From: Mobula hypostoma
Lineage: Eukaryota
Length of the DNA: 64,000 bases
Reading direction: 5' to 3'
Assembly (NCBI RefSeq): GCF_963921235.1
Contig: NC_086097.1
Span: forward strand, 60,700,001-60,764,000
The translations under genes and the position numbers were made by a program. Shown here piece after piece: positions 1 to 64,000 of the stretch (the first letter of the stretch is position 1; each line of letters begins with the position of its first letter). The notes under the pieces were generated by a model, which saw only the letters and a program-made list of their open reading frames with translations, searched no databases and was not told the origin of the DNA.

Positions 1-140
1 CAGCTACACTAATACAGCACCCCCCTTATCTGCAGGTTTGAGGGTGAGATTTGGATTAGTGCAAAGAGAATGAAGAGCAGTGCATTGAGAAAAAGTGAGG
101 TTAGAATTGGAGAGAGGAGTAGTAAACGAGATGGTCAATG

Positions 141-256
141 TTGTCTCTCCCCACTAGTCACCCTCCTGGCACTTATCCTTGTGTCTGCCCACCGGTCACC
201 CTCCTGGCACTTATCCTTGTCTCTCCCCACCGTCATCCTCCTGGCATTTATCCTTG
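141..256 (+). repeat. ~38-bp tandem repeat x3 at the 5' junction of the PLE fragment
   Basis: (c/t)cctcctggca(c/t)ttatccttg recurs at 161, 199 and 236 (periods 38 and 37). Confidence 0.9.
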
Positions 257-558
257 CAAGTGGAACAAATGCTACACCTCCTCTCTCATTGGTAAGGTCA
301 TTTACTGGCCTCCTGTATATCAGAAAGACCTGAAGTAGATTGGAATATTACTTCGCCGAGCACCTACACTCTATCTGCTAGAAAAAGTAGACCTTCTGTC
401 CTTTCCTATCAGATTACCACTTCTCTAGCCCTTTATCTCTTTCATCAATTGACCTCCCAACTCTTTAGTTTATTCTTCACCCTCTCCCAGTTTCTCTTTC
501 ACCTACTACCTTCTTCCCTCCCCCCATCTTCTTACTCTGGCTTCTCATCACTTCCCTC

Positions 559-596
559 CAGTTCTGATGAAGGGTCTTGGCCTGAAACATTGACTG
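559..596 (+). ncRNA. Minimal type I hammerhead ribozyme motif (decayed copy)
   Basis: CAGTT-CTGATGA(564-570)-AGGGTCTTGGCCT-GAAA(584-587)-CATT-GACTG. The cleavage-site CGTC seen in other copies is CATT here, consistent with CpG decay. Confidence 0.6.
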
Positions 597-1033
597 TTTA
601 CTCTTTTCCACAGATGATGTCCAGCCTGATGAGTTCCTCCACCATGTTGCATATATTACCTCATTTACAGTGGCATGCAAAAGTTTGGGTACCCCGGTCA
701 AAATTTCTGTTACTGTGAATAGTTAAGTGAGTAGAAGATGAACTGATCTACAAAAGTCATAAAGTTAAAGATGAAACATTCTTTTCAACATTAGTGTATT
801 ATTTTTGTTTTGTACAATTTTAGAGTGAAAAAAAGGAAAGGAGCACCATGCAAAAGTTTGGGCACCCCAAGAGATATGAGCTCTCAGATAACTTTTACCA
901 AGGTCTCAGACCTGAATTAGCTTGTTAGGGCTATGGCTTGTTACAATCATCGTTAGGTAAGGCCAGGTGATGCAAATTTCAAATCTTTACAAATACTCTG
1001 ACTCCTCAAACCTTGTCCCAAAAATCAGCAGCC

Positions 1034-2408
1034 ATGGGCTCCTCTAAGCAGCTGCCTAGCACTCTGAGAATTAAAATAAATGATGCCCACAAAGCAGGAG
1101 AAGTCTATAAGAAGATAGCAAAGTGTTTTCAAGTAGCTGTTTCCTCAGTTAGATTATGAAGACACGCAATCCTCTTTTATTGCCATTTAGTAATGCATGC
1201 ATTGAGAAATGATACAATATTTCCTCCGGTGTGATATCACAAAACACAGGACAGACCAAGACTGAAAAAAACTAACAAAACCACATAATTATAACATATA
1301 GTTACAACAGTGCAACAATACCATATCTTGATGAAGAAGTCCATGAGCACAGTAAAAAGTTCAAAGTCTCTCAAATGTCCCACATCTCACGCAGACGGGA
1401 GAAGGAAGAAAAACTCTCCCTGCCATGCCGACCACAGTCCGACTCTGAGTCATCCGAAAACTCCGAGCCTTCGATCAGCTCTCTGACACCGAATGCTGAG
1501 CGCCACCTCTGTCCGAACGATTCAACCTCAATCTCAATTGCCAACAGCAGGCAAAGCTGGGGAAACTGTGGAAGACCAAGAAAAGTTTCTGAGAGAACTG
1601 CTTGTAGGATTGCTAGGAAGACAAATCAAAACTCCCGTTTGACTGCAAAAGACTTTCAGGAAGATTTAGCAGACTCTGGAGTGGTGGTGCACTGTTCTAT
1701 TGTACAGTGACACCTGCACAAATATGACCTTCATGGAAGAGTCATCAGAAGAAAACCTTTCCTGCGTCCTCACCACAAAACTCAGCATCAGAAGTTTGCA
1801 AAGGAACATCTAAACAAGCCTCATGCATTTTGGAAACAAGTCCTGTGGTCTGATGAAGCTAAAATAGAACTTTTTGGCCGCAATGTGCAAAGGTATGTTT
1901 GGAGAAAAAAGGGTGCAGAATTTCATGAAAAGAACACCACTCCAACTGTTAAGCACGAGGGTGGATCGATCATGCTTTGGGCTTGTGTTGCAGCCAGTGG
2001 CACAGGGAACATTTCACTGGTAGAGGGAAGAATGAATTCAATTAAATACCAGCAAATTCTGGAAGCAAACATCACACCGTCTGTAAAAAAGCTGAAGATG
2101 AAAAGGGGATGGCTGCTACAACAGGATAATGATCTTAAACATACCTCAAAATCCACAATGGACTACCTCAAGAGGCGCAAGCTGAAGGTTTTGTCATGGC
2201 CCTCACAGTCCCCTGACCTAAACTTCATCGAAAATCTGTGGATAGACCTCAAAAGAGCAGTGTATGCAAGATGGCCCAAGAATCTCACAGAACTAGAAGC
2301 CTTTTGCAAGGGAGAATGGGCGAAAATCACCCAAACAAGAATTGAAAGGCTCTTAGCTGGCTACAAAAAGCTGTGGTACTTGCCAAAGGAGGTGTTACTA
2401 AGTACTGA
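1034..2408 (+). pseudogene. Tc1 DD34E transposase, disrupted
   Basis: ATG 1034 MGSSKQLPSTLRIKI (HTH), GRPRK linker, WSDE, QQDND and SPDLNFIE with 34 residues between D and E. Broken by an insertion at 1151-1560, a TGA at 1708 and a frameshift near 2370; probable native stop at 2406-2408. Confidence 0.93.
1151..1560 (-). mobile_element. Non-coding SINE-like retroposon (copy 1), inserted in the Tc1 transposase
   Basis: Highly similar to 34114-34480. The minus-strand 3' end has AATAAA followed by a stem-loop and ATAATCT. Confidence 0.8.
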
Positions 2409-2905
2409 CCATGCAGGGTGCCCAAACATTTGCTTTGGGCCCTTTTCCTTTTTTGTTATTTTGAAACTGTAAAAGATGGAAATAAAAAAGTAATCTTGCT
2501 TAAAATATTAAAGGAATGTGTTATCTTTAACTTTATGCGTTTTGGAAATCAGGTCATCTTTTACTCACTTAGCTGTTCACAGAAATTTTGACCATGGTGC
2601 CCAAACTTTTGCATGCCATGGTACTTATTTATCCTCTCAAACTCCAAGGTATAGGAAGTCAGAGTCACACTGTGTAGAAGTAGGCTCTGCACCCCTCGTG
2701 ACCTGATGACCATTAAGGTCCTACCAATACTCGTTCCACTTGTCAAAATTTGTCTGCAACCAAATTGCTTGTCATCAAATGCTTCGACAGAATTTCCTCA
2801 AAGCCCCCAAAAAAGGTTTAATTAACAGAATAACCCCATGAAATTGATCTGGAGGTGAAATCAGTTTTGCAAACTTGGCAAAGTTGTAGGTCAATATGAA
2901 GGTCA

Positions 2906-3210
2906 GGTTCAAATTCAAGTTCACTGCGTTGTCATTCAACCACACACATGTAAACCACCAAATGAAGCATTACTCCAAACCAAAGTGCACAATACAGTAT
3001 ATGTATCTGACACACAGAACACATAAGGTATTATAACCACAAATAAATTAACAAATATGTTAAGATGAATCAACAATACAACTTGGAATGTAAAATGTAT
3101 AATGCCACTGGCACTTCATTTGTGATGAGACCTGGGAGGTGGCAGGGAATTCAGTAGTCTTATGGCCTGTGGGAGAAAGTTGTTTCCCATCCTAGCAGTC
3201 CCCGTCCTGT
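2906..3210 (-). mobile_element. Rex1/Babar-type LINE 3' fragment
   Basis: Minus-strand translation RMGNNFLPQAIRLLNS resembles the C-terminal SF.P.AI.L.N motif of the Rex1 copies in this window; short repeat tail. Confidence 0.55.
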
Positions 3211-6200
3211 ATTATATACAAAAAAAATTATACAGTACCGAAATCCTTGGTTTTTACCCTTGAGCAAATGTAGCATTATTTCATGAAGGCACACGTAATC
3301 ATTGTCATCTAGACCACACCATTCTGCCTCCAACTTCCTATTGACTCAGGAACAGAGTGCAGTGCTATTGGGAACAAGGGCAGGAACTGGAGAGGGGCGG
3401 GTATGTGGTGATCATAGGGGTGCGGCAAAAACATGTAATTTCCACTGACTTTGCGATACTTATATTGAGAAATTTGCTTGCTAATGCTGCACCACATTAG
3501 ATTGGTCTCGAATCCCTTGAACCTAAGCAATTGAATAAACAACAGTTGAGATGAAGTATAATTTATGGTTTCTTTTTTCATTTAATTGAGTCATTATTGT
3601 GGTATGTTTATTTTCTCGTACTTTTAATTGTTTCTTTCAAAGATTTTATTAACTACCAAAGATAGGTATTTCATTTTTTACTAATATTTCAAAGTTTGCA
3701 AGCCACAACATTCAATCCCATTGATAAGTTTAACCATCTTCGGTGGGGTGGGGAGGCGGGGCACAGCTTAAATGAGGGGGGAGCCTGTTATTTTTGGATT
3801 TGGACCGTTTCCACTCTGCTGGTCCTGCAGATTTTGGGAGCTGATATCCTAACCATAGTCTTCATCAAGGTATCCACTTCAGGTAAGAATGGGTTTCATG
3901 GGCAGGAACTGATGGATAATTTACACAACCACATCTCTCTAATGAACACTGTGAATCTCACTTCCATCAGCTGTCTCACAAGGAACCATTAAACTCCCAT
4001 TTTGAACACATATAATAATGAAATTATGATGTGAAACTATTATAATTTTTCATAAAATGAACAATGGACATTAACCTATTATGTTGGATGGATCACTTGA
4101 AGACATAACCTGCCTTGAAGGGTTCCTGCCACCTTCAGCACTTCAGCACTTATGTGGCTCTGAATGATTAAGCATGTTAGCTCGACAGAATTAAGAGTCC
4201 ACAGTGCACTAATAGGTTATTAGGTCTATTTATTATTCATGGACTTAACCAATAACTTCCCTCCTTATCTCACTCAATCCACATAATATTCCACTCCTTA
4301 CTGGTACATTCAGCTTTTTCTTAAATGCAGCATTAATATTTTCTCCAACTATGCCTTATGACACTATTCCAGTTTTACTATGCTTTGGGAAAAGGATTTC
4401 AGATATGACTTTATTAAATTTACATCTTGGAGTTTCAGAAATGAAAGTTGAACTGGCTTTGCTACTTATTTTCTTTTGAAGGCTTTAGTTAATTTGGTAT
4501 AAAATATTAGTGATGTGAAAAAAAATAGTCTGTTTAAGTTACAGCTATGATTAACTTAAATGGTAAAAGTACTTCTTCATTTTATAAATGGCATCATGAG
4601 AGTTATGTTCTGTGTGACCCAAGGAAAGAGGTTGGAGACAAGATTGTATTAATAGGGTGGTCCTATGTTAAACCATCTGAGAAACATTTGACCAGAGCTG
4701 GTAACCCAGTTAAAATGCCAGTTAAAAGAATTGTATGAGTAGGATGAAGGCTATACTTTATAAATGGCATCTTATTTCATCATGTGCTCATATGCAATAA
4801 TCATATACTGATCTGGAGAAAAGAAAACCAAAGATGATTTTTAATATAGGTGGAAGCAAATGTTGATTTGTAAAGTGTGAAGTGTGAAGCTCAAAGGAAT
4901 AAACACCATGAACATCTAGACAATTCAGCTAAATAGCTGAAAAATTGCAAACAATGATTGCTGCAAATTAATTCTGATTCCACTAAAGTGTTCAGCATCA
5001 TTCAAGCAGATGCAGTGTGGTTCACGTAATTAATCCTCCTAGGCAAGTAAATAGCATTAACTAGAGGATCTGAACATGGATGAAAGCATTAAATTAAAAT
5101 TTAGGCTTTATGGTAATATGTTTGTTGGGAAAATTATGACAGACAGAATTAACTAAATAACTAAATGTTAAATATGGACAAGAACAGTTATGAGGGAGGA
5201 ATGGTCATAAATTACAAGTCTTGGGAAGCAGCAGAATAAATAGCTGAGGCTTTTAAAGATAAAAAGAATGAACAGATATTGACTCAATGGCTTTATGGAG
5301 AACAAAAGCACAAAAGTTGTATCAAATTATAAAGCTCTTGCTAAGTGTTAACTGGACTGTCAGGCCAATTATGCCAGGGTGGTGCAGTCAATTCCACATG
5401 GAACGCACAAAATGTCTGCATTGCTCAACAGCTTCAATATTTTTCTTGACTGCACTTCAGGTGCAGGAAGATTCTGTCAGTGACTTCACTGGAAGAGAAC
5501 AGCAATGTCAGATTAAGACTTACTATTTTTCATTTTCCTTGAAGGCCTTAATTTGAATTCATTGAGATGTTTACAAATAAAAACAGAAAACCACTCAGAT
5601 AGTCAATCAAAATCTGTGGAGGGAGGTGATGCCAGTCGCAGCTGTATATTTCCAGATTTTTTTGCTGTTTTCAGATTTCCACCTTTGGCAATATTTTGCT
5701 TTCCAAATTAAATACATTGAACGGAACAGAACTGAGCTGAAACTGAACGTTCCTTGAGTGTTCTACTGACTTGTGGTTTGATGTTTTATATTTTGCATTT
5801 CTGGCTCGTTATCTTATTGCCATTTGTGGGATTTTTTGTTTTTTTTGCACACTGAGCATTTGATGTTTTTCTTTGAAAAGGCTCCATGGCTGCCTGTGGG
5901 AAGACTGCACACATACTTTGAAATACTTGAGCTTTAAATTACTTGATGCATTCAGTACTGAGTAGACAACTTCAGTTAGTTAAGTAGGATCCCACTCAAC
6001 AGGTTCACAAGTTCAGCAACCATCCCCACATCAGTGTTTATAAGCACATTACAGACCATACCATTTCAGCTCTCCTCTTTCCAATTTTGTTTATATGCTT
6101 CGTGGCAGTGAGGGCCACAAAACATATAACCTTTCTGCACCGTTTGCGTTGTTACAGAGGGACAGGCTTTGCAGCCAACCATCAGGTGGTAAAATATACG

Positions 6201-7642
6201 TAAGAGGCATGGGGCAAGAAAGGTCACTCCCAGCATCAGAGACATCACACCCCCTCGATGGCACAGACTTTGAAACTAACAAAGGGTGAAATTGGAGCAG
6301 ATTGCAGGTTGCCATGCGTTGCCATGGCATCCTGTGACAGAACTAATAAATGATCCTCCAACTAAATGAAACATGGTACAATTAGAATAGCTTGGTAGCT
6401 CTTGACACCCATTCTTTTGTGGAAAATAAACACAGCCATTTTTTTTGTCCTATATAACTCACAAGTTAATTTTGTCCAAGTCATTTCAGAAAATATAATT
6501 TTTTCAGTCAGTCAAAAGTATGTTTTTTTTTAGTCAATCTTCCTATGTCATTTGACAGCATGTTAATGAAGGTTAATAAAAAGAAATCCTACACAGCATG
6601 CATCCTGCAACCTTATGTGGAACTTTACATAGATGCTGAACACATCATCATGTTATAGGAATTGTTTAAAATTTAAAATATGTTAAACACCCTAATTAAT
6701 ATTTATAGTACATAAGCATACATGGATAATATTTTGTTTTGATCGTTTTGAGAACCAGAGCACCAGAACATATAGCCACAAGAGGTTGTGGAGAAAGATA
6801 TTAAGCTTACATACTAAGTCAGGAATCAAAAGGTGGCAATAATGTCCTGAGCTACTTATATTTCAAAGCAAGCAGTACTACAGAAAAGCTGCTTGAGTTT
6901 AGGGGTTGGACCAGCATGTGGAATTATGACATTGTAGACATTAGTAAGAATTGGTTGCAGGAGCAACAGTACTGGCAGCTCAATATTCTGGGCTTCTGTT
7001 GCTTTAGATGTGATAGGACAGGAGGGTTTAAGGGGGAGTGGTGGTATTGCTAGACAGAGAAAATGTCACAGCTGTGCTCAGTCAGGACAGACCGAAGAAC
7101 TCATCCGGTGAGGCTTTATGGATAGAACTGAGGAATAGGATAATTATTACCACGTTAATGGGATTATTTTATAGACCACTCAACAGTCTGCAGGATTTGG
7201 AGGAGCAAATTTGCAGAGAGATCACAGACTGTTCCAAGGATCATAGTTGATTTTAGCTTCCCACACATAGAGATCCTAACTTGGAATTTTGATGGTATCA
7301 GAATGGATTTGGCAAGTATGAATTGGACAAGTTGTTTTCTGGCAAAGGTATACTTGGTAAGTGGAAGACTTTCAAAAGTGAAATCTTGAAAGTAAAGAGT
7401 TTGTATGTTCCTGTCAGAATAAAAAAAAATAACAAGTTTAGGGAACCTTGGTTTTCAAGAGATATTGAGGCCCTGGTTAAGAAAAAGAAGGAACTGCAAA
7501 GCAGACAGGACAAATAGGGTATTTCAGGAGTATCAGAAATGCAAGAGAACACTTAAGGGAATCAGGAGGGCTAAAAGAAGGCATGAGGTTGCTCTAGCAA
7601 ACAAGGTGAAAGAGAATCTTAACAACAGGAATTCTGCAGATG

Positions 7643-7808
7643 CTGGAAATTCAAGCAACACACATCAAAGTTGCTGGTAAACGACTGGAAATTCAAGCAA
7701 CACACATCAAAGTTGCTGGTAAACGACTGGAAATTCAAGCAACACACATCAAAGTTGCTGGTAAACGACTGAAAATTCAAGCAACACACATCAAAGTTGC
7801 TGGTAAAC
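7643..7808. repeat. 42-bp tandem repeat x4
   Basis: CTGGAAATTCAAGCAACACACATCAAAGTTGCTGGTAAACGA starts at 7643, 7685, 7727 and 7769. One mismatch, last unit 2 bp short, no spacers. Confidence 0.97.
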
Positions 7809-8124
7809 ATCGACTTCTCTAACTTCCGTTAGTGCCCCACCTCCCCCTAGTACCCCATCAGTTATTTATTTTTATACATACATTCTTTCTCTCACTCTCC
7901 TTTTTCTCCCTCTGTCCCTTTGACTATACCCCTTGCCCATCCTCTGTTTCCCCCCCCCCGCATTCGTCTTTCTCCCCAGATCTCCTGTCCCATGATCCTC
8001 TCATATCCCCTTTTCCAATCACCTGTCCAACTCTTGGCTCCATCCCTCCCCCTTCTGTCTTCTCCTATCATTTTGGATCTCCCCCTCCCCCTCTCACTTT
8101 CAAATCTCTTACTAACTCTTCCTT

Positions 8125-8166
8125 CAGTTAATCCTGACGAAGGGTCTCGGCTTGAAACGTCGACTG
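8125..8166 (+). ncRNA. Minimal type I hammerhead ribozyme motif
   Basis: CTGACGA(8134-8140)-AGGGTCTCGGCTT-GAAA(8154-8157)-CGTC-GACTG. Core and GUC triplet are intact. Confidence 0.7.
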
Positions 8167-8670
8167 TACCTCTTCCTAGAGATGCTGCCTGGCCTGCTGT
8201 GTTTACCAGCAACTTTGATGTGTGTTGAAAGAGAATCTTAATGGCCTCTACAGATAAATGAAAAGCAAATGGATAGCAAGGGGCAAAATTGCTCCTCTGG
8301 AAGATCAGCTGAAAGAGATGGGGGAAATCTTAAATGGAATTTTTACATCTCTATTTGCTCAGGAGCTAAACACAGAGTCTATTGAAGTGAGGCTAAGCAG
8401 CATGGACCCTATATGGATTAGCGAGGTAGAGGTGTTTGCTGTCATGAGGCAAATTAGGGTGGATAAATCAGCAGGGTCTGACAAAGTGTTCACTTAGACC
8501 CTGTGGGAGGTTAGTGCAGAAATTTCAGGGGCCTTGGCAGAGACATTTAAACATGGGTGAGATGCCAGAGATTTGGAGGATAGCTAATGTTGTTCGCTTA
8601 TTTAAGAAAGGCTCTACGAATAAGCCAAGAAAATTTAGGCCAGTGAGCCTGACATCCGTAGTGGGAATGT

Positions 8671-9501
8671 CAGAATCAGAATCAGAATCAGGTTTATTTT
8701 CACTGGCATGTGTCATGAAATTTGCTAACTTAGCAGTAGCGGTTCAATGCAGTACATAATATAGAGAAAGAGGAAAAATTAATAATAAATAAATAAGTAT
8801 ATCAATTACTGTATAGGTATATTGAATAGATTAAAAACAGTGCAAAGAAACAGAAATAATTTATATTGAAAAAGTGAGGTAGTGTTCATGGGTTCAATGT
8901 CCATTTAGGAATCAGATGACAGAGGGGAGGAAGCTGTTCCTGAATCGCTGTGTGTGTGCCTTTAGGCTTCTGTACCTCCTGTCTGATGGTAACAGTGAGA
9001 AAAGAGCATGCCCTGTATGTTGGAGATCTTTGATAATGAACACTACCTTTCTGAGACACCGCTCCTTGAAGATATCCTGGGTACTTGGTAGGCTAGTACC
9101 CAAGATAGAGCAGACTAAATTTACAACTCTTTCCAGTTTCTTTCAGTCCTGTGCAGTAGCCACCCCACCCCCACCCTCCATACCAGACAGTGATGCAGCC
9201 TGTCAGAATGCTCTCCACAGTACATCTATAGAAGTTTTTGAGTGTATTTGTTGACATACCAAATCTCTCCAAACTCCTAATGAAGTGTAATTGCTGTCTT
9301 GCCTTCTTTATAACTGCATCAATATGTCGGAACCAGGTTAGATCCTCTCAGATCTTGACACCCAGGACCTTGAAACTGCTCACTCTCTCCACTTCTGATC
9401 CCTCTATGAGGACTGGTATGTGTTCCTTCATCTTGCACTTCCTGAAGTCCACAATCAGCTCTTGGGTTTACGGACATTGAGTGCCAAGTGGTTGCTGTGA
9501 C
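8671..9501 (-). mobile_element. Rex1/Babar-type LINE 3' fragment with (TCTGAT)n tail
   Basis: ORF 8912-9103(-) IIKDLQHTGHALFSLLPSDRRYRSLKAHTQRFRNSFLPSVI; (CAGAAT)n on the + strand at 8671-8690; TSD AATGT at 8666-8670 and 9502-9506. Confidence 0.8.
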
Positions 9502-11004
9502 AATGTTATTGAAATGTATTCTAAGGGACCGGATGCATAAGTCTTTGCAAAGACAGGGTCTGTTTTGGGTTAGTCAAAAGGGTTTTTGCATGGGAGGACA
9601 TATAGAGTTTTTTGAGGATGTTACCAGGAAAGTTGATGAAGGCAAGGCGGTGAGTGTTGTTTATGTGGACTTCAGCAAGGCATTTGACAAGGTTCCACAT
9701 GAGAGGTAGGTCAAGAACGTTCAGTCACTTGATATCCAAGATGAGATAATAAATTGGAATGGACAATGGCTTTTCGGGAGAAGCTAGAGAGTGGTAGTAG
9801 ATGGTTGCTTCTCTGATTGGAGGCCTGTGACTAGTGAAGTGCCACAGGGATTGATGCTGAGTCTGTTGTTGTTTATCATCGAAATCAGGATGATGATTTG
9901 CTAAAGTCGATCATCAAATGGGGATGTAGTGCACAGCAAGGATGACTAGCAAAGCTTGCAGCGGGATCTGGACTCGCTGGAAAACTGGGCTAAGAAATGG
10001 CAGATGAAATTCAATGTAGACTAGTGCGTGGTGCTACATTCTGGGAGGATCAACCAGGGTAGGTCTTACACAGTGAGTGGTAAAGCAATGAGGATGTGGT
10101 GGAACAGAAAAACTGAGAATATAGATCCACAATTCCTTGCAAGTGGAGTCACAGGCACTGTAGATAGGGCCATAACAGAAGCTTTTGGTACACTGGCCTT
10201 CATAAATCAATGCATTAAGTATTGCAGTTGGAATGTTAATGTTGAAATTTTTCAAGACATTGTTGAGGCCTAATTTGGAGTATTGTGTCCAGTTTTGGTC
10301 AACTACCTACAGAAAAGATATAAATAGGATTGTAAGATGTAGAGAAAATTTAGAAGGATGGTGCTGGAACTTAAAGGACCTGAGTTATAGGGAATGTTGT
10401 GTAGTTTAGTACTTTGCTCCCTAGAACTTAGAAGGCTAAGTAGACATTTGATAGAAGTATACAAAATTTTGAGGGTATAGATATTGTAAATATAAGCAGA
10501 ACTTCTTCTACTGAGGTTGGGTGTGACTACAACTAGAGGCTATGCGTGAAAGGTGAAATGTTTAAGGGGAACATGAGGGGCATTTCTTCATTCAGAGGCT
10601 GGTGAGAGGGTGGAACAAGCTGCCAGCGGAAGTGGTGGATTCAGGTTTGATTTCAGCATTAAAGAGAAATTTGGATCGGTACATGGATAAAGAAGTATGG
10701 AGGACTATGGTCCAAGTGCAGGTCAATGGGACTAGCTAATGTATTAGTTCCGAGCAGACTAGATAGGTAGAAGGGCCTGTGTCTGTGTTGTACTGTATGA
10801 CTCTATTAAAGAGAATATCTGTGATAGGGGGAGACCAAGAATGTCCAGGTGACACAAACATTTTTGATGTAGTATGACAGATAGTGATCAATGCTCATTA
10901 ATTAGGCCGACCTATCAGGATTAGTATAAATAGAGGGTGGTGGATGAGGGTAGTAAAGAGATAAATAATGTGATCTGTAAGCAGTAGAACAGGTACTTGT
11001 AGGA

Positions 11005-11935
11005 TAACAGAACTAAAGAAAACCTTGACAAAAGTACTCAGTAAATCAGAGAAAAGCAGTGGAGAAAGAAACTCTCGATTGATGTTATCGTTGGATTATC
11101 CTGTTTCATGCATTATTCTCATGCGAATATGAAAGGATAACTAGTTGACTTCTATATTGAGTCATGCTGCAACATGTATGGGTGGAAGATGAGGTATTGT
11201 TCCTCAAACTGAAAGACCGTAAAGCATCAAATAGCTGAGAGGTCAGAGTGGGAGTGAATGGAGAATTGAAGTGACAGAAAATGGGGTCATTTTAGCAGAG
11301 CACAGACAAAATTCTGGAGCAATAATTTGAGCTGATTGATCAGCGGTGTTGAGTGAAGTCATCACCCAATCTGGGCTTAGGTTCTAAAATGTCAAGACCA
11401 CATTGTGAGCACCAAACGCACCACTTGATTGGGGAAGTGTTGGGGGTGGCTGTGGTGTGAAACGAGTGCATTACTGCTTAAAAACTGAAAGTCTGTTTAG
11501 GTCCTTGACTGATGGGAGGTCTACAAAGGAGCTTCCATTTCCCTTTCACTTTATCCTTTATCCAATTCCCACTTCAACCTCCTCAGCTGTTCCAAGAAAT
11601 CCCAATGTAAGTTTGAGGAAGAATACCTATTGTTCTAATTCATCTCTTTCTAAATTACATCCCTCCAGATGGTTCAATTCTGATTAAGAAGCATTCACTA
11701 CCATTGCATAGATAGTATTATCAGTAATTCTGTCACCTAGATAGTCTCTGTATCTACCACTTTACAGATGTATTCTTTGTTGCTTGCACATTCTTGCTGC
11801 TTAACTCACACTTCTTCCATTTTTCCAGTTCTAATGAAAAGTGGAGTTCTTTTTCCCTCCCCACAGATGCTGCCCGAACTACTGAGTGTCTCCAACATGT
11901 GACTTATTTCAGATTTACAACTGCAACAGTTTCCT
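11005..11935. mobile_element. Very old PLE remnants in opposite orientations
   Basis: 11180-11300 (-) and 11530-11930 (+) weakly resemble the GIY-YIG C-terminus and the 'ccacagatgctgcc' 3' end of the other PLEs. Eroded hammerhead-like 'ccagttctaatgaa' at ~11825. Confidence 0.4.
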
Positions 11936-12357
11936 TAATGCTCTTTATTAATGCAGCACTTGCTAAGCACATTTCCCATTGAAAATGTACTGAACAAACT
12001 AAATGCTTCATTCTCACTGTAACCTCCTGGGACCCTAAATACAATCTCACATTGCCTTAACTGCTTTGTGTATAATCGCCAAAGAAAGAGGCATCCTTAA
12101 TTTTCAAGCCTCTGTATCATTCAAGACTTTCGCTCCTGAGGTTAGTCAGATGTTGGATGGGTTTGTGCTAACTGCTGCCTTAAGGAGGTCACCCAGTCTC
12201 CATATCTAAGGACAGAACACTTCATCTACTTTTCCTTCAGCCCTAAAGGTAAGATGGAGCAGGCATAGGCCCTTGGCTGCATTACAGACTAATTCAAGTT
12301 TATTGTTATGGGCAAGTATACCCATTAAGATGCCACAGAAATCACTCTTTGCAGCAG

Positions 12358-12775
12358 TGCCCTCCAAGAGGATGACAACCTTGTTGTAGGGTTTGGGGGC
12401 TCGAACACCTCAGTGACACGGAGATCTATGTTGGCGGAGTCAGGGTTTTATGTGTTGGCTCTTGGTAGGGTCACCTATGCCAAAAAGGTCAAAGGGTAGA
12501 GGACAGAGTAAGTGTGGTCCTCCGGTCCTCCCGGTTCGAGAGTTCAGCTCAGAGCTAACAACCCTGACTGGTAAAACAAAATTGTTAAGGAAACAGCAAA
12601 GAAGAATCCTCTTGCATCTGAGGCTGATGGTATACTTGGGTCTCCAGCAGGGATTTGTATGACGGATGGTAGTGAAAACTGAGACAAAAGTACTGACATG
12701 ATGAAGGAACACTGCCAGAGATAGAGGACCTTCTTGCTGTCTTAAATGCCAGTAGGAGAACAGGCAGTAAGTAAG
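12358..12775 (+). mobile_element. Short internally deleted RTE-derived element
   Basis: RTE-type 5'-UTR motifs (tggtagggtcacctatgccaaa, gagctaacaaccctgactggtaaaa) fused to an RTE-like 3' end with a (TAAG)n tail. Candidate TSD TTGCAGCAG 12349-12357 / TTACAGCAG 12776-12784. Confidence 0.55.
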
Positions 12776-13420
12776 TTACAGCAGGCATTCAGAGTCTGCA
12801 CTATTGTCCATACAGACACTTCCTTGGCGGCCTCCTGCGAAGAATACCTGTGACCCTCCTGCACAAAGTAGATAATTGTTGCAGAAACTTCTTCACTGAA
12901 CTGTCTGGGTCTCATTTACCTTAGATCATCTTCCCACTGCCCATACCTCTCTCCCATTCTTCAAAAGAGTGTCTAGTCATTAAGTAATGGCTCTCTTCTA
13001 TAGCTGGATGAATGTTTCTTGTGATGTGCTTTATTCTTTTGAGAGCTGGCTACAAAAATGCTGAGACAATATACAGTAGATGAATAGAGTAGACACCTTG
13101 CTGAAACTGACAAAATGCAATGCTACACTTCAGGGGAGACTTGCACTTGATAATCTCAGTTTTTTTTTAATTGCTATTTTTGCACATAGCATTTGGGTTA
13201 CTAATAACACTACTTCAAAGCCATTGAAAGGAAGCGACACAATGTTTTCATCTGATGTTATTGAGGACAACACAAAGATGACAAATATAAAGAGGACCAG
13301 CATAATATTTATTGCTGAATTACAAACAAGAGAAAAGCTGTAGACGCTGGAAACCAAAGCAATACACACAAAATAATGGAGGAACTTGGCAGCCCACGTA
13401 GCACCTATGGAAAAGAGTAA

Positions 13421-13460
13421 ACAATCGACGTTTTGGGCTGAGGCCCTTCACCAGGAGTGG
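13421..13460 (-). ncRNA. Hammerhead motif in the inverted PLE arm (core mutated)
   Basis: Reverse complement reads CACTC-CTGGTGA-AGGGCCTCAGCCC-AAAA-CGTC-GATTG, with two core substitutions. Confidence 0.5.
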
Positions 13461-16178
13461 AAAAAAAAGGATGAGATGTCAGAGTAAGAAGGTGGGAGGA
13501 GGGGAGGAAGAAATACAAGGTGAAACCGGGAAAGGGGGAGGTGTGAAGTAAAGTGCTGCAAAGTTGTTTGGTGAAGAAGATAAAGTCCTGGAGAAGGGGG
13601 AATCTGATAGAAAAGGTCAGAAGGCCATGGAAGAAAGGGAAGGGGGAGCAGCACTGAAGGGAGGTGATGGACAGGTAAGGAGATAAAGTGAGAGAGGGAA
13701 ATAGAAATAGGGAATTGTGAAGGAGAGGTGGGAGTGGGCAATTACCGGAAGTATGAGAAATTGATGTTCATGCCATCAGGTTGGAGGCTTCCCAAACAGA
13801 ATATAAGGTGTTGCTCCTCCGACCTAATTGTGGCTTCATCACAGTAGTAGAGGAGGCCATGCATGGTCTAACATGTCAGAATAGGAATAGGAAGTAAAGT
13901 TGAAATGGGTGGCCACCGAGAGATCCTACTTTTTCTGGCAAATGGACAGTAGGTGCTCGGAAGCAGTCCCATAATCTACGTCAGGTCTCACCGATATACT
14001 GGAGGTCCCCACAGCTTCAAAGGTGAAGTGTCATCTCAGCTGGAAGGACAGTTTGGAGCTCTGGATGATAGTAAGGAGGAGGTGTAGGGGCAGGTGTGGT
14101 ACTTGTTCCACTAGCAAGGATTATTACCAGGAGAGAGATCAGTGGAGAGGGATCAATGGACAAAGGAGTCAGATTGGGAACAATCCCAGTGGAAAGCAGT
14201 AAGTGGGGGGACAGAGAAAGGTATGCTTGGTGGTGGGATCCCATTGGAAATGGCAGAGTTACTGAGAATTATATGCTGGACGTGAAGGCTGGTGGAAAGG
14301 TAGGTGAGAACAAGAGGAACCCTATCCCTGCTGAGGTGGCCTCAGATGGGGTAAGAGAAAATGCATTATAGATTCATCCCCCATCAGGTAGGTCACAAAG
14401 CTCTCCACTTCTTTCTGGACACCAGACTCAACTATTTTCCCTCCAGCACTACTCTGCTCCGGCTGGTGGAACAGGTCCTCACTCTCAATAATTTCTCTTT
14501 TGGCTTTTCCCACTTCCTTCAAACAAAAGATGTAGCCATGAGCACTTGCATGGGTCCCAGCTATGCCTGCCATTTTGTCAGCTATGTGTAATGGTTTAAG
14601 TTCCAAGTTTACACCAGTATTATTCCACAACTTTCCCTACACTACATCGTCGACTGAATTGGTGTTGCTTCCTGCACCCATGTTGAGCTCATCAACTTCA
14701 TCAACTTTACCTCCAACTTCCACCCTGCCGTCAAATTTGCCTGGTCTATTTCTGACAACTCCCTCCCCTTTCTCGAACTAGAGACAGTTTATTCACTGAT
14801 GTTTTTCATAAACCCACTGATTCTCACTGCTACCTGAATTATATCTCTTGTCGCTCTGTCACGTGATATCCATTCCTCTCAACTCCTCTGTCTTCAACAC
14901 ATCCGCTCCCAGGATGAAGCTTTTCAGTCTAGAACTAATGAGATGTCCTCCTTCTTCAAAAAAAAGGGGTTATCCTTCCTCCACCAACAATCTCTTCCAT
15001 TTTGCGCATGTCTGCACTCACCCTATCCACCTACTACACAACCTGGGATAGGGTTCCTCTTGTCCTCACCTACCACTCCATCAGGCTTCATGCCCAGCAC
15101 ATAATTGTCCATAGCCTCTGCCATCTCCAATGGGATCCCACCACCCAGCATATCTTGCCCTCCTACACTCTTTCTGCTTTCCACGGGCATCACTCCCTAC
15201 ATGACTCCCTTGTCCATTCCTCCCTCCCCACTGATCTCCATCCTGGTATTTATCCTTCCAAGTGGCACAAGTGATACACCTGACCCCACTCCTCCTCCCT
15301 CACTACTATTCAGGGCTCCACACAGGCCTTCGAGGAGAATCAACACTTCACCTGTGAGTCTGTTGTGGTCATCTACTGTATCCGGTGCTCCTGGTGTGGC
15401 TCCTGTATATTGATGAGATCCGACATGGATTGGGAGACTTCTTCATTATGCACCTACGCTTCGTCCACTGAAAAAAGTGGGATCTCCCGGTGGGCACCCA
15501 CTTCAGTTCTATTTCCCAACAGTCCTTGGCCTCCTCTTCCTTCTTCAGCTGTCCGTCGATTCCGATATTGACTGTGCTGAGAGGTTAGTCTCTGCAGGCA
15601 CGTTTATGGGCCTCGAGACCAGCATTGGATCGGCACTGTCTTGCACGTCGGTTGCATCTGTGATTTGACTGGTCTAGCACTGAATGTCTGCGTTCATGAC
15701 CTGCTTCATATTTCTTCTACCTCTTCTCTTCAATAGCTGGAATTGACTTCTTGACAATGCAGTGCCAACTTCTTCTAACGAAAGCATCTTTCTCCCAGGT
15801 GTTGACATTCATCTCAGTTTTCTTCATCTGGTGCTTGAGCACATCTTTGTAGCACGGCTTCTGACCACCATGCTTCCTCTTTCCTTCATGTCATAGTCAT
15901 AGTCATAGCCATACTTTATTGATCCCGGGGGAAATTGGTTTTCATTACAGTTGCACCATAAATAATAAATAGTAATAAAACCATAAATAGTTAAATAGTA
16001 ATATGTAAATTATGCCAGGAAATAAGTCCAGGACCAGCCTACTGGCTCAGGATGTCTGACCCTCCAGGGGAGGAGTTGTAAAGTTTGATGGCCACAGGCA
16101 GGAATGACTTCCTATGACGCTCAGTGTTGCATCTCAGCGGAATGAGTCTCTGGCTGAATGTACTCCTGTGCCCACCCA

Positions 16179-19100
16179 TAAGACCATAAGACAAAGGAGC
16201 AGAAGTAGGCCATTCGGCCCATCGAGTCTGCTCTACCAGTTTATCATGAGCTGATCCATTCTCCCATTTAGTCCCACTACCCCGCCTTCTCACCATAACC
16301 TTTGATGCCCTGGCTACCCATCAATCTCTGCCTTAAATACACCCAATGACTTGGCCTCCACTGCTGCCCGTGGCAACAAATTCCATAGATTCACCACCCT
16401 CTGACTAAAACAATTTCTTCGCATTTCTGTTCTGAAAGGGCGCCCTTCAATCCTGAAGTCATGCCCTCTCGTACTAGACTCCCCTATCATGGGAAACAAC
16501 TTTGCCACATCCACTCTGTCCATGCCTTTTAACATTCGAAATGTTTCTATGAGGTCTCCCCTCATTCTTCTTAACTCCAAGGAATACAGTCCAAGAGTGG
16601 ACAAACGTTCCTCATATGTTAACCCTCTCATTCCCAGAATCATTCTCGTGAATCTTCTCTGTACCCTCTCCATTGTCAGCACATCCTTTCTTAAATAAAG
16701 AGACCAAAACTGCCCACAGTACTCCAAGTGAGGTCTCACCAGCGCCTTATAGAGCCTCAACATCACATTCCTGCTCCTATACTCTATTCCTCTAGAAATG
16801 AATGCCAACATTGCATTCGCCTTCTTCACTACTGACTCAACCTGGAGGTTAACTTTAAGGGAATCCTGTACGAGGACTCCCAAGTCCCGTTGCATCTCAG
16901 AACTTTGAATTCTTTCCCCATTTAAATAATAGTCTGCCCGTTTATTTTTTCTGCCAAAGTGCATAACCATACACTTTCCAACATCGTACTTCATTTGCCA
17001 CTTCTCTGCCCATTCTTCCAATCTATCCAAGTCTCTCTGCAGACTCTCCGTTTCCTCAGCACTACCGGCCCTATCTTCGTATCGTCAGCAAACTTAGCCA
17101 CAAAGCCATCTATTCCATAATCCAGATCGTTGATGTACAATGTAAAAAGAAGCAGCCCCAACACTGATCCCTGTGGAAAACCACTGGTAACCGGCAGCCA
17201 ACCAGAATAGGATCCCTTTATTCCCACTCTCTGTTTCCTGCCAATCAGCCAACGCTCTATCCACGTATGTAACTTTCCCGTAATTCCATGGGCTCTTATC
17301 TTGTTAAGCAGCCTCATGTGTGGCACCTTGTCAAACGTCTTCTGAAAATCCAAATATACAACATCCACTGCATCTCCCTTGTCTAGCCTACTGGTAATTT
17401 CCTCAAAAAATTGTAATAGGTTTGTCAGGCAGGATTTTCCTTTAAGGAATCCATGCTGAGTTCTGCCTATCTTGTCATATGCCTCCAGGTACTCTGTAAC
17501 CTCATCCTTGACAATCGACTCCAACAACTTCCCAACCACCGACGTCAAGCTGACAGGTCTATAATTTCCTTTTTGCTTCCTTGCTCCCTTCTTAAATAGC
17601 GGAGTGACATTTGCAATCTTCCAGTCTTCCGGAACCATGCCAGAATCTATCGACTTTTGAAAGATCATCGCTAATGCCTCCGCAACCTCCACAGCTACTT
17701 CCTTCAGAACACGAGGGTGCATTCCATCTGGTCCAGGAGATTTATCGACCTTTAGCCTATTCAGCTTCCTGAGTACTTTCTCTGTCGTAATTGTGACTGC
17801 GCACACTTCTCTTCCCTGCCACCCTTGAGTGTCCGGTATCCTGCTGTCTTCCTCAGTAAAGACTGATGCAAAATACTTGTTCAGTTCCTCTGCCATCTCC
17901 TCATCTCCCATTACAATTTCTCCAGTATCATTTTCTATCTGTCCTATATCTACTCTCACCTGTCTTTTACTCTTTATATACTTGAAAAAGCTTTTAGTAT
18001 CCTCTTTGATATTATTTGCTAGTTTCCTTTCATAGTTAATCTTTTCTCTCTTAATGACCTTCTTGGTTTCCTTTTGTAAGGTTTTAAAAACTTCCCAATC
18101 CTCTGTCTTCCCACTAATTTTTGCTTCCTTGTATGCCCTCTCCTTTGCTTTAACTTTGGCTTTGACTTCTCTTGTCAACCACTGTTGCATCCTTTTTCCA
18201 CTCGAAAATTTCTTCTTTTTTGGAATATACCTGTCTTGCACATTCCTCATTTTTCGCATAAACTCCAGCCACTGCTGCTCTGCCGTCTTTCCCGCCAGTG
18301 TCTCTTTCTAGTCAACTTTGGCCAGTTCCTCTCTCATGCCACTGTAGTTTCCTTTACTCCACTGAAACACCGACACATCAGATTTCGGCTTCTCTTTTTC
18401 TAATTTCACAGTGAACTCAATCATGTTATGATCACTGCCTCCTGAGGGTTCCTTCACCTCAATCTCTCCAATCACCTCCAGTTCATTACACAATACCCAT
18501 CCAGTACAGCCGATCCCATAGTGGGCTCAACAACAAGCTGTTCTAAAAAGCCATCTCGCAGACATTCTACAAATTCTCTGTCTTGAGATCCAGTGCCGAC
18601 TTGATTTTTCCAATCTACTCGCATGTTAAAATCCCCCACAATTATCAAAGCACTGCCCTTCTGACAAGCCCTTTCTATTTCCAGTTGTAATTTGTAGTCC
18701 ACATCCCTGCAGCTGTTTGGAGGCCTATAAATAACTGCCATCAGGGTTTTTTTACCCCTGCTATTCCTTAGCTCAACCCATAAAGATTCTGCACCTTCCG
18801 ATCCTATATCACCTCTTTCTAACGATTTAATATCATTTCTTACCAATAAAGCCACGCCTCCCCCTCTGCCTACCTTCCTATCCTTCCGATACACCGTGTA
18901 TCCTTGGACGTTCAGCTCCCAGAGACATGCATCCTTTAGCCAAGTCTCAGTGATGGCCACAATATCATACCTGCCAATCTGTAGCTGTACAACAAGTTCA
19001 TCCACCTTATTCCTCATGCTGCGTGCATTTAAGTACAACACCTTAAGACCAGTATTAGATACTTTTTACTTTGATTTCACTGCAACTTTATTGCACTTCA

Positions 19101-19283
19101 ACTCATCCCAATGGCTACAATATTTGCCCCATCACCTGCCTGTCTTTCCTGACATCTTTACCGCTCACTATCTTAGATTTATTTCTGTTATCCCCTTCCT
19201 CTGCGCTATCATTCCGGTTCCCATGCCCCTGCCAAATTAATTTAAACCCTCCCTAACAGCTCTGATAAACTTTCCCTAACTTT
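16179..19283 (-). mobile_element. Young CR1 LINE with a near-complete ORF2
   Basis: TSD CCCA at 16175-16178 and 19284-19287; (TGGTCTTA)n tail; starts at about the ORF1 3' end. Confidence 0.95.
16314..19041 (-). pseudogene. CR1 ORF2 (APE endonuclease + reverse transcriptase) with a few frameshifts/stops
   Basis: YLNARS...ITETW, IYRPP, VGDFN, SDH (APE). [31 protein letters not shown] (RT). C-terminus LYKALVRPHLEY. Confidence 0.95.
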
Positions 19284-21275
19284 CCCAGTACATTATGTAG
19301 TGGATGGGAGACATTGTCCAAGATGGCATGCAACTTAGACAGCATTCTCTTTTCAGACACACCGTGAGAGAGTTCAGTTCCATCCCCACAACATCACTGG
19401 CCTTACGAATCAGTTTGTTGATTCTGTTGGTGTCTGCTACCCTCAGCCTGCTGCCCCAGCACACAACAGCAAACATGATAGCACTGGCCACCACAGACTC
19501 GTAGAACATCCTCAGCATTGTCCGGCAAATGTTAAAGGACCTCAGTCTCCTCAGGAAATAGAGACAGCTCTGATCCTTCTTGTAGACAGCCTCAGTGTTC
19601 TTTGACCAGTCCAGTTTATTGTCAATTCGTATCCCCAGGTATTTGTAATCCTCCACCATGTCCACACTGACCCCCTGGATGGAAACAGGGGTCACTGGTA
19701 CCTTCGCTCTCTTCAGGTCTACCAGCAGCTCCTTAGTCTTTTTCACATTAAGCTACAGTTAATTCTGCTCACACCATGTGACAAAGTTTCCTACCGTAGC
19801 CCTGTACTCAGCCTCATCTCCCTTGCTGATGAATCGAGCTATGGCAGAGTCATCCGAAAACTTCTGAAGATGACAAGACTCTGTGCAGTAGATGAGGTCT
19901 GAGGTGTAAAGGGTGAAAAGAAAAGGAGACAAGACAGTTCCCTGTGGAGCCCCAGTGCTTCTGATCACTCTGTCAGACACACAGTGTTGCAAGCACACGT
20001 ACTGTTGTCTGCCAGTCAGGTAATCAAGAATCCATGACACCAGGAAAGCATCCACCTGCATCGCTGTCAGCTTCTCCCCCAGCAGAGCAGGGCGGATGGT
20101 GTTGAACGCACTGGAGAAGTCAAAAAACATGACCCTCACAGTGCTCGCTGGCTTGTCCAGGTGGGCGTAGATATGGTTCAGCAGGTAGACGATGGCATCC
20201 TCAACTTCTAGTCGGGGCTGGTAGGCGAACTGGAGGGGATCTAAGTGTGGCCTGACCATAGACCGGAGCAGCTCCAGAACAAGACTCTCCAGGATCTTCA
20301 TGATGTGGGAGGTCAATGCTACTGGTCTGTAGTCATTGAGGCCGCTGGGGCGCGGCGTCTTCGGCACAGGGATGAGGCAGGATGTCTTCCACAGTAGAGG
20401 AATCCTCCGGAGCCTTAGGTTCAGGTTGTAGCTCGCCAGAGAAAACAGCTTTGGGTAAAGGATCATCGCTCATTCTTGTGACATGACCAGTCCAACACAG
20501 CTGAGAAGCTGTAATGAGCAATTCTACACTGAGATGTATTAGCACTTCCACATCTGGTACCCTCCCTTGTCACTTGATCTGTAATATTTGGCGTAAATGC
20601 CTGTGTTGTGTCTTGGTCAATTTCTCGATGTGCTTCCGATACAATGTCATCGTTTCAGTTGAATAAAGCAGAGATGGTAAAACACTTTGACCTTGGTTGC
20701 CATTTTGATGTCATGGCAAGACCAAAGTCGCTTCTGCAAAGCACCAAAGACTTTTGTAGCTGATTGAATTATCCCCTCAACTTCCAGATCTGATGAGTTC
20801 GTGTTGGTCACAGTGCTTCCTAAGTATGTGAAAGAGTCAGAATATTTCAGCGCTACCCTATTGACCGATATGACTGATTGAACTACTGCCATGATGAAGC
20901 CACATTCAGGTTGGAGGTGTAAACCTTATATTCCATTTGGGTAGTCTCCAACCTGACGGCATAAAGATCGATTTCTTGAATTTACAGTAATTGCTCCCCC
21001 CCCCAAGACTTCCTTCAGCGTTTCCCATACCTATTTCCCTCTCCCAACTTATCTCCTTATGTGCCATCATCTCCCTCTGATGTTCCTTCAGCTTCCCTTT
21101 CTTCCATGGCCTTCAGTCCTCTCCTATCAAATTTCCCCTTCTCCAGACCTTTATCTCTTTTACCAATCAACTTCCCAGCACTTTACTTCACCCCCCCCTT
21201 TCCCGGTTTCACCTATCACCTACTTCTTCTTCCCCTCCTCCCACCTTCTTACAATGACTTCTCATCTTTTGTTTC

Positions 21276-21313
21276 CAGTCCTGATGAAGGGTCTCACCCC
21301 GAAACGTCAACTG
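21276..21313 (+). ncRNA. Minimal type I hammerhead ribozyme motif (core intact)
   Basis: CAGTC-CTGATGA(21281-21287)-AGGGTCTCACCCC-GAAA(21301-21304)-CGTC-AACTG. Confidence 0.7.
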
Positions 21314-22409
21314 TTCACTCATTTCCATAGTTGGTCCAGCCTGCATTTTGTGTGTGTTGAATTTATTGCTGAATTGATGAAGTTTTGGATATTATCCTCA
21401 TTAATATCTTTCTAGCTGAATTAACTGTTCTATTTTTGGATTAAGTTCATCTTTCAAAATGGAAAAAAAAAATCTTTGCTCCAAAGAGGGTTTTTTTTGC
21501 CAAAGCTCCAAGGATTCCAATCCAGTGTAGCTGGTCTCATTGAAGTTGGCAAGTACTTTTACCATTAAGTTAGAGGAAATGATTTTCCTATAGCATGCTG
21601 TGAAAACACACTTTATGGATAATATTATTTCACTTTCAAATTCAAATGAGAGGAAAGATTCAAAGGAAAAAGCTCTTGGAGAGAGAAAAATAAAAGATCA
21701 GAGAAATATACCTTCAATTGATTCTAACTCTCATTCTCTAGCTAAGTTTATCATAATATTATCCTGCTGTGGGGAATGTAAAGATAGTACTGAGCCAAAT
21801 ACAAATTATGTAATGAAGGACGACCCAGTTCTTAGTCCATCCACTTCAAAAGAACAGCAACTTGCAAGTTTGGCTTGCTCCCATTTAAAAATAACAGCAT
21901 TTTATTTTGGCTTTAATCAATATCAGGCGGAACATTGGAATATAGGTTTAGGAGCAGGAGTACACCACCTGGCCTTTTGAGTCTGCTGCAGCATTCATTA
22001 AGGTCTTTTATCTCAAAACCACTTTCCTCAATGGACAGCATGTCCTTCCATTTTCTTAAATATATTTATGCCTAAACTTCCACAGGTTGACCTAGTAATG
22101 AATCCCAGAGATTCACTATTAGAGTGGGTGAACAGATCACTTGTCTCAGTGCTAAATACCCAATCTCATACTTTGTGATCATTGGTATTAGATAACCAAT
22201 GAAGGGAAACAACATCTTTACCTCTTCCATGTCAAGACCTGTAAGCATTTTTTGATGTTTTGAGTGATGCCATTCATTTCCTAGGCACTGTCTTATTCTC
22301 CAGTGGGAGGTCTAATTATGTATTCTATTCTTAGGACCTCTATGTATTGATTAAGGAAACTTTCTTGAGCACATTTAACAAACTCTATCCCATTCAGCTC
22401 CTTTACAGT

Positions 22410-23615
22410 ATGGAAGTCTCGATCAATATGTGGAAAGTTAAAATCACTTACTCTCACAACCTTATGTTACTTGCAACAGTCACAATTTCTCTACAAGTTT
22501 TCTCCTCTAAATCCCATGGACTGTTGGATGATCTATAATATAATCCCATCAACAAGGTCATCACTTTCTTATTCCCAGTTCTATCAATATAGACAAACTC
22601 TGCAGATTGTCCTGTCCGAGCACTGCCATGACATTTTCCCTGACTAGTAATGCCACCACTGCCCCTTTAATCCCTCCTGTTTTATCTTGTCTAAAGCAAT
22701 AGTTTCCTGAAACATTGTGCTACCAGCTCTGCCCCTCCCGCAACTAAGTCTCACTAATGGCTGCAATGACATAATTCCACGTGCAGGTCCATGTTATTAG
22801 CCTTCCTATAATACTCCTTGCATTGAAATATACACAATTCAGAACTTTAGTCCCAACATGTTCAACTGACTTTGTATGTAGACTTAACAACATCTTTCCC
22901 CACAACCACTCCACTATCTGTTCTGGCACTCTGGTTTTCATCCCCATGCATCTCTAGATTAAATCTGCCACACTAGCAAACCTTCCTACCAGGATATTAA
23001 TCTCCATCCAGTTGAGGTACAACCCATTATACCTTCGCTGGAAGAGAGTCCAATGATCCAAAGATCTGAAGCCCTCCTTCCTACACTAACTCCTTGGCCA
23101 TGTGTTAAAATGCATGATCTTCCTAGTTCAGGCTTCACTGGCATGTAACATGGGTAGCAATTCTGAGATCACAACAAAGGATATCCTATCCTTTAACTTT
23201 GTACCTAACTCCCACTTTGCAGAACTTCACCCCTCTTCCTACCTATGTCATTGGTACCTATATGGACCATGACCTCTGGCTGTTCATTCTCCCACTTGAA
23301 AATGCTGGGGACTCGATCCATGATGTCCATAACCCCAGCACTTGGGAGGAAACATACTGTCTGGAAAGCTTGTTCTCATCCACAGAACCTCCTGTCTGTT
23401 CCCCTATCCATTGAACTCCCTATCTCTACAGCTCACCTCTTTTCTCCCTTCCCTTCTGAGACACAGAGATGGACTCAGAGCCAGAGACCTGACCACCGTG
23501 CTTTCCTATGCTGTGACAGTCCTACTCCCCCCAACAGTATCCAAAGCAATATACCTGTTATTGTGGTATTCTGCACTAGTTGCCTACCATCCTTTCCCCT
23601 CCTGATGGTCATCTA
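22410..23615 (-). mobile_element. CR1 fragment (ORF1 esterase region and start of ORF2), decayed
   Basis: VLNCVYFNARSIIG...TWNYVIAAISET in ORF 22744-22947(-); upstream sequence is homologous to ORF1 at 41450-41930. Confidence 0.8.
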
Positions 23616-23619
23616 ACCT

Positions 23620-23868
23620 CTTTTGAATGGCCTCTGCCTAGAATGTAATTATGCAAAATCCAATGTCCCCTAGTGATATTTAGCATGTAGAATGTCCTGA
23701 ATGCTCCACTTCCTTCTTTTGAAATCTCTCTCTTGTTTCGTAAGATCCAACATCTCCTATCAATGTGTGGTGCATGGAATGTCCCAACTGCCCCCGCTTG
23801 TTTCTTTTGAAATCCCTCTCCCACTATATAGAATCCAACATCTCCTATCAATGTGTTGTGTGTAGAAT
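23620..23868. repeat. Degenerate 87-88 bp minisatellite, ~2.8 units
   Basis: ATCCAA anchors at 23658, 23745 and 23833. ATCCAACATCTCCTATCAATGTGT is identical in units 2 and 3. Confidence 0.8.
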
Positions 23869-24104
23869 GAAAGACTAAACCATGGCTACATATTCATGCC
23901 AACCACTACGACCTCATCCTCCCAGTTGGTTGTCCATATTAACTTGTCCAACTGTATAAATATACTGCACCACATAAAGTGGAAATCAGTATTTGATATT
24001 CTGATGTGTATAACTCAGCTGTTGTGCCTTACAGATTTTCTACCACAAATTGCATAATTCAATAGCATGATTGTACCTACTTGCCCCGGTAAGAGTATCT
24101 CAGA

Positions 24105-24660
24105 ATCTCAAGGTCATGTTTATTAAAACAAAGTCATGTTTTGAAATTTGTTATTATGTGGCAGCAGTACAGTGCAAGACATTAAAAATTACTAAAAGTT
24201 ACAAAAATAAATAAATAGCACAAAAGCCAAATAGTGAGGTGATGCTCATGGGCCGTTCAATAATCTGATAGTAGAGGGGAAAAGCTCTTCCCCTCATTGA
24301 GTCTGGGTCATCAGGTTCCTGTATCTTCTCCCCATGGTAGTGATGTGTAGAGGACATGTCCTGGATGGCGAGGATTTTAATGATGGATGCCACATTCTTG
24401 TGGCACCAGCTCTTGAAGGTGTCATCAATGACAGGGAGGACTATGCCCATGATGGAAGTAGCTGAGTCTACAGTCCTTTGCTGCCTCTTGCAATCCTGTG
24501 ACTTGGAGACTCCTACCAGATGGAGATGTAAACAGTCAGCATTCTCTCCACTTAGATCAATAGTAATTTGCAAGGGTCTGTGGTGATACCAAATCTCCTC
24601 AAACTTCTAATGAATTAGAGCCACTCATCTGCCTAATTCATGATTGCTTCAATAATGTGC
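24105..24660 (-). mobile_element. Rex1/Babar-type 3' fragment, old
   Basis: Homologous to 8671-9330; ORF 24199-24573(-) QDCKRQQRTVDSATSIMG. Confidence 0.65.
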
Positions 24661-25094
24661 AAGGGATTTAGAACTAAGGAGGACAAAGCAGTCAGGTTGA
24701 TCATCCGACTACCTACCATCTTTAACATTAACACGGTCCAACCTTGAGGCTGCTTCATGAATTTGCTCAGAGATGCATTGCATTTATTTGCCATAATAGC
24801 TCCTATCTTTTCTGTCCCTACAATCCAGAACAAGAGCAAGAAGCATCACCAATCCAGTATCCCCTCCTAAAGGCACTTATTGAATAAATTAACTGCATGG
24901 ACTGGAAGAGCTGATGAACCATGGCTACGACCAGCAACACAAGGTAAATAAGGTTCAACAATAAGTCAAGCCCTTGTCAACAACACTCTGGATGTAAAAC
25001 CTAAAAAGCTAGTTAGAAACTTACACAACTAGGGACTTACAACTGGTAATGAAAGTACATTTCAAATATGGAGAAGGAGACCACACCCAATTAT

Positions 25095-25880
25095 AGGGGA
25101 ACAGACAAAGTTCTGTGGCTGTGAACAAGACTTAGGAATGGTATGTCGCCCACCATGAGGGTCAGAGATGCAGTATCTCAGGCCAGGTCCAGAGCATTCT
25201 TAAGGTGTCTGATGAGCAGCCAGAGGTCATGGTACACATGGATACCAATGACATAGGTAGGAAAAGTGTTGCGTTCCAGCAAAGTGAGTTGAGGGAGTTA
25301 GGTGCTAAGTTAAAAGGCATGACCTCCGGGTGGTGATGTCAGGATTGTCTCCCATGCCTGATAGTAGCAAGGCAAGAAATTGAAAGATAATGAAGTTTAA
25401 TGCACGGCTAAGCAAATGGTGCAGGAGGGAGGGCTTCATATTTTTTGGAACATTGGGCTCTATTCCGGGACAGCTGGTATCTGTACAAAGGGGATGGTTT
25501 GTGACTGGTTTTCTGGGAGACCAATATCCTCACTAGAATATTTTTTAGTGCTACCCTGGGTTTGTAAACCAGAGATGGGGGATGAGGTATTTACCTATGC
25601 ATGGAGCTGATAGACATGGGAAGATGTTAAAAGAATTTTTTAAATATGTATTTTACTCAGGAGACAGACACCGAGTCTATAGAACAGAAACAAAAAGAAA
25701 GAAGAGGCATGGACTCATTAGGGTGGATAAATCCCCAAGGCCTGACAAGGTGTTCCCTTGGACCCTATGGGAGGCTAGTGCAGAAATTGCAGGGGCCCTA
25801 GCAGAGGTATTTCCAGAGGTCTTGATGATAGCTAATGTTGTACTGTTGTTTAGGAAAGACTCTAAGAATAAGCCAAAAAT
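25095..25880 (+). mobile_element. Internally deleted CR1 (ORF1 esterase remnant joined to pre-RT region)
   Basis: EQPEVMVHMDTNDIG-type ORF1 motif; IRVDKSPRPDKVFPWTLWEASAEIAGALA...IANVVLLFRK. Confidence 0.75.
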
Positions 25881-25889
25881 ATATCACTA

Positions 25890-27385
25890 CTCATCCAGAC
25901 ATGGTATTCCTGATTCCAGACACCTTCTGTGTGAAAAAAAATCTTCCTCAGATTTCTCCTGATTCCTCTTGCTTAGCCTTTACCCCTTAGCTTAAAGATA
26001 TACTCTCTGGTTTTAGATACCTCTATCTTCAAGTGTTTTCTTCGATCTATTCTATTAATGCTATCATAAATTTGTATATATCTCTCAAGTTCCCCCTTCA
26101 GCCTCATTTATTACAAGAAAAACAAACCCAACCTATCTGGTCTCATAAATGAAATGCTCCTTCCCAAGCAACATCCTGGTGAATCTCCTCTTCTACAAAC
26201 ACTTTATTACAACAATGTCTTCTGATACTGTTTTATAATATTTTATAAAGTTTCACGATAACATCCATGCTCTTACATCCTGTGCACTGGCTAAAAAAAA
26301 CATGAACCCCATGTGCTTTCTTCACCACATTCTCTATCTGTGCTGCCATCATCAGAGATCCTTAGGTGTGTCCCTCTGTTCCTGTGTCTATTATTACCGT
26401 AGGTGCCACACTTCAGAAAAGATATGAAGGCTATAGAGATCACGTAAAATAGGTTGATCAAAAATATTCCAGGCCTGAGGTGTTTTAGTTATGTGTAGTT
26501 ATGTGGAACTCTGGAAAGGTTGGGGAACGTTCTTTCTGGACTGGAGATCGATGAGAGGAGATCCGATAGAAACAGTAAGTATTTGGAAAATAAAGAGTCC
26601 TAGAGTCGTAGAGCACTACAGCACATAAACAGACCCTTTGGTCCATCTAGTCCATGCTGGCTTGATCTTATGCCTTGTCCCATCTATTAGCACCTGGTCA
26701 TAGCCCTCCATACACCTCTCATCCTTGTACCTACCCAAACTTCTTGTAAATGTTACAATTGAACCCACATCTGCCAGCAGCTTGTTCCACACTTGCACAA
26801 TACTCTTAGTGAATTACTTCCCCCTCGTATTCTCCTTAAATATTTCAACTGCCACCTGAAATGTGTGACCTCTAATTCTAGTATCACCCACCCTGAGGGG
26901 TAAAGAGCTACATGCATTCAGACTATTAACACTCCTCATAATTTTGTATACTTTCAGTTTAAAATCCTAGCCCGAGGACAAGTCATCTCTTTCTCCGCAA
27001 TTATCTTGAAATTAATTGAATTACACCCCCAGTCTTGGTGTCATATGCAAATTTCCTGATCCAGTTTACCACATTATCAGTTAAATCAGTAATAAAGATG
27101 ATAAACAATAATGGACCCAGCACCAACCATTACAACACACCACTAGTCACGGGCGTCCATTTAGAGAGACAACCATCAACCACCACTCTCTGGCTGGTCT
27201 TGCTAAGCTATTGTTGAATCCAATTGATGACTTCATCCTGAATACCAATTGACTTACTCTTCTGGATCAGTCTGCTATGCAGGACATCATCAAAAGCTTT
27301 GGTAAAGTCCATGTAGACAATGCCTACTGCCATCCCTTGAGCAACCTACTCAGTAACCTCCTTGAAAAACTCTAGATGACCTACC
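25890..27385 (-). mobile_element. Cluster of decayed CR1 3' fragments (mostly minus; short plus piece ~26400-26590)
   Basis: Reverse-complement similarity to the CR1 RT and 3' UTR at 9600-10800 and 62030-63230. Confidence 0.7.
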
Positions 27386-27734
27386 ACAAGGAAATTATAA
27401 CTTAACTCTGATGTTCAGTTTATTAATCCATTATGCCTTGCTTTATTATATTACAAACTCCCATATCGTAACTTACAAGAAATATCTAGGCTATCACTTA
27501 AATCGCATACACATTGAAAGTTATGTACATGTGCTGGTAAGTGGGATTAATATTAATGTTTCAGATGGACGTGGTGGGTCAAAGTGCAATTTCTGTGCTA
27601 TATGACTGTGACTCCAGTTGCAGTAGAAGCAGCAATTTATTGTGATTCCTTGTGGTCTTATACCTTAATGCTCAACAAAGGATTCCAGTATTCCTTATGT
27701 TTTATAATCATTTTCTCAAAATATGATACATGTT

Positions 27735-28900
27735 CATTCAGAATCAACATCAGAATTATGCTTATTATCACGGTCTAATATGACATGAATGTTTTTGTTT
27801 TGTGGTATGGGTACAGGTTGAAGATATAAAAGTTCTATAAATAAATAGATTGTGTAAAAAGCAGAAATAATGAAGCAGTGTTCATGGACCATTCAGAAAT
27901 GTGGTGTGAAAGGTGAAGAAGCAGAATCATTGGTCTTCAGGCTCATCTACCTCTTATCTGATGGTAGTAATGAGTAGAGGGCAAGTCTTGTTTGGTGAGG
28001 GTCTTTAATGGCGTACCACTCAGCAATTATGCCTAGTTAACCAGCAGACCTCTCAATTCTTCTACCCTTGTTTGAATTGTGTCCTCTAGTTTATATTGGC
28101 TGTTCTTGTACTTCCTACCGAAATGTAATACTTCATAATTCGCAGCATTGAAGTTAGTCTGCCAACTGCCTACTTATTTCCTCAACCTGCCTATATCTCC
28201 CTGATGTTAATTATTATTCCCCTCATAGTTCATTGTCTCTCAAAGCATTTTGTCATTTGCAAATTTGGAAATTATATCTGAACACACAAGTCCAATCCAT
28301 TAATATATATTAAGAAAAGCAAAGGTTATGATAATAGCCCAAGGGAACTCCATTGTTTATTTCCTTCCAAATCAACAAGCTTTCACTCCTACTTTCTCTT
28401 CCCTGTTACTTAACCAATTTTCTGTGTCATTCTGCTACATTCCATTTTATTCCAAGAGCTTCAATCTTGATGGTAGGCCAATTATATATCACCATATTAA
28501 AGATTTTTTTAAATGTATCGACCACATCAGTGGCACTTCTCTTAGTGATATTTCTTATTATATTATCAAATATTTCTATCAAGTTATTAGGCTTTTTCTA
28601 ATCAATCCAAAAGACTGCTAATTCTGTTTTTGTTAACTTACTTTAGAACCTTCCCTAGCACCAAGAATAGACTGGCTGGTCTATAATTCTGAGTTTGTCC
28701 CTACAAAGTTTTTATGAACAAGGATGTAACTTTTGCAATGTTTCAATCCTGAATCAATAAATACGAGCAGATTATAGCCAGGGCTTCTTCGGTTTCCTCC
28801 CTTACTTCCATCAACATTAACACCATCAAGCTGAGGGGATTGATTCACTAGCCTTGATTGCACCACTTCATTAGCAATAATTGTCCATTCCACAATCTCA
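27735..28900 (-). mobile_element. Old LINE remnants (Rex1-type tail ~27735-28010, eroded CR1 RT ~28050-28900)
   Basis: 'cagaatcaacatcagaatt' tail like the one at 8671; 'tgtcatttgcaaatt' (FADD-like motif on the minus strand). Confidence 0.5.
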
Positions 28901-29261
28901 ATCACATTTTCCTTAGCTAAGTTACTAACAGCACCACATAAAACTTGTCCTGTATAGCAAGGTACAACCAATTTGCATCAGGAAAAATACCCTATATTGA
29001 TGTCCAGACCAAACAAACTTGCATTATTTCAGAATAGTGAATTGTTTCTAAATTCCAGTTTAAACATCAGTTGTTAGACAATTTTCATTTTAACTTTGCC
29101 TATGTGAAACAAATTGCAGAGAATTGCATTGAAAAATCTGACCAGGTAGGCTTTTCTAAATATATATTAATGGATTGGGTTTGTGTGTTCATATATAATT
29201 TTGAAATTTATAAATGACAAAATGCTTGGGAACAAAATATTTGAAAATGTCTTCCTAAAAT

Positions 29262-29955
29262 TAATGGTAAGACTCTTGACACTGTGGAGGATCAGAGGGA
29301 TCTTGGGGTTCGAGTTCATAGGTTACTCAAAGCTGATATGTAGGTTGACTCTGTGGTTAAGAAGGCATATGGTGCATTGGCCTTCATCAACCATGGGATT
29401 GAGTTTAGGAGTCGAGAGGTAATGTTGCAGCTATATAGGATTCTGGTCAGACCCTACTTGGAGTAATGTGCTCAGTTCTGGTTGACTCACTACAAGAACG
29501 ATGTGAAAACTATAGAAAGGGTGCAGAGGAGATTTACAGGGAGAATAGGTTAAGTGAACTTGGCCTTTTCTTCTTGGATAGGTGGCCTGATAGAGGTGTA
29601 TAAAATGATGAGAGGCATTGATCGTGTGGACAGTCAGAGGCTTTGATCCGGGGCTGAAATGGCTATCACGAGAGGGCACAGTTTTAAGGTGCTTGGAAGC
29701 AGGTACAGGGGAGATGTCAGGGGTAAGTTTTTTACATGGAGGGTAGTGAGTGCGTGGAATTGGCTGCTGGTGATGGTGGTGGAGGCGGATACAATATGGT
29801 CTTTTGAGAGACTGCTAGATAGATACATGGAGCTTAAAAAAATAGAGGGCTATGGGTAACTCTAGGTAATTTCTAAAGTAAGGACATGTTTGGCACAGCA
29901 TTGTGGGCCAAAGGGCCTGTATTGTGCTGCAAGTTTTCTATGTTCTATGTTTCTA
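29262..29955 (+). mobile_element. CR1 3' fragment
   Basis: Same subfamily as 56100-56815 (TRGHSFKVLGSRYRGDVRGKFFT); tail TTTCTATGTTCTATGTTTCTA. Confidence 0.9.
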
Positions 29956-30172
29956 AAATATTGTTGGCAATTTTTATGCTGGTTGAGTTTGTATTTTGAT
30001 TGTATAAATACTAATAAATATTTGTATATAAAGATAGACAGCCCTTTACATAAATATTTTACCACCAGGATTTATGTAGATTGACATTCATTTTCATTCT
30101 AAACAACCATTTAGTTTAATTTTACATTCCTTCTAAATTTATTATTCAGAAGTTCTGAATTAATAAATAGTA

Positions 30173-30700
30173 TACATCTTGTGGCCACTTTATTTGGAAC
30201 CTCCTGTACCTAATAAAGGAGCCACTGAGTGTATGTTTGTGATTTTTCTATTGCTATAGCCCATCCACTTCAGGTTCAATGTGTTGTATGTTCAGAGATG
30301 CTCTTCTAAACACCATAATTTAACATGTGGTTATTTTGGATACTGCCAGTTTCCTCTTGGGTTGAATCAGTTCAGTCATTCTGTTCTGACCTCTCTCGTT
30401 AACTAGGTGTTTTTACTCACAGAACTGCTGCTTACAGTATGCTTTTTTTGTTTCTCTCGCATTCTCTGTAATTTTTAAAAATTGTTGTGTATGAAAATCT
30501 CAGGTGGCCAGCAATTTCTGCGATACTCAAGCCTCCCTGTCTGGAACCAACAATCACTACGTGATCGAAGTCACTTAGATCACATTCTTGCCCATTCTGA
30601 TATTTGGTCTGAACAACAACTGAATCTCTTGACTATGTTTGCATGCTTTATGCTTTGAGTTGCTGCCACATGATTGGCTGATTATATATTTGTATCACAC
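30173..30700. mobile_element. Non-autonomous Tc1-like relic beginning with a ~60-bp TIR-TIR hairpin
   Basis: TACA..GTGGCCACTTTATT...AATAAAGGAGCCACTGAGTGTA palindrome at 30173-30232, followed by sequence resembling Tc1 subterminal regions. Confidence 0.6.
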
Positions 30701-30751
30701 AAACATTGGACACCTGATCTCACCAAACAAATGGGCAGATTTCCTCTCTTG

Positions 30752-31156
30752 ATGGCTCTGGCCTATTCTCACTGGAATTCAGAAGAATAAGGGGGATCTT
30801 ATTGAAATCTACTGAATGTTGAAAGGCCTCAACAGAGCTGATGTGGAAAGAATATTCACTTCAATGGGGGAGCCTAGGACCGGAGGACACAGCTTCAGAA
30901 TAGAGGAATACCCTTTCGAAACAAAGATGAGGAGGAACTACTTTCGCCAGAGAGTGGTGATTCATTGCCACAGGCAGCTGTGGAGACCAAGGCATTGGGT
31001 ATATTTAAGACAGAGGTTGCAACGCAAGTTCTTGACTAGTCTGGGCATGAAGGGTAATAGGGAGGCGGCAAAAGATTGGTGCTGAGGGGGAAATGGATCA
31101 GCCAGGATGAAATGGTGGAGCAGACTTGACTGGCCAAATGGTCTAATTCTGTTCCT
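30752..31156 (+). mobile_element. CR1 3' fragment
   Basis: MLKGLNRADVERIF...RTGGHSFRIE; 3' UTR shared with 16200-16310(-) and 44880-45020. Confidence 0.85.
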
Positions 31157-32118
31157 ATACCTTGTGCTCTTATGGTTCAGAAATGCCTACATTCAGAAAT
31201 CACTGGGAAGATATGTGCTGTGTGCTGGGCATTCGATTAAGTTATGGGCTTAGCATTATCATATCACCATAACTTGTAACAATGTAACCCATGGAATCAA
31301 CAAGTATTCAAAATACATATCAACAATATAATCAGATCACCTTTATATTTTCTGAAATACTTGCAATGTTTGCAATTCCAGTTTTGTATTTCTAACTGAT
31401 CTGATTTATTAGCATAAAAAACATTAGTATTTTACTATGCCTTTCACTGAAACATGATGTGCATTTGGTCACTTTTCTTTATTGTTGTGAGGCTTATTCA
31501 ATCTTGCTTGTGGCTATCAACTGAGGGCTGGCACATTTCACAACCCTTCCTGGCCTGTTAAACCATTTGGCTAACATTAAGTGGCTGAAAGTAACTGCAC
31601 ACAGCTAGTGGCTTTGGTGCTTCCTTGTGTAGTCCTCACAAAGCCGTGGAGATGCCAGTGCTTATCACCTGCAAGCTGTCGCTGAACTCCTTTTCTCCAC
31701 ACCACCCATTTATCTGAGTCTCCCTTATGTATCATCTTTAGAAGTCCAGATGCTCATTACATAGTGTCTCATTAAAGCGGCTTATTGCTTTTTGTTCTGG
31801 TGGCTCAATCAAATTGAGAGAAGAGGCTACAAATAGGTTGGGACAAGAGATTTGAAAAGGAGCATTCACGGGCCTTTGACTTTTTCTGGCTGCCCAATTG
31901 AATCGTGATTCATTAGCAAGAACAAATCAAATTAATGATGGGACACGCAATGAGAACTTTGTTGGAATGGACCAGTGTTCGAGTGGGGAGGATTTGGCAC
32001 AATAGGCTTGTCTGAGTGAAAGTTCTTCTACTTCCTTCTTCATCTGTTAGTGCATAGTTAGTACAGAGAGAGAGATTCCAGGGCTGTGTTGTGTTCTTTG
32101 TGTGAGATGTGGGAACTC

Positions 32119-32478
32119 TCTTTTTTGTAATTGATAGATTGACCCATTTTTGCGCTTTCTTCAACAACTATATCAATTAAGTTTTGTAGTTCTTCCTCTG
32201 TACTTGCAATTAAACAATTGATATAGCTGTTGAAGAAAGATAGACCCATTTTTGCACTATCAATTGCAAAAAGACAGAATGTATGGTGATATCCAAAAAG
32301 AAGGAGAGTCCTACCTGCAGACTGAGAATAAATGGGGAAGACATAAAACAAGTACAGAACTATTGCTACTTAGGAAGCTGTGTGACATCAGATGGCAGGT
32401 GTGACATGGACATTTCGAAGAAGAATAGGGATGACAAAAGACACCTTTACGAGAATGAAGAGTATACTGACCAAATGT
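32119..32478. mobile_element. RTE RT fragment with fold-back duplication
   Basis: Minus arm LIASTEEELQNLIDIVVEESAKMG; plus arm INCKKTECMVISKK...VQNYCYLGS. Confidence 0.75.
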
Positions 32479-32479
32479 A

Positions 32480-34080
32480 GAAGCAAGAGTGGCGACTTCT
32501 TCATCGTGATCACTCTGTTCAGCACTGGCATCCTGACTGTCAAGCTGGTGTAGATGGCACAGATGTCTATGGAAGGTGGCGTTCTTGTGCTTCTCTTGCA
32601 TATACACTCTGAAGCTCTCATAGCTGTTGTTATGAGTTTCATGAGTTATATCAGGTAAGCATCCAAGCCTTTCCAAGACACCTGCGTACTCTTTATTGAG
32701 TGCTACCTGGTCACCTGTGGTCTATGAAGCCTCTTTTCACCAACTTGAGCTTTATGCTTACATGCACACAGACCTAACATTAGCTGTACCTCACTTTTCA
32801 ACAACCAGTAGCTGTGCCTTTAGTGAATTTATGGATTTCATTGCCACAGGCAGCTGTGGATGCCAATTCTTATGTATATTTAAAACAGAAGTGATAGATT
32901 CTTGATTGTTCAGGGTGTGAAAAGATACGGGGAAAAGGAGGAAGATTGAGGCTAAGAAGAAAATTCGATCAGCCAGGGTGAAATGGTGGAGCAGACTCAC
33001 TAGGCCAGATAGCCTAATTCTGCTCTTATATCTTATGTTCTTTAGGTGTTGCCCCTTGTGCTTGAAAGTTACTATACAGCCTCCTTTTACTAGAACATTC
33101 TTTCCATTATAACCAGTCACTTTTAACTTCACTGGGTAAAGCTTGCTCTTTACTTTGAGAGTCTTGTAATCATCCATAGACAACAGATTCCCGTGTCAAG
33201 CTTGAATGGAATTACTGAACCACTCACAGTCACTGGAATAATCCATTCTGTTTTACCAGAACCAGCAGATTGTGGAGAATCCACAAAATCTTCTTCCATT
33301 TCCTCAGCAAGCGTGTGCACCTTTCTCTTGGTAGCTCCAGCTTTGCAGCGGTTTGTGAAAAGTCTCCTCTTCCCAGATTTATTGCAGGGCTTTCCATAAA
33401 CAGGACACTGCTTTGTGATGTGCCTATCTCCACATTTGCTGCGTTTACTGCTTGAGCATCTCTCTTTGGTTTGTGTTTGCTTTGTGAAATGCCTTGTGCT
33501 CAGTCACTCTGTTTTCCCAGCATGCATTGTTTTCTCAGCCCTGCGCAGCTCTTTAGTTGTGCCCTACACATATTCACAGTCTTTTCTAGTGTTATATCTT
33601 TTTCACAGAGCAGACATTCTCCATGTCCATTATTTGTGATTCCACAAACTATTTTGTCAAAGCAGACACTTTTTTTTCTGGTGAAGGAAGATAGTACATT
33701 TCTCTCAAATATGATGTTTTTACTTAGGACAAAATACTCAAATGTTGTCATCAGAGTGTCCAATTTAATGTGTATCTCATCAATTTGAAAGCTGTCATGG
33801 ATGTCCAAGTCATCTTCACCAATTATGTGTAGAAAGATGGATGCTTTCAATTTTTCCTCCACTCTGCCAGCTCTACTTCCACTAAATATATATTGAATCG
33901 CTGTTTGAAGCATTTCCAATGATCAGTTAGATTACCAGTAAACTGCAAAGGCACGGGTGGGCTTAGGTTATCCATAGCATTTTTTGGGCTTCTCTCACCT
34001 CAGTTTCTCAGTGAACTTTAAGACAGCATGTTCTCTTGCCAGCAACTTCTCCCCATCAGAACTAGCAACTCTTAGCTACA
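32480..34080 (-). mobile_element. Internally deleted Gypsy/Ty3 provirus relic (gag-protease; LTR probably continues past 34081)
   Basis: Minus-strand gag start at ~33974 MDNLSPPVPLQFTGNLTDHWKCFKQRFNIY; LCEKDITLEKTVNMCRA; protease region KVTGYNGKNVLVKGGCIV...KAQLLVVEK; EYAGVLERLGCLP. Confidence 0.75.
32824..33039 (+). mobile_element. CR1 3' end inserted in the Gypsy protease region
   Basis: TSD CTTTAG at 32818-32823 and 33040-33045; CR1 3' UTR and TCTTA-type tail. Confidence 0.85.
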
Positions 34081-34106
34081 TGTGATATGCATTTATACTC
34101 TGTCTT

Positions 34107-34474
34107 TTTTTTTAGATTATGAGGACACGCAGTCCTCTTTTATTGTCATTTAGTAATGCATGCATTAAGAAATGATACAATATTCTTCAGGTGTGATATC
34201 ACAGAAACACAGGACAGACCGAGACTGAAAAACTGACAAAAACCACATGATTATAACATATAGTTACAACAGTGCAAGCAATACCATAACTTGATGAAGA
34301 ACAGGCCATGGGCAAAGTAAAAAAAAGTTCAAAGTCTCTCGAAAGTACCACATCTCACACAGACGGGAGAAGGAAGAAAACTCTCCCTGCCATGCCCGAC
34401 CACAGTCCAACTTTGAGTCATCTGAAAACTTCAAGCCTCCGACCAGCCCTCCGACACCGAGTACCGAGCACCAT
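34107..34474 (-). mobile_element. Non-coding SINE-like retroposon (copy 2)
   Basis: Matches 1151-1512. T-run (poly(A) on the minus strand) just before 34114. TSD CTCTGTCTT at 34098-34106 and 34475-34483. Confidence 0.85.
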
Positions 34475-35415
34475 CTCTGTCTTCATACCTCACACTGACT
34501 TTTGACATGTTATGTTTTTTCTTTAGCAAAGATAAACTTTGGTTGGTTTTTCAAATGCCGGAACATATTTTATTTACCGATTTACAGAATGGCTTCAACT
34601 CAACCACATTTTTTGGGGGGTAAGGATACTTGCAGTCACATGATAAAATAGGCCAACAACGTCAGCTTGATTTCCTTAAGAAAAAATCTTGCTTGACAAA
34701 TCTGTTGGAATGCTTTGAGGAAATAACAGGCAGGATAGACAAACAAGAATCATTTGATGTGGTGTACAGTACTTGGATTTTCTGAAGGTCTTTGACAGGA
34801 TGCCGCAAATGAGTCTGCTCAATAAGATAAGAGGCTCTTATATTACATGATAGATATTCGAATGGATAGAAGGTTGACTGATTTGCAGGAAGCAATTAGT
34901 GGGAATAAAGGGAGTCTTTTCTGATTGGCTGCCTGTGATTAGTTCTGAGTTGGGAGGACTTCTTTTTACATTATATGTCAATGATTTGGATGATAGAATT
35001 GATGGCTTTATAACCAAGTTTGCTGATGAAATGAAGATAAGTGGCGGGGAAGGTAGTTTTGAGGAAGCAGAGAGGCTGCAGAAGGATTTAGATAGATTTG
35101 TAAGGTGCAAAGGGACTTGGCAGTCCTTGGGCAGGATTCCCTAAAGGTTAATTTGAAGATTGAGTTAGTGGTAAGGAAGGCAAATACAATGTCTGCATTC
35201 ATTTTGAGAGGACTAGAATATAAAAGCAAGGATGAAATGTTGAGGCCTCATAAAGCACTGGTGAGGCCTCACTAGGAATATTGTGAACAGTATTGGATCC
35301 CTTATCTAAGAAAGGATGGATTAACATTGGAGAGGGTTCAGCGATAGTTTATGAAGGTGACTCTGGGAATGAAAGGTTTACTGTATGAGGAGTGTTTGGT
35401 TCTAGGACTGAAGGG

Positions 35416-37025
35416 TGTAATGAAGAGCTTTAGTTTACTTGTTGGCCGAAAACCACTTCTAATGTGTGGGCCATCGATTTGTCCACTGAAAGGTGCAGCA
35501 GCTATTTCCTATTCATTGGCTTGTGTGTCTTGGCACCAGAGTCTGACTTCAGGCACCTTCCATTGTCTTTAGGACACCCACTGGCAGACCACAGTACGTG
35601 TGCTTGCAACACTGTGTGTCCGACAGAGTCACCAGCAGCACTGGGACTCCACAGGGGACTGCCTTGTCTCCCTTTCTCTTCACCATTTACACCTCAGACT
35701 TCAACTACTGCACAGTGTCTTGTCATCTTCAGAAGTTTTCGGATGACTCTGCCATAGTTGGATGCATCAGCAAGGGAGATGAGGCTGAGTACAGGGCTAC
35801 GGTGGGAAACTTTGTCACATGGTGTGAGCAGAATTATCTGAAGCTTAATGTGAAAAAGACTAAGGAGCTGCTGGTAGACCTGAGGAGAGCTAAGGTACCC
35901 GTGACCCCTGTTTCCATCCAGGGGGTCAGTATGGACATGGTGGAGGATTACAAATACCTGGGGATATGAATTGACAATAAACTGGACTGGTCTAAGAACA
36001 CTGAGGCTGTCTACAAGAAGGGTCAGAGCCGTCTCTATTTCCTGAGGAGACTGGGGTCCTTTAACATCTGCTGGATGATGCTGAGGATGTTCTATGAGTC
36101 TGTGGTGGCCAGTGCTATCATGTTTGCTGTTGTGTGCTGGGGCAGCAGGCTGAGGGTAGCAGACACCAACAGAATCAACAAACTCATTCGTAAGGCCAGT
36201 GATGTTGTTGGGATGGAACTGGACTCTCTCACGGTGGTGTCTGAAAAGAGGATGCTCTCTAAGTTGCATGCCATCTTGGTCAATGTCTCCCATCCACTAC
36301 ATAATGTACTGGGTGGGTACAGGAGTACATTCAGCCAGAGACTCATTCCACCGAGATGCAACACTGAGCGTCATAGGAAGTCATTCCTGCCTGTGGCCAT
36401 CAAACTTTACAACTCCTCCCTTGGAGGATCAGACACCCTGAGCTGATAGGCTAGTCCTGGACATTTCATAATTTACTGGCATAATTTACATATTACTATT
36501 TATTTATTACTATTTTCTATTACTATTCTATTACTATTTATTATTTCTATGACTATTACTATTGACTGTTTACTAATAGTAATATTACTATTACTATTTC
36601 TATTACTATTTATTATTTATGGTGCAACTGTAATGAAAACCAATTTCCCCCGGGATCAATAAAGTATGACTATGACTACTATGACTATCTTTACACTGAG
36701 GTTACGACTGGTGCTGAGAAACCATTGGGAATGTTTGCTGCAGAGTTAGGAGGGTCCACTCACACTTTTCGCTAAGTGTCTGCTTGTTGAATGTTTAGTT
36801 TTGTAATTGTGTAACTTGGGGAGATTTAATGAAGTTCCTGTTGAGTTTGAAGGGTTACTGAATATTTAGTATCATAGTTTGTGTAACTTAGTGTGGCTCA
36901 GGTATTTGGTCAAATTTTTTACTGTTTATCTATATATAAATGATTAATGTGCTTATTTATAATCAATGTCTTCTCTCCCACTTATAAAACCCATGAACCC
37001 GCTTCTTCTTAACTAGGGGATTGCA
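35416..37025 (+). mobile_element. Probable solo LTR, split by Rex1
   Basis: Non-CR1, non-coding segment TGTAAT...GGGGATTGCA inside the CR1. TSD ambiguous (ACTGAA at 35407 and 37025). Confidence 0.4.
35572..36687 (+). mobile_element. Rex1/Babar LINE, 5'-truncated
   Basis: GTPQGTALSPFLF, QKFSDD, RHRKSFLPVAIKLYN; AATAAA followed by (TATGAC)n; TSD TCTTTA at 35566-35571 and 36688-36693. Confidence 0.93.
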
Positions 37026-37599
37026 CTGAAACCTATTGAATTTTGAAAGTCCTAGATACAGTGGATATGAAGAAGATGTTTCCAAAAGTGGTGGGAGTTT
37101 AGGACCTGAGGGCACAGCCTCAAAATTGAGGGATGTCCATTTAGAATGGAGATAAGAAGGAATTTGTTTACCCTGAAAGTGGTGAATCTGTGGAATTTGT
37201 TGTCACAAGCGGTTATTGAGGCCAGATTATTGGCTGCTTATAAGGCAGAGGTTAATATGTTCTTGATTAGTGTGTGAAAGGTTACGGGGAGAAGGTAGGA
37301 GAATAGGGTTGAGAAGGAAAATGGATCAGCCATGATAAAATGGCAGAGCTGACTCAACGGGCCAAATAGCCTAATTCTGATGCTATCTTTTGCGGTATTA
37401 TGGTTAAATAATGAAAGCACAACTACAAATGCCTGCAGTTCTGCAGGTACCTTCATGGCCTTCATAACTCATGAAAAAGTACTGCCCCTAAGATATCTCA
37501 CAGGAGTCTAAATGACCACAACAAAACATGATCATAATTATTGTGTATTTAAAGAGTAAAAGGTACTACACAGCCTTTGACCTGAAGAATACAGGCCTG

Positions 37600-38272
37600 A
37601 TTGAACAGTCAACAGCTGTCTCCAACTTTATCAGGAGCTGTGTTGATGAAGATGTGTCTTCAACAACATACCAACTCTTCCCAAATCAGAAGCCCTAAAT
37701 GAACTGAGATACTGTCTGCTAAGACACAGATCAATGGCATTCAAGACCAGAGATCCAAAATCATACAAGTCCAGATCTGACCAATGAAAGGTCAACATGA
37801 GAGCAAAATTCCTGCAAATTTCCTTAGATTATGGTGGAGAGCAGTCTGACATATTAGAGAGGCTCAAATGCACAGTATTGGAAGAGGCTGCAAAAGGTTG
37901 TAAACTCAGCCAGCTTCATCACAGGCACAACCCTCTCTGCCATCAATGATATGTTAAAGAGACTATGCCACACAAGAGGGCATCATTAAGGACACTCACT
38001 CACCTTGCAGGATATGCCATCTTTTCAATACTGCCATCTGAGAGGAGCAACATGAGCCTCAAGGCCTACATTCAACAATTCAGAAACATAATCTTCCCCT
38101 CTGTCATCAGATTTCTGAATGGTCCATGAACACCATCTTATTGTTTTATTTGTGCACTATTCATTCATTTTCTAATTTATAGTAATTTTATTTCTTTGCA
38201 CTGCACTGCCTTTGGAAAGCAACAAATTTCACATCATATAAGATGGCGATAGCAAACTTTATTCAGATTCAG
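37600..38272 (+). mobile_element. Old Rex1/Babar-type fragment with (ATTCAG)n tail
   Basis: FPNQKP motif at ~37678; 3' part homologous to the reverse complement of 8671-9200. Confidence 0.6.
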
Positions 38273-41049
38273 AAAGAAAGATTGTTGTTTACTGGTAAGT
38301 AGAGAAAGAAATAACTCACTGATTTGTTAGCTGCGTCCTGGAAAACAAAAGAAGTAATAAAGAGAGAAATATGAAGATGAAAGTAATAATATAAAGAAAT
38401 GAAATGCTTGCAGTGGGAGCTAATTATGTCTGACCTGAATTGTTAGAAATCTCTGCCAGCAATTAGCTAGAATACAAAAACAACATTAAAGAGCACATTA
38501 TGCTCTGGACTTCATTGTTCCCCACGTAGAACTTTGCCATATTTGTTTGTTCTATTTTTTCCACCCTTATTACTACTATTCTTTTACCTTTTATTTTCTG
38601 ATGAGGTCTTTTCTCAAGTCCTGATTTCTTCTTTTGCTCCTGCTTCATCCACACACAGCTTCACAACTCTCTGCTCATTTGTCCACTTTTTTGACTGATA
38701 CTATTTACTTAGTTTTCCACTTGGACCTTGTAAAAAGATTTATTTCTTCCTGGAATAAATAGAAATTTGGAAAATAAATGCATGCACAGTATGTATCTAT
38801 TCTAAATTAGTAGATTTGGTGTAGTGATCGTTAAGTGTAAACACCTCCACCACCTAAACCCCCGAGAGGTGATACTTGAACAGACATATTTACCAACATA
38901 GGTGCCAAAATCTTATAGCTATTGGTTTATACTGTGATCTGATTTTTCGTATCCTATAAAATGTAATAATTTGAGAGAAAAAGAGAATGATTGAGGCCAG
39001 GGATCGTTTGGAAAAGATAAAAGAAGAGAGAAAGATAAAGAGAGCTCTGAAACTCAGAGCTTTTTGAGAGGAAGTGGATTTAGGCAGATTGACAGTGTGA
39101 AAATAATCTACATTTTATCATAAATATTTACTGTTATTTCATTTTCCAGAAGAAAGTAACTGTTGGAATTTTGATATCAGCTAGTTACCTCTAGAACCGT
39201 TTACCCAGGAGCTTTGATTTGGAGTTATTCCATAAAATATATGATTGAAAAATAATTTCCAGAAGTTAAATTTGCTTGGATGTGTTGGCTTAAATCAGAG
39301 AGGCTGTCTGTAAACGGAAGAAGAGGAAAAGTTCCAGTTCTGTAATAGCTTGAGCTATGTGTTCTCTGAATTTCAGAAAGTACCTTAAGTTGATAGGGAC
39401 AAAAAAACTATGAAAAATGGGGAAAAGAAATAAGCGGGAGGGAGATGGAGATCATGATCGATCAATTTCCAAATAAAGCCATCTACTGAATTTTTAAACT
39501 TGTTACTGGTTGTACGCCTTTTGCTAGATAAAAGAAGTTCAGTAATGATGATATGTAGTTTGTTGCTTATTGCATCATAAGATAGGGAGGAGTGGATGAG
39601 ATGGATGGAGTGGTATATTAGCTTTTTTGTATGGAATTATTGGATTTGGACCAACAAATCTGCAACTGGACTCTTGCAGCACAGAATCTGCCACAATTCC
39701 CTTTTATATAACCATTGACAAATATCTAACACAGATCCCGTTTAGATCAAAATATTATTCTTGAAGTGATTAGAAGCCTAAGTTTGACTGGATTGTGGTA
39801 GCAATTTGACCAATTAAGAATATTGCCACTTGCTTTACCTTTAGAAAAAAATATCACAGAATATTCCCTCGCTGTTGAAGGCAGCCAGGCTGACTTCATA
39901 ACACAAAATTACATTCATACATTCATTATGAAAGCAGGTTTAGATACACTGCACAGCTGATGTGTCTACATTCCCTGCAGTAATAGGATCACAAACAACC
40001 CATGAATCGTCACATCATTTCTGTTTTGGCATAGCTCCACAGCTGCCAATCTGATTTCTAATCAGGTGTGTGCTTATTTCAAATTATTGGGGAAGTATTG
40101 TTTCAAAAATGGAAGTATCCTGAAACTCCACTTGTTATATGGAGATTATATGACCTGAACTCCAGACTTATTTGAGGTCAGAGATAGTTTCCATTCTGAA
40201 TAATTACAATCAGTCGTGATATAATTACTGAAAATATAAAATGCATTGTATTTCTCACAGATACTGTCTATCTGCAGACTATTTTCAATATACCCTGTTT
40301 TTTCTTTCAATAATTTTAGGCAATGGTGATCATAAAATGTTACCATTTCAAAAAAATAATTATGTTCCTGAATGATTTGTGCAACAGATTGAACAAAGGG
40401 TGATTTTTTTAGGTGCAGAGAACAGAATGTGGGAAAGCAAGATAGACTGGTAATGATGCAGAAAGCGATGGGACACCTTAAAGCCCTCAACAGGAGCAGG
40501 CATAGACAGAGCATAGAGCAACTAATCGAGGACTGCATGACAGTGATCGGCCACAGTGAAGCAGAGAGAGCAGATGAATGCAAGATGACCAGGCAATACC
40601 AGGACGTTAAGGGTGGGGAACCAGTGCAGTAGGCTGTGGAGGTGGGAAGGTGGGGTATGCAGAAGGAAGTGGGAGTGAACCATATGGGACATAAAGGTAC
40701 CGGGCAGCAGGGAGAAGTGCAGAGGCAGCAAATGAATCTCAAATGGATTTGGTAAATCCAATGCAGACCTGAATGGGAAAAGGTAGGGTGGAACACATGC
40801 GGAACTGAAGGCCATGATGCCGCTCATGCGTACCTGAAGGGAAGACGGCAAAGCCACTTAGCCATGAAAACCAGAAAGGCATGGTGCAATTGACGTGAGC
40901 CGGAAAGGAAGATGGCAAGGTGGAGCTTAGGCAGACCTAAGGTGCTTACAGCCCAGCCGTCCGTGTGGGGTGAACCAGGAGCAGCAATGGGCAGAGCAAA
41001 GGGGCAACAAATCAAAAGTAAGACGCAGCAGTAATAGGCCCCAGTTTGA

Positions 41050-44000
41050 AGAAGAGAGAGCAGAGTGATTGGACCAGGCAGAGTGAGAAAGGTCCGATAC
41101 AGCAAGAGTGAAGCAGAAAACTCTGCCTGCAAGGAGTGCATCATGCTGCTACTTCTAACAATTCGCATAAAGGAGTTGGAACTGGATGAACGCTGGATAG
41201 TTCAGGAGGCTAAGCAGCTGATAGATAGGGCATATAGAGAGGTAGTGACATGCAAGTTGCAGGAGACAGGGTGACAATTATGATGGGGAAAGGGGTTAAG
41301 GAGCCAGTGCTGAGTACCACTGTAGACATCCCCCTCAACAACAGGTACATCACTTTCGATATTGTCAGGGGTATGACCTCACAGAGGTGGCTGGGTCTCC
41401 AGCACAGAGTCTGCCTCTGTGAATGAGAAAGCAAGAGGGGAGAAAAAGTATACTGTGGTGATAGGGGATTCATTAGTTGGAGAATAGACAGGAGGTTCTG
41501 TGGGCGAGAACGAGATTCCTGGATGTTACGTTGCCTCCCAGGTGCCTGAATCAGGGATATCTCGGATCGAATCCTCAGCGTTCTTAAGTGGGAAGGTGAA
41601 CAATAGGCACTAATGACATGGGTAGGATGAGTGATGAGGAGTTCTGGGAGTTAGGTGCTAAGTTAAAGGGCAGGACCTTCAAGGTTGTGATCTCAGGATT
41701 GCTAGCCATGCCACATTCTTGTGAGGCCAGAACTATGAAGACAAAAGTTTAACACATGGCTAAGGAGTTGGTGTAGAAGAGAGGCCATAAGACTTTTGGA
41801 TCATTAGGCTCTCTTCCAGGGAAGGTAGGACCTTCCCCAGGAGAGACGATTTGCACCTGAACTGGAGAGGGACTAATATCCATATGGGAAGGTTTGTTAA
41901 TGCTGTACAGTGGGGTTTAACTAGAGTTTCAGGGAGATGTGAACTAGAGTGCCAGAGCAGGTTACGAGAGAGGTTGTGGAGACATGTTGTTAAGACCTCA
42001 GACAAAGTTAGGAATCAAATGGATGAGTATGGTGCAACTAGTGTCCAGAGCTACCCATGTTTAAATGCAAAAAATATTATAGCAAAGGCTGATAATAGTG
42101 CAGAAGATGAGGTAGCAGGTTTATAAACAGAGGCAATGTGGAGTGAGGAGAGACTGGTCATAGGGCAAAATTGCAGTCAAGTGAATGAGCTCCAACATAA
42201 AAGGCAGACAAAATTGTGAAGGGTGAATACAGGAATGAAGATGTTGTATTTAAATGTGTGCCATGTACAGAATAAGATATTGCCGTAGATCTGTAGATGA
42301 GGTAGACGTTATGTGCAGTGAAGAGAGGCTGTTGATAGGGAAAAATTGCAGTCAATAGGATGAATTGCAAGGTAAAAGGCAGATGAAATCAAAAAGGGTG
42401 AATACAGGACTGAAGGTGTTGTATTTGAACGTGAGCAGTATGTGGAATAAGGTAGATGAACTTGCAGCACAGTTGCAAATTGACAGGTATGATGTTGTAG
42501 ACATCACTGAGTCATGGCTGAAAGATTACAGCTGGGAGTTTGCTATCCAAATATACACATTGTATCAAAAGAACAGGCAGGAAGGCAAAGGGGGCAGTGT
42601 TGCTCTGTTGGTAAAGAATGAAATCAAATCTTTAGAGAGAGGTGACATATGGTTGGAAGGTGTTGAATTATTGTGGATTGAACTGATGAACTGAAAGGGT
42701 AAAAGGACCCTAATGGGAGTTGTATACAGATCCCCAAATAGTAGTAAGGATGTTGACTACAAATTACAACAGCTGATAGAAAATGCATGCCAAAGGGCAA
42801 TGTTACAATAGCCATGGGAGGCTTCAATATGCAGGTAGACTAGGAAATTCAGGTTGGTGCTGGATTCTAGCAGGTGGATTTTCTAGAGTGCCTATAAAAT
42901 GACTTTTTAGAGCAGCTTGTGGTTAAGACCCACCAGGGGATCAGCAATTCTGGATTTGGTGTTGTGTAATGAATCAGAATTTAAAAGAGTGCTTAAGGTA
43001 AAAGAACCCTAAGGGAAAAGTGATCATAATATGATCCAATTCATCCTGAGATTTGAGAAGGAGAAGCTAAAGACAGATATATCAGTATTACAGTGGACTA
43101 AAAGGAATTACAGAGGCATAAGACAGAAGATGGCCAGAATTGATTGGAAAAGAACACTGGCAGGGATGATGGCAGAGCAGCAATGGCTGGAATTTCTGGA
43201 AGCAATTCAGAATGCACAGGATATGTACATCCCAAAGAGGAAGAAATATTCTAAAGGAAAGATGACACAACTGTGGCTAACAAGAGAAGTCAAAGTCAAC
43301 ATAAAAGCCAAACAGAGGGAATATAATAGTGCAAAAAGTAGTGGGAAGTTGGTGGATTTGTAAGCTTTTAAAAACGAACATAAAGCAACTAAAAAGTCAT
43401 TAAGAAGGTAAAGATGGAATAAAAGAGGAAGCTAGCCAATAATATTAAAGAGGATAAAAATTTCTTCAGATACATTAAGTGTAAATGAGAGGTAAGCGTG
43501 GATATCAGACCACTGGAGAACAATGCTGGAGACGTAGCAATGTGGGATAAGGGAATTGCTGAGAAATGGATAAGTATTTTGTATCAGTCTTCACTAGACT
43601 ATGGTGGAAGTTTCAGATGTCAGGGGTCATGAAGTGTGTGAAGTTACTAAATGTAGAGAGAAGACTTCTGGGAAACTGAAAGATCTGAAGATAGATAAGT
43701 CACCTCGAACAAATTGTGTACATCCTAGGGTTCTGAAAGAGGTGGCTGAAGTGATCATTGTGGTATTAATAATGATCTTCCAAGAATCACTAGATTTTGG
43801 AATGGTTCTGGAAGACTAGAAAATTGCAAGAGTCATGTCACTCTTGAAGATGGGAGCAAGGCAGAAGAAAGGAAATTACAGGCTTGTTAGTCGGACTTCA
43901 GCAGTTGGGAGGATGTGGGAGTTGATTATTAAGTTGAAGTCTCAGATACTTGGAGGCACAGGATAAAAAGCCAGTAGTCAACATGGTTTCCTCAAGGTAA

Positions 44001-45021
44001 AATCTTGCCTGATAAATGTGTTGGAATTGTTTGATGTTGTGTTATTAGTCAATTATTTGGATGATGGAATTGATGGCTTTGTTGCAAAGTATGCAGAAGA
44101 TATGAAGATTGGTGGAGGGACAGGTAGCTTTGAGGACATAAGGAGGCTAAGAAGAACTTAGAAAGATTAGGAGGCTGGGCAAAGAAATAAAGAAATGGCA
44201 GATGGAATACAGTGTCAGAAAGTATATGGTAATGAACTTTGGTAGAAGAAATAAAAGGTTGACTATTTTTTAAATGGAGAGAAAATACGAAAAACTGAGG
44301 TGTAAAGGGGCAGTCCTTGTGCAGGATTCCCTAAAGATTAATTTGCAGGTTGAGTCTGTGGTCAGGAAGGCAAATGCAATGTAAGTATTCATTTCGAAAA
44401 GACTAGTATATAAAAGCAAGGATGTAATTTTGAAACTTTATAAAGCATAGGTGAGGCCTCATTTGGAGTGTTGTGAGCAGTTTGGGCCCCTATTCTTCGA
44501 AAGGATGTGCTGAAGCTGCAGAGGGTTCAAAGGAGGTCCACAAAAAATATTCCATGGTTGAATGAACTGTCACATCATGAGTGTTTGGTGGCTCTGGGCC
44601 TGTATTCACCAGAATTCAGAAGAATGAGGGGTGTCCTCATTGAAACCTTTTGAATGGTGAAAGGCCTTGTTAGAGTAGATGTGGAGAAGATGTGGAAACA
44701 TCCTCATCTTTCTAATGGTGGGAGAGTCTAGGACCAGAGGGCACAACCTTAAATTAGAGGGCTGTCCTTTTAGAATGGAGAAGAGCCAGAGAGTGGTGAA
44801 TCTGTGGAATTCTTTGTCACAAGCAGCTGTAGAGGCCCTGTCTTTATATACTTTATATTAAATGTGGAGGGTGAGGGATTCTTGATTGGTCAGGGCATGA
44901 AGGGATATGGGGACAAGGCAGGAGATTGGAGCTGAGAGGAAAATAGGATCAGTCATGATGAAATGGTGGAGTAGACTCAATGGGCCAAATGGCCTAATTC
45001 TTCTCCTGCATCTTCTGGTCT
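41050..45021 (+). mobile_element. Composite near-full-length CR1 (ORF1 zinc-finger/zipper + SGNH esterase, ORF2 with RT deletion)
   Basis: CKECIML..IKELELDE; VVIGDSLV and CLPGA (ORF1); LYLNVSS..ITESWL; SDHNMIQF; internal deletion near 44030; CR1 3' UTR to ~45021. Confidence 0.88.
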
Positions 45022-45744
45022 GAGGCACCTGGTAAAAATGGAAGTAATATAGATGAGTAGCAGAGCTGCATGGACATGGTGAGTTGATTGGCCTATTTCT
45101 GTTTTGTAGTGATGATGATGATGGATGTTTCTTCACTTGTGAAGATCAGGAGAGAATATCTCCATTGCTGTAGAACTTTTCTTCCCCATCCCCCCACACA
45201 TGCGCTGCATAGGTTTATAGTGAGGATCGGTGTGCCTAGACTGACTCCACTATTTAGACCAGAGGACATCCCAGGATAGCACAGCAAGCTGTGAAGACTG
45301 TGGCGACCGCAAGGCGGCAGGTTGAGTATTGGAGCTTTCTTTCTCCTCAATAGACTGTCTGGCAAGGCTAATGAGTCCCATCTACCCAGGTTTGGAATTG
45401 GAGTTGTCCTTCTTCAAGGCTGGCTGCCAGCCAAGACTGATGAGCCCAGCTCGCCTACCCAGTTATATTGCTGGACACTCGGTGACGCCATGACTTAGCA
45501 AACTCAGTAATAACAGGGACACCATGTGAAGGCATTGCACAGAGTAGGAGAACCCATATACAAGTCACTTCCTGCATGACAAGCCAAACAATTAGTCCTG
45601 TGACAATCTCCGCACCTGGAAAGGAGAGACTTTGGGAGACCTTCCCAATGTGAGCAGGACATCCAGCCCACTACTCATACGTCCCCTGTTCCATAGTAAT
45701 AATAACAAATAATAATAAATTATAAATAAAATATCCAATAAAAT

Positions 45745-48600
45745 ATCATCCTATTGTTTGCAAACTACATATGAAATTGTAATGTCATGCATCTCGCAAT
45801 TAATCACTGCTCATTTAGATATCGGCAATATAGTTACAGAAGAGCACAAAGAATGCTGTAAGGGTATGAAAGGATGTAACGAACAACTGATAATAGATTC
45901 AGTAATTCTAAATCAAGCCTGGCGGAAAAGCATAAATCTTTCATGTAGTTATATTGACAGCCAAAAAGCATTTGATTCTGTCCAAACTCATGGTTAGTAG
46001 AAACTCTTAATATATATATATAAACTACACCCAGTACTTGTGAAATTCCTACAAGATATGAAGAATCATTGGTGCACTATAATCAGCCAAAGAAAAACAA
46101 CAACCATTAGCAAAATAAACTGAGGCATGTTCCAGAGCAACTCTCTAAGCCCACTATGGTTTTGTGTAGTTTTAAAACTGCTCTCTAATTTTCAATCAGA
46201 TCAAAATAAGGCATCAAATCAGAGAAAACCAAACAAATGAGACCTTGACATACTGTCTATACATGAACGATTTGAAATGATGCACACCTTCATCAGTAAA
46301 GCAAAAGCAATTAATTTAAATAGTGGAACAATTTTCTAAAGATATAAACATGAACTTTTGACTAATAAGTACGGAACACTGAACATAGAAGTGCAATAGA
46401 GCTAACAGAATACAGAACAGCAGCAGGATACAATACAACTGATGGATGAATATGAAACATATAAGTGATTGGGATATCAAAAAGCAAAAAAAAGATCATG
46501 ATGTGGTAAGGGAAAAACCTTCATCAGAATTTGCCTCGAGACATAAGAAAATCTACTAATCAGAGCTCAATATTAAAATATAGCAAAATTAATAAATGTT
46601 ATATTTATATTAATGTATTATTTGGCACACTATCCTGGTCTGAAACTGAATGGGAAAATTTACAAGGAAATTAAGAACAGAAATGACAAATTTTAGGAAA
46701 CACAATGTATACTCAAACACACTTAGATTAACACTAACTAGGACTGAAGGTGGAAGAGAAATAGCAGACATAAAAGTTTTACGCAACAGTCGAGTGAAGG
46801 TTCTAAGGAAAATAGGATGCAGCACTCCACACAAGCATATGTAACTCTGATAAGAAGAACACATTATTAAACTTAAACCCAGAAAAATGAAGAAATTATC
46901 ACTATTGAAGAAAAGGTTAACCAAATTGAAGAGTATTACTCTGCATGGAAGACATCCCCAGGATCCAAGCATGCTAGACATTGACAAGGAAGCGTTAAAT
47001 GCCTGGCTCGGAGTTGGAGATCTCTTTGTCAGAAACAGAGGTGTTCCTTGTGGCAATACAGGGCCACGTGGTTAACGCAAAAAAACAAAAACAAAAATAC
47101 ATAATAAAGGACCAACAAATTCAAGATGATAAATGCAGAAAATGCCAAGAGAAACCAGCGAAAATCCATCACATTACAGGATCCTGTACAGTATAACTCA
47201 ATATGATTACGTACACAGGCACAATTAAGTGGCAAACATCATTCACCAAAATCGTGCTTTAAGACACTGTTACGTACCCCGTAACTGGGTTGCCAAACCA
47301 GCAGAAATGGATCACTCAGTTGGAGTCTGGAGTACTAGAACTAAGAAAGTTTTATTAAAGAAACAAGCAACACAGTAATCGAAAGGATAATAAATGCAAC
47401 AATTCAACAATGATAACCACACATGTGCACAGAATTAAGATAACAGCATCAATCAAGCTCTATCGTTGTCTAGGGGTAAATGACCAATTTCAAAATGACT
47501 CAAAGTTCAGTCCAGTTAGTAGTCCAGTTCGCAGTAATCGTTGCCATGGCGATGGACAAGGTGGGGGAAGAGAGACATAGAATAGGAACAACTGATCATT
47601 CAGCACAGCTTCACTCACAGACCAGCGAGATGGCTCACAAACAGCTTTTGGGCGGGTCCTTGGTGATGTCACCTGAGGTCACCGACTGTGACCCCTCCTC
47701 CAGATGCGGTCGATCCTCTGCAGTGAACCCGGCACCCAGGCAAGGGCGGACACACACCGGGTTCCCGCTGATCGTACCTTTCCACCCTTGTCGTTATCTG
47801 ATACTTCTCACCCACTCGTGAGAGGCGCACCGCTTCCAGGGTCTCGTTACCTTGGGTGGCGTGTGTCCCGTCTTAGCGAACCTGTCCCTTTTTATCCCCC
47901 TGCTGGGGTATCGCCTGTCCATCACTTCAAACAGTTCAGGGTTCAAAGGGGGGAGCCGCTCCAGACAGCTCTCCCTCCCACATCCCTTCATTACACATCT
48001 CCAGACGCTGCTCCATTGTTCCTTATCTCTCCTTCCCCTGAGGGCAGGTGGCAGACCAACTGCTGATGCCACTGATGCTAGCCCAGGCCAGCAAACATCT
48101 TAATTTTATGTGTATTCTCGTAACAACACAAACTCCTAAAAGAAACAATACCTTCCTATAAATACAAGCCTGATCCAGTTTTGGAGTCAAAGTCCTATAT
48201 TTCAACTGATTCATTATTACAGATAGGACAATCCATAATAACCATCTGGATATAATAATACAGGATAAACAAGCAAGAACTACTTAATTCATAGATGTAG
48301 CCATTCCAGACACGCATGACTTAACACCAGAAATAGGCTGAATCAAAAGAGGAAATTGAAAGACCATGGAACATGAACAGGGTATACATTGCTCCAACAG
48401 TAATATCTACAACTGCTATCAACTCAGAGTCACTACTCAATAACATTAAACAATTAGACCTACACAGCAATATTCATGTAAATCTCCAGAAAGCCACAAT
48501 ACTAAACAGCACTACTATAGTCCAAAAGTTCCTCGCTGTTGAGTAATGAGTGTGCATGGCTATGCCTATAGCTCAGGTTTTACCAGTTTGAACTGAGAAT
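45745..48600 (+). mobile_element. R4/Dong-type non-LTR retrotransposon (RT, CCHC, RLE endonuclease), 5'-truncated and decayed
   Basis: EEHKECCKGMKGCNEQLIIDS..YIDSQKAFDSV; RTEGGR; KCRKCQEKPAKIHHITGSC..RHN; ITDRTIHNNHLDII..LIDVAIP-like RLE. TAA-rich flanks. Confidence 0.85.
47268..48125 (-). mobile_element. Young solo LTR, 858 bp (Gypsy/ERV type)
   Basis: TGTTACG...CGTAACA termini; TSD ACAC at 47264-47267 and 48126-48129; AATAAA on the minus strand near 47351; many CpGs retained. Confidence 0.92.
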
Positions 48601-48635
48601 AAAATAAAAATACAATACTAATAACATTAACAATA

Positions 48636-50620
48636 ACTTATTTATAGAGCACTTTTCATTCAAAAAAGGTAGTTCGAAGTATTTTACGATGGTATAAAGT
48701 GCAAACATAAAGGCTTTTACCTCGGACTTTAGATACAACACTGATTCATGTCATCTGCAAAAATTCTCTGATGACTTAGCAATAATGGGGTGTGTAAAGG
48801 GAGGACAGGAGGACGAATACAGGGCACTGGTGCAGGACTTTGTCAAATGATGCAAGCTGAATCATCTGCAGCTCAACTTTAGTAAGAAAAAGAAGATGGT
48901 GATGGACTTTAGGAAGACTAAGCCTGCATTGCTCCCTGTTACTATTCATGGTGATAATGTGGTGAGGTCCTGCAAGTACCTAAGGGTGTACCTGCATGGC
49001 AGACTTGAGTGAAGCACAACACAGAGACTGAGTACAAGCAGGGCCAGAGTTTCCCCTATTTCCTGAGGAGACAGGTCCTTTGGAGTATGCAGACCTCTCC
49101 TTCACATTCTACCAGTCTGTTGTTAACAGTACAGCCTGCTATGTGGTGGTGTGCTGGGGCAATGGCATCAACATGGGTGATACCAACAAGCTCAATAAAC
49201 TGATCAGAAAGGCTGGCTCTGTGAAAGGGATCAAAGTAGATGTACTGGAGGCTATGGTAGAACAAAGTGCCCTGTGGAAAATCCTAGCAATTCTACAATG
49301 TTTCTCACCCTCTGCATGCCACCTTGCCTGAACAGAGAAGCACTTTTAGTCATAGAATAAGACAACTGTGCTGATCCAAAGAGCGCTATATGAGGTAATT
49401 CGTACACTCAGCCATTAGGCTCTATACTGAGTCAACCTATAGCTGAGGAAGTGATGACCCTCTTCTGTTAGACTGTTTGTGGTAACTTTTTTTATTCTTT
49501 CTATTTCTCTTCTATATCTGTGCACTTCTAATGCTACTGCAGCACTTTAATTTCCTTTGGGATTAACAAAGTATCTATCCATCTATCTACCTACCTATAA
49601 TAGACAAAGTGATTTTAGCTAAAAGTAAAGTGTAATAAATAAGTTTTGAGCTGGTGTTTAAAAGTGTCATCTGAGTCTGCATCCCTCATAGATTTATATA
49701 ATGGGTTCCACAGTTTAGGAGTGTGGTTATAAAAAGCTAACCTAACAATTTTTTTTTGAGGGAGATCATTTAAATTTAAGAGAGTGGCAGAAGAAAACCT
49801 GAGAGGTTGAGCAGAATTATAAAACAAAAGTGATTCTGTGATGTACTGTGGTCCCCAACCATTGAAAGCTTTAAAAACAAGCAATAGAACTTGAAAATCA
49901 AGTTTGAATGATACAGGAAGCCAAAGGAGAGTAATTAAGATGGGAGCGATATGCTCCCTCATCCTGGGTTTAGCTAAAAATCTCGCAGCAATGCTCTGAA
50001 TAAGTTGAAATTTGTCAATAAGTTGCTTTGGAAGGCCAGTAAAAAGAGCATTGTAGTAATTTAGTCTAACTAATTACAAAGGCCGGAGTTAGTTTTCAGC
50101 ATCATTATGTAACAGAAAAGTCCATACCTTTGCAATACTTAAAAAAAAAAACTGAATCAAGGATAATACCCAGGCTTGGTAGTTCTGATTTTACAAGGGG
50201 AGCCAAGTTTATCAAGAAGCTTATCATTGTTGTCTTGGGACTAATTACAACTTTTTCTGTTTTATCTTCACATAGTTCTTGGAAATCATTGACCATCTAT
50301 TTTTCCTTTACTCCAGCCATACCAAAAATCAGAGATTATATGGTGTTATCAACATCAAGCTTGAATGAGATATACAATTGAGTGTCATCTGCATGATTGT
50401 GGAAATCAAGTTTATGCTTTTTAATGAAGTCTCCTAAGAGGAGCATGTGCGGTGTGAAGAGTAGGGGACTCAGACAGCTTCCCTGAGAAACACCAAGAAG
50501 TACATTGTATGCCTTAAAAAAAAAATTATCCCCATTTTTCTCTCTGAGATATATCAGCAAAACTAATTAATGGTGCCACAAAAAAGGCCAATCCAGTAGT
50601 CAGAGTACTCAGATGTGACA
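48636..50620 (-). mobile_element. L2-clade LINE 3' part, split by a Rex1-type insert
   Basis: [52 protein letters not shown]2-like 3' end at 48636-48715. Confidence 0.85.
48718..49598 (+). mobile_element. Second Rex1/Babar family 3' fragment with (TATC)n tail
   Basis: CHLQKFSDD, VVCWGNGINMGDTNKLNKLIRKAGS; tail TATCTATCCATCTATCTACC. Confidence 0.85.
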
Positions 50621-51498
50621 CTATGAAGAGATCCCAGATATTACATTTCTTATAAAAGTTAAGACAATGAAAGCATTAGAAACAAACCACAAATGAATGA
50701 AGAGATGGAACTGAGAGTAAGAAAAGCCAATAAAAATCATGTTAGTGGGCAATTGGGAAAATGTGACAAAGCAAAATGCAAGAAGGATAGAATACATTTT
50801 TAAGTTGGGAAGGCATAGAGTACCAATGATACAGTATTATCAATAAAAATAAAACAATGTAGCAGAGTATTCTTCAGGCACTTAAACTAAAAGGTCACAT
50901 CAGGAAAGGAAGAATAACACAAGAAACCAGGAAAAAAATGTGGACAGCTTTGCAAAATGATAGTAATATTGTACAATCATTCTATTTCAGAATTTAAGAG
51001 GAACAAATATATAAAGAACCATGATTGTACAGATAGGGAAACAGATCCTGGAAAGGTGTAATAATAACAGAGTTGTCGTGGTGGGAGATTTTAATTTCCC
51101 AAATATCAACTGGCATCTCCCTAGACCAAGGGGTTTAGATGGGGTGGAGTTTGTTAGGTGTCTTCAGGAAGGTTTTTTGACACAATATATAGATAAGCCT
51201 ACAAGAGGAGAGACTGTACTTGATTTGGTATTGGGAAATGAACCTGGTCAGGTGTCAGATCTCTTAGTGGGAGAGCATTTTGGAGATAGTGATCATAATT
51301 CTATCCCCTTTACAATAGCATTGGAGAGAGATAGGAACAGAGAAGTTAGAAAAGCATTTAGTTGGAGAGAGGGGAATTATGAGGCTATCAGGCAGGAACT
51401 TGGAAGCTTAAATTCAAAATGGATGTTCTCAGGGAAAGGTGTGGAAGAATGTGGCAAACCTTCAGGGGATATTTGTGTGCAGTTCTGCGTAGGTACAT

Positions 51499-54400
51499 TC
51501 ATAGTCAGAGTCATACTTTATTGATCCCGGGGGAAATTGTTTTTTGTTACAGTTGCACCATAAATAATTAAATAGTAATAAAACCATAAATAGTTAAATA
51601 GTAATATGTAAATTATGCCAGGAAATATTTCCAGGACCAGCCTACTGGCTCAGGGTGTCTGACCCTCCAAGGGAGGAGTTGTAAAGTTTGCTGCCACAGG
51701 CAGGAATGACTTCCTATGACGCTCTGTTTTGCATCTCAGTGGAATGAGCCTCTGTACTCCTGTGCCCAACCAGTACATTATGTAGTGGATGGGAGACATT
51801 GTTCAAGATGGTATTCAACCTGGACAGCATCCTCTTTTCAGACACCACCGTCAGAGAGTCCAGTTCCATCCCCACAATATCACTGGCCTTACGAATGATG
51901 TTGTTGATTCTGTTGGTGTCTGCTACCCTCAGCCTACTGCCCCAGCACACAACAGCAAACATGATCGCACTGGCCACCACAGACTCGTAGAACATCCTCA
52001 GCATCATCTGGCAGATGTTAAAGAACCTCAGTCTCCTCAGGAAATAGAGACGGCTCTGACCCTTTTCGTGGACGGCTTCAGTATTCTTTGACCAGTCCAG
52101 TTTATTGTCAATTTGTATCCCCAGGTATCTGTAATCCTCCACCATGTCCACACTGACCCCCTGGATGGAAATAGGGGTCGCTGGTACCTTAGCTCTCCTC
52201 AGGTCTACCACCAGCTCCTTAGTCTTTTTCACATTGAGCTGCATATAATTCTGCTCACACCATGTGACAAAGTTTCCTACCGTAGCCCTGTACTCAGCCT
52301 CATCTCCCTTGCTCATGCATTCAACTATGGCAGAGTCATCCGAAAACTTCTGAAGATGACAAGACTCTGTGCAGTAGTTGAAGTCCGAGGTGTAAATGGT
52401 GAAGAGAAAGGGAGACAAGGCAGTCCCCTGTGGAGCCCCAGGTCCTCTGATCACTCTGTCGGACACAGTGTTGCAAGTACATGTACTGTGGTCTACCAGT
52501 CAAGTAACCAAGAATCCATGACACCAGGAAAGCATCCACCTGCATTGCTGTCAGCTTCTCCCCCACCAGAGCAGGGCAGATGGTATGAAATGCGCTGGGG
52601 AAGTCAAAAAACACGACCCTCACAGTGTTCACTAGCTTGTCCAGGCGGGCGTAGACACAGTTCAGCAGGTAGATGATGGCATCCTCAACTCCTAGTTGGG
52701 GCTGGTAGGCGAACTGGAGGGGATCTAAGTGTGGCCTGACCATAGGCCGGAGCAGCTCCAGAACAAGACCCTCCATGGTCTTCATGATGTGGGGGGCCAA
52801 AGCCACCGGTCTGTAGTCATTGAGGCCGCTGGGGCGCGGCATCTTCGGCACAGGGACGAGACCGGACGTCTTCCACAGCACAGGAGCCCTCCGGAGCCTT
52901 AGGCTCAGGTTGAAGACATGGCGAAGTACTCCACATAGCTGAGGGGCACAGGCTTTGAGCACCCTGGTACTGACACCATCCAGTCCTGCAACCTTGCTTG
53001 GGTTGAGACGTTTCAGCTGTCTTCTCACCTGTTCAGCTGTGAAGCCCATCATGGTGGTTTCGTGTGGGGAACGGGTATAGTCATGAGAGCAGGGTGGGGG
53101 ACTGTGAGGAGGGGTAGGAGGGGAGAGTGGAATATGTGTTGGTTGGGGGCCGACAACAGATGAATTATGTGAGGGATGGGCAGGGGTCACAATGTCAAAT
53201 CTGTTAAAGAACAGGTTAAGTTCGTTGGCCCTGTCCACACTGCCCTCAGCTCCTCTGTTGCTAGTTTGCCGGAACCCAGTGATGGTCCTCATCCCCCTCC
53301 AGACCTCTCTCATGTTGTTCTGCTGGAGTTTCCACTCAAGCTTCCTCCTGTACCTGTCTTTAACCTCCCTGATCCTGGCTTTCAGGTCCCTCTGTATTGC
53401 CCTCAGCTCCTCCCTATTTCCATCTCAAAACACCCTCCTTTTAGCGTTCAGGATGTCCTTAATGTCCTTTGTTATCCATGGCTTGTTATTTGAATAACAA
53501 AGGACAGCTCTTGTCGGAACATTGCAGTCCACACAGAAGGTGATGTTTTCAGTGATGCATTCTGTGAGCCCATCAATATCCTCTCCATGTGGCTCACAGA
53601 GTGCCTCCCGGTCCGTCACCTCAGAACAACCCTGGAGCACCTCATAAACCTCCTCTGACTATTTCCTCACTGTCCTCGAGGTTGCAGGTTTACTCTTCAC
53701 CAGAGGCACGTAGCAGGGTTTTAGATGCACCAGGTTGTGATCTGACCTTCCCAATGGGGGGAGGGGAGAGGAGCTGCATGCATCCTTAACATTATCGTAC
53801 ATCAAATTCAGAGTCCTCTCCCCTCTGGTTGTACAGCTCACATATTGCATGAAGTTGGGTAGTGTTCTAGCCATAGTAACATGTTGAAGTCACCCGAGAT
53901 GGTAATGAGGGCACTCGGGTGCTGGGTTTGTAATCTGGTTATGACAGTGTAAATGATGTTACATGCCGACGTCGGGTTGGCAGAGGGAGAGATGTACACA
54001 ACAACAACAATTGCATTCGAGATTTCCCTTGGCAAATAATATGGCCGGAGTCCAACAGCAAAAAGTTCAATATCTGGGCTACAAACACATTCCTTGATCG
54101 TAATATGACCAGGATTACGCCATCTGTTGTTTACCAGAACTGCAAGCCCACTTCCTTTACATTTACCGCTCTCAGTGCAATCCCAGTCAGCCCGAATGGT
54201 CTGGAAGCCCTCTGTGGAAACGTTTTGATCGGGTATGTCTTCGTGCAGCCATGTTTCAGTAAAACACATAACACTGCTCTCCCGAAATGTTCTCTGACCC
54301 CTGACAAGCGCCGCCAACTTGTCCATTTTATTACCCAGCGATCTCATCTTGCCCATAATGAGAGAGGGGAGACACGGGTTATAACTTCTCTTCTCCATAA

Positions 54401-54786
54401 GCCTCTGTTGTCTCGACCCGGTCCTCTTCCCTTGCCTTTTTGACCCCTCCTCTGCATCCTCTGTGTGTTTTCCTCCCGATTTCAGCTGGGGTGTCCGCTG
54501 CTTTGTTTGCTAAACCGGCCGGCATAAGCGCAATCAGCTGGTCCCTGGAATAAACAATGCGACCATCCTGCTGCCATGCTAATGAGACATGTCCGAATGT
54601 AACTATTTCCGGTGCTAAAAAAACAAATAGAACTCTCTCCACCAGCATGTTAGAGAGAGTGCAGCTTCAATGTGTTACCGTGAGAAAAAAAATACAACAA
54701 ATAACCTAAGTTAAAAAAGTTTAAAAAGTAAGAAACGGAGCAACTGTAACAGGCTGCAGGCACGACCGGCACATGCGCACTAGATG
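51499..54786 (-). mobile_element. Apparently full-length Rex1/Babar LINE (~3.3 kb; single APE-RT ORF, frameshifted)
   Basis: Short 5' UTR; ATG 54648; YSRDQLIAL; CFTETWL, LRPYYLPRE, SGDFN, GRSDH (APE); NDYRPVAL, PQGTALSP, FSDD (RT); (TATGAC)-type tail at 51499-51514. Confidence 0.93.
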
Positions 54787-55983
54787 CAATGAGACAATGA
54801 GACAGGGAAGTTATGGTAGAGTACAGGAACTGTTGTGTACAAAGGCTATAGTAAATCTAATCAAGAAGAAAAGAAAAGCTTACGAAAGATTCAGAGAGCG
54901 AGGTAATGTCAGAGATCTAGAAGATTATACGGCTAACAGGAAGGAGCTTAAGAAGGGAATTAGGAGTGCCAGAAGGGGCCATGAGAAGGCCTTGGTGGGC
55001 AGAATTAAAGAAAACCCCAAGGCATTCTACAAGTATTTGAAGAGCAAGAGGATAAAACATGAAAGAATAGGACCTATCAATTGTGACAGTTGGAAAGTGT
55101 GTTTGGAACTGGAGGAAATAGCAGAGGTACTTAGTGATTACTTCAGTATTCACTGTGGAAAAGGATCTTGGTGATTGTAGTGGTGACTTGCAGCGGACTG
55201 AAAAGCTTGAGCATGTAGATATTAAGAAAGAGGATGTGCTGGAGATTTTGAAAATCATCAAGTTGGATAAGTCGCCGGAACCAGATGAGATGTATCCCAG
55301 GCTACTGTGGGAGGTGAGGGAGGAGATTGCTGAGCCTCCGGCAATGATCTTTGCATCATCAATGGGGATGGGAGAGGTTCCGAAGGATTGAAGGGTTGCG
55401 GATGCTGTTCCCTTATTTAAGAAAGGGAGTAGATATAGCCCAGGAAATTATAGACCAGTGAGTCTTACTTCAGTAGTTGGTAAGTTGATAGTGAAGATTC
55501 TGAGAGGCAGGATTTATGAACATTTGGAGAGGTATAATATGATTAGGAATAGTCAGCATAGCTTTGTCAAGGGCCTTATGAGCCTGACTGAATTTTCTGA
55601 GGATGTGACTGATTTTCTGACGTTGATGAAGGAAGAGCAGTAGATGTAGTGTATATGGATTTTAGCAAGGCATTTGATAAGGTACCCCATGCAAGGCTTA
55701 TTGAGAAAGTAAGGAGGCATGGGATCCAAGGGGACATTGCTTTGTGGATCCAGAACTGGCGTGCCCACAGAAGGCAAAGAGTGGTTGTAGGTGGGTCATA
55801 TTCTGCATAGAAGTTGGTGACCAGTAGTGTGCCTCAGGGATCTGTTCTGGGACCCTTACTCTTCATGATTTTTATAAATGACCTGGATGAGGAAGTGGAC
55901 GGATGAGTTAGTAAGTTTGTTGATGACACAAAGGTTGGAGGTGTTGTGGATGGTGTGGAGGGCTGTCAGAGGTTACATCAGGA

Positions 55984-56029
55984 CACTGATAGGATGCAAA
56001 ACTGGGCACTGATAGGATGCAAAACTGGG
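55984..56029. repeat. Perfect 23-bp tandem duplication inside CR1
   Basis: CACTGATAGGATGCAAAACTGGG x2. Confidence 0.95.
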
Positions 56030-56907
56030 CTGAGAAGTGGCAGATAGAGTTCAACCCAGTTAAGTGTGAGGTGGTTCGTTTTGGTGGTCAAATATGATGG
56101 CAGAATATAGTATTAATGGTAAGACTCTTGGCAGTGTGAAGGATCAGAGGGATTTTGGGGTCCGTGTCCATAGGATGCTCAAAGCAGCTGCGCAGATTGA
56201 CTCTGTGGTTAAGAAGGCATATGCTGTATTGACCTTCCTCAATCAAGGAGTTGAATTTAGGAGCCGAGAGGTAATGTTGCGGCTATATAGGACCCTAGTC
56301 AGACCCCACTTGGAGAACTGTGCTCAGTTCTGGTCGCCTCACTACAGGAAGGCTGTGGAAACCATAGAAAGAGTGTAGAGGAGATTTACAAGGATGTTGC
56401 CTGGATTGGGGACAATGCCTATGAAAACAGGTTCAATGAACTCGGTCTTTTCTCCTTGGAGCGATGGAGGATGAAAGGTGACCTGATAGAGGTGTATAAG
56501 ATGATGAGAGGCATTGATCGTGTGGATAGTCAGAGGCTTGTTCCCAGAGCTGAAGTGTCTGCCACAAGAGGGCATGGGTTTAATGTGCTTGGGAATAGGT
56601 ATAGATGAGATGTCAGGGGTATTTTTTTTAACGCAAAGAATGGTGAGTGCGTAGAATGGGCTGCCAGCAATGGTGGTGGAGACAGATACGACAGGGTCTT
56701 TAAAGAGACTTTTGGATAGGTACATGGAGCTTAGAAAGATAGAGGGCTATGGCTAAGCCTCGTAATTTCTAAGGTAGGGACATGTTTGGCACAACTTTGT
56801 GGGCCGAAAGGCCTGTATTGTGCTGTAGGTTTTCTAAAAAATGGTATTAGAAAGAACATTAGATTAGAATTGAGTTAACAACATTTCAAATGAAATACAA
56901 TGGAGAT

Positions 56908-59900
56908 TGTATTTTTGTAATATTGTTAATATTGTTTGATTAAGCATTCATTATTGTTTACGTAATTCATTTGGGTTATAAGTGCGTGAATGGTATACAC
57001 CATTACGCCACCATGTCTTAAGTGTGCGCTACCATATCATAAGAATGAAGCAGACAGCCATCTCCCAGTTCTGTGTTTTTCTTTCAATTTGTTTCATGTT
57101 TCAGAGTTACAAGACATAATAGTGGCAACGAGTAAGTTTTAAAATGAACCCAAGGTGAATTCCAATATGTTCAAATGCAGCTAGTTCTTTCTCCGCAAGG
57201 GAGGGCGGGAGGGAGGGGTTGGAGAGAGGGAGAGGGATATTTGAATTCTAAAAAGAGCACAGTACTTTGTTTTATTCAGAAGTGCAGAAAGATGGTTGAG
57301 TTAATAAAATGATAGAAATTGGACAACATTCATAGTCTCATAAACAGTGAGTACAGGTGATAATAATAGACTTTAAAAAAGCAGAAATGACTGACTACAT
57401 CATTAAGAGAGATCTGCTCAATTGCACTAAAGATAACTGGCTGAGGTTTACTGAATGAATTGAGCAGTATTTTAAAGCAAATGGAATAGCCAATGAAAAG
57501 CTAGTGCCAGATTTGCTGAGTGCATTAGATGGAAGAGCATACATTTTGCTCAGAAGTTTAACTGCTCCAACCAAATCAGCTGAAATAAGCTTTGCTGATT
57601 GCACGAAAGTAATGCAAGAGCATTTAGAACTGAAACCATTGATTGCAGAATGCTTTACATTTCAGAAATGAAATCTAAAGGAGGAGTGTCCATTTCAGCA
57701 GATGTGGCTGAATTGAAGAGCTTGTCTGTGCATCGTCAGCTTAGTGATTGCCTTGATGATGTACTGAGAGATCATAACGTATGCAGAATCTTACAAGAAA
57801 GTATTCAAAAACAGCTCTTGACTGAAGCACAACTCATTTAAAATATCAGTTGAAATCACTTTTCCAATGGAAACAACAGGGAGAGATGCAATTGAGTTGC
57901 AGTTAGGAATGAAGGAGAGAGTGAACAAATTGGAAAGTCAAAACAGGAACCTGCCTGGCTGGAAAAAAAATTGTTACTATTGTGGCAGGGGCTTACATAC
58001 TGCAGACCAATGTAAGTTTAAAGGCCAGAATTAATGAAAATAGTGGGAAAAACTTCAGCAGAGTGGACAGATGAGACCTACCTACAGATGGAGATGGAAG
58101 AACAGTTCAAAGTGTTTTTCACCATAAACTCACACAAAGGGCTTTATTGCTATTATAGGCTTATTTTAGGAGGAGCCTCTGCACTTGCACTCTGGAAGAC
58201 TACTCAGGCACTCAGTTACATCATTGTTACCTGTGAGGATGACGAGGAACATCTTCAAAATCTCAAGACAGTGTTAAAAAGATTAGAAGATTATGGCCGC
58301 AGAACATGGTGCAACAAGTGTGAATTATTCAGACAAAGCATCACTTACCATTGACGTACATGTATTACAGAAGTGTACTGAGAAAATTTCAGCACTGGTG
58401 GATACCCCAAGGCAAAAGTATATGTCATAGTTGTAATCCTTTTCTTGATTTGACAATTACTATAATAGGTTCTTGCCAAATCTGGCTACTGTACTCCACC
58501 TCTTAAACTTATTACTACAGATTGGGAAGAAATGGCAATGGACAAAGCAGTGTGAGGTGTCTTTCCAAAAGACATAGGAAATGGTGACATCAGACATTGT
58601 ATCCACACATTATGATCCACATCATCCAGTGAAGCTTCCCTGTGATTCCTCGTCTTATGCTATCGGTGCAGTTATGTCACATATTATGAGTGATGGAAGT
58701 GAACGTCCTATAGACTTTGAATCACGTTCCCTTACCACTGCAGAGAAAAATATGCACAGTTTGACAAAGAGTCTAGTTTGGGGTGTAATATATTTCAATT
58801 AGTGCTTGTATGGGATAGAGTTTACCCTCATTACCGATCATCAACCACTAGTGTCCATTTTCAATCTACAGAAGGGTGTTCCATTTGCGGCAATACCACA
58901 AGTGCAGAGGTGGGCTCTGTTTCTTGGAGGACAAAATTACAAATTAATTCAAGAGCACAATTAATCATGGAAATGCTGTTGAATTGTCCCGTTTATCCTT
59001 GGAGAAAGGTAATACCTGAAAAAATTACAAAAGAGGTCACTCCTCTTGATGTTTTCTCCCTAATGCAAATTAAAAGTTTACATATTGCAGCAGAGATGAT
59101 CCAAAGGGAAACTAGAAAAGACCCTCCCCCCAGTGTATCACATTTACATGACCACCCAGAAATGGCTGGAATATGTACTACTACACTTAGTCAGTGGCAA
59201 TGGACCACAGTTTCTGAAAATTAATGGAGTAAGCCATATTACAGCTGCATCGCACCAGCCAGCTACAAATGTCTTGGAGGAAAGGTTTGTCCAGAAACTA
59301 AAGAATGCACCTCAAGCAAAGTCAGCGGAATGCACTTCGCTTACACTAAATCAGAACCTCACCATTTTTTTCCTTACATATCACAATGCAGCACAGTCCG
59401 CAATTAACAACAAACCAGCTATGCTATTCCTGGGTCATCCCTTGTGCTCATGCTCGGATCTCCTCAAATCCAATCTCAGAATGAGAATTCAGGACAAAAA
59501 GCTGAGACAAATTGAGGGCTCCTCAAACAAAAAGTTTCAATGTTTCCCTCCTGGACAAGCAGACCTGCCAAGGGACAGCAGAGGTGATCAAAAGTGGGTA
59601 CTGGAAAATATTAAGGACACAACTGGACCACTCTCCTGCTCAATGGAGATTGTGTCTGATGTCATCTGGCGATGGCATATCAAACAGTTGAGAAAAGCAA
59701 TGTCAATTGTTTGAGAAGAAAGGTGTCCACGCTGTCAGAACCACTTCCTAATGACACAATGGAGGAGGCGCCAGCACCTGGGGTGAGTACGTGAATGGCA
59801 TATGACATGGTGGTACAATAACATAAGTGTGTGCCTTGATAAAGTAAGAAAGAAGACAAGCATCTCTCAGCTCCGCATTGTTGTTTTGATTAGTTTTATC

Positions 59901-59923
59901 TTTTGCAGTTACAAAATACAACA
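56908..59923 (+). mobile_element. Internally deleted Gypsy/Ty3 provirus with two LTRs and a 5-bp TSD
   Basis: TSD GAGAT at 56903-56907 and 59924-59928. 5' LTR to ~57121, PBS-like TGGCAACGAG 57123-57132, gag from ~57388 (IEQYFKANGIANEK) with CYYCGRGLHTADQC knuckle. RT FTINSHKGLY, RNase H CDSSSYAIGAV, integrase SGNGPQF..HQPATN..ERFVQ. Partial 3' LTR ~59785-59923. Confidence 0.9.
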
Positions 59924-61244
59924 GAGATATAGTAAATAATTAACACTATTTCTAAAAGATTAAAGCACTTCATCGGGTTGCATTTTATATATGCATTTTA
60001 AAAGAATGTTGGAATGAAAGGCACAACTGTACATTTTCAATAATTCATTAGAAAATGGTGTAGTTTCTTGACAGATAGTCAACATTATACTACCTTGATA
60101 GATAAAATTTATCAGGGAAATCAGCGGCTCAGAGAATAAGTTCGGGACTTATTTCAATTTTAATAGCTGATCACCAGCACTTTTGATTAGAAATATCGGC
60201 AAAATCATCACAATCTGGGTCACTTTTTAAGCACCTCACCTAAATTCTATAAATCTTTTGCATTTCTGCCATAGTAAGTTTCAATAAGCTGCTAACCAAA
60301 CCAGTCATACATTTTTTTTTGGAATGGTCAATTTGTGGATCCCAAACAATATTTCTGCAAAGTGTATCTGTTTTAAACATTTCATCTACTGGATGGAATT
60401 GGAAAAAAATCCTGAGTTCTATAACAAATTGAATATTTCGTATCAAATTGAATATATCTCAACCACAATGCCACACACAAGTTTGAATTTTATGGCATTA
60501 ATATTCTACGCTGGATTTTCATTAATGTGGAAGCACGAATGCCTGGGTACTTGAAAGTGACCACTGACTAATTTAGTAGGTGTGTCTGAACTACAAGTAC
60601 TTGGCCAGCAATTCAGGCTAAAAGTAACTGGAATACAAAGTCTATTTGCTAATGTAAGTAAATGCCTACATTTTTTTTATTAGTTCATTTCCTTTCAGTT
60701 AGAGCTTCTCTAACATCAATAGTTATTTCATGGCTGAATTTGTCTAATTAACTTAATGGCAAAGAAACAACATCTTCAGTTTAGAATGGGATCCATCACA
60801 GTAAGAAAAGTGGACTTTGTTTTGTTCCAGTGAATAAGAAAATAATGCAATGTTTAAGAGGCATCAATCAAAATTAACAGGTAAAGAACTGTGTTGTTAG
60901 GAGCTGCAAAGTCATTGACATGTGGTATGTTCACTTTCTCATTCATTTTGAGCACCCTCAATTGAAACTAGCAAAAGGAACATCTGACTAAACTGCTAGC
61001 ATTTCCTTCCAGAAATTTAGTTTGCATCTCAGAAATGGTTGGGAGTATTTTCTACTGACAGTCAAAATGAACCCACACAAATTAATCTAAACTTCAATAT
61101 ATGCAAAGAGCACAGCCCATTTCTCATTTCCATATTGCTAGTGAACTTACATCAGCACTAACTCTGGCAATTTTTATTCCATATATTAGAAAGAAGGAAG
61201 TCAGGCTGGAATGTGGCTTTTTAAAGCAGTTTTGAACTCTGTTA

Positions 61245-61370
61245 AGGTTCTGGTGAAGGGTCTCAGTGCCAAACATCAGCTCTTTATTCCTTTCCATCTC
61301 TCCATAGTTTCTTCCTGACCTGCAGAGTTCCTCCACATTTCGTCTGTGTTACTCTTGACCTCTGCTTCTG
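61245..61370 (+). mobile_element. PLE 3' terminal remnant with eroded hammerhead motif
   Basis: CTGGTGA-AGGGTCTCAGTGC-CAAACATC, then 'ctgacctgcagagttcctcca' as in the other PLE ends. Confidence 0.55.
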
Positions 61371-62030
61371 CCACAATATTTGAAACTAGTCGACAAATCT
61401 GAATTGCAAACTGCAACTTCATGCATGTGTATGTGTGTGTATGTATGTAAAACCTTCAACTCTCTAATCATATTACATTTTTCAGAGGTGGAGGAAATGT
61501 GGTAACTTAATCTCCTTTCACATCTTGCTTGTTTTAATAATGTGATGTTGTTGCCCCTCTATACAGGTCTCTTCATGAGCTTTCTGTTTTTCAGTGCAAG
61601 TACAGAGCATGCAGTACACTACGGTGGATCAGGAAAGTCTGTCAGGAATTCATGCAGGACCTTAACTTTGGAATACCAATGGCTTGCTCAAAGCTCTCAA
61701 AGAACTATTATATTAATGCATCTCTCTTCTCTGCATGGTTTCCTTAGAGATATGATGAGTTAAAAAGAAATCCACTATCTTCAAACAATCAGCCTGTAGC
61801 AAGATGATTTGGGTGGAACTAAGATGAAAATTGAGGATAGTTGCAAAGCGAAGCACTGTGTGGGAATTCTGCAGACTTTCTGCTATCAGTTGTCAGTGAA
61901 GTGTTTAGCCGGAAGATTTTTTAGGGCCCACTGTCTGGAAAGGAACAGGAAAGGCTTTATGGTACATTATATTTGGAAACATCTTCTTGTTTAGCCCAAA
62001 TGCAATGAATTACTAAATCAGGTTAGATTC

Positions 62031-64000
62031 ATAGAGTCGTAGAAAAGTGCAGCACAGAAACTGGCCTTGAACCCATTTAGTCCATGCTGCAACCACTCAC
62101 CCATTGACTTGCACCAGGACCATCGCCCTCCATTCCCCTGCCATACATGTACGTATCCAAACCTCTTAAACGTGGAAATCGAGTTTCCATGCACCACTTG
62201 TGTTGGCAGCTGATTCCACACTCTGATCACTCTCTGAGTGATGAAGTTTCCCCTGATGTTCTCCTTAAACTTTTCACTTTTCACCCTTAACCCATGACCT
62301 CTGGTTGTATTACCACCCAACCTCAAATGGAAAAAGCCGGCTTGCATTTACCCTATGTATGCCCTTCATAATTTTGTAAACCTCTATTAAATCTTCTCTT
62401 AATTTTCTACATTCTAAGGAGTACAGTTCTAATCTATTCAATCTTTCCCTATAACTCAGGTCCTCCAGACCTGGGAACATCCTTGTAAATTTCCTCTGTA
62501 CTCTTTCAACCTTAGTTACATCTTTCTTGTAGGTAGGTGACTAAAACTGGCCAAGTTAGGCCTCATCAATATCTTATACAACTTCAACATAACATCCCAT
62601 CTGCTGTATGCAGTACATTGATATATGAAGGCCAATGTGCCAAAAGCTATATTTAAGACCCTGTCCACCTGTGACACCACTTTCAATGAATTATGGACCT
62701 GTGTTCCCAGATCCCTTTGTTCTACCACACTGCTCTGTGCCCTACCATTCATTGCATAAGATCTACCCTGGCTGGTTATACTGAAGTGCAAAACCTTGCA
62801 CTTCTCTGCATTAAATTCCATCAGCCCATGTTTCCAGCTGATGCAGATCCCTCTGCAAGCCATGATAGTCTTCCTTGCTACCCACTACATCCCCAATCTT
62901 TGTGTCATCTACAAATTTGCTGATTCTGTTAACCACATTATCATCCAGATCATTGAAATAGATAACAAACAACAATGGACCCAGCACCGATCCCTATGGC
63001 ACACCACTAGTCACAGGCCTCCCATCAGAGAGGCATCCATCAACTACCACTCTCTGGTTTCTCCCACAAAGCCAATATCTGATCCAATTTTCCACCTCAT
63101 CTTGAATGCCGAGTGACTGAAACTTCTTAACCAATTTCCTACGTGGAAACTTGTCAAATGCCTTGCTAAAGTCCATACAGACAGCATCAACTGTCTTGTT
63201 TTTAATCAACTTCCCTGATAACTTCCTTGAATAACTCTGTCTGTCTGTCTAGGTACCATATCCGATGCGGACATTGGTGACCACGGTTTTCCATATAGAT
63301 CTATCCTTCATTCTTTGGATGACTTCCACTTCCTCAATGTGAATAACTCTATAAGATTGGTTATACATGATCTACCACGCACAAAGCCATACTGACTATT
63401 GTTAATTAATCCATGTCTAACCAAATACTTAAGTACTTAAGTGCCTGAGAATACCTTCTAATAACTTTCCAACTGCAGATATCTTATTCACAGGCCTATA
63501 TCTTTCTGGTTTATGTTTAGTGGAACAACATTCAATCATCTGGTACTTCTCCTTTCACTAAGGATAATACAAGTATCTCTGCTAGGGTCCTGGCAATTTC
63601 TGCACTTGCCACCCATAGGTTCCAAGGGAACACCTTGTCAGGCTTTGGGGATTATGCACTCTGATTTGCCTCAAGACAGCAAACACCTCCTCCTCTGTAA
63701 TTTGTACAGGGTCCATGAAGCTGATGCCACTTTCCCTCACTTCTATAGACTCTATGTCGATCTCCTGAGTAAATACAAATGCAAAATATTTATTTCCACT
63801 CTCCCCATCTGTTTCGGCTCCACAAATAAATTACCATTTTCATCTTCCAGAAGGCCAATTTTGTCTCTTGCAAACCTTTTGCTCTTAACATATCTGTGGA
63901 ATCCCTTAGGAATCTCCTTCATCTTGTTTGCTAGAGCAATTTCATGCCTTCTTTTAGCCTTCTTGATTTCTTTCTTAAGTGTTTTACAAAGTTTTACAAA
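62031..64000 (-). mobile_element. CR1 RT/3' part running off the window end
   Basis: VDAVCMDFSKAFDKFP, PVTSGVP, MEFNAEKCKVLHF, TRGHGLRVK; CR1 tail at 62031. Confidence 0.9.
63239..63339 (-). mobile_element. 101-bp RTE 3' end with (AGAC)n tail and 11-bp TSD
   Basis: TSD TGAATAACTCT at 63228-63238 and 63340-63350; minus-strand IEEVEVIQRMKDRSIWKTVVTNVRIGYGT*. Confidence 0.85.

Follow-up and report, generated by a model that had tools for sequence, protein, structure and literature searches.

Dispersed and decaying minimal hammerhead motifs from a Penelope-like element family in the ray Mobula hypostoma

The window analysed here (the whole 64-kb stretch of DNA, 64,000 nucleotides of Mobula hypostoma contig NC_086097.1) contains five homologous copies of a hammerhead motif, each 38 nt long. 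The repeated motif is a real hammerhead motif that is decaying, and it is an example of an already described feature, the minimal hammerhead (min-HHR) in Penelope-like repeats. Very probably, the copies in the window are dead, dispersed minimal type I hammerheads that derive from the pLTR of a Neptune-type Penelope-like element (PLE) of the ray and that now decay neutrally.

An earlier, sequence-only reading had placed five copies in this window, and homologous motifs are indeed present near all five positions; the second copy covers 8129-8166 and does not begin at 8125, and the fifth lies at about 61245-61282. That all five literally share the same elements was an idealised description which fits no single copy. 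Scored against the majority sequence of the four copies that have no gaps, and in the usual hammerhead position numbering, the copy at 559-596 (+ strand) has an intact core, together with a U2.1-G1.1 wobble, C11.1U, G16.2A and C17U. The copy at 8129-8166 (+) belongs to another subfamily (N7 = C) and also has an intact core; its 2.3/1.3 pair is mismatched, and U at both 11.1 and 11.2 results in G-U pairs at 10.1/11.1 and 10.2/11.2. The copies at 13459-13422 (- strand; A6G, G12A, stem I mismatch at 2.3-1.3) and at about 61245-61282 (+; A6G, G12 lost, G16.2A) are relics, whose cores are broken because of A6G and the absence of G12. The conserved core CUGANGA / GAAA / UH is thus intact in three of the five copies (559, 8129 and 21276), and the core together with all helices in none of them. 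The palindrome 15.2-16.2 is kept in 8129, 13459 and 21276 and lost in 61245 and 559, in the latter because of G16.2A, which abolishes the stem III palindrome. A shared repeat of about 150-200 nt can be aligned among the copies; only in 61245 does the homology start at the motif. With a profile built from the five copies, nhmmer detects a sixth relic that the earlier reading had not listed (11823-11900, +; E 1.1e-5, next match E 0.87), in which stem II and GAAA are deleted and the downstream flank is kept.

The copy on which the analysis was centred, 21276-21313 (+), has an intact core. It consists of the stem I 5' strand (21276-80), the core (21281-87), the extra A (21288), a stem II of 3 bp (21289-91/21298-300), GAAA (21301-04), the palindrome (21304-07), C17 (21308) and the stem I 3' strand (21309-13). 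As there is A and not G at 21309 (G1.1A), C2.1 faces A1.1, and the pair beside the scissile bond is lost. There is also G11.4C at 21297 and a loop change at 21296. The cuts that had been predicted after 21308 and after 8161 are correctly placed.

Could the end of a repeat resemble a hammerhead merely by chance? An RNA-motif descriptor of the kind that had been proposed as a check (CUGANGA, stem II of at least 3 pairs with an optional extra base, GAAA, UH, and 4/5 stem I pairs) recovers three copies (sites 564, 8134 and 21281), whereas 100 dinucleotide shuffles yield 0.04 on average and never more than 1, and it confirms the intact cores that had been assigned to the copies at 8134 and 21281. 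The other proposed check, with Rfam covariance models, gave no hammerhead family, neither in the whole window (E up to 1) nor in two 131-nt stretches (E up to 10), which formally speaks for chance. Rfam hammerhead models expect a stem-loop III, which min-HHRs do not have. A search for a loose 12-base pattern, 2 mismatches being allowed, likewise gives no excess over chance, with 25 matches in the window vs 20.75 expected, and nine other matches among these 25 showed no hammerhead upon inspection. The descriptor result, the corresponding position and architecture of the motif in related elements, the agreement with every trait of the published consensus, the stem covariation, and the identity of the relatives' motif with an Acropora motif (see below) all contradict a chance likeness, which we consider extremely improbable.

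The element that carries the motif can be recognised from its coding remnants. In tblastn searches, four of the five motifs have ORF remnants upstream on the same strand: 185-387 (+; linker and GIY-YIG) upstream of 559, 7803-7958 (+; last ORF codons at 7803-7832) upstream of 8129, 14338-13706 (-; thumb end, linker and GIY-YIG) upstream of 13459, and the last codons at 20878-20975 (+) upstream of 21276. Some 290-300 nt separate the ORF stop from the motif. No ORF remnant was found by tblastn upstream of copy 61245, whose homology runs about 100 nt downstream. The earlier assignment to minimal type I hammerheads of a Penelope-like 3' repeat therefore stands, as four of the five copies follow a PLE ORF and the published traits agree. 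The window ORF remnants match proteins of the type of the relatives P0002 and P0032, with an RT followed by GIY-YIG in a single ORF (P0032: RVT_1 E 4e-8, GIY-YIG E 1e-5; P0002: GIY-YIG E 5e-4), and both domains are also recorded for relatives in Atlas rows. The frame 14993-15271 has one relative among 24 candidates, the Hypanus sabinus gene model P0001 (E 1e-23), and a search with this model yielded 334 relatives, of which the closest with a named source come from Hypanus, Mobula and sharks; Pfam gave no family for P0001 and three window fragments. Between thumb and endonuclease there is a CX4CxxC linker, in which C318 and C323 are invariant and C326 is nearly so (alignment A2), and a CX2-5CxxC linker between RT and EN is described in PMC8557442 as a mark of Neptune and Nematis. 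By its sequence, the element is an EN+ Penelope-like element and most likely belongs to the Neptune clade.

The arrangement of the insertions agrees with the PLE insertion signature given in PMC8557442, namely inverted 5' pieces and a tail extension of 30-40 bp: in the window, an inverted 5' piece, a tail extension and a target-site duplication (TSD) are seen. The truncated copy at 101-661 (+), with the motif 559, lies beside an inverted N-terminal ORF piece (132-7, -). A whole insertion unit surrounds copy 8129 (7623-8227, +; tblastn with P0002, E 2e-12), flanked by a 15-bp TSD (7608-7622 / 8227-8241), and its left end is an inverted 3' tail that includes a 35-nt extension absent at the right end. 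Within this inverted tail (7623-7812), a 42-bp unit occurs in about four head-to-tail copies, which suggests repeated re-priming or slippage as reverse transcription starts. The truncated copy at 13355-14338 (-), with the motif 13459, stands head to head with an inverted ORF piece that reaches from the RT core to GIY-YIG and is devoid of the motif (14367-15528, +), and an inverted GIY-YIG relic (11507-11155, -) lies beside the sixth relic. The 5'-truncated copy at 20878-21358 (+; tblastn with P0002, E 4e-6) contains, in this order, the last ORF codons, a pyrimidine-rich 3' region, the hammerhead 21276 and a GT-rich end; it is 79% identical to the copy at 13850-13402 over 456 nt, and inspection of its flanks revealed no clear TSD. 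Neither a full-length element nor a tandem pLTR pair is present within the window.

Two gene models consist almost wholly of Penelope-like ORF, P0004 (Hypanus, divergent protein kinase domain 1C isoform X2) and P0006 (Mobula, chitinase domain-containing protein 1 isoform X1); this is probably due to mis-annotation or exonisation. In a zebra shark protein (P0011), the C-terminal peptide reads like a translated motif, which suggests that sharks share the family. Behind the motif, at 21314-21335 and at equivalent positions, there is a pyrimidine tract followed by AG, to which the family adds an ATG; this resembles a splice acceptor before a start codon, an arrangement that the relatives lack. Introns at the 5' end are known in PLEs.

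Two bacterial MAGs (CBDDTI01..., CBDHDM01...) include contigs with seven loci that code for related proteins, and as these contigs carry animal retrotransposons they are probably host contamination. Three relatives that were compared share 41-58% amino-acid identity with the ray proteins. At six of the seven loci the motif lies directly downstream of the ORF match, in five of them at a distance of about 105-135 nt; at L070 this downstream copy is damaged and a separate inverted copy is intact, and at the seventh locus the match ends before the endonuclease. The loci are not independent of each other, since six of them come from one MAG. An alignment of four ray motifs and three motifs of relatives (A3) shows 90% of 70 stem cells paired vs 8-41% with slid partners, and the pairs 2.1/1.1 and 2.2/1.2 are changed on both sides, so that the covariation expected for stem I was indeed found between distant relatives. 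The covariation score is reached by 4/500 shuffles; only 3 pairs are doubly changed, and this number is reached by 218/500 shuffles. With seven sequences from essentially two lineages, the covariation is to be taken as support and not as proof. An unpaired A between 9 and 10.1 is present in all 7 rows, and also in copy 61245. The 10.1-11.1 pair is G-C in 5/7 rows and G-U in 2/7, helix II is 96% paired, and the helix I of 4-5 bp is typical of the family, with exceptions at 2.1-1.1 (21276) and 2.3-1.3 (8129, 13459). All three relatives keep the palindrome 15.2-16.2.

The motif of the relatives is identical to that of Acropora digitifera in Fig. S3 of PMC4209133, where Table S1 ties it to a Neptune element, and the ray motif is therefore a homologue of a published example. 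It shares with the Acropora motif the spacing, a 4-bp helix II that starts with GGG, a 4-nt loop and the CGUC end. Like the min-HHRs described in PMC4209133, it has a type I topology, a helix I of 4-5 bp, the extra base 9/10.1, G10.1-C11.1, no loop III, a palindromic 15.2-16.2 and a U-rich 5' flank, and it occurs mostly as a single motif at the 3' end of truncated elements. In contrast to the coral type, which has U-A and C-G in stem I, the ray motif has C2.1-G1.1 and U2.2-A1.2, a compensatory difference, and its distance of about 290 nt from the ORF is larger than the about 105-135 nt of the relatives. Unlike the published min-HHRs, the ray copies in the window are all damaged. No cartilaginous fish is among the rows of Fig. 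S3 of PMC4209133 that were compared. The Anolis Poseidon element PAc, as described in PMC11167929, likewise has a hammerhead in the pLTR of a vertebrate EN+ PLE and tail extensions at insertion ends, but it belongs to the Poseidon clade without a Zn-finger linker, its ORF starts at stem II, and a protein-assisted cleavage is shown for it, whereas the ray family is known here from sequence. Non-LTR retrozymes also carry a type I hammerhead derived from PLE pLTRs and are reported in one chondrichthyan genome (bioRxiv 10.64898/2026.07.22.740005), but they are described there as tandem repeats with one hammerhead per unit, whereas the window copies are single and four are accompanied by ORF remnants. 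A retrozyme identity was rejected, as the window holds single copies only and no tandem units.

Further observations and searches accompany this comparison. The core change U4C is found at four related loci (L068 at about 2615, L069, L071 and L072) and is possibly an amplified core variant; U4 is kept in L070 and L074. Two more min-HHR families with longer helix II and different palindromes, of an A-U-A-U type and a 6-nt type, occur at L068:4734-4777 and L069:2182 / 295, consistent with a covariation of dimer palindromes. None of the 13 stretches obtained in a search of viral contigs for related loci was confirmed. A 19-base anchor downstream of the motif matched 1 viral and 66 metagenome loci, of which 0/67 had a hammerhead core upstream, and these were discarded as chance matches. 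A loose pattern search of two genomes (G001, G002) gave 502 / 227 forward matches vs 515 / 242 in the control, which is mostly noise.

How large and how variable is the family? When Logan contigs were aligned to 21225-21520 at 80% likeness, 15,711 (DNA run X1) and 13,566 (X5) contigs were placed. The summed depth, which is not a copy number, peaks at 21275-21304, where it reaches 1.45 million in X1 as compared to 10.9 for the unique flank; within about 20 bases on either side it drops more than 10-fold, with loose contig ends at 21272 and 21314-15. This shows a very large family, in which subfamilies have the motif in common and differ in their flanks. Several hundred contigs, unrelated in their flanks, start at the 5' edge of stem I, like copy 61245, and are possibly a short, motif-headed non-autonomous form; in some X1 and X5 contigs the first motif is followed by another one after 40-110 nt, and these are candidates for natural dimers. 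From the runs X21 and X22, which are guessed to be RNA, 643 / 1384 family contigs were obtained and none on the unique flank; contigs cannot show ends. For organism B, one contig (number 32 of run X5) reaches from 21280 to 21520 and differs at 4 letters, with 3 gaps; since it covers the motif together with the unique flank, the insertion at 21276 predates the split of A and B.

At 11.4 (21297), G is the family state with 94% of the depth (X1). Across four runs, the common variants lie at CpG sites, namely C11.1U (31-45%), C15.2U (14-31%) and C17U (3-17%). No variant of at least 2% is seen at G12-A15.1, G16.2 and U16.1, where alignment or clipping bias is possible; this invariance hints at selection in the source elements, while the window copies do show G12A and G16.2A. 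The absence of variants at 21280-21292 was set aside, because reads probably need an exact seed there. At 21309, G makes up only 27-48% of the depth across runs (30% in X1) and A most of it. Reference bias together with CpG decay probably explains this majority, although a source lineage with C2.1-A1.1 may also lie behind it. A comparison between subfamilies (8129 vs the others) gives identities of 74-79% for the motif and 58-61% for the 150 nt upstream, whereas within the subfamily 559/13459/21276 the values are 71-82% in the motif and 69-82% in the upstream flank, which indicates that the motif was constrained in the source lineages and not after insertion. CpG transitions account for 9/19 departures though CpG columns are only 8/38 (binomial p 0.009), a test that is favoured because two tied columns were set to the CpG state. 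We infer that the copies decay neutrally after insertion, mostly by CpG deamination.

The processing of PLE transcripts by the ribozyme is a published hypothesis. In active source elements, as can be derived from the literature, two motifs would swap strands, their 4-nt palindromes would pair as stem III, and the resulting dimer hammerhead, probably helped by the element's own protein, would cut a multi-unit transcript after C17. The monomer would be off, and its off state may be a rod formed by pairing of G5-G8 with C15.2-C17. Such a rod is predicted for copies 21276 and 559 and for both relatives that were folded, and it buries the core and the cut site; for 8129 and 13459, two unrelated or partial hairpins are predicted. 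The copies have ordinary folding energies (z -0.4 to -1.4). For the majority sequence, a strand-swapped double hammerhead can be drawn without mismatch, with -14.7 vs -29.9 kcal/mol for an inactive dimer (ViennaRNA, tertiary contacts being outside the model). According to PMC4209133, min-HHR monomers do not cleave and dimers or trimers cleave weakly, and other factors have been proposed; the Anolis PAc hammerhead cleaves only with the element's protein (PMC11167929). The ribozyme of the source elements would hence be off by default and would need dimer formation, and probably protein, to become active, and the inserted copies in the window would be inert relics without any meaningful cutting of host RNA.

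It could be argued that cleavage is unneeded even in the source elements, and that the motif is a structural relic or a signal for protein binding or reverse transcription. The rod fold predicted to hide the core would agree with this. PMC11167929 reports that cleavage is dispensable for insertion of PAc in vitro, as hammerhead mutants had no effect, and that no RNA-seq reads begin or end at the cut site, and according to PMC8557442 Naiads spread without canonical hammerheads. On the other hand, core and palindrome are kept and the stems covary between the ray and the invertebrate-type relatives, the lack of variants of at least 2% at G12-A15.1, G16.2 and U16.1 (subject to the alignment bias mentioned above) differs from the 31-45% at C11.1U, and PAc cleaves with protein and is rescued by G8C/C3G (PMC11167929). 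We therefore regard a relic or signal without cleavage as unlikely, though as a more serious possibility than chance likeness or the cutting of host RNA. The latter had been suggested for the copies at 8134 and 21281, which were thought able to cut host pre-mRNA transcribed on the + strand, either alone or, as one may add, as a complementing pair. Both copies keep the conserved core, and the insertion at 21276 is common to organism B. As a dimer swaps strands, crippled copies could complement each other, and in stems I and III the enzyme half of 21276 and the substrate half of 8129 can indeed be paired without any mismatch; together they could rebuild a fully paired hammerhead that cuts after 8161. 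If this were true, then, given how numerous such motifs are in ray genomes, chance pairs of them in long nascent transcripts, helped by the element's protein, could constitute a diffuse layer of cutting on host pre-mRNA and could drive selection on the orientation and spacing of intronic motifs. Yet the copies are 13 kb apart, both have helix lesions, and neither a tandem partner nor a host exon was found. No host protein domain was detected in 190/215 stop-to-stop frames of at least 48 aa in non-repeated stretches, a scan that short exons would escape and that matched transposon-type domains and, weakly, DUF7834 (E 0.007, below the cut-off). The lesion at 21309 is an innermost stem I mismatch, the kind that has the greatest effect on rate according to PMC8495972, and the A there is predicted to lengthen the inactive rod by a U4-A1.1 pair. 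In a 158-nt context, the stem I pairing probability is at most 0.13 for 21276 and 0 for 8129. Nor do the published min-HHRs speak for competent single copies, given inactive monomers and weak dimers in vitro (PMC4209133) or the need for a protein (PMC11167929). That the two copies are still active on host pre-mRNA is thus very improbable, and a rebuilt hammerhead acting in such a diffuse layer would be just as improbable.

The surroundings of the copies are dominated by transposable elements, and 40% of the window is self-repeated. There is a remnant of a Tc1/mariner-type transposase at 971-2472 (Sleeping Beauty HTH, E 8e-8), and remnants of LINE-type RT/endonuclease and of an LTR-type RT/integrase lie at 16314-19065, 35434-36446, 51714-54509 and 58022-59714.

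The finding would gain much in weight only if host transcripts were cut by dispersed copies, and this analysis offers no support for such cutting. With the copies as dead, dispersed min-HHRs, an already described feature is extended to a Neptune-type family of a ray, and coral-type and ray elements turn out to have kept one motif lineage, with compensatory changes. As a family of very high copy number with two or more subfamilies, it is a good data set for studying selection on the catalytic core, a question that bears on what the ribozymes of Penelope-like elements do.
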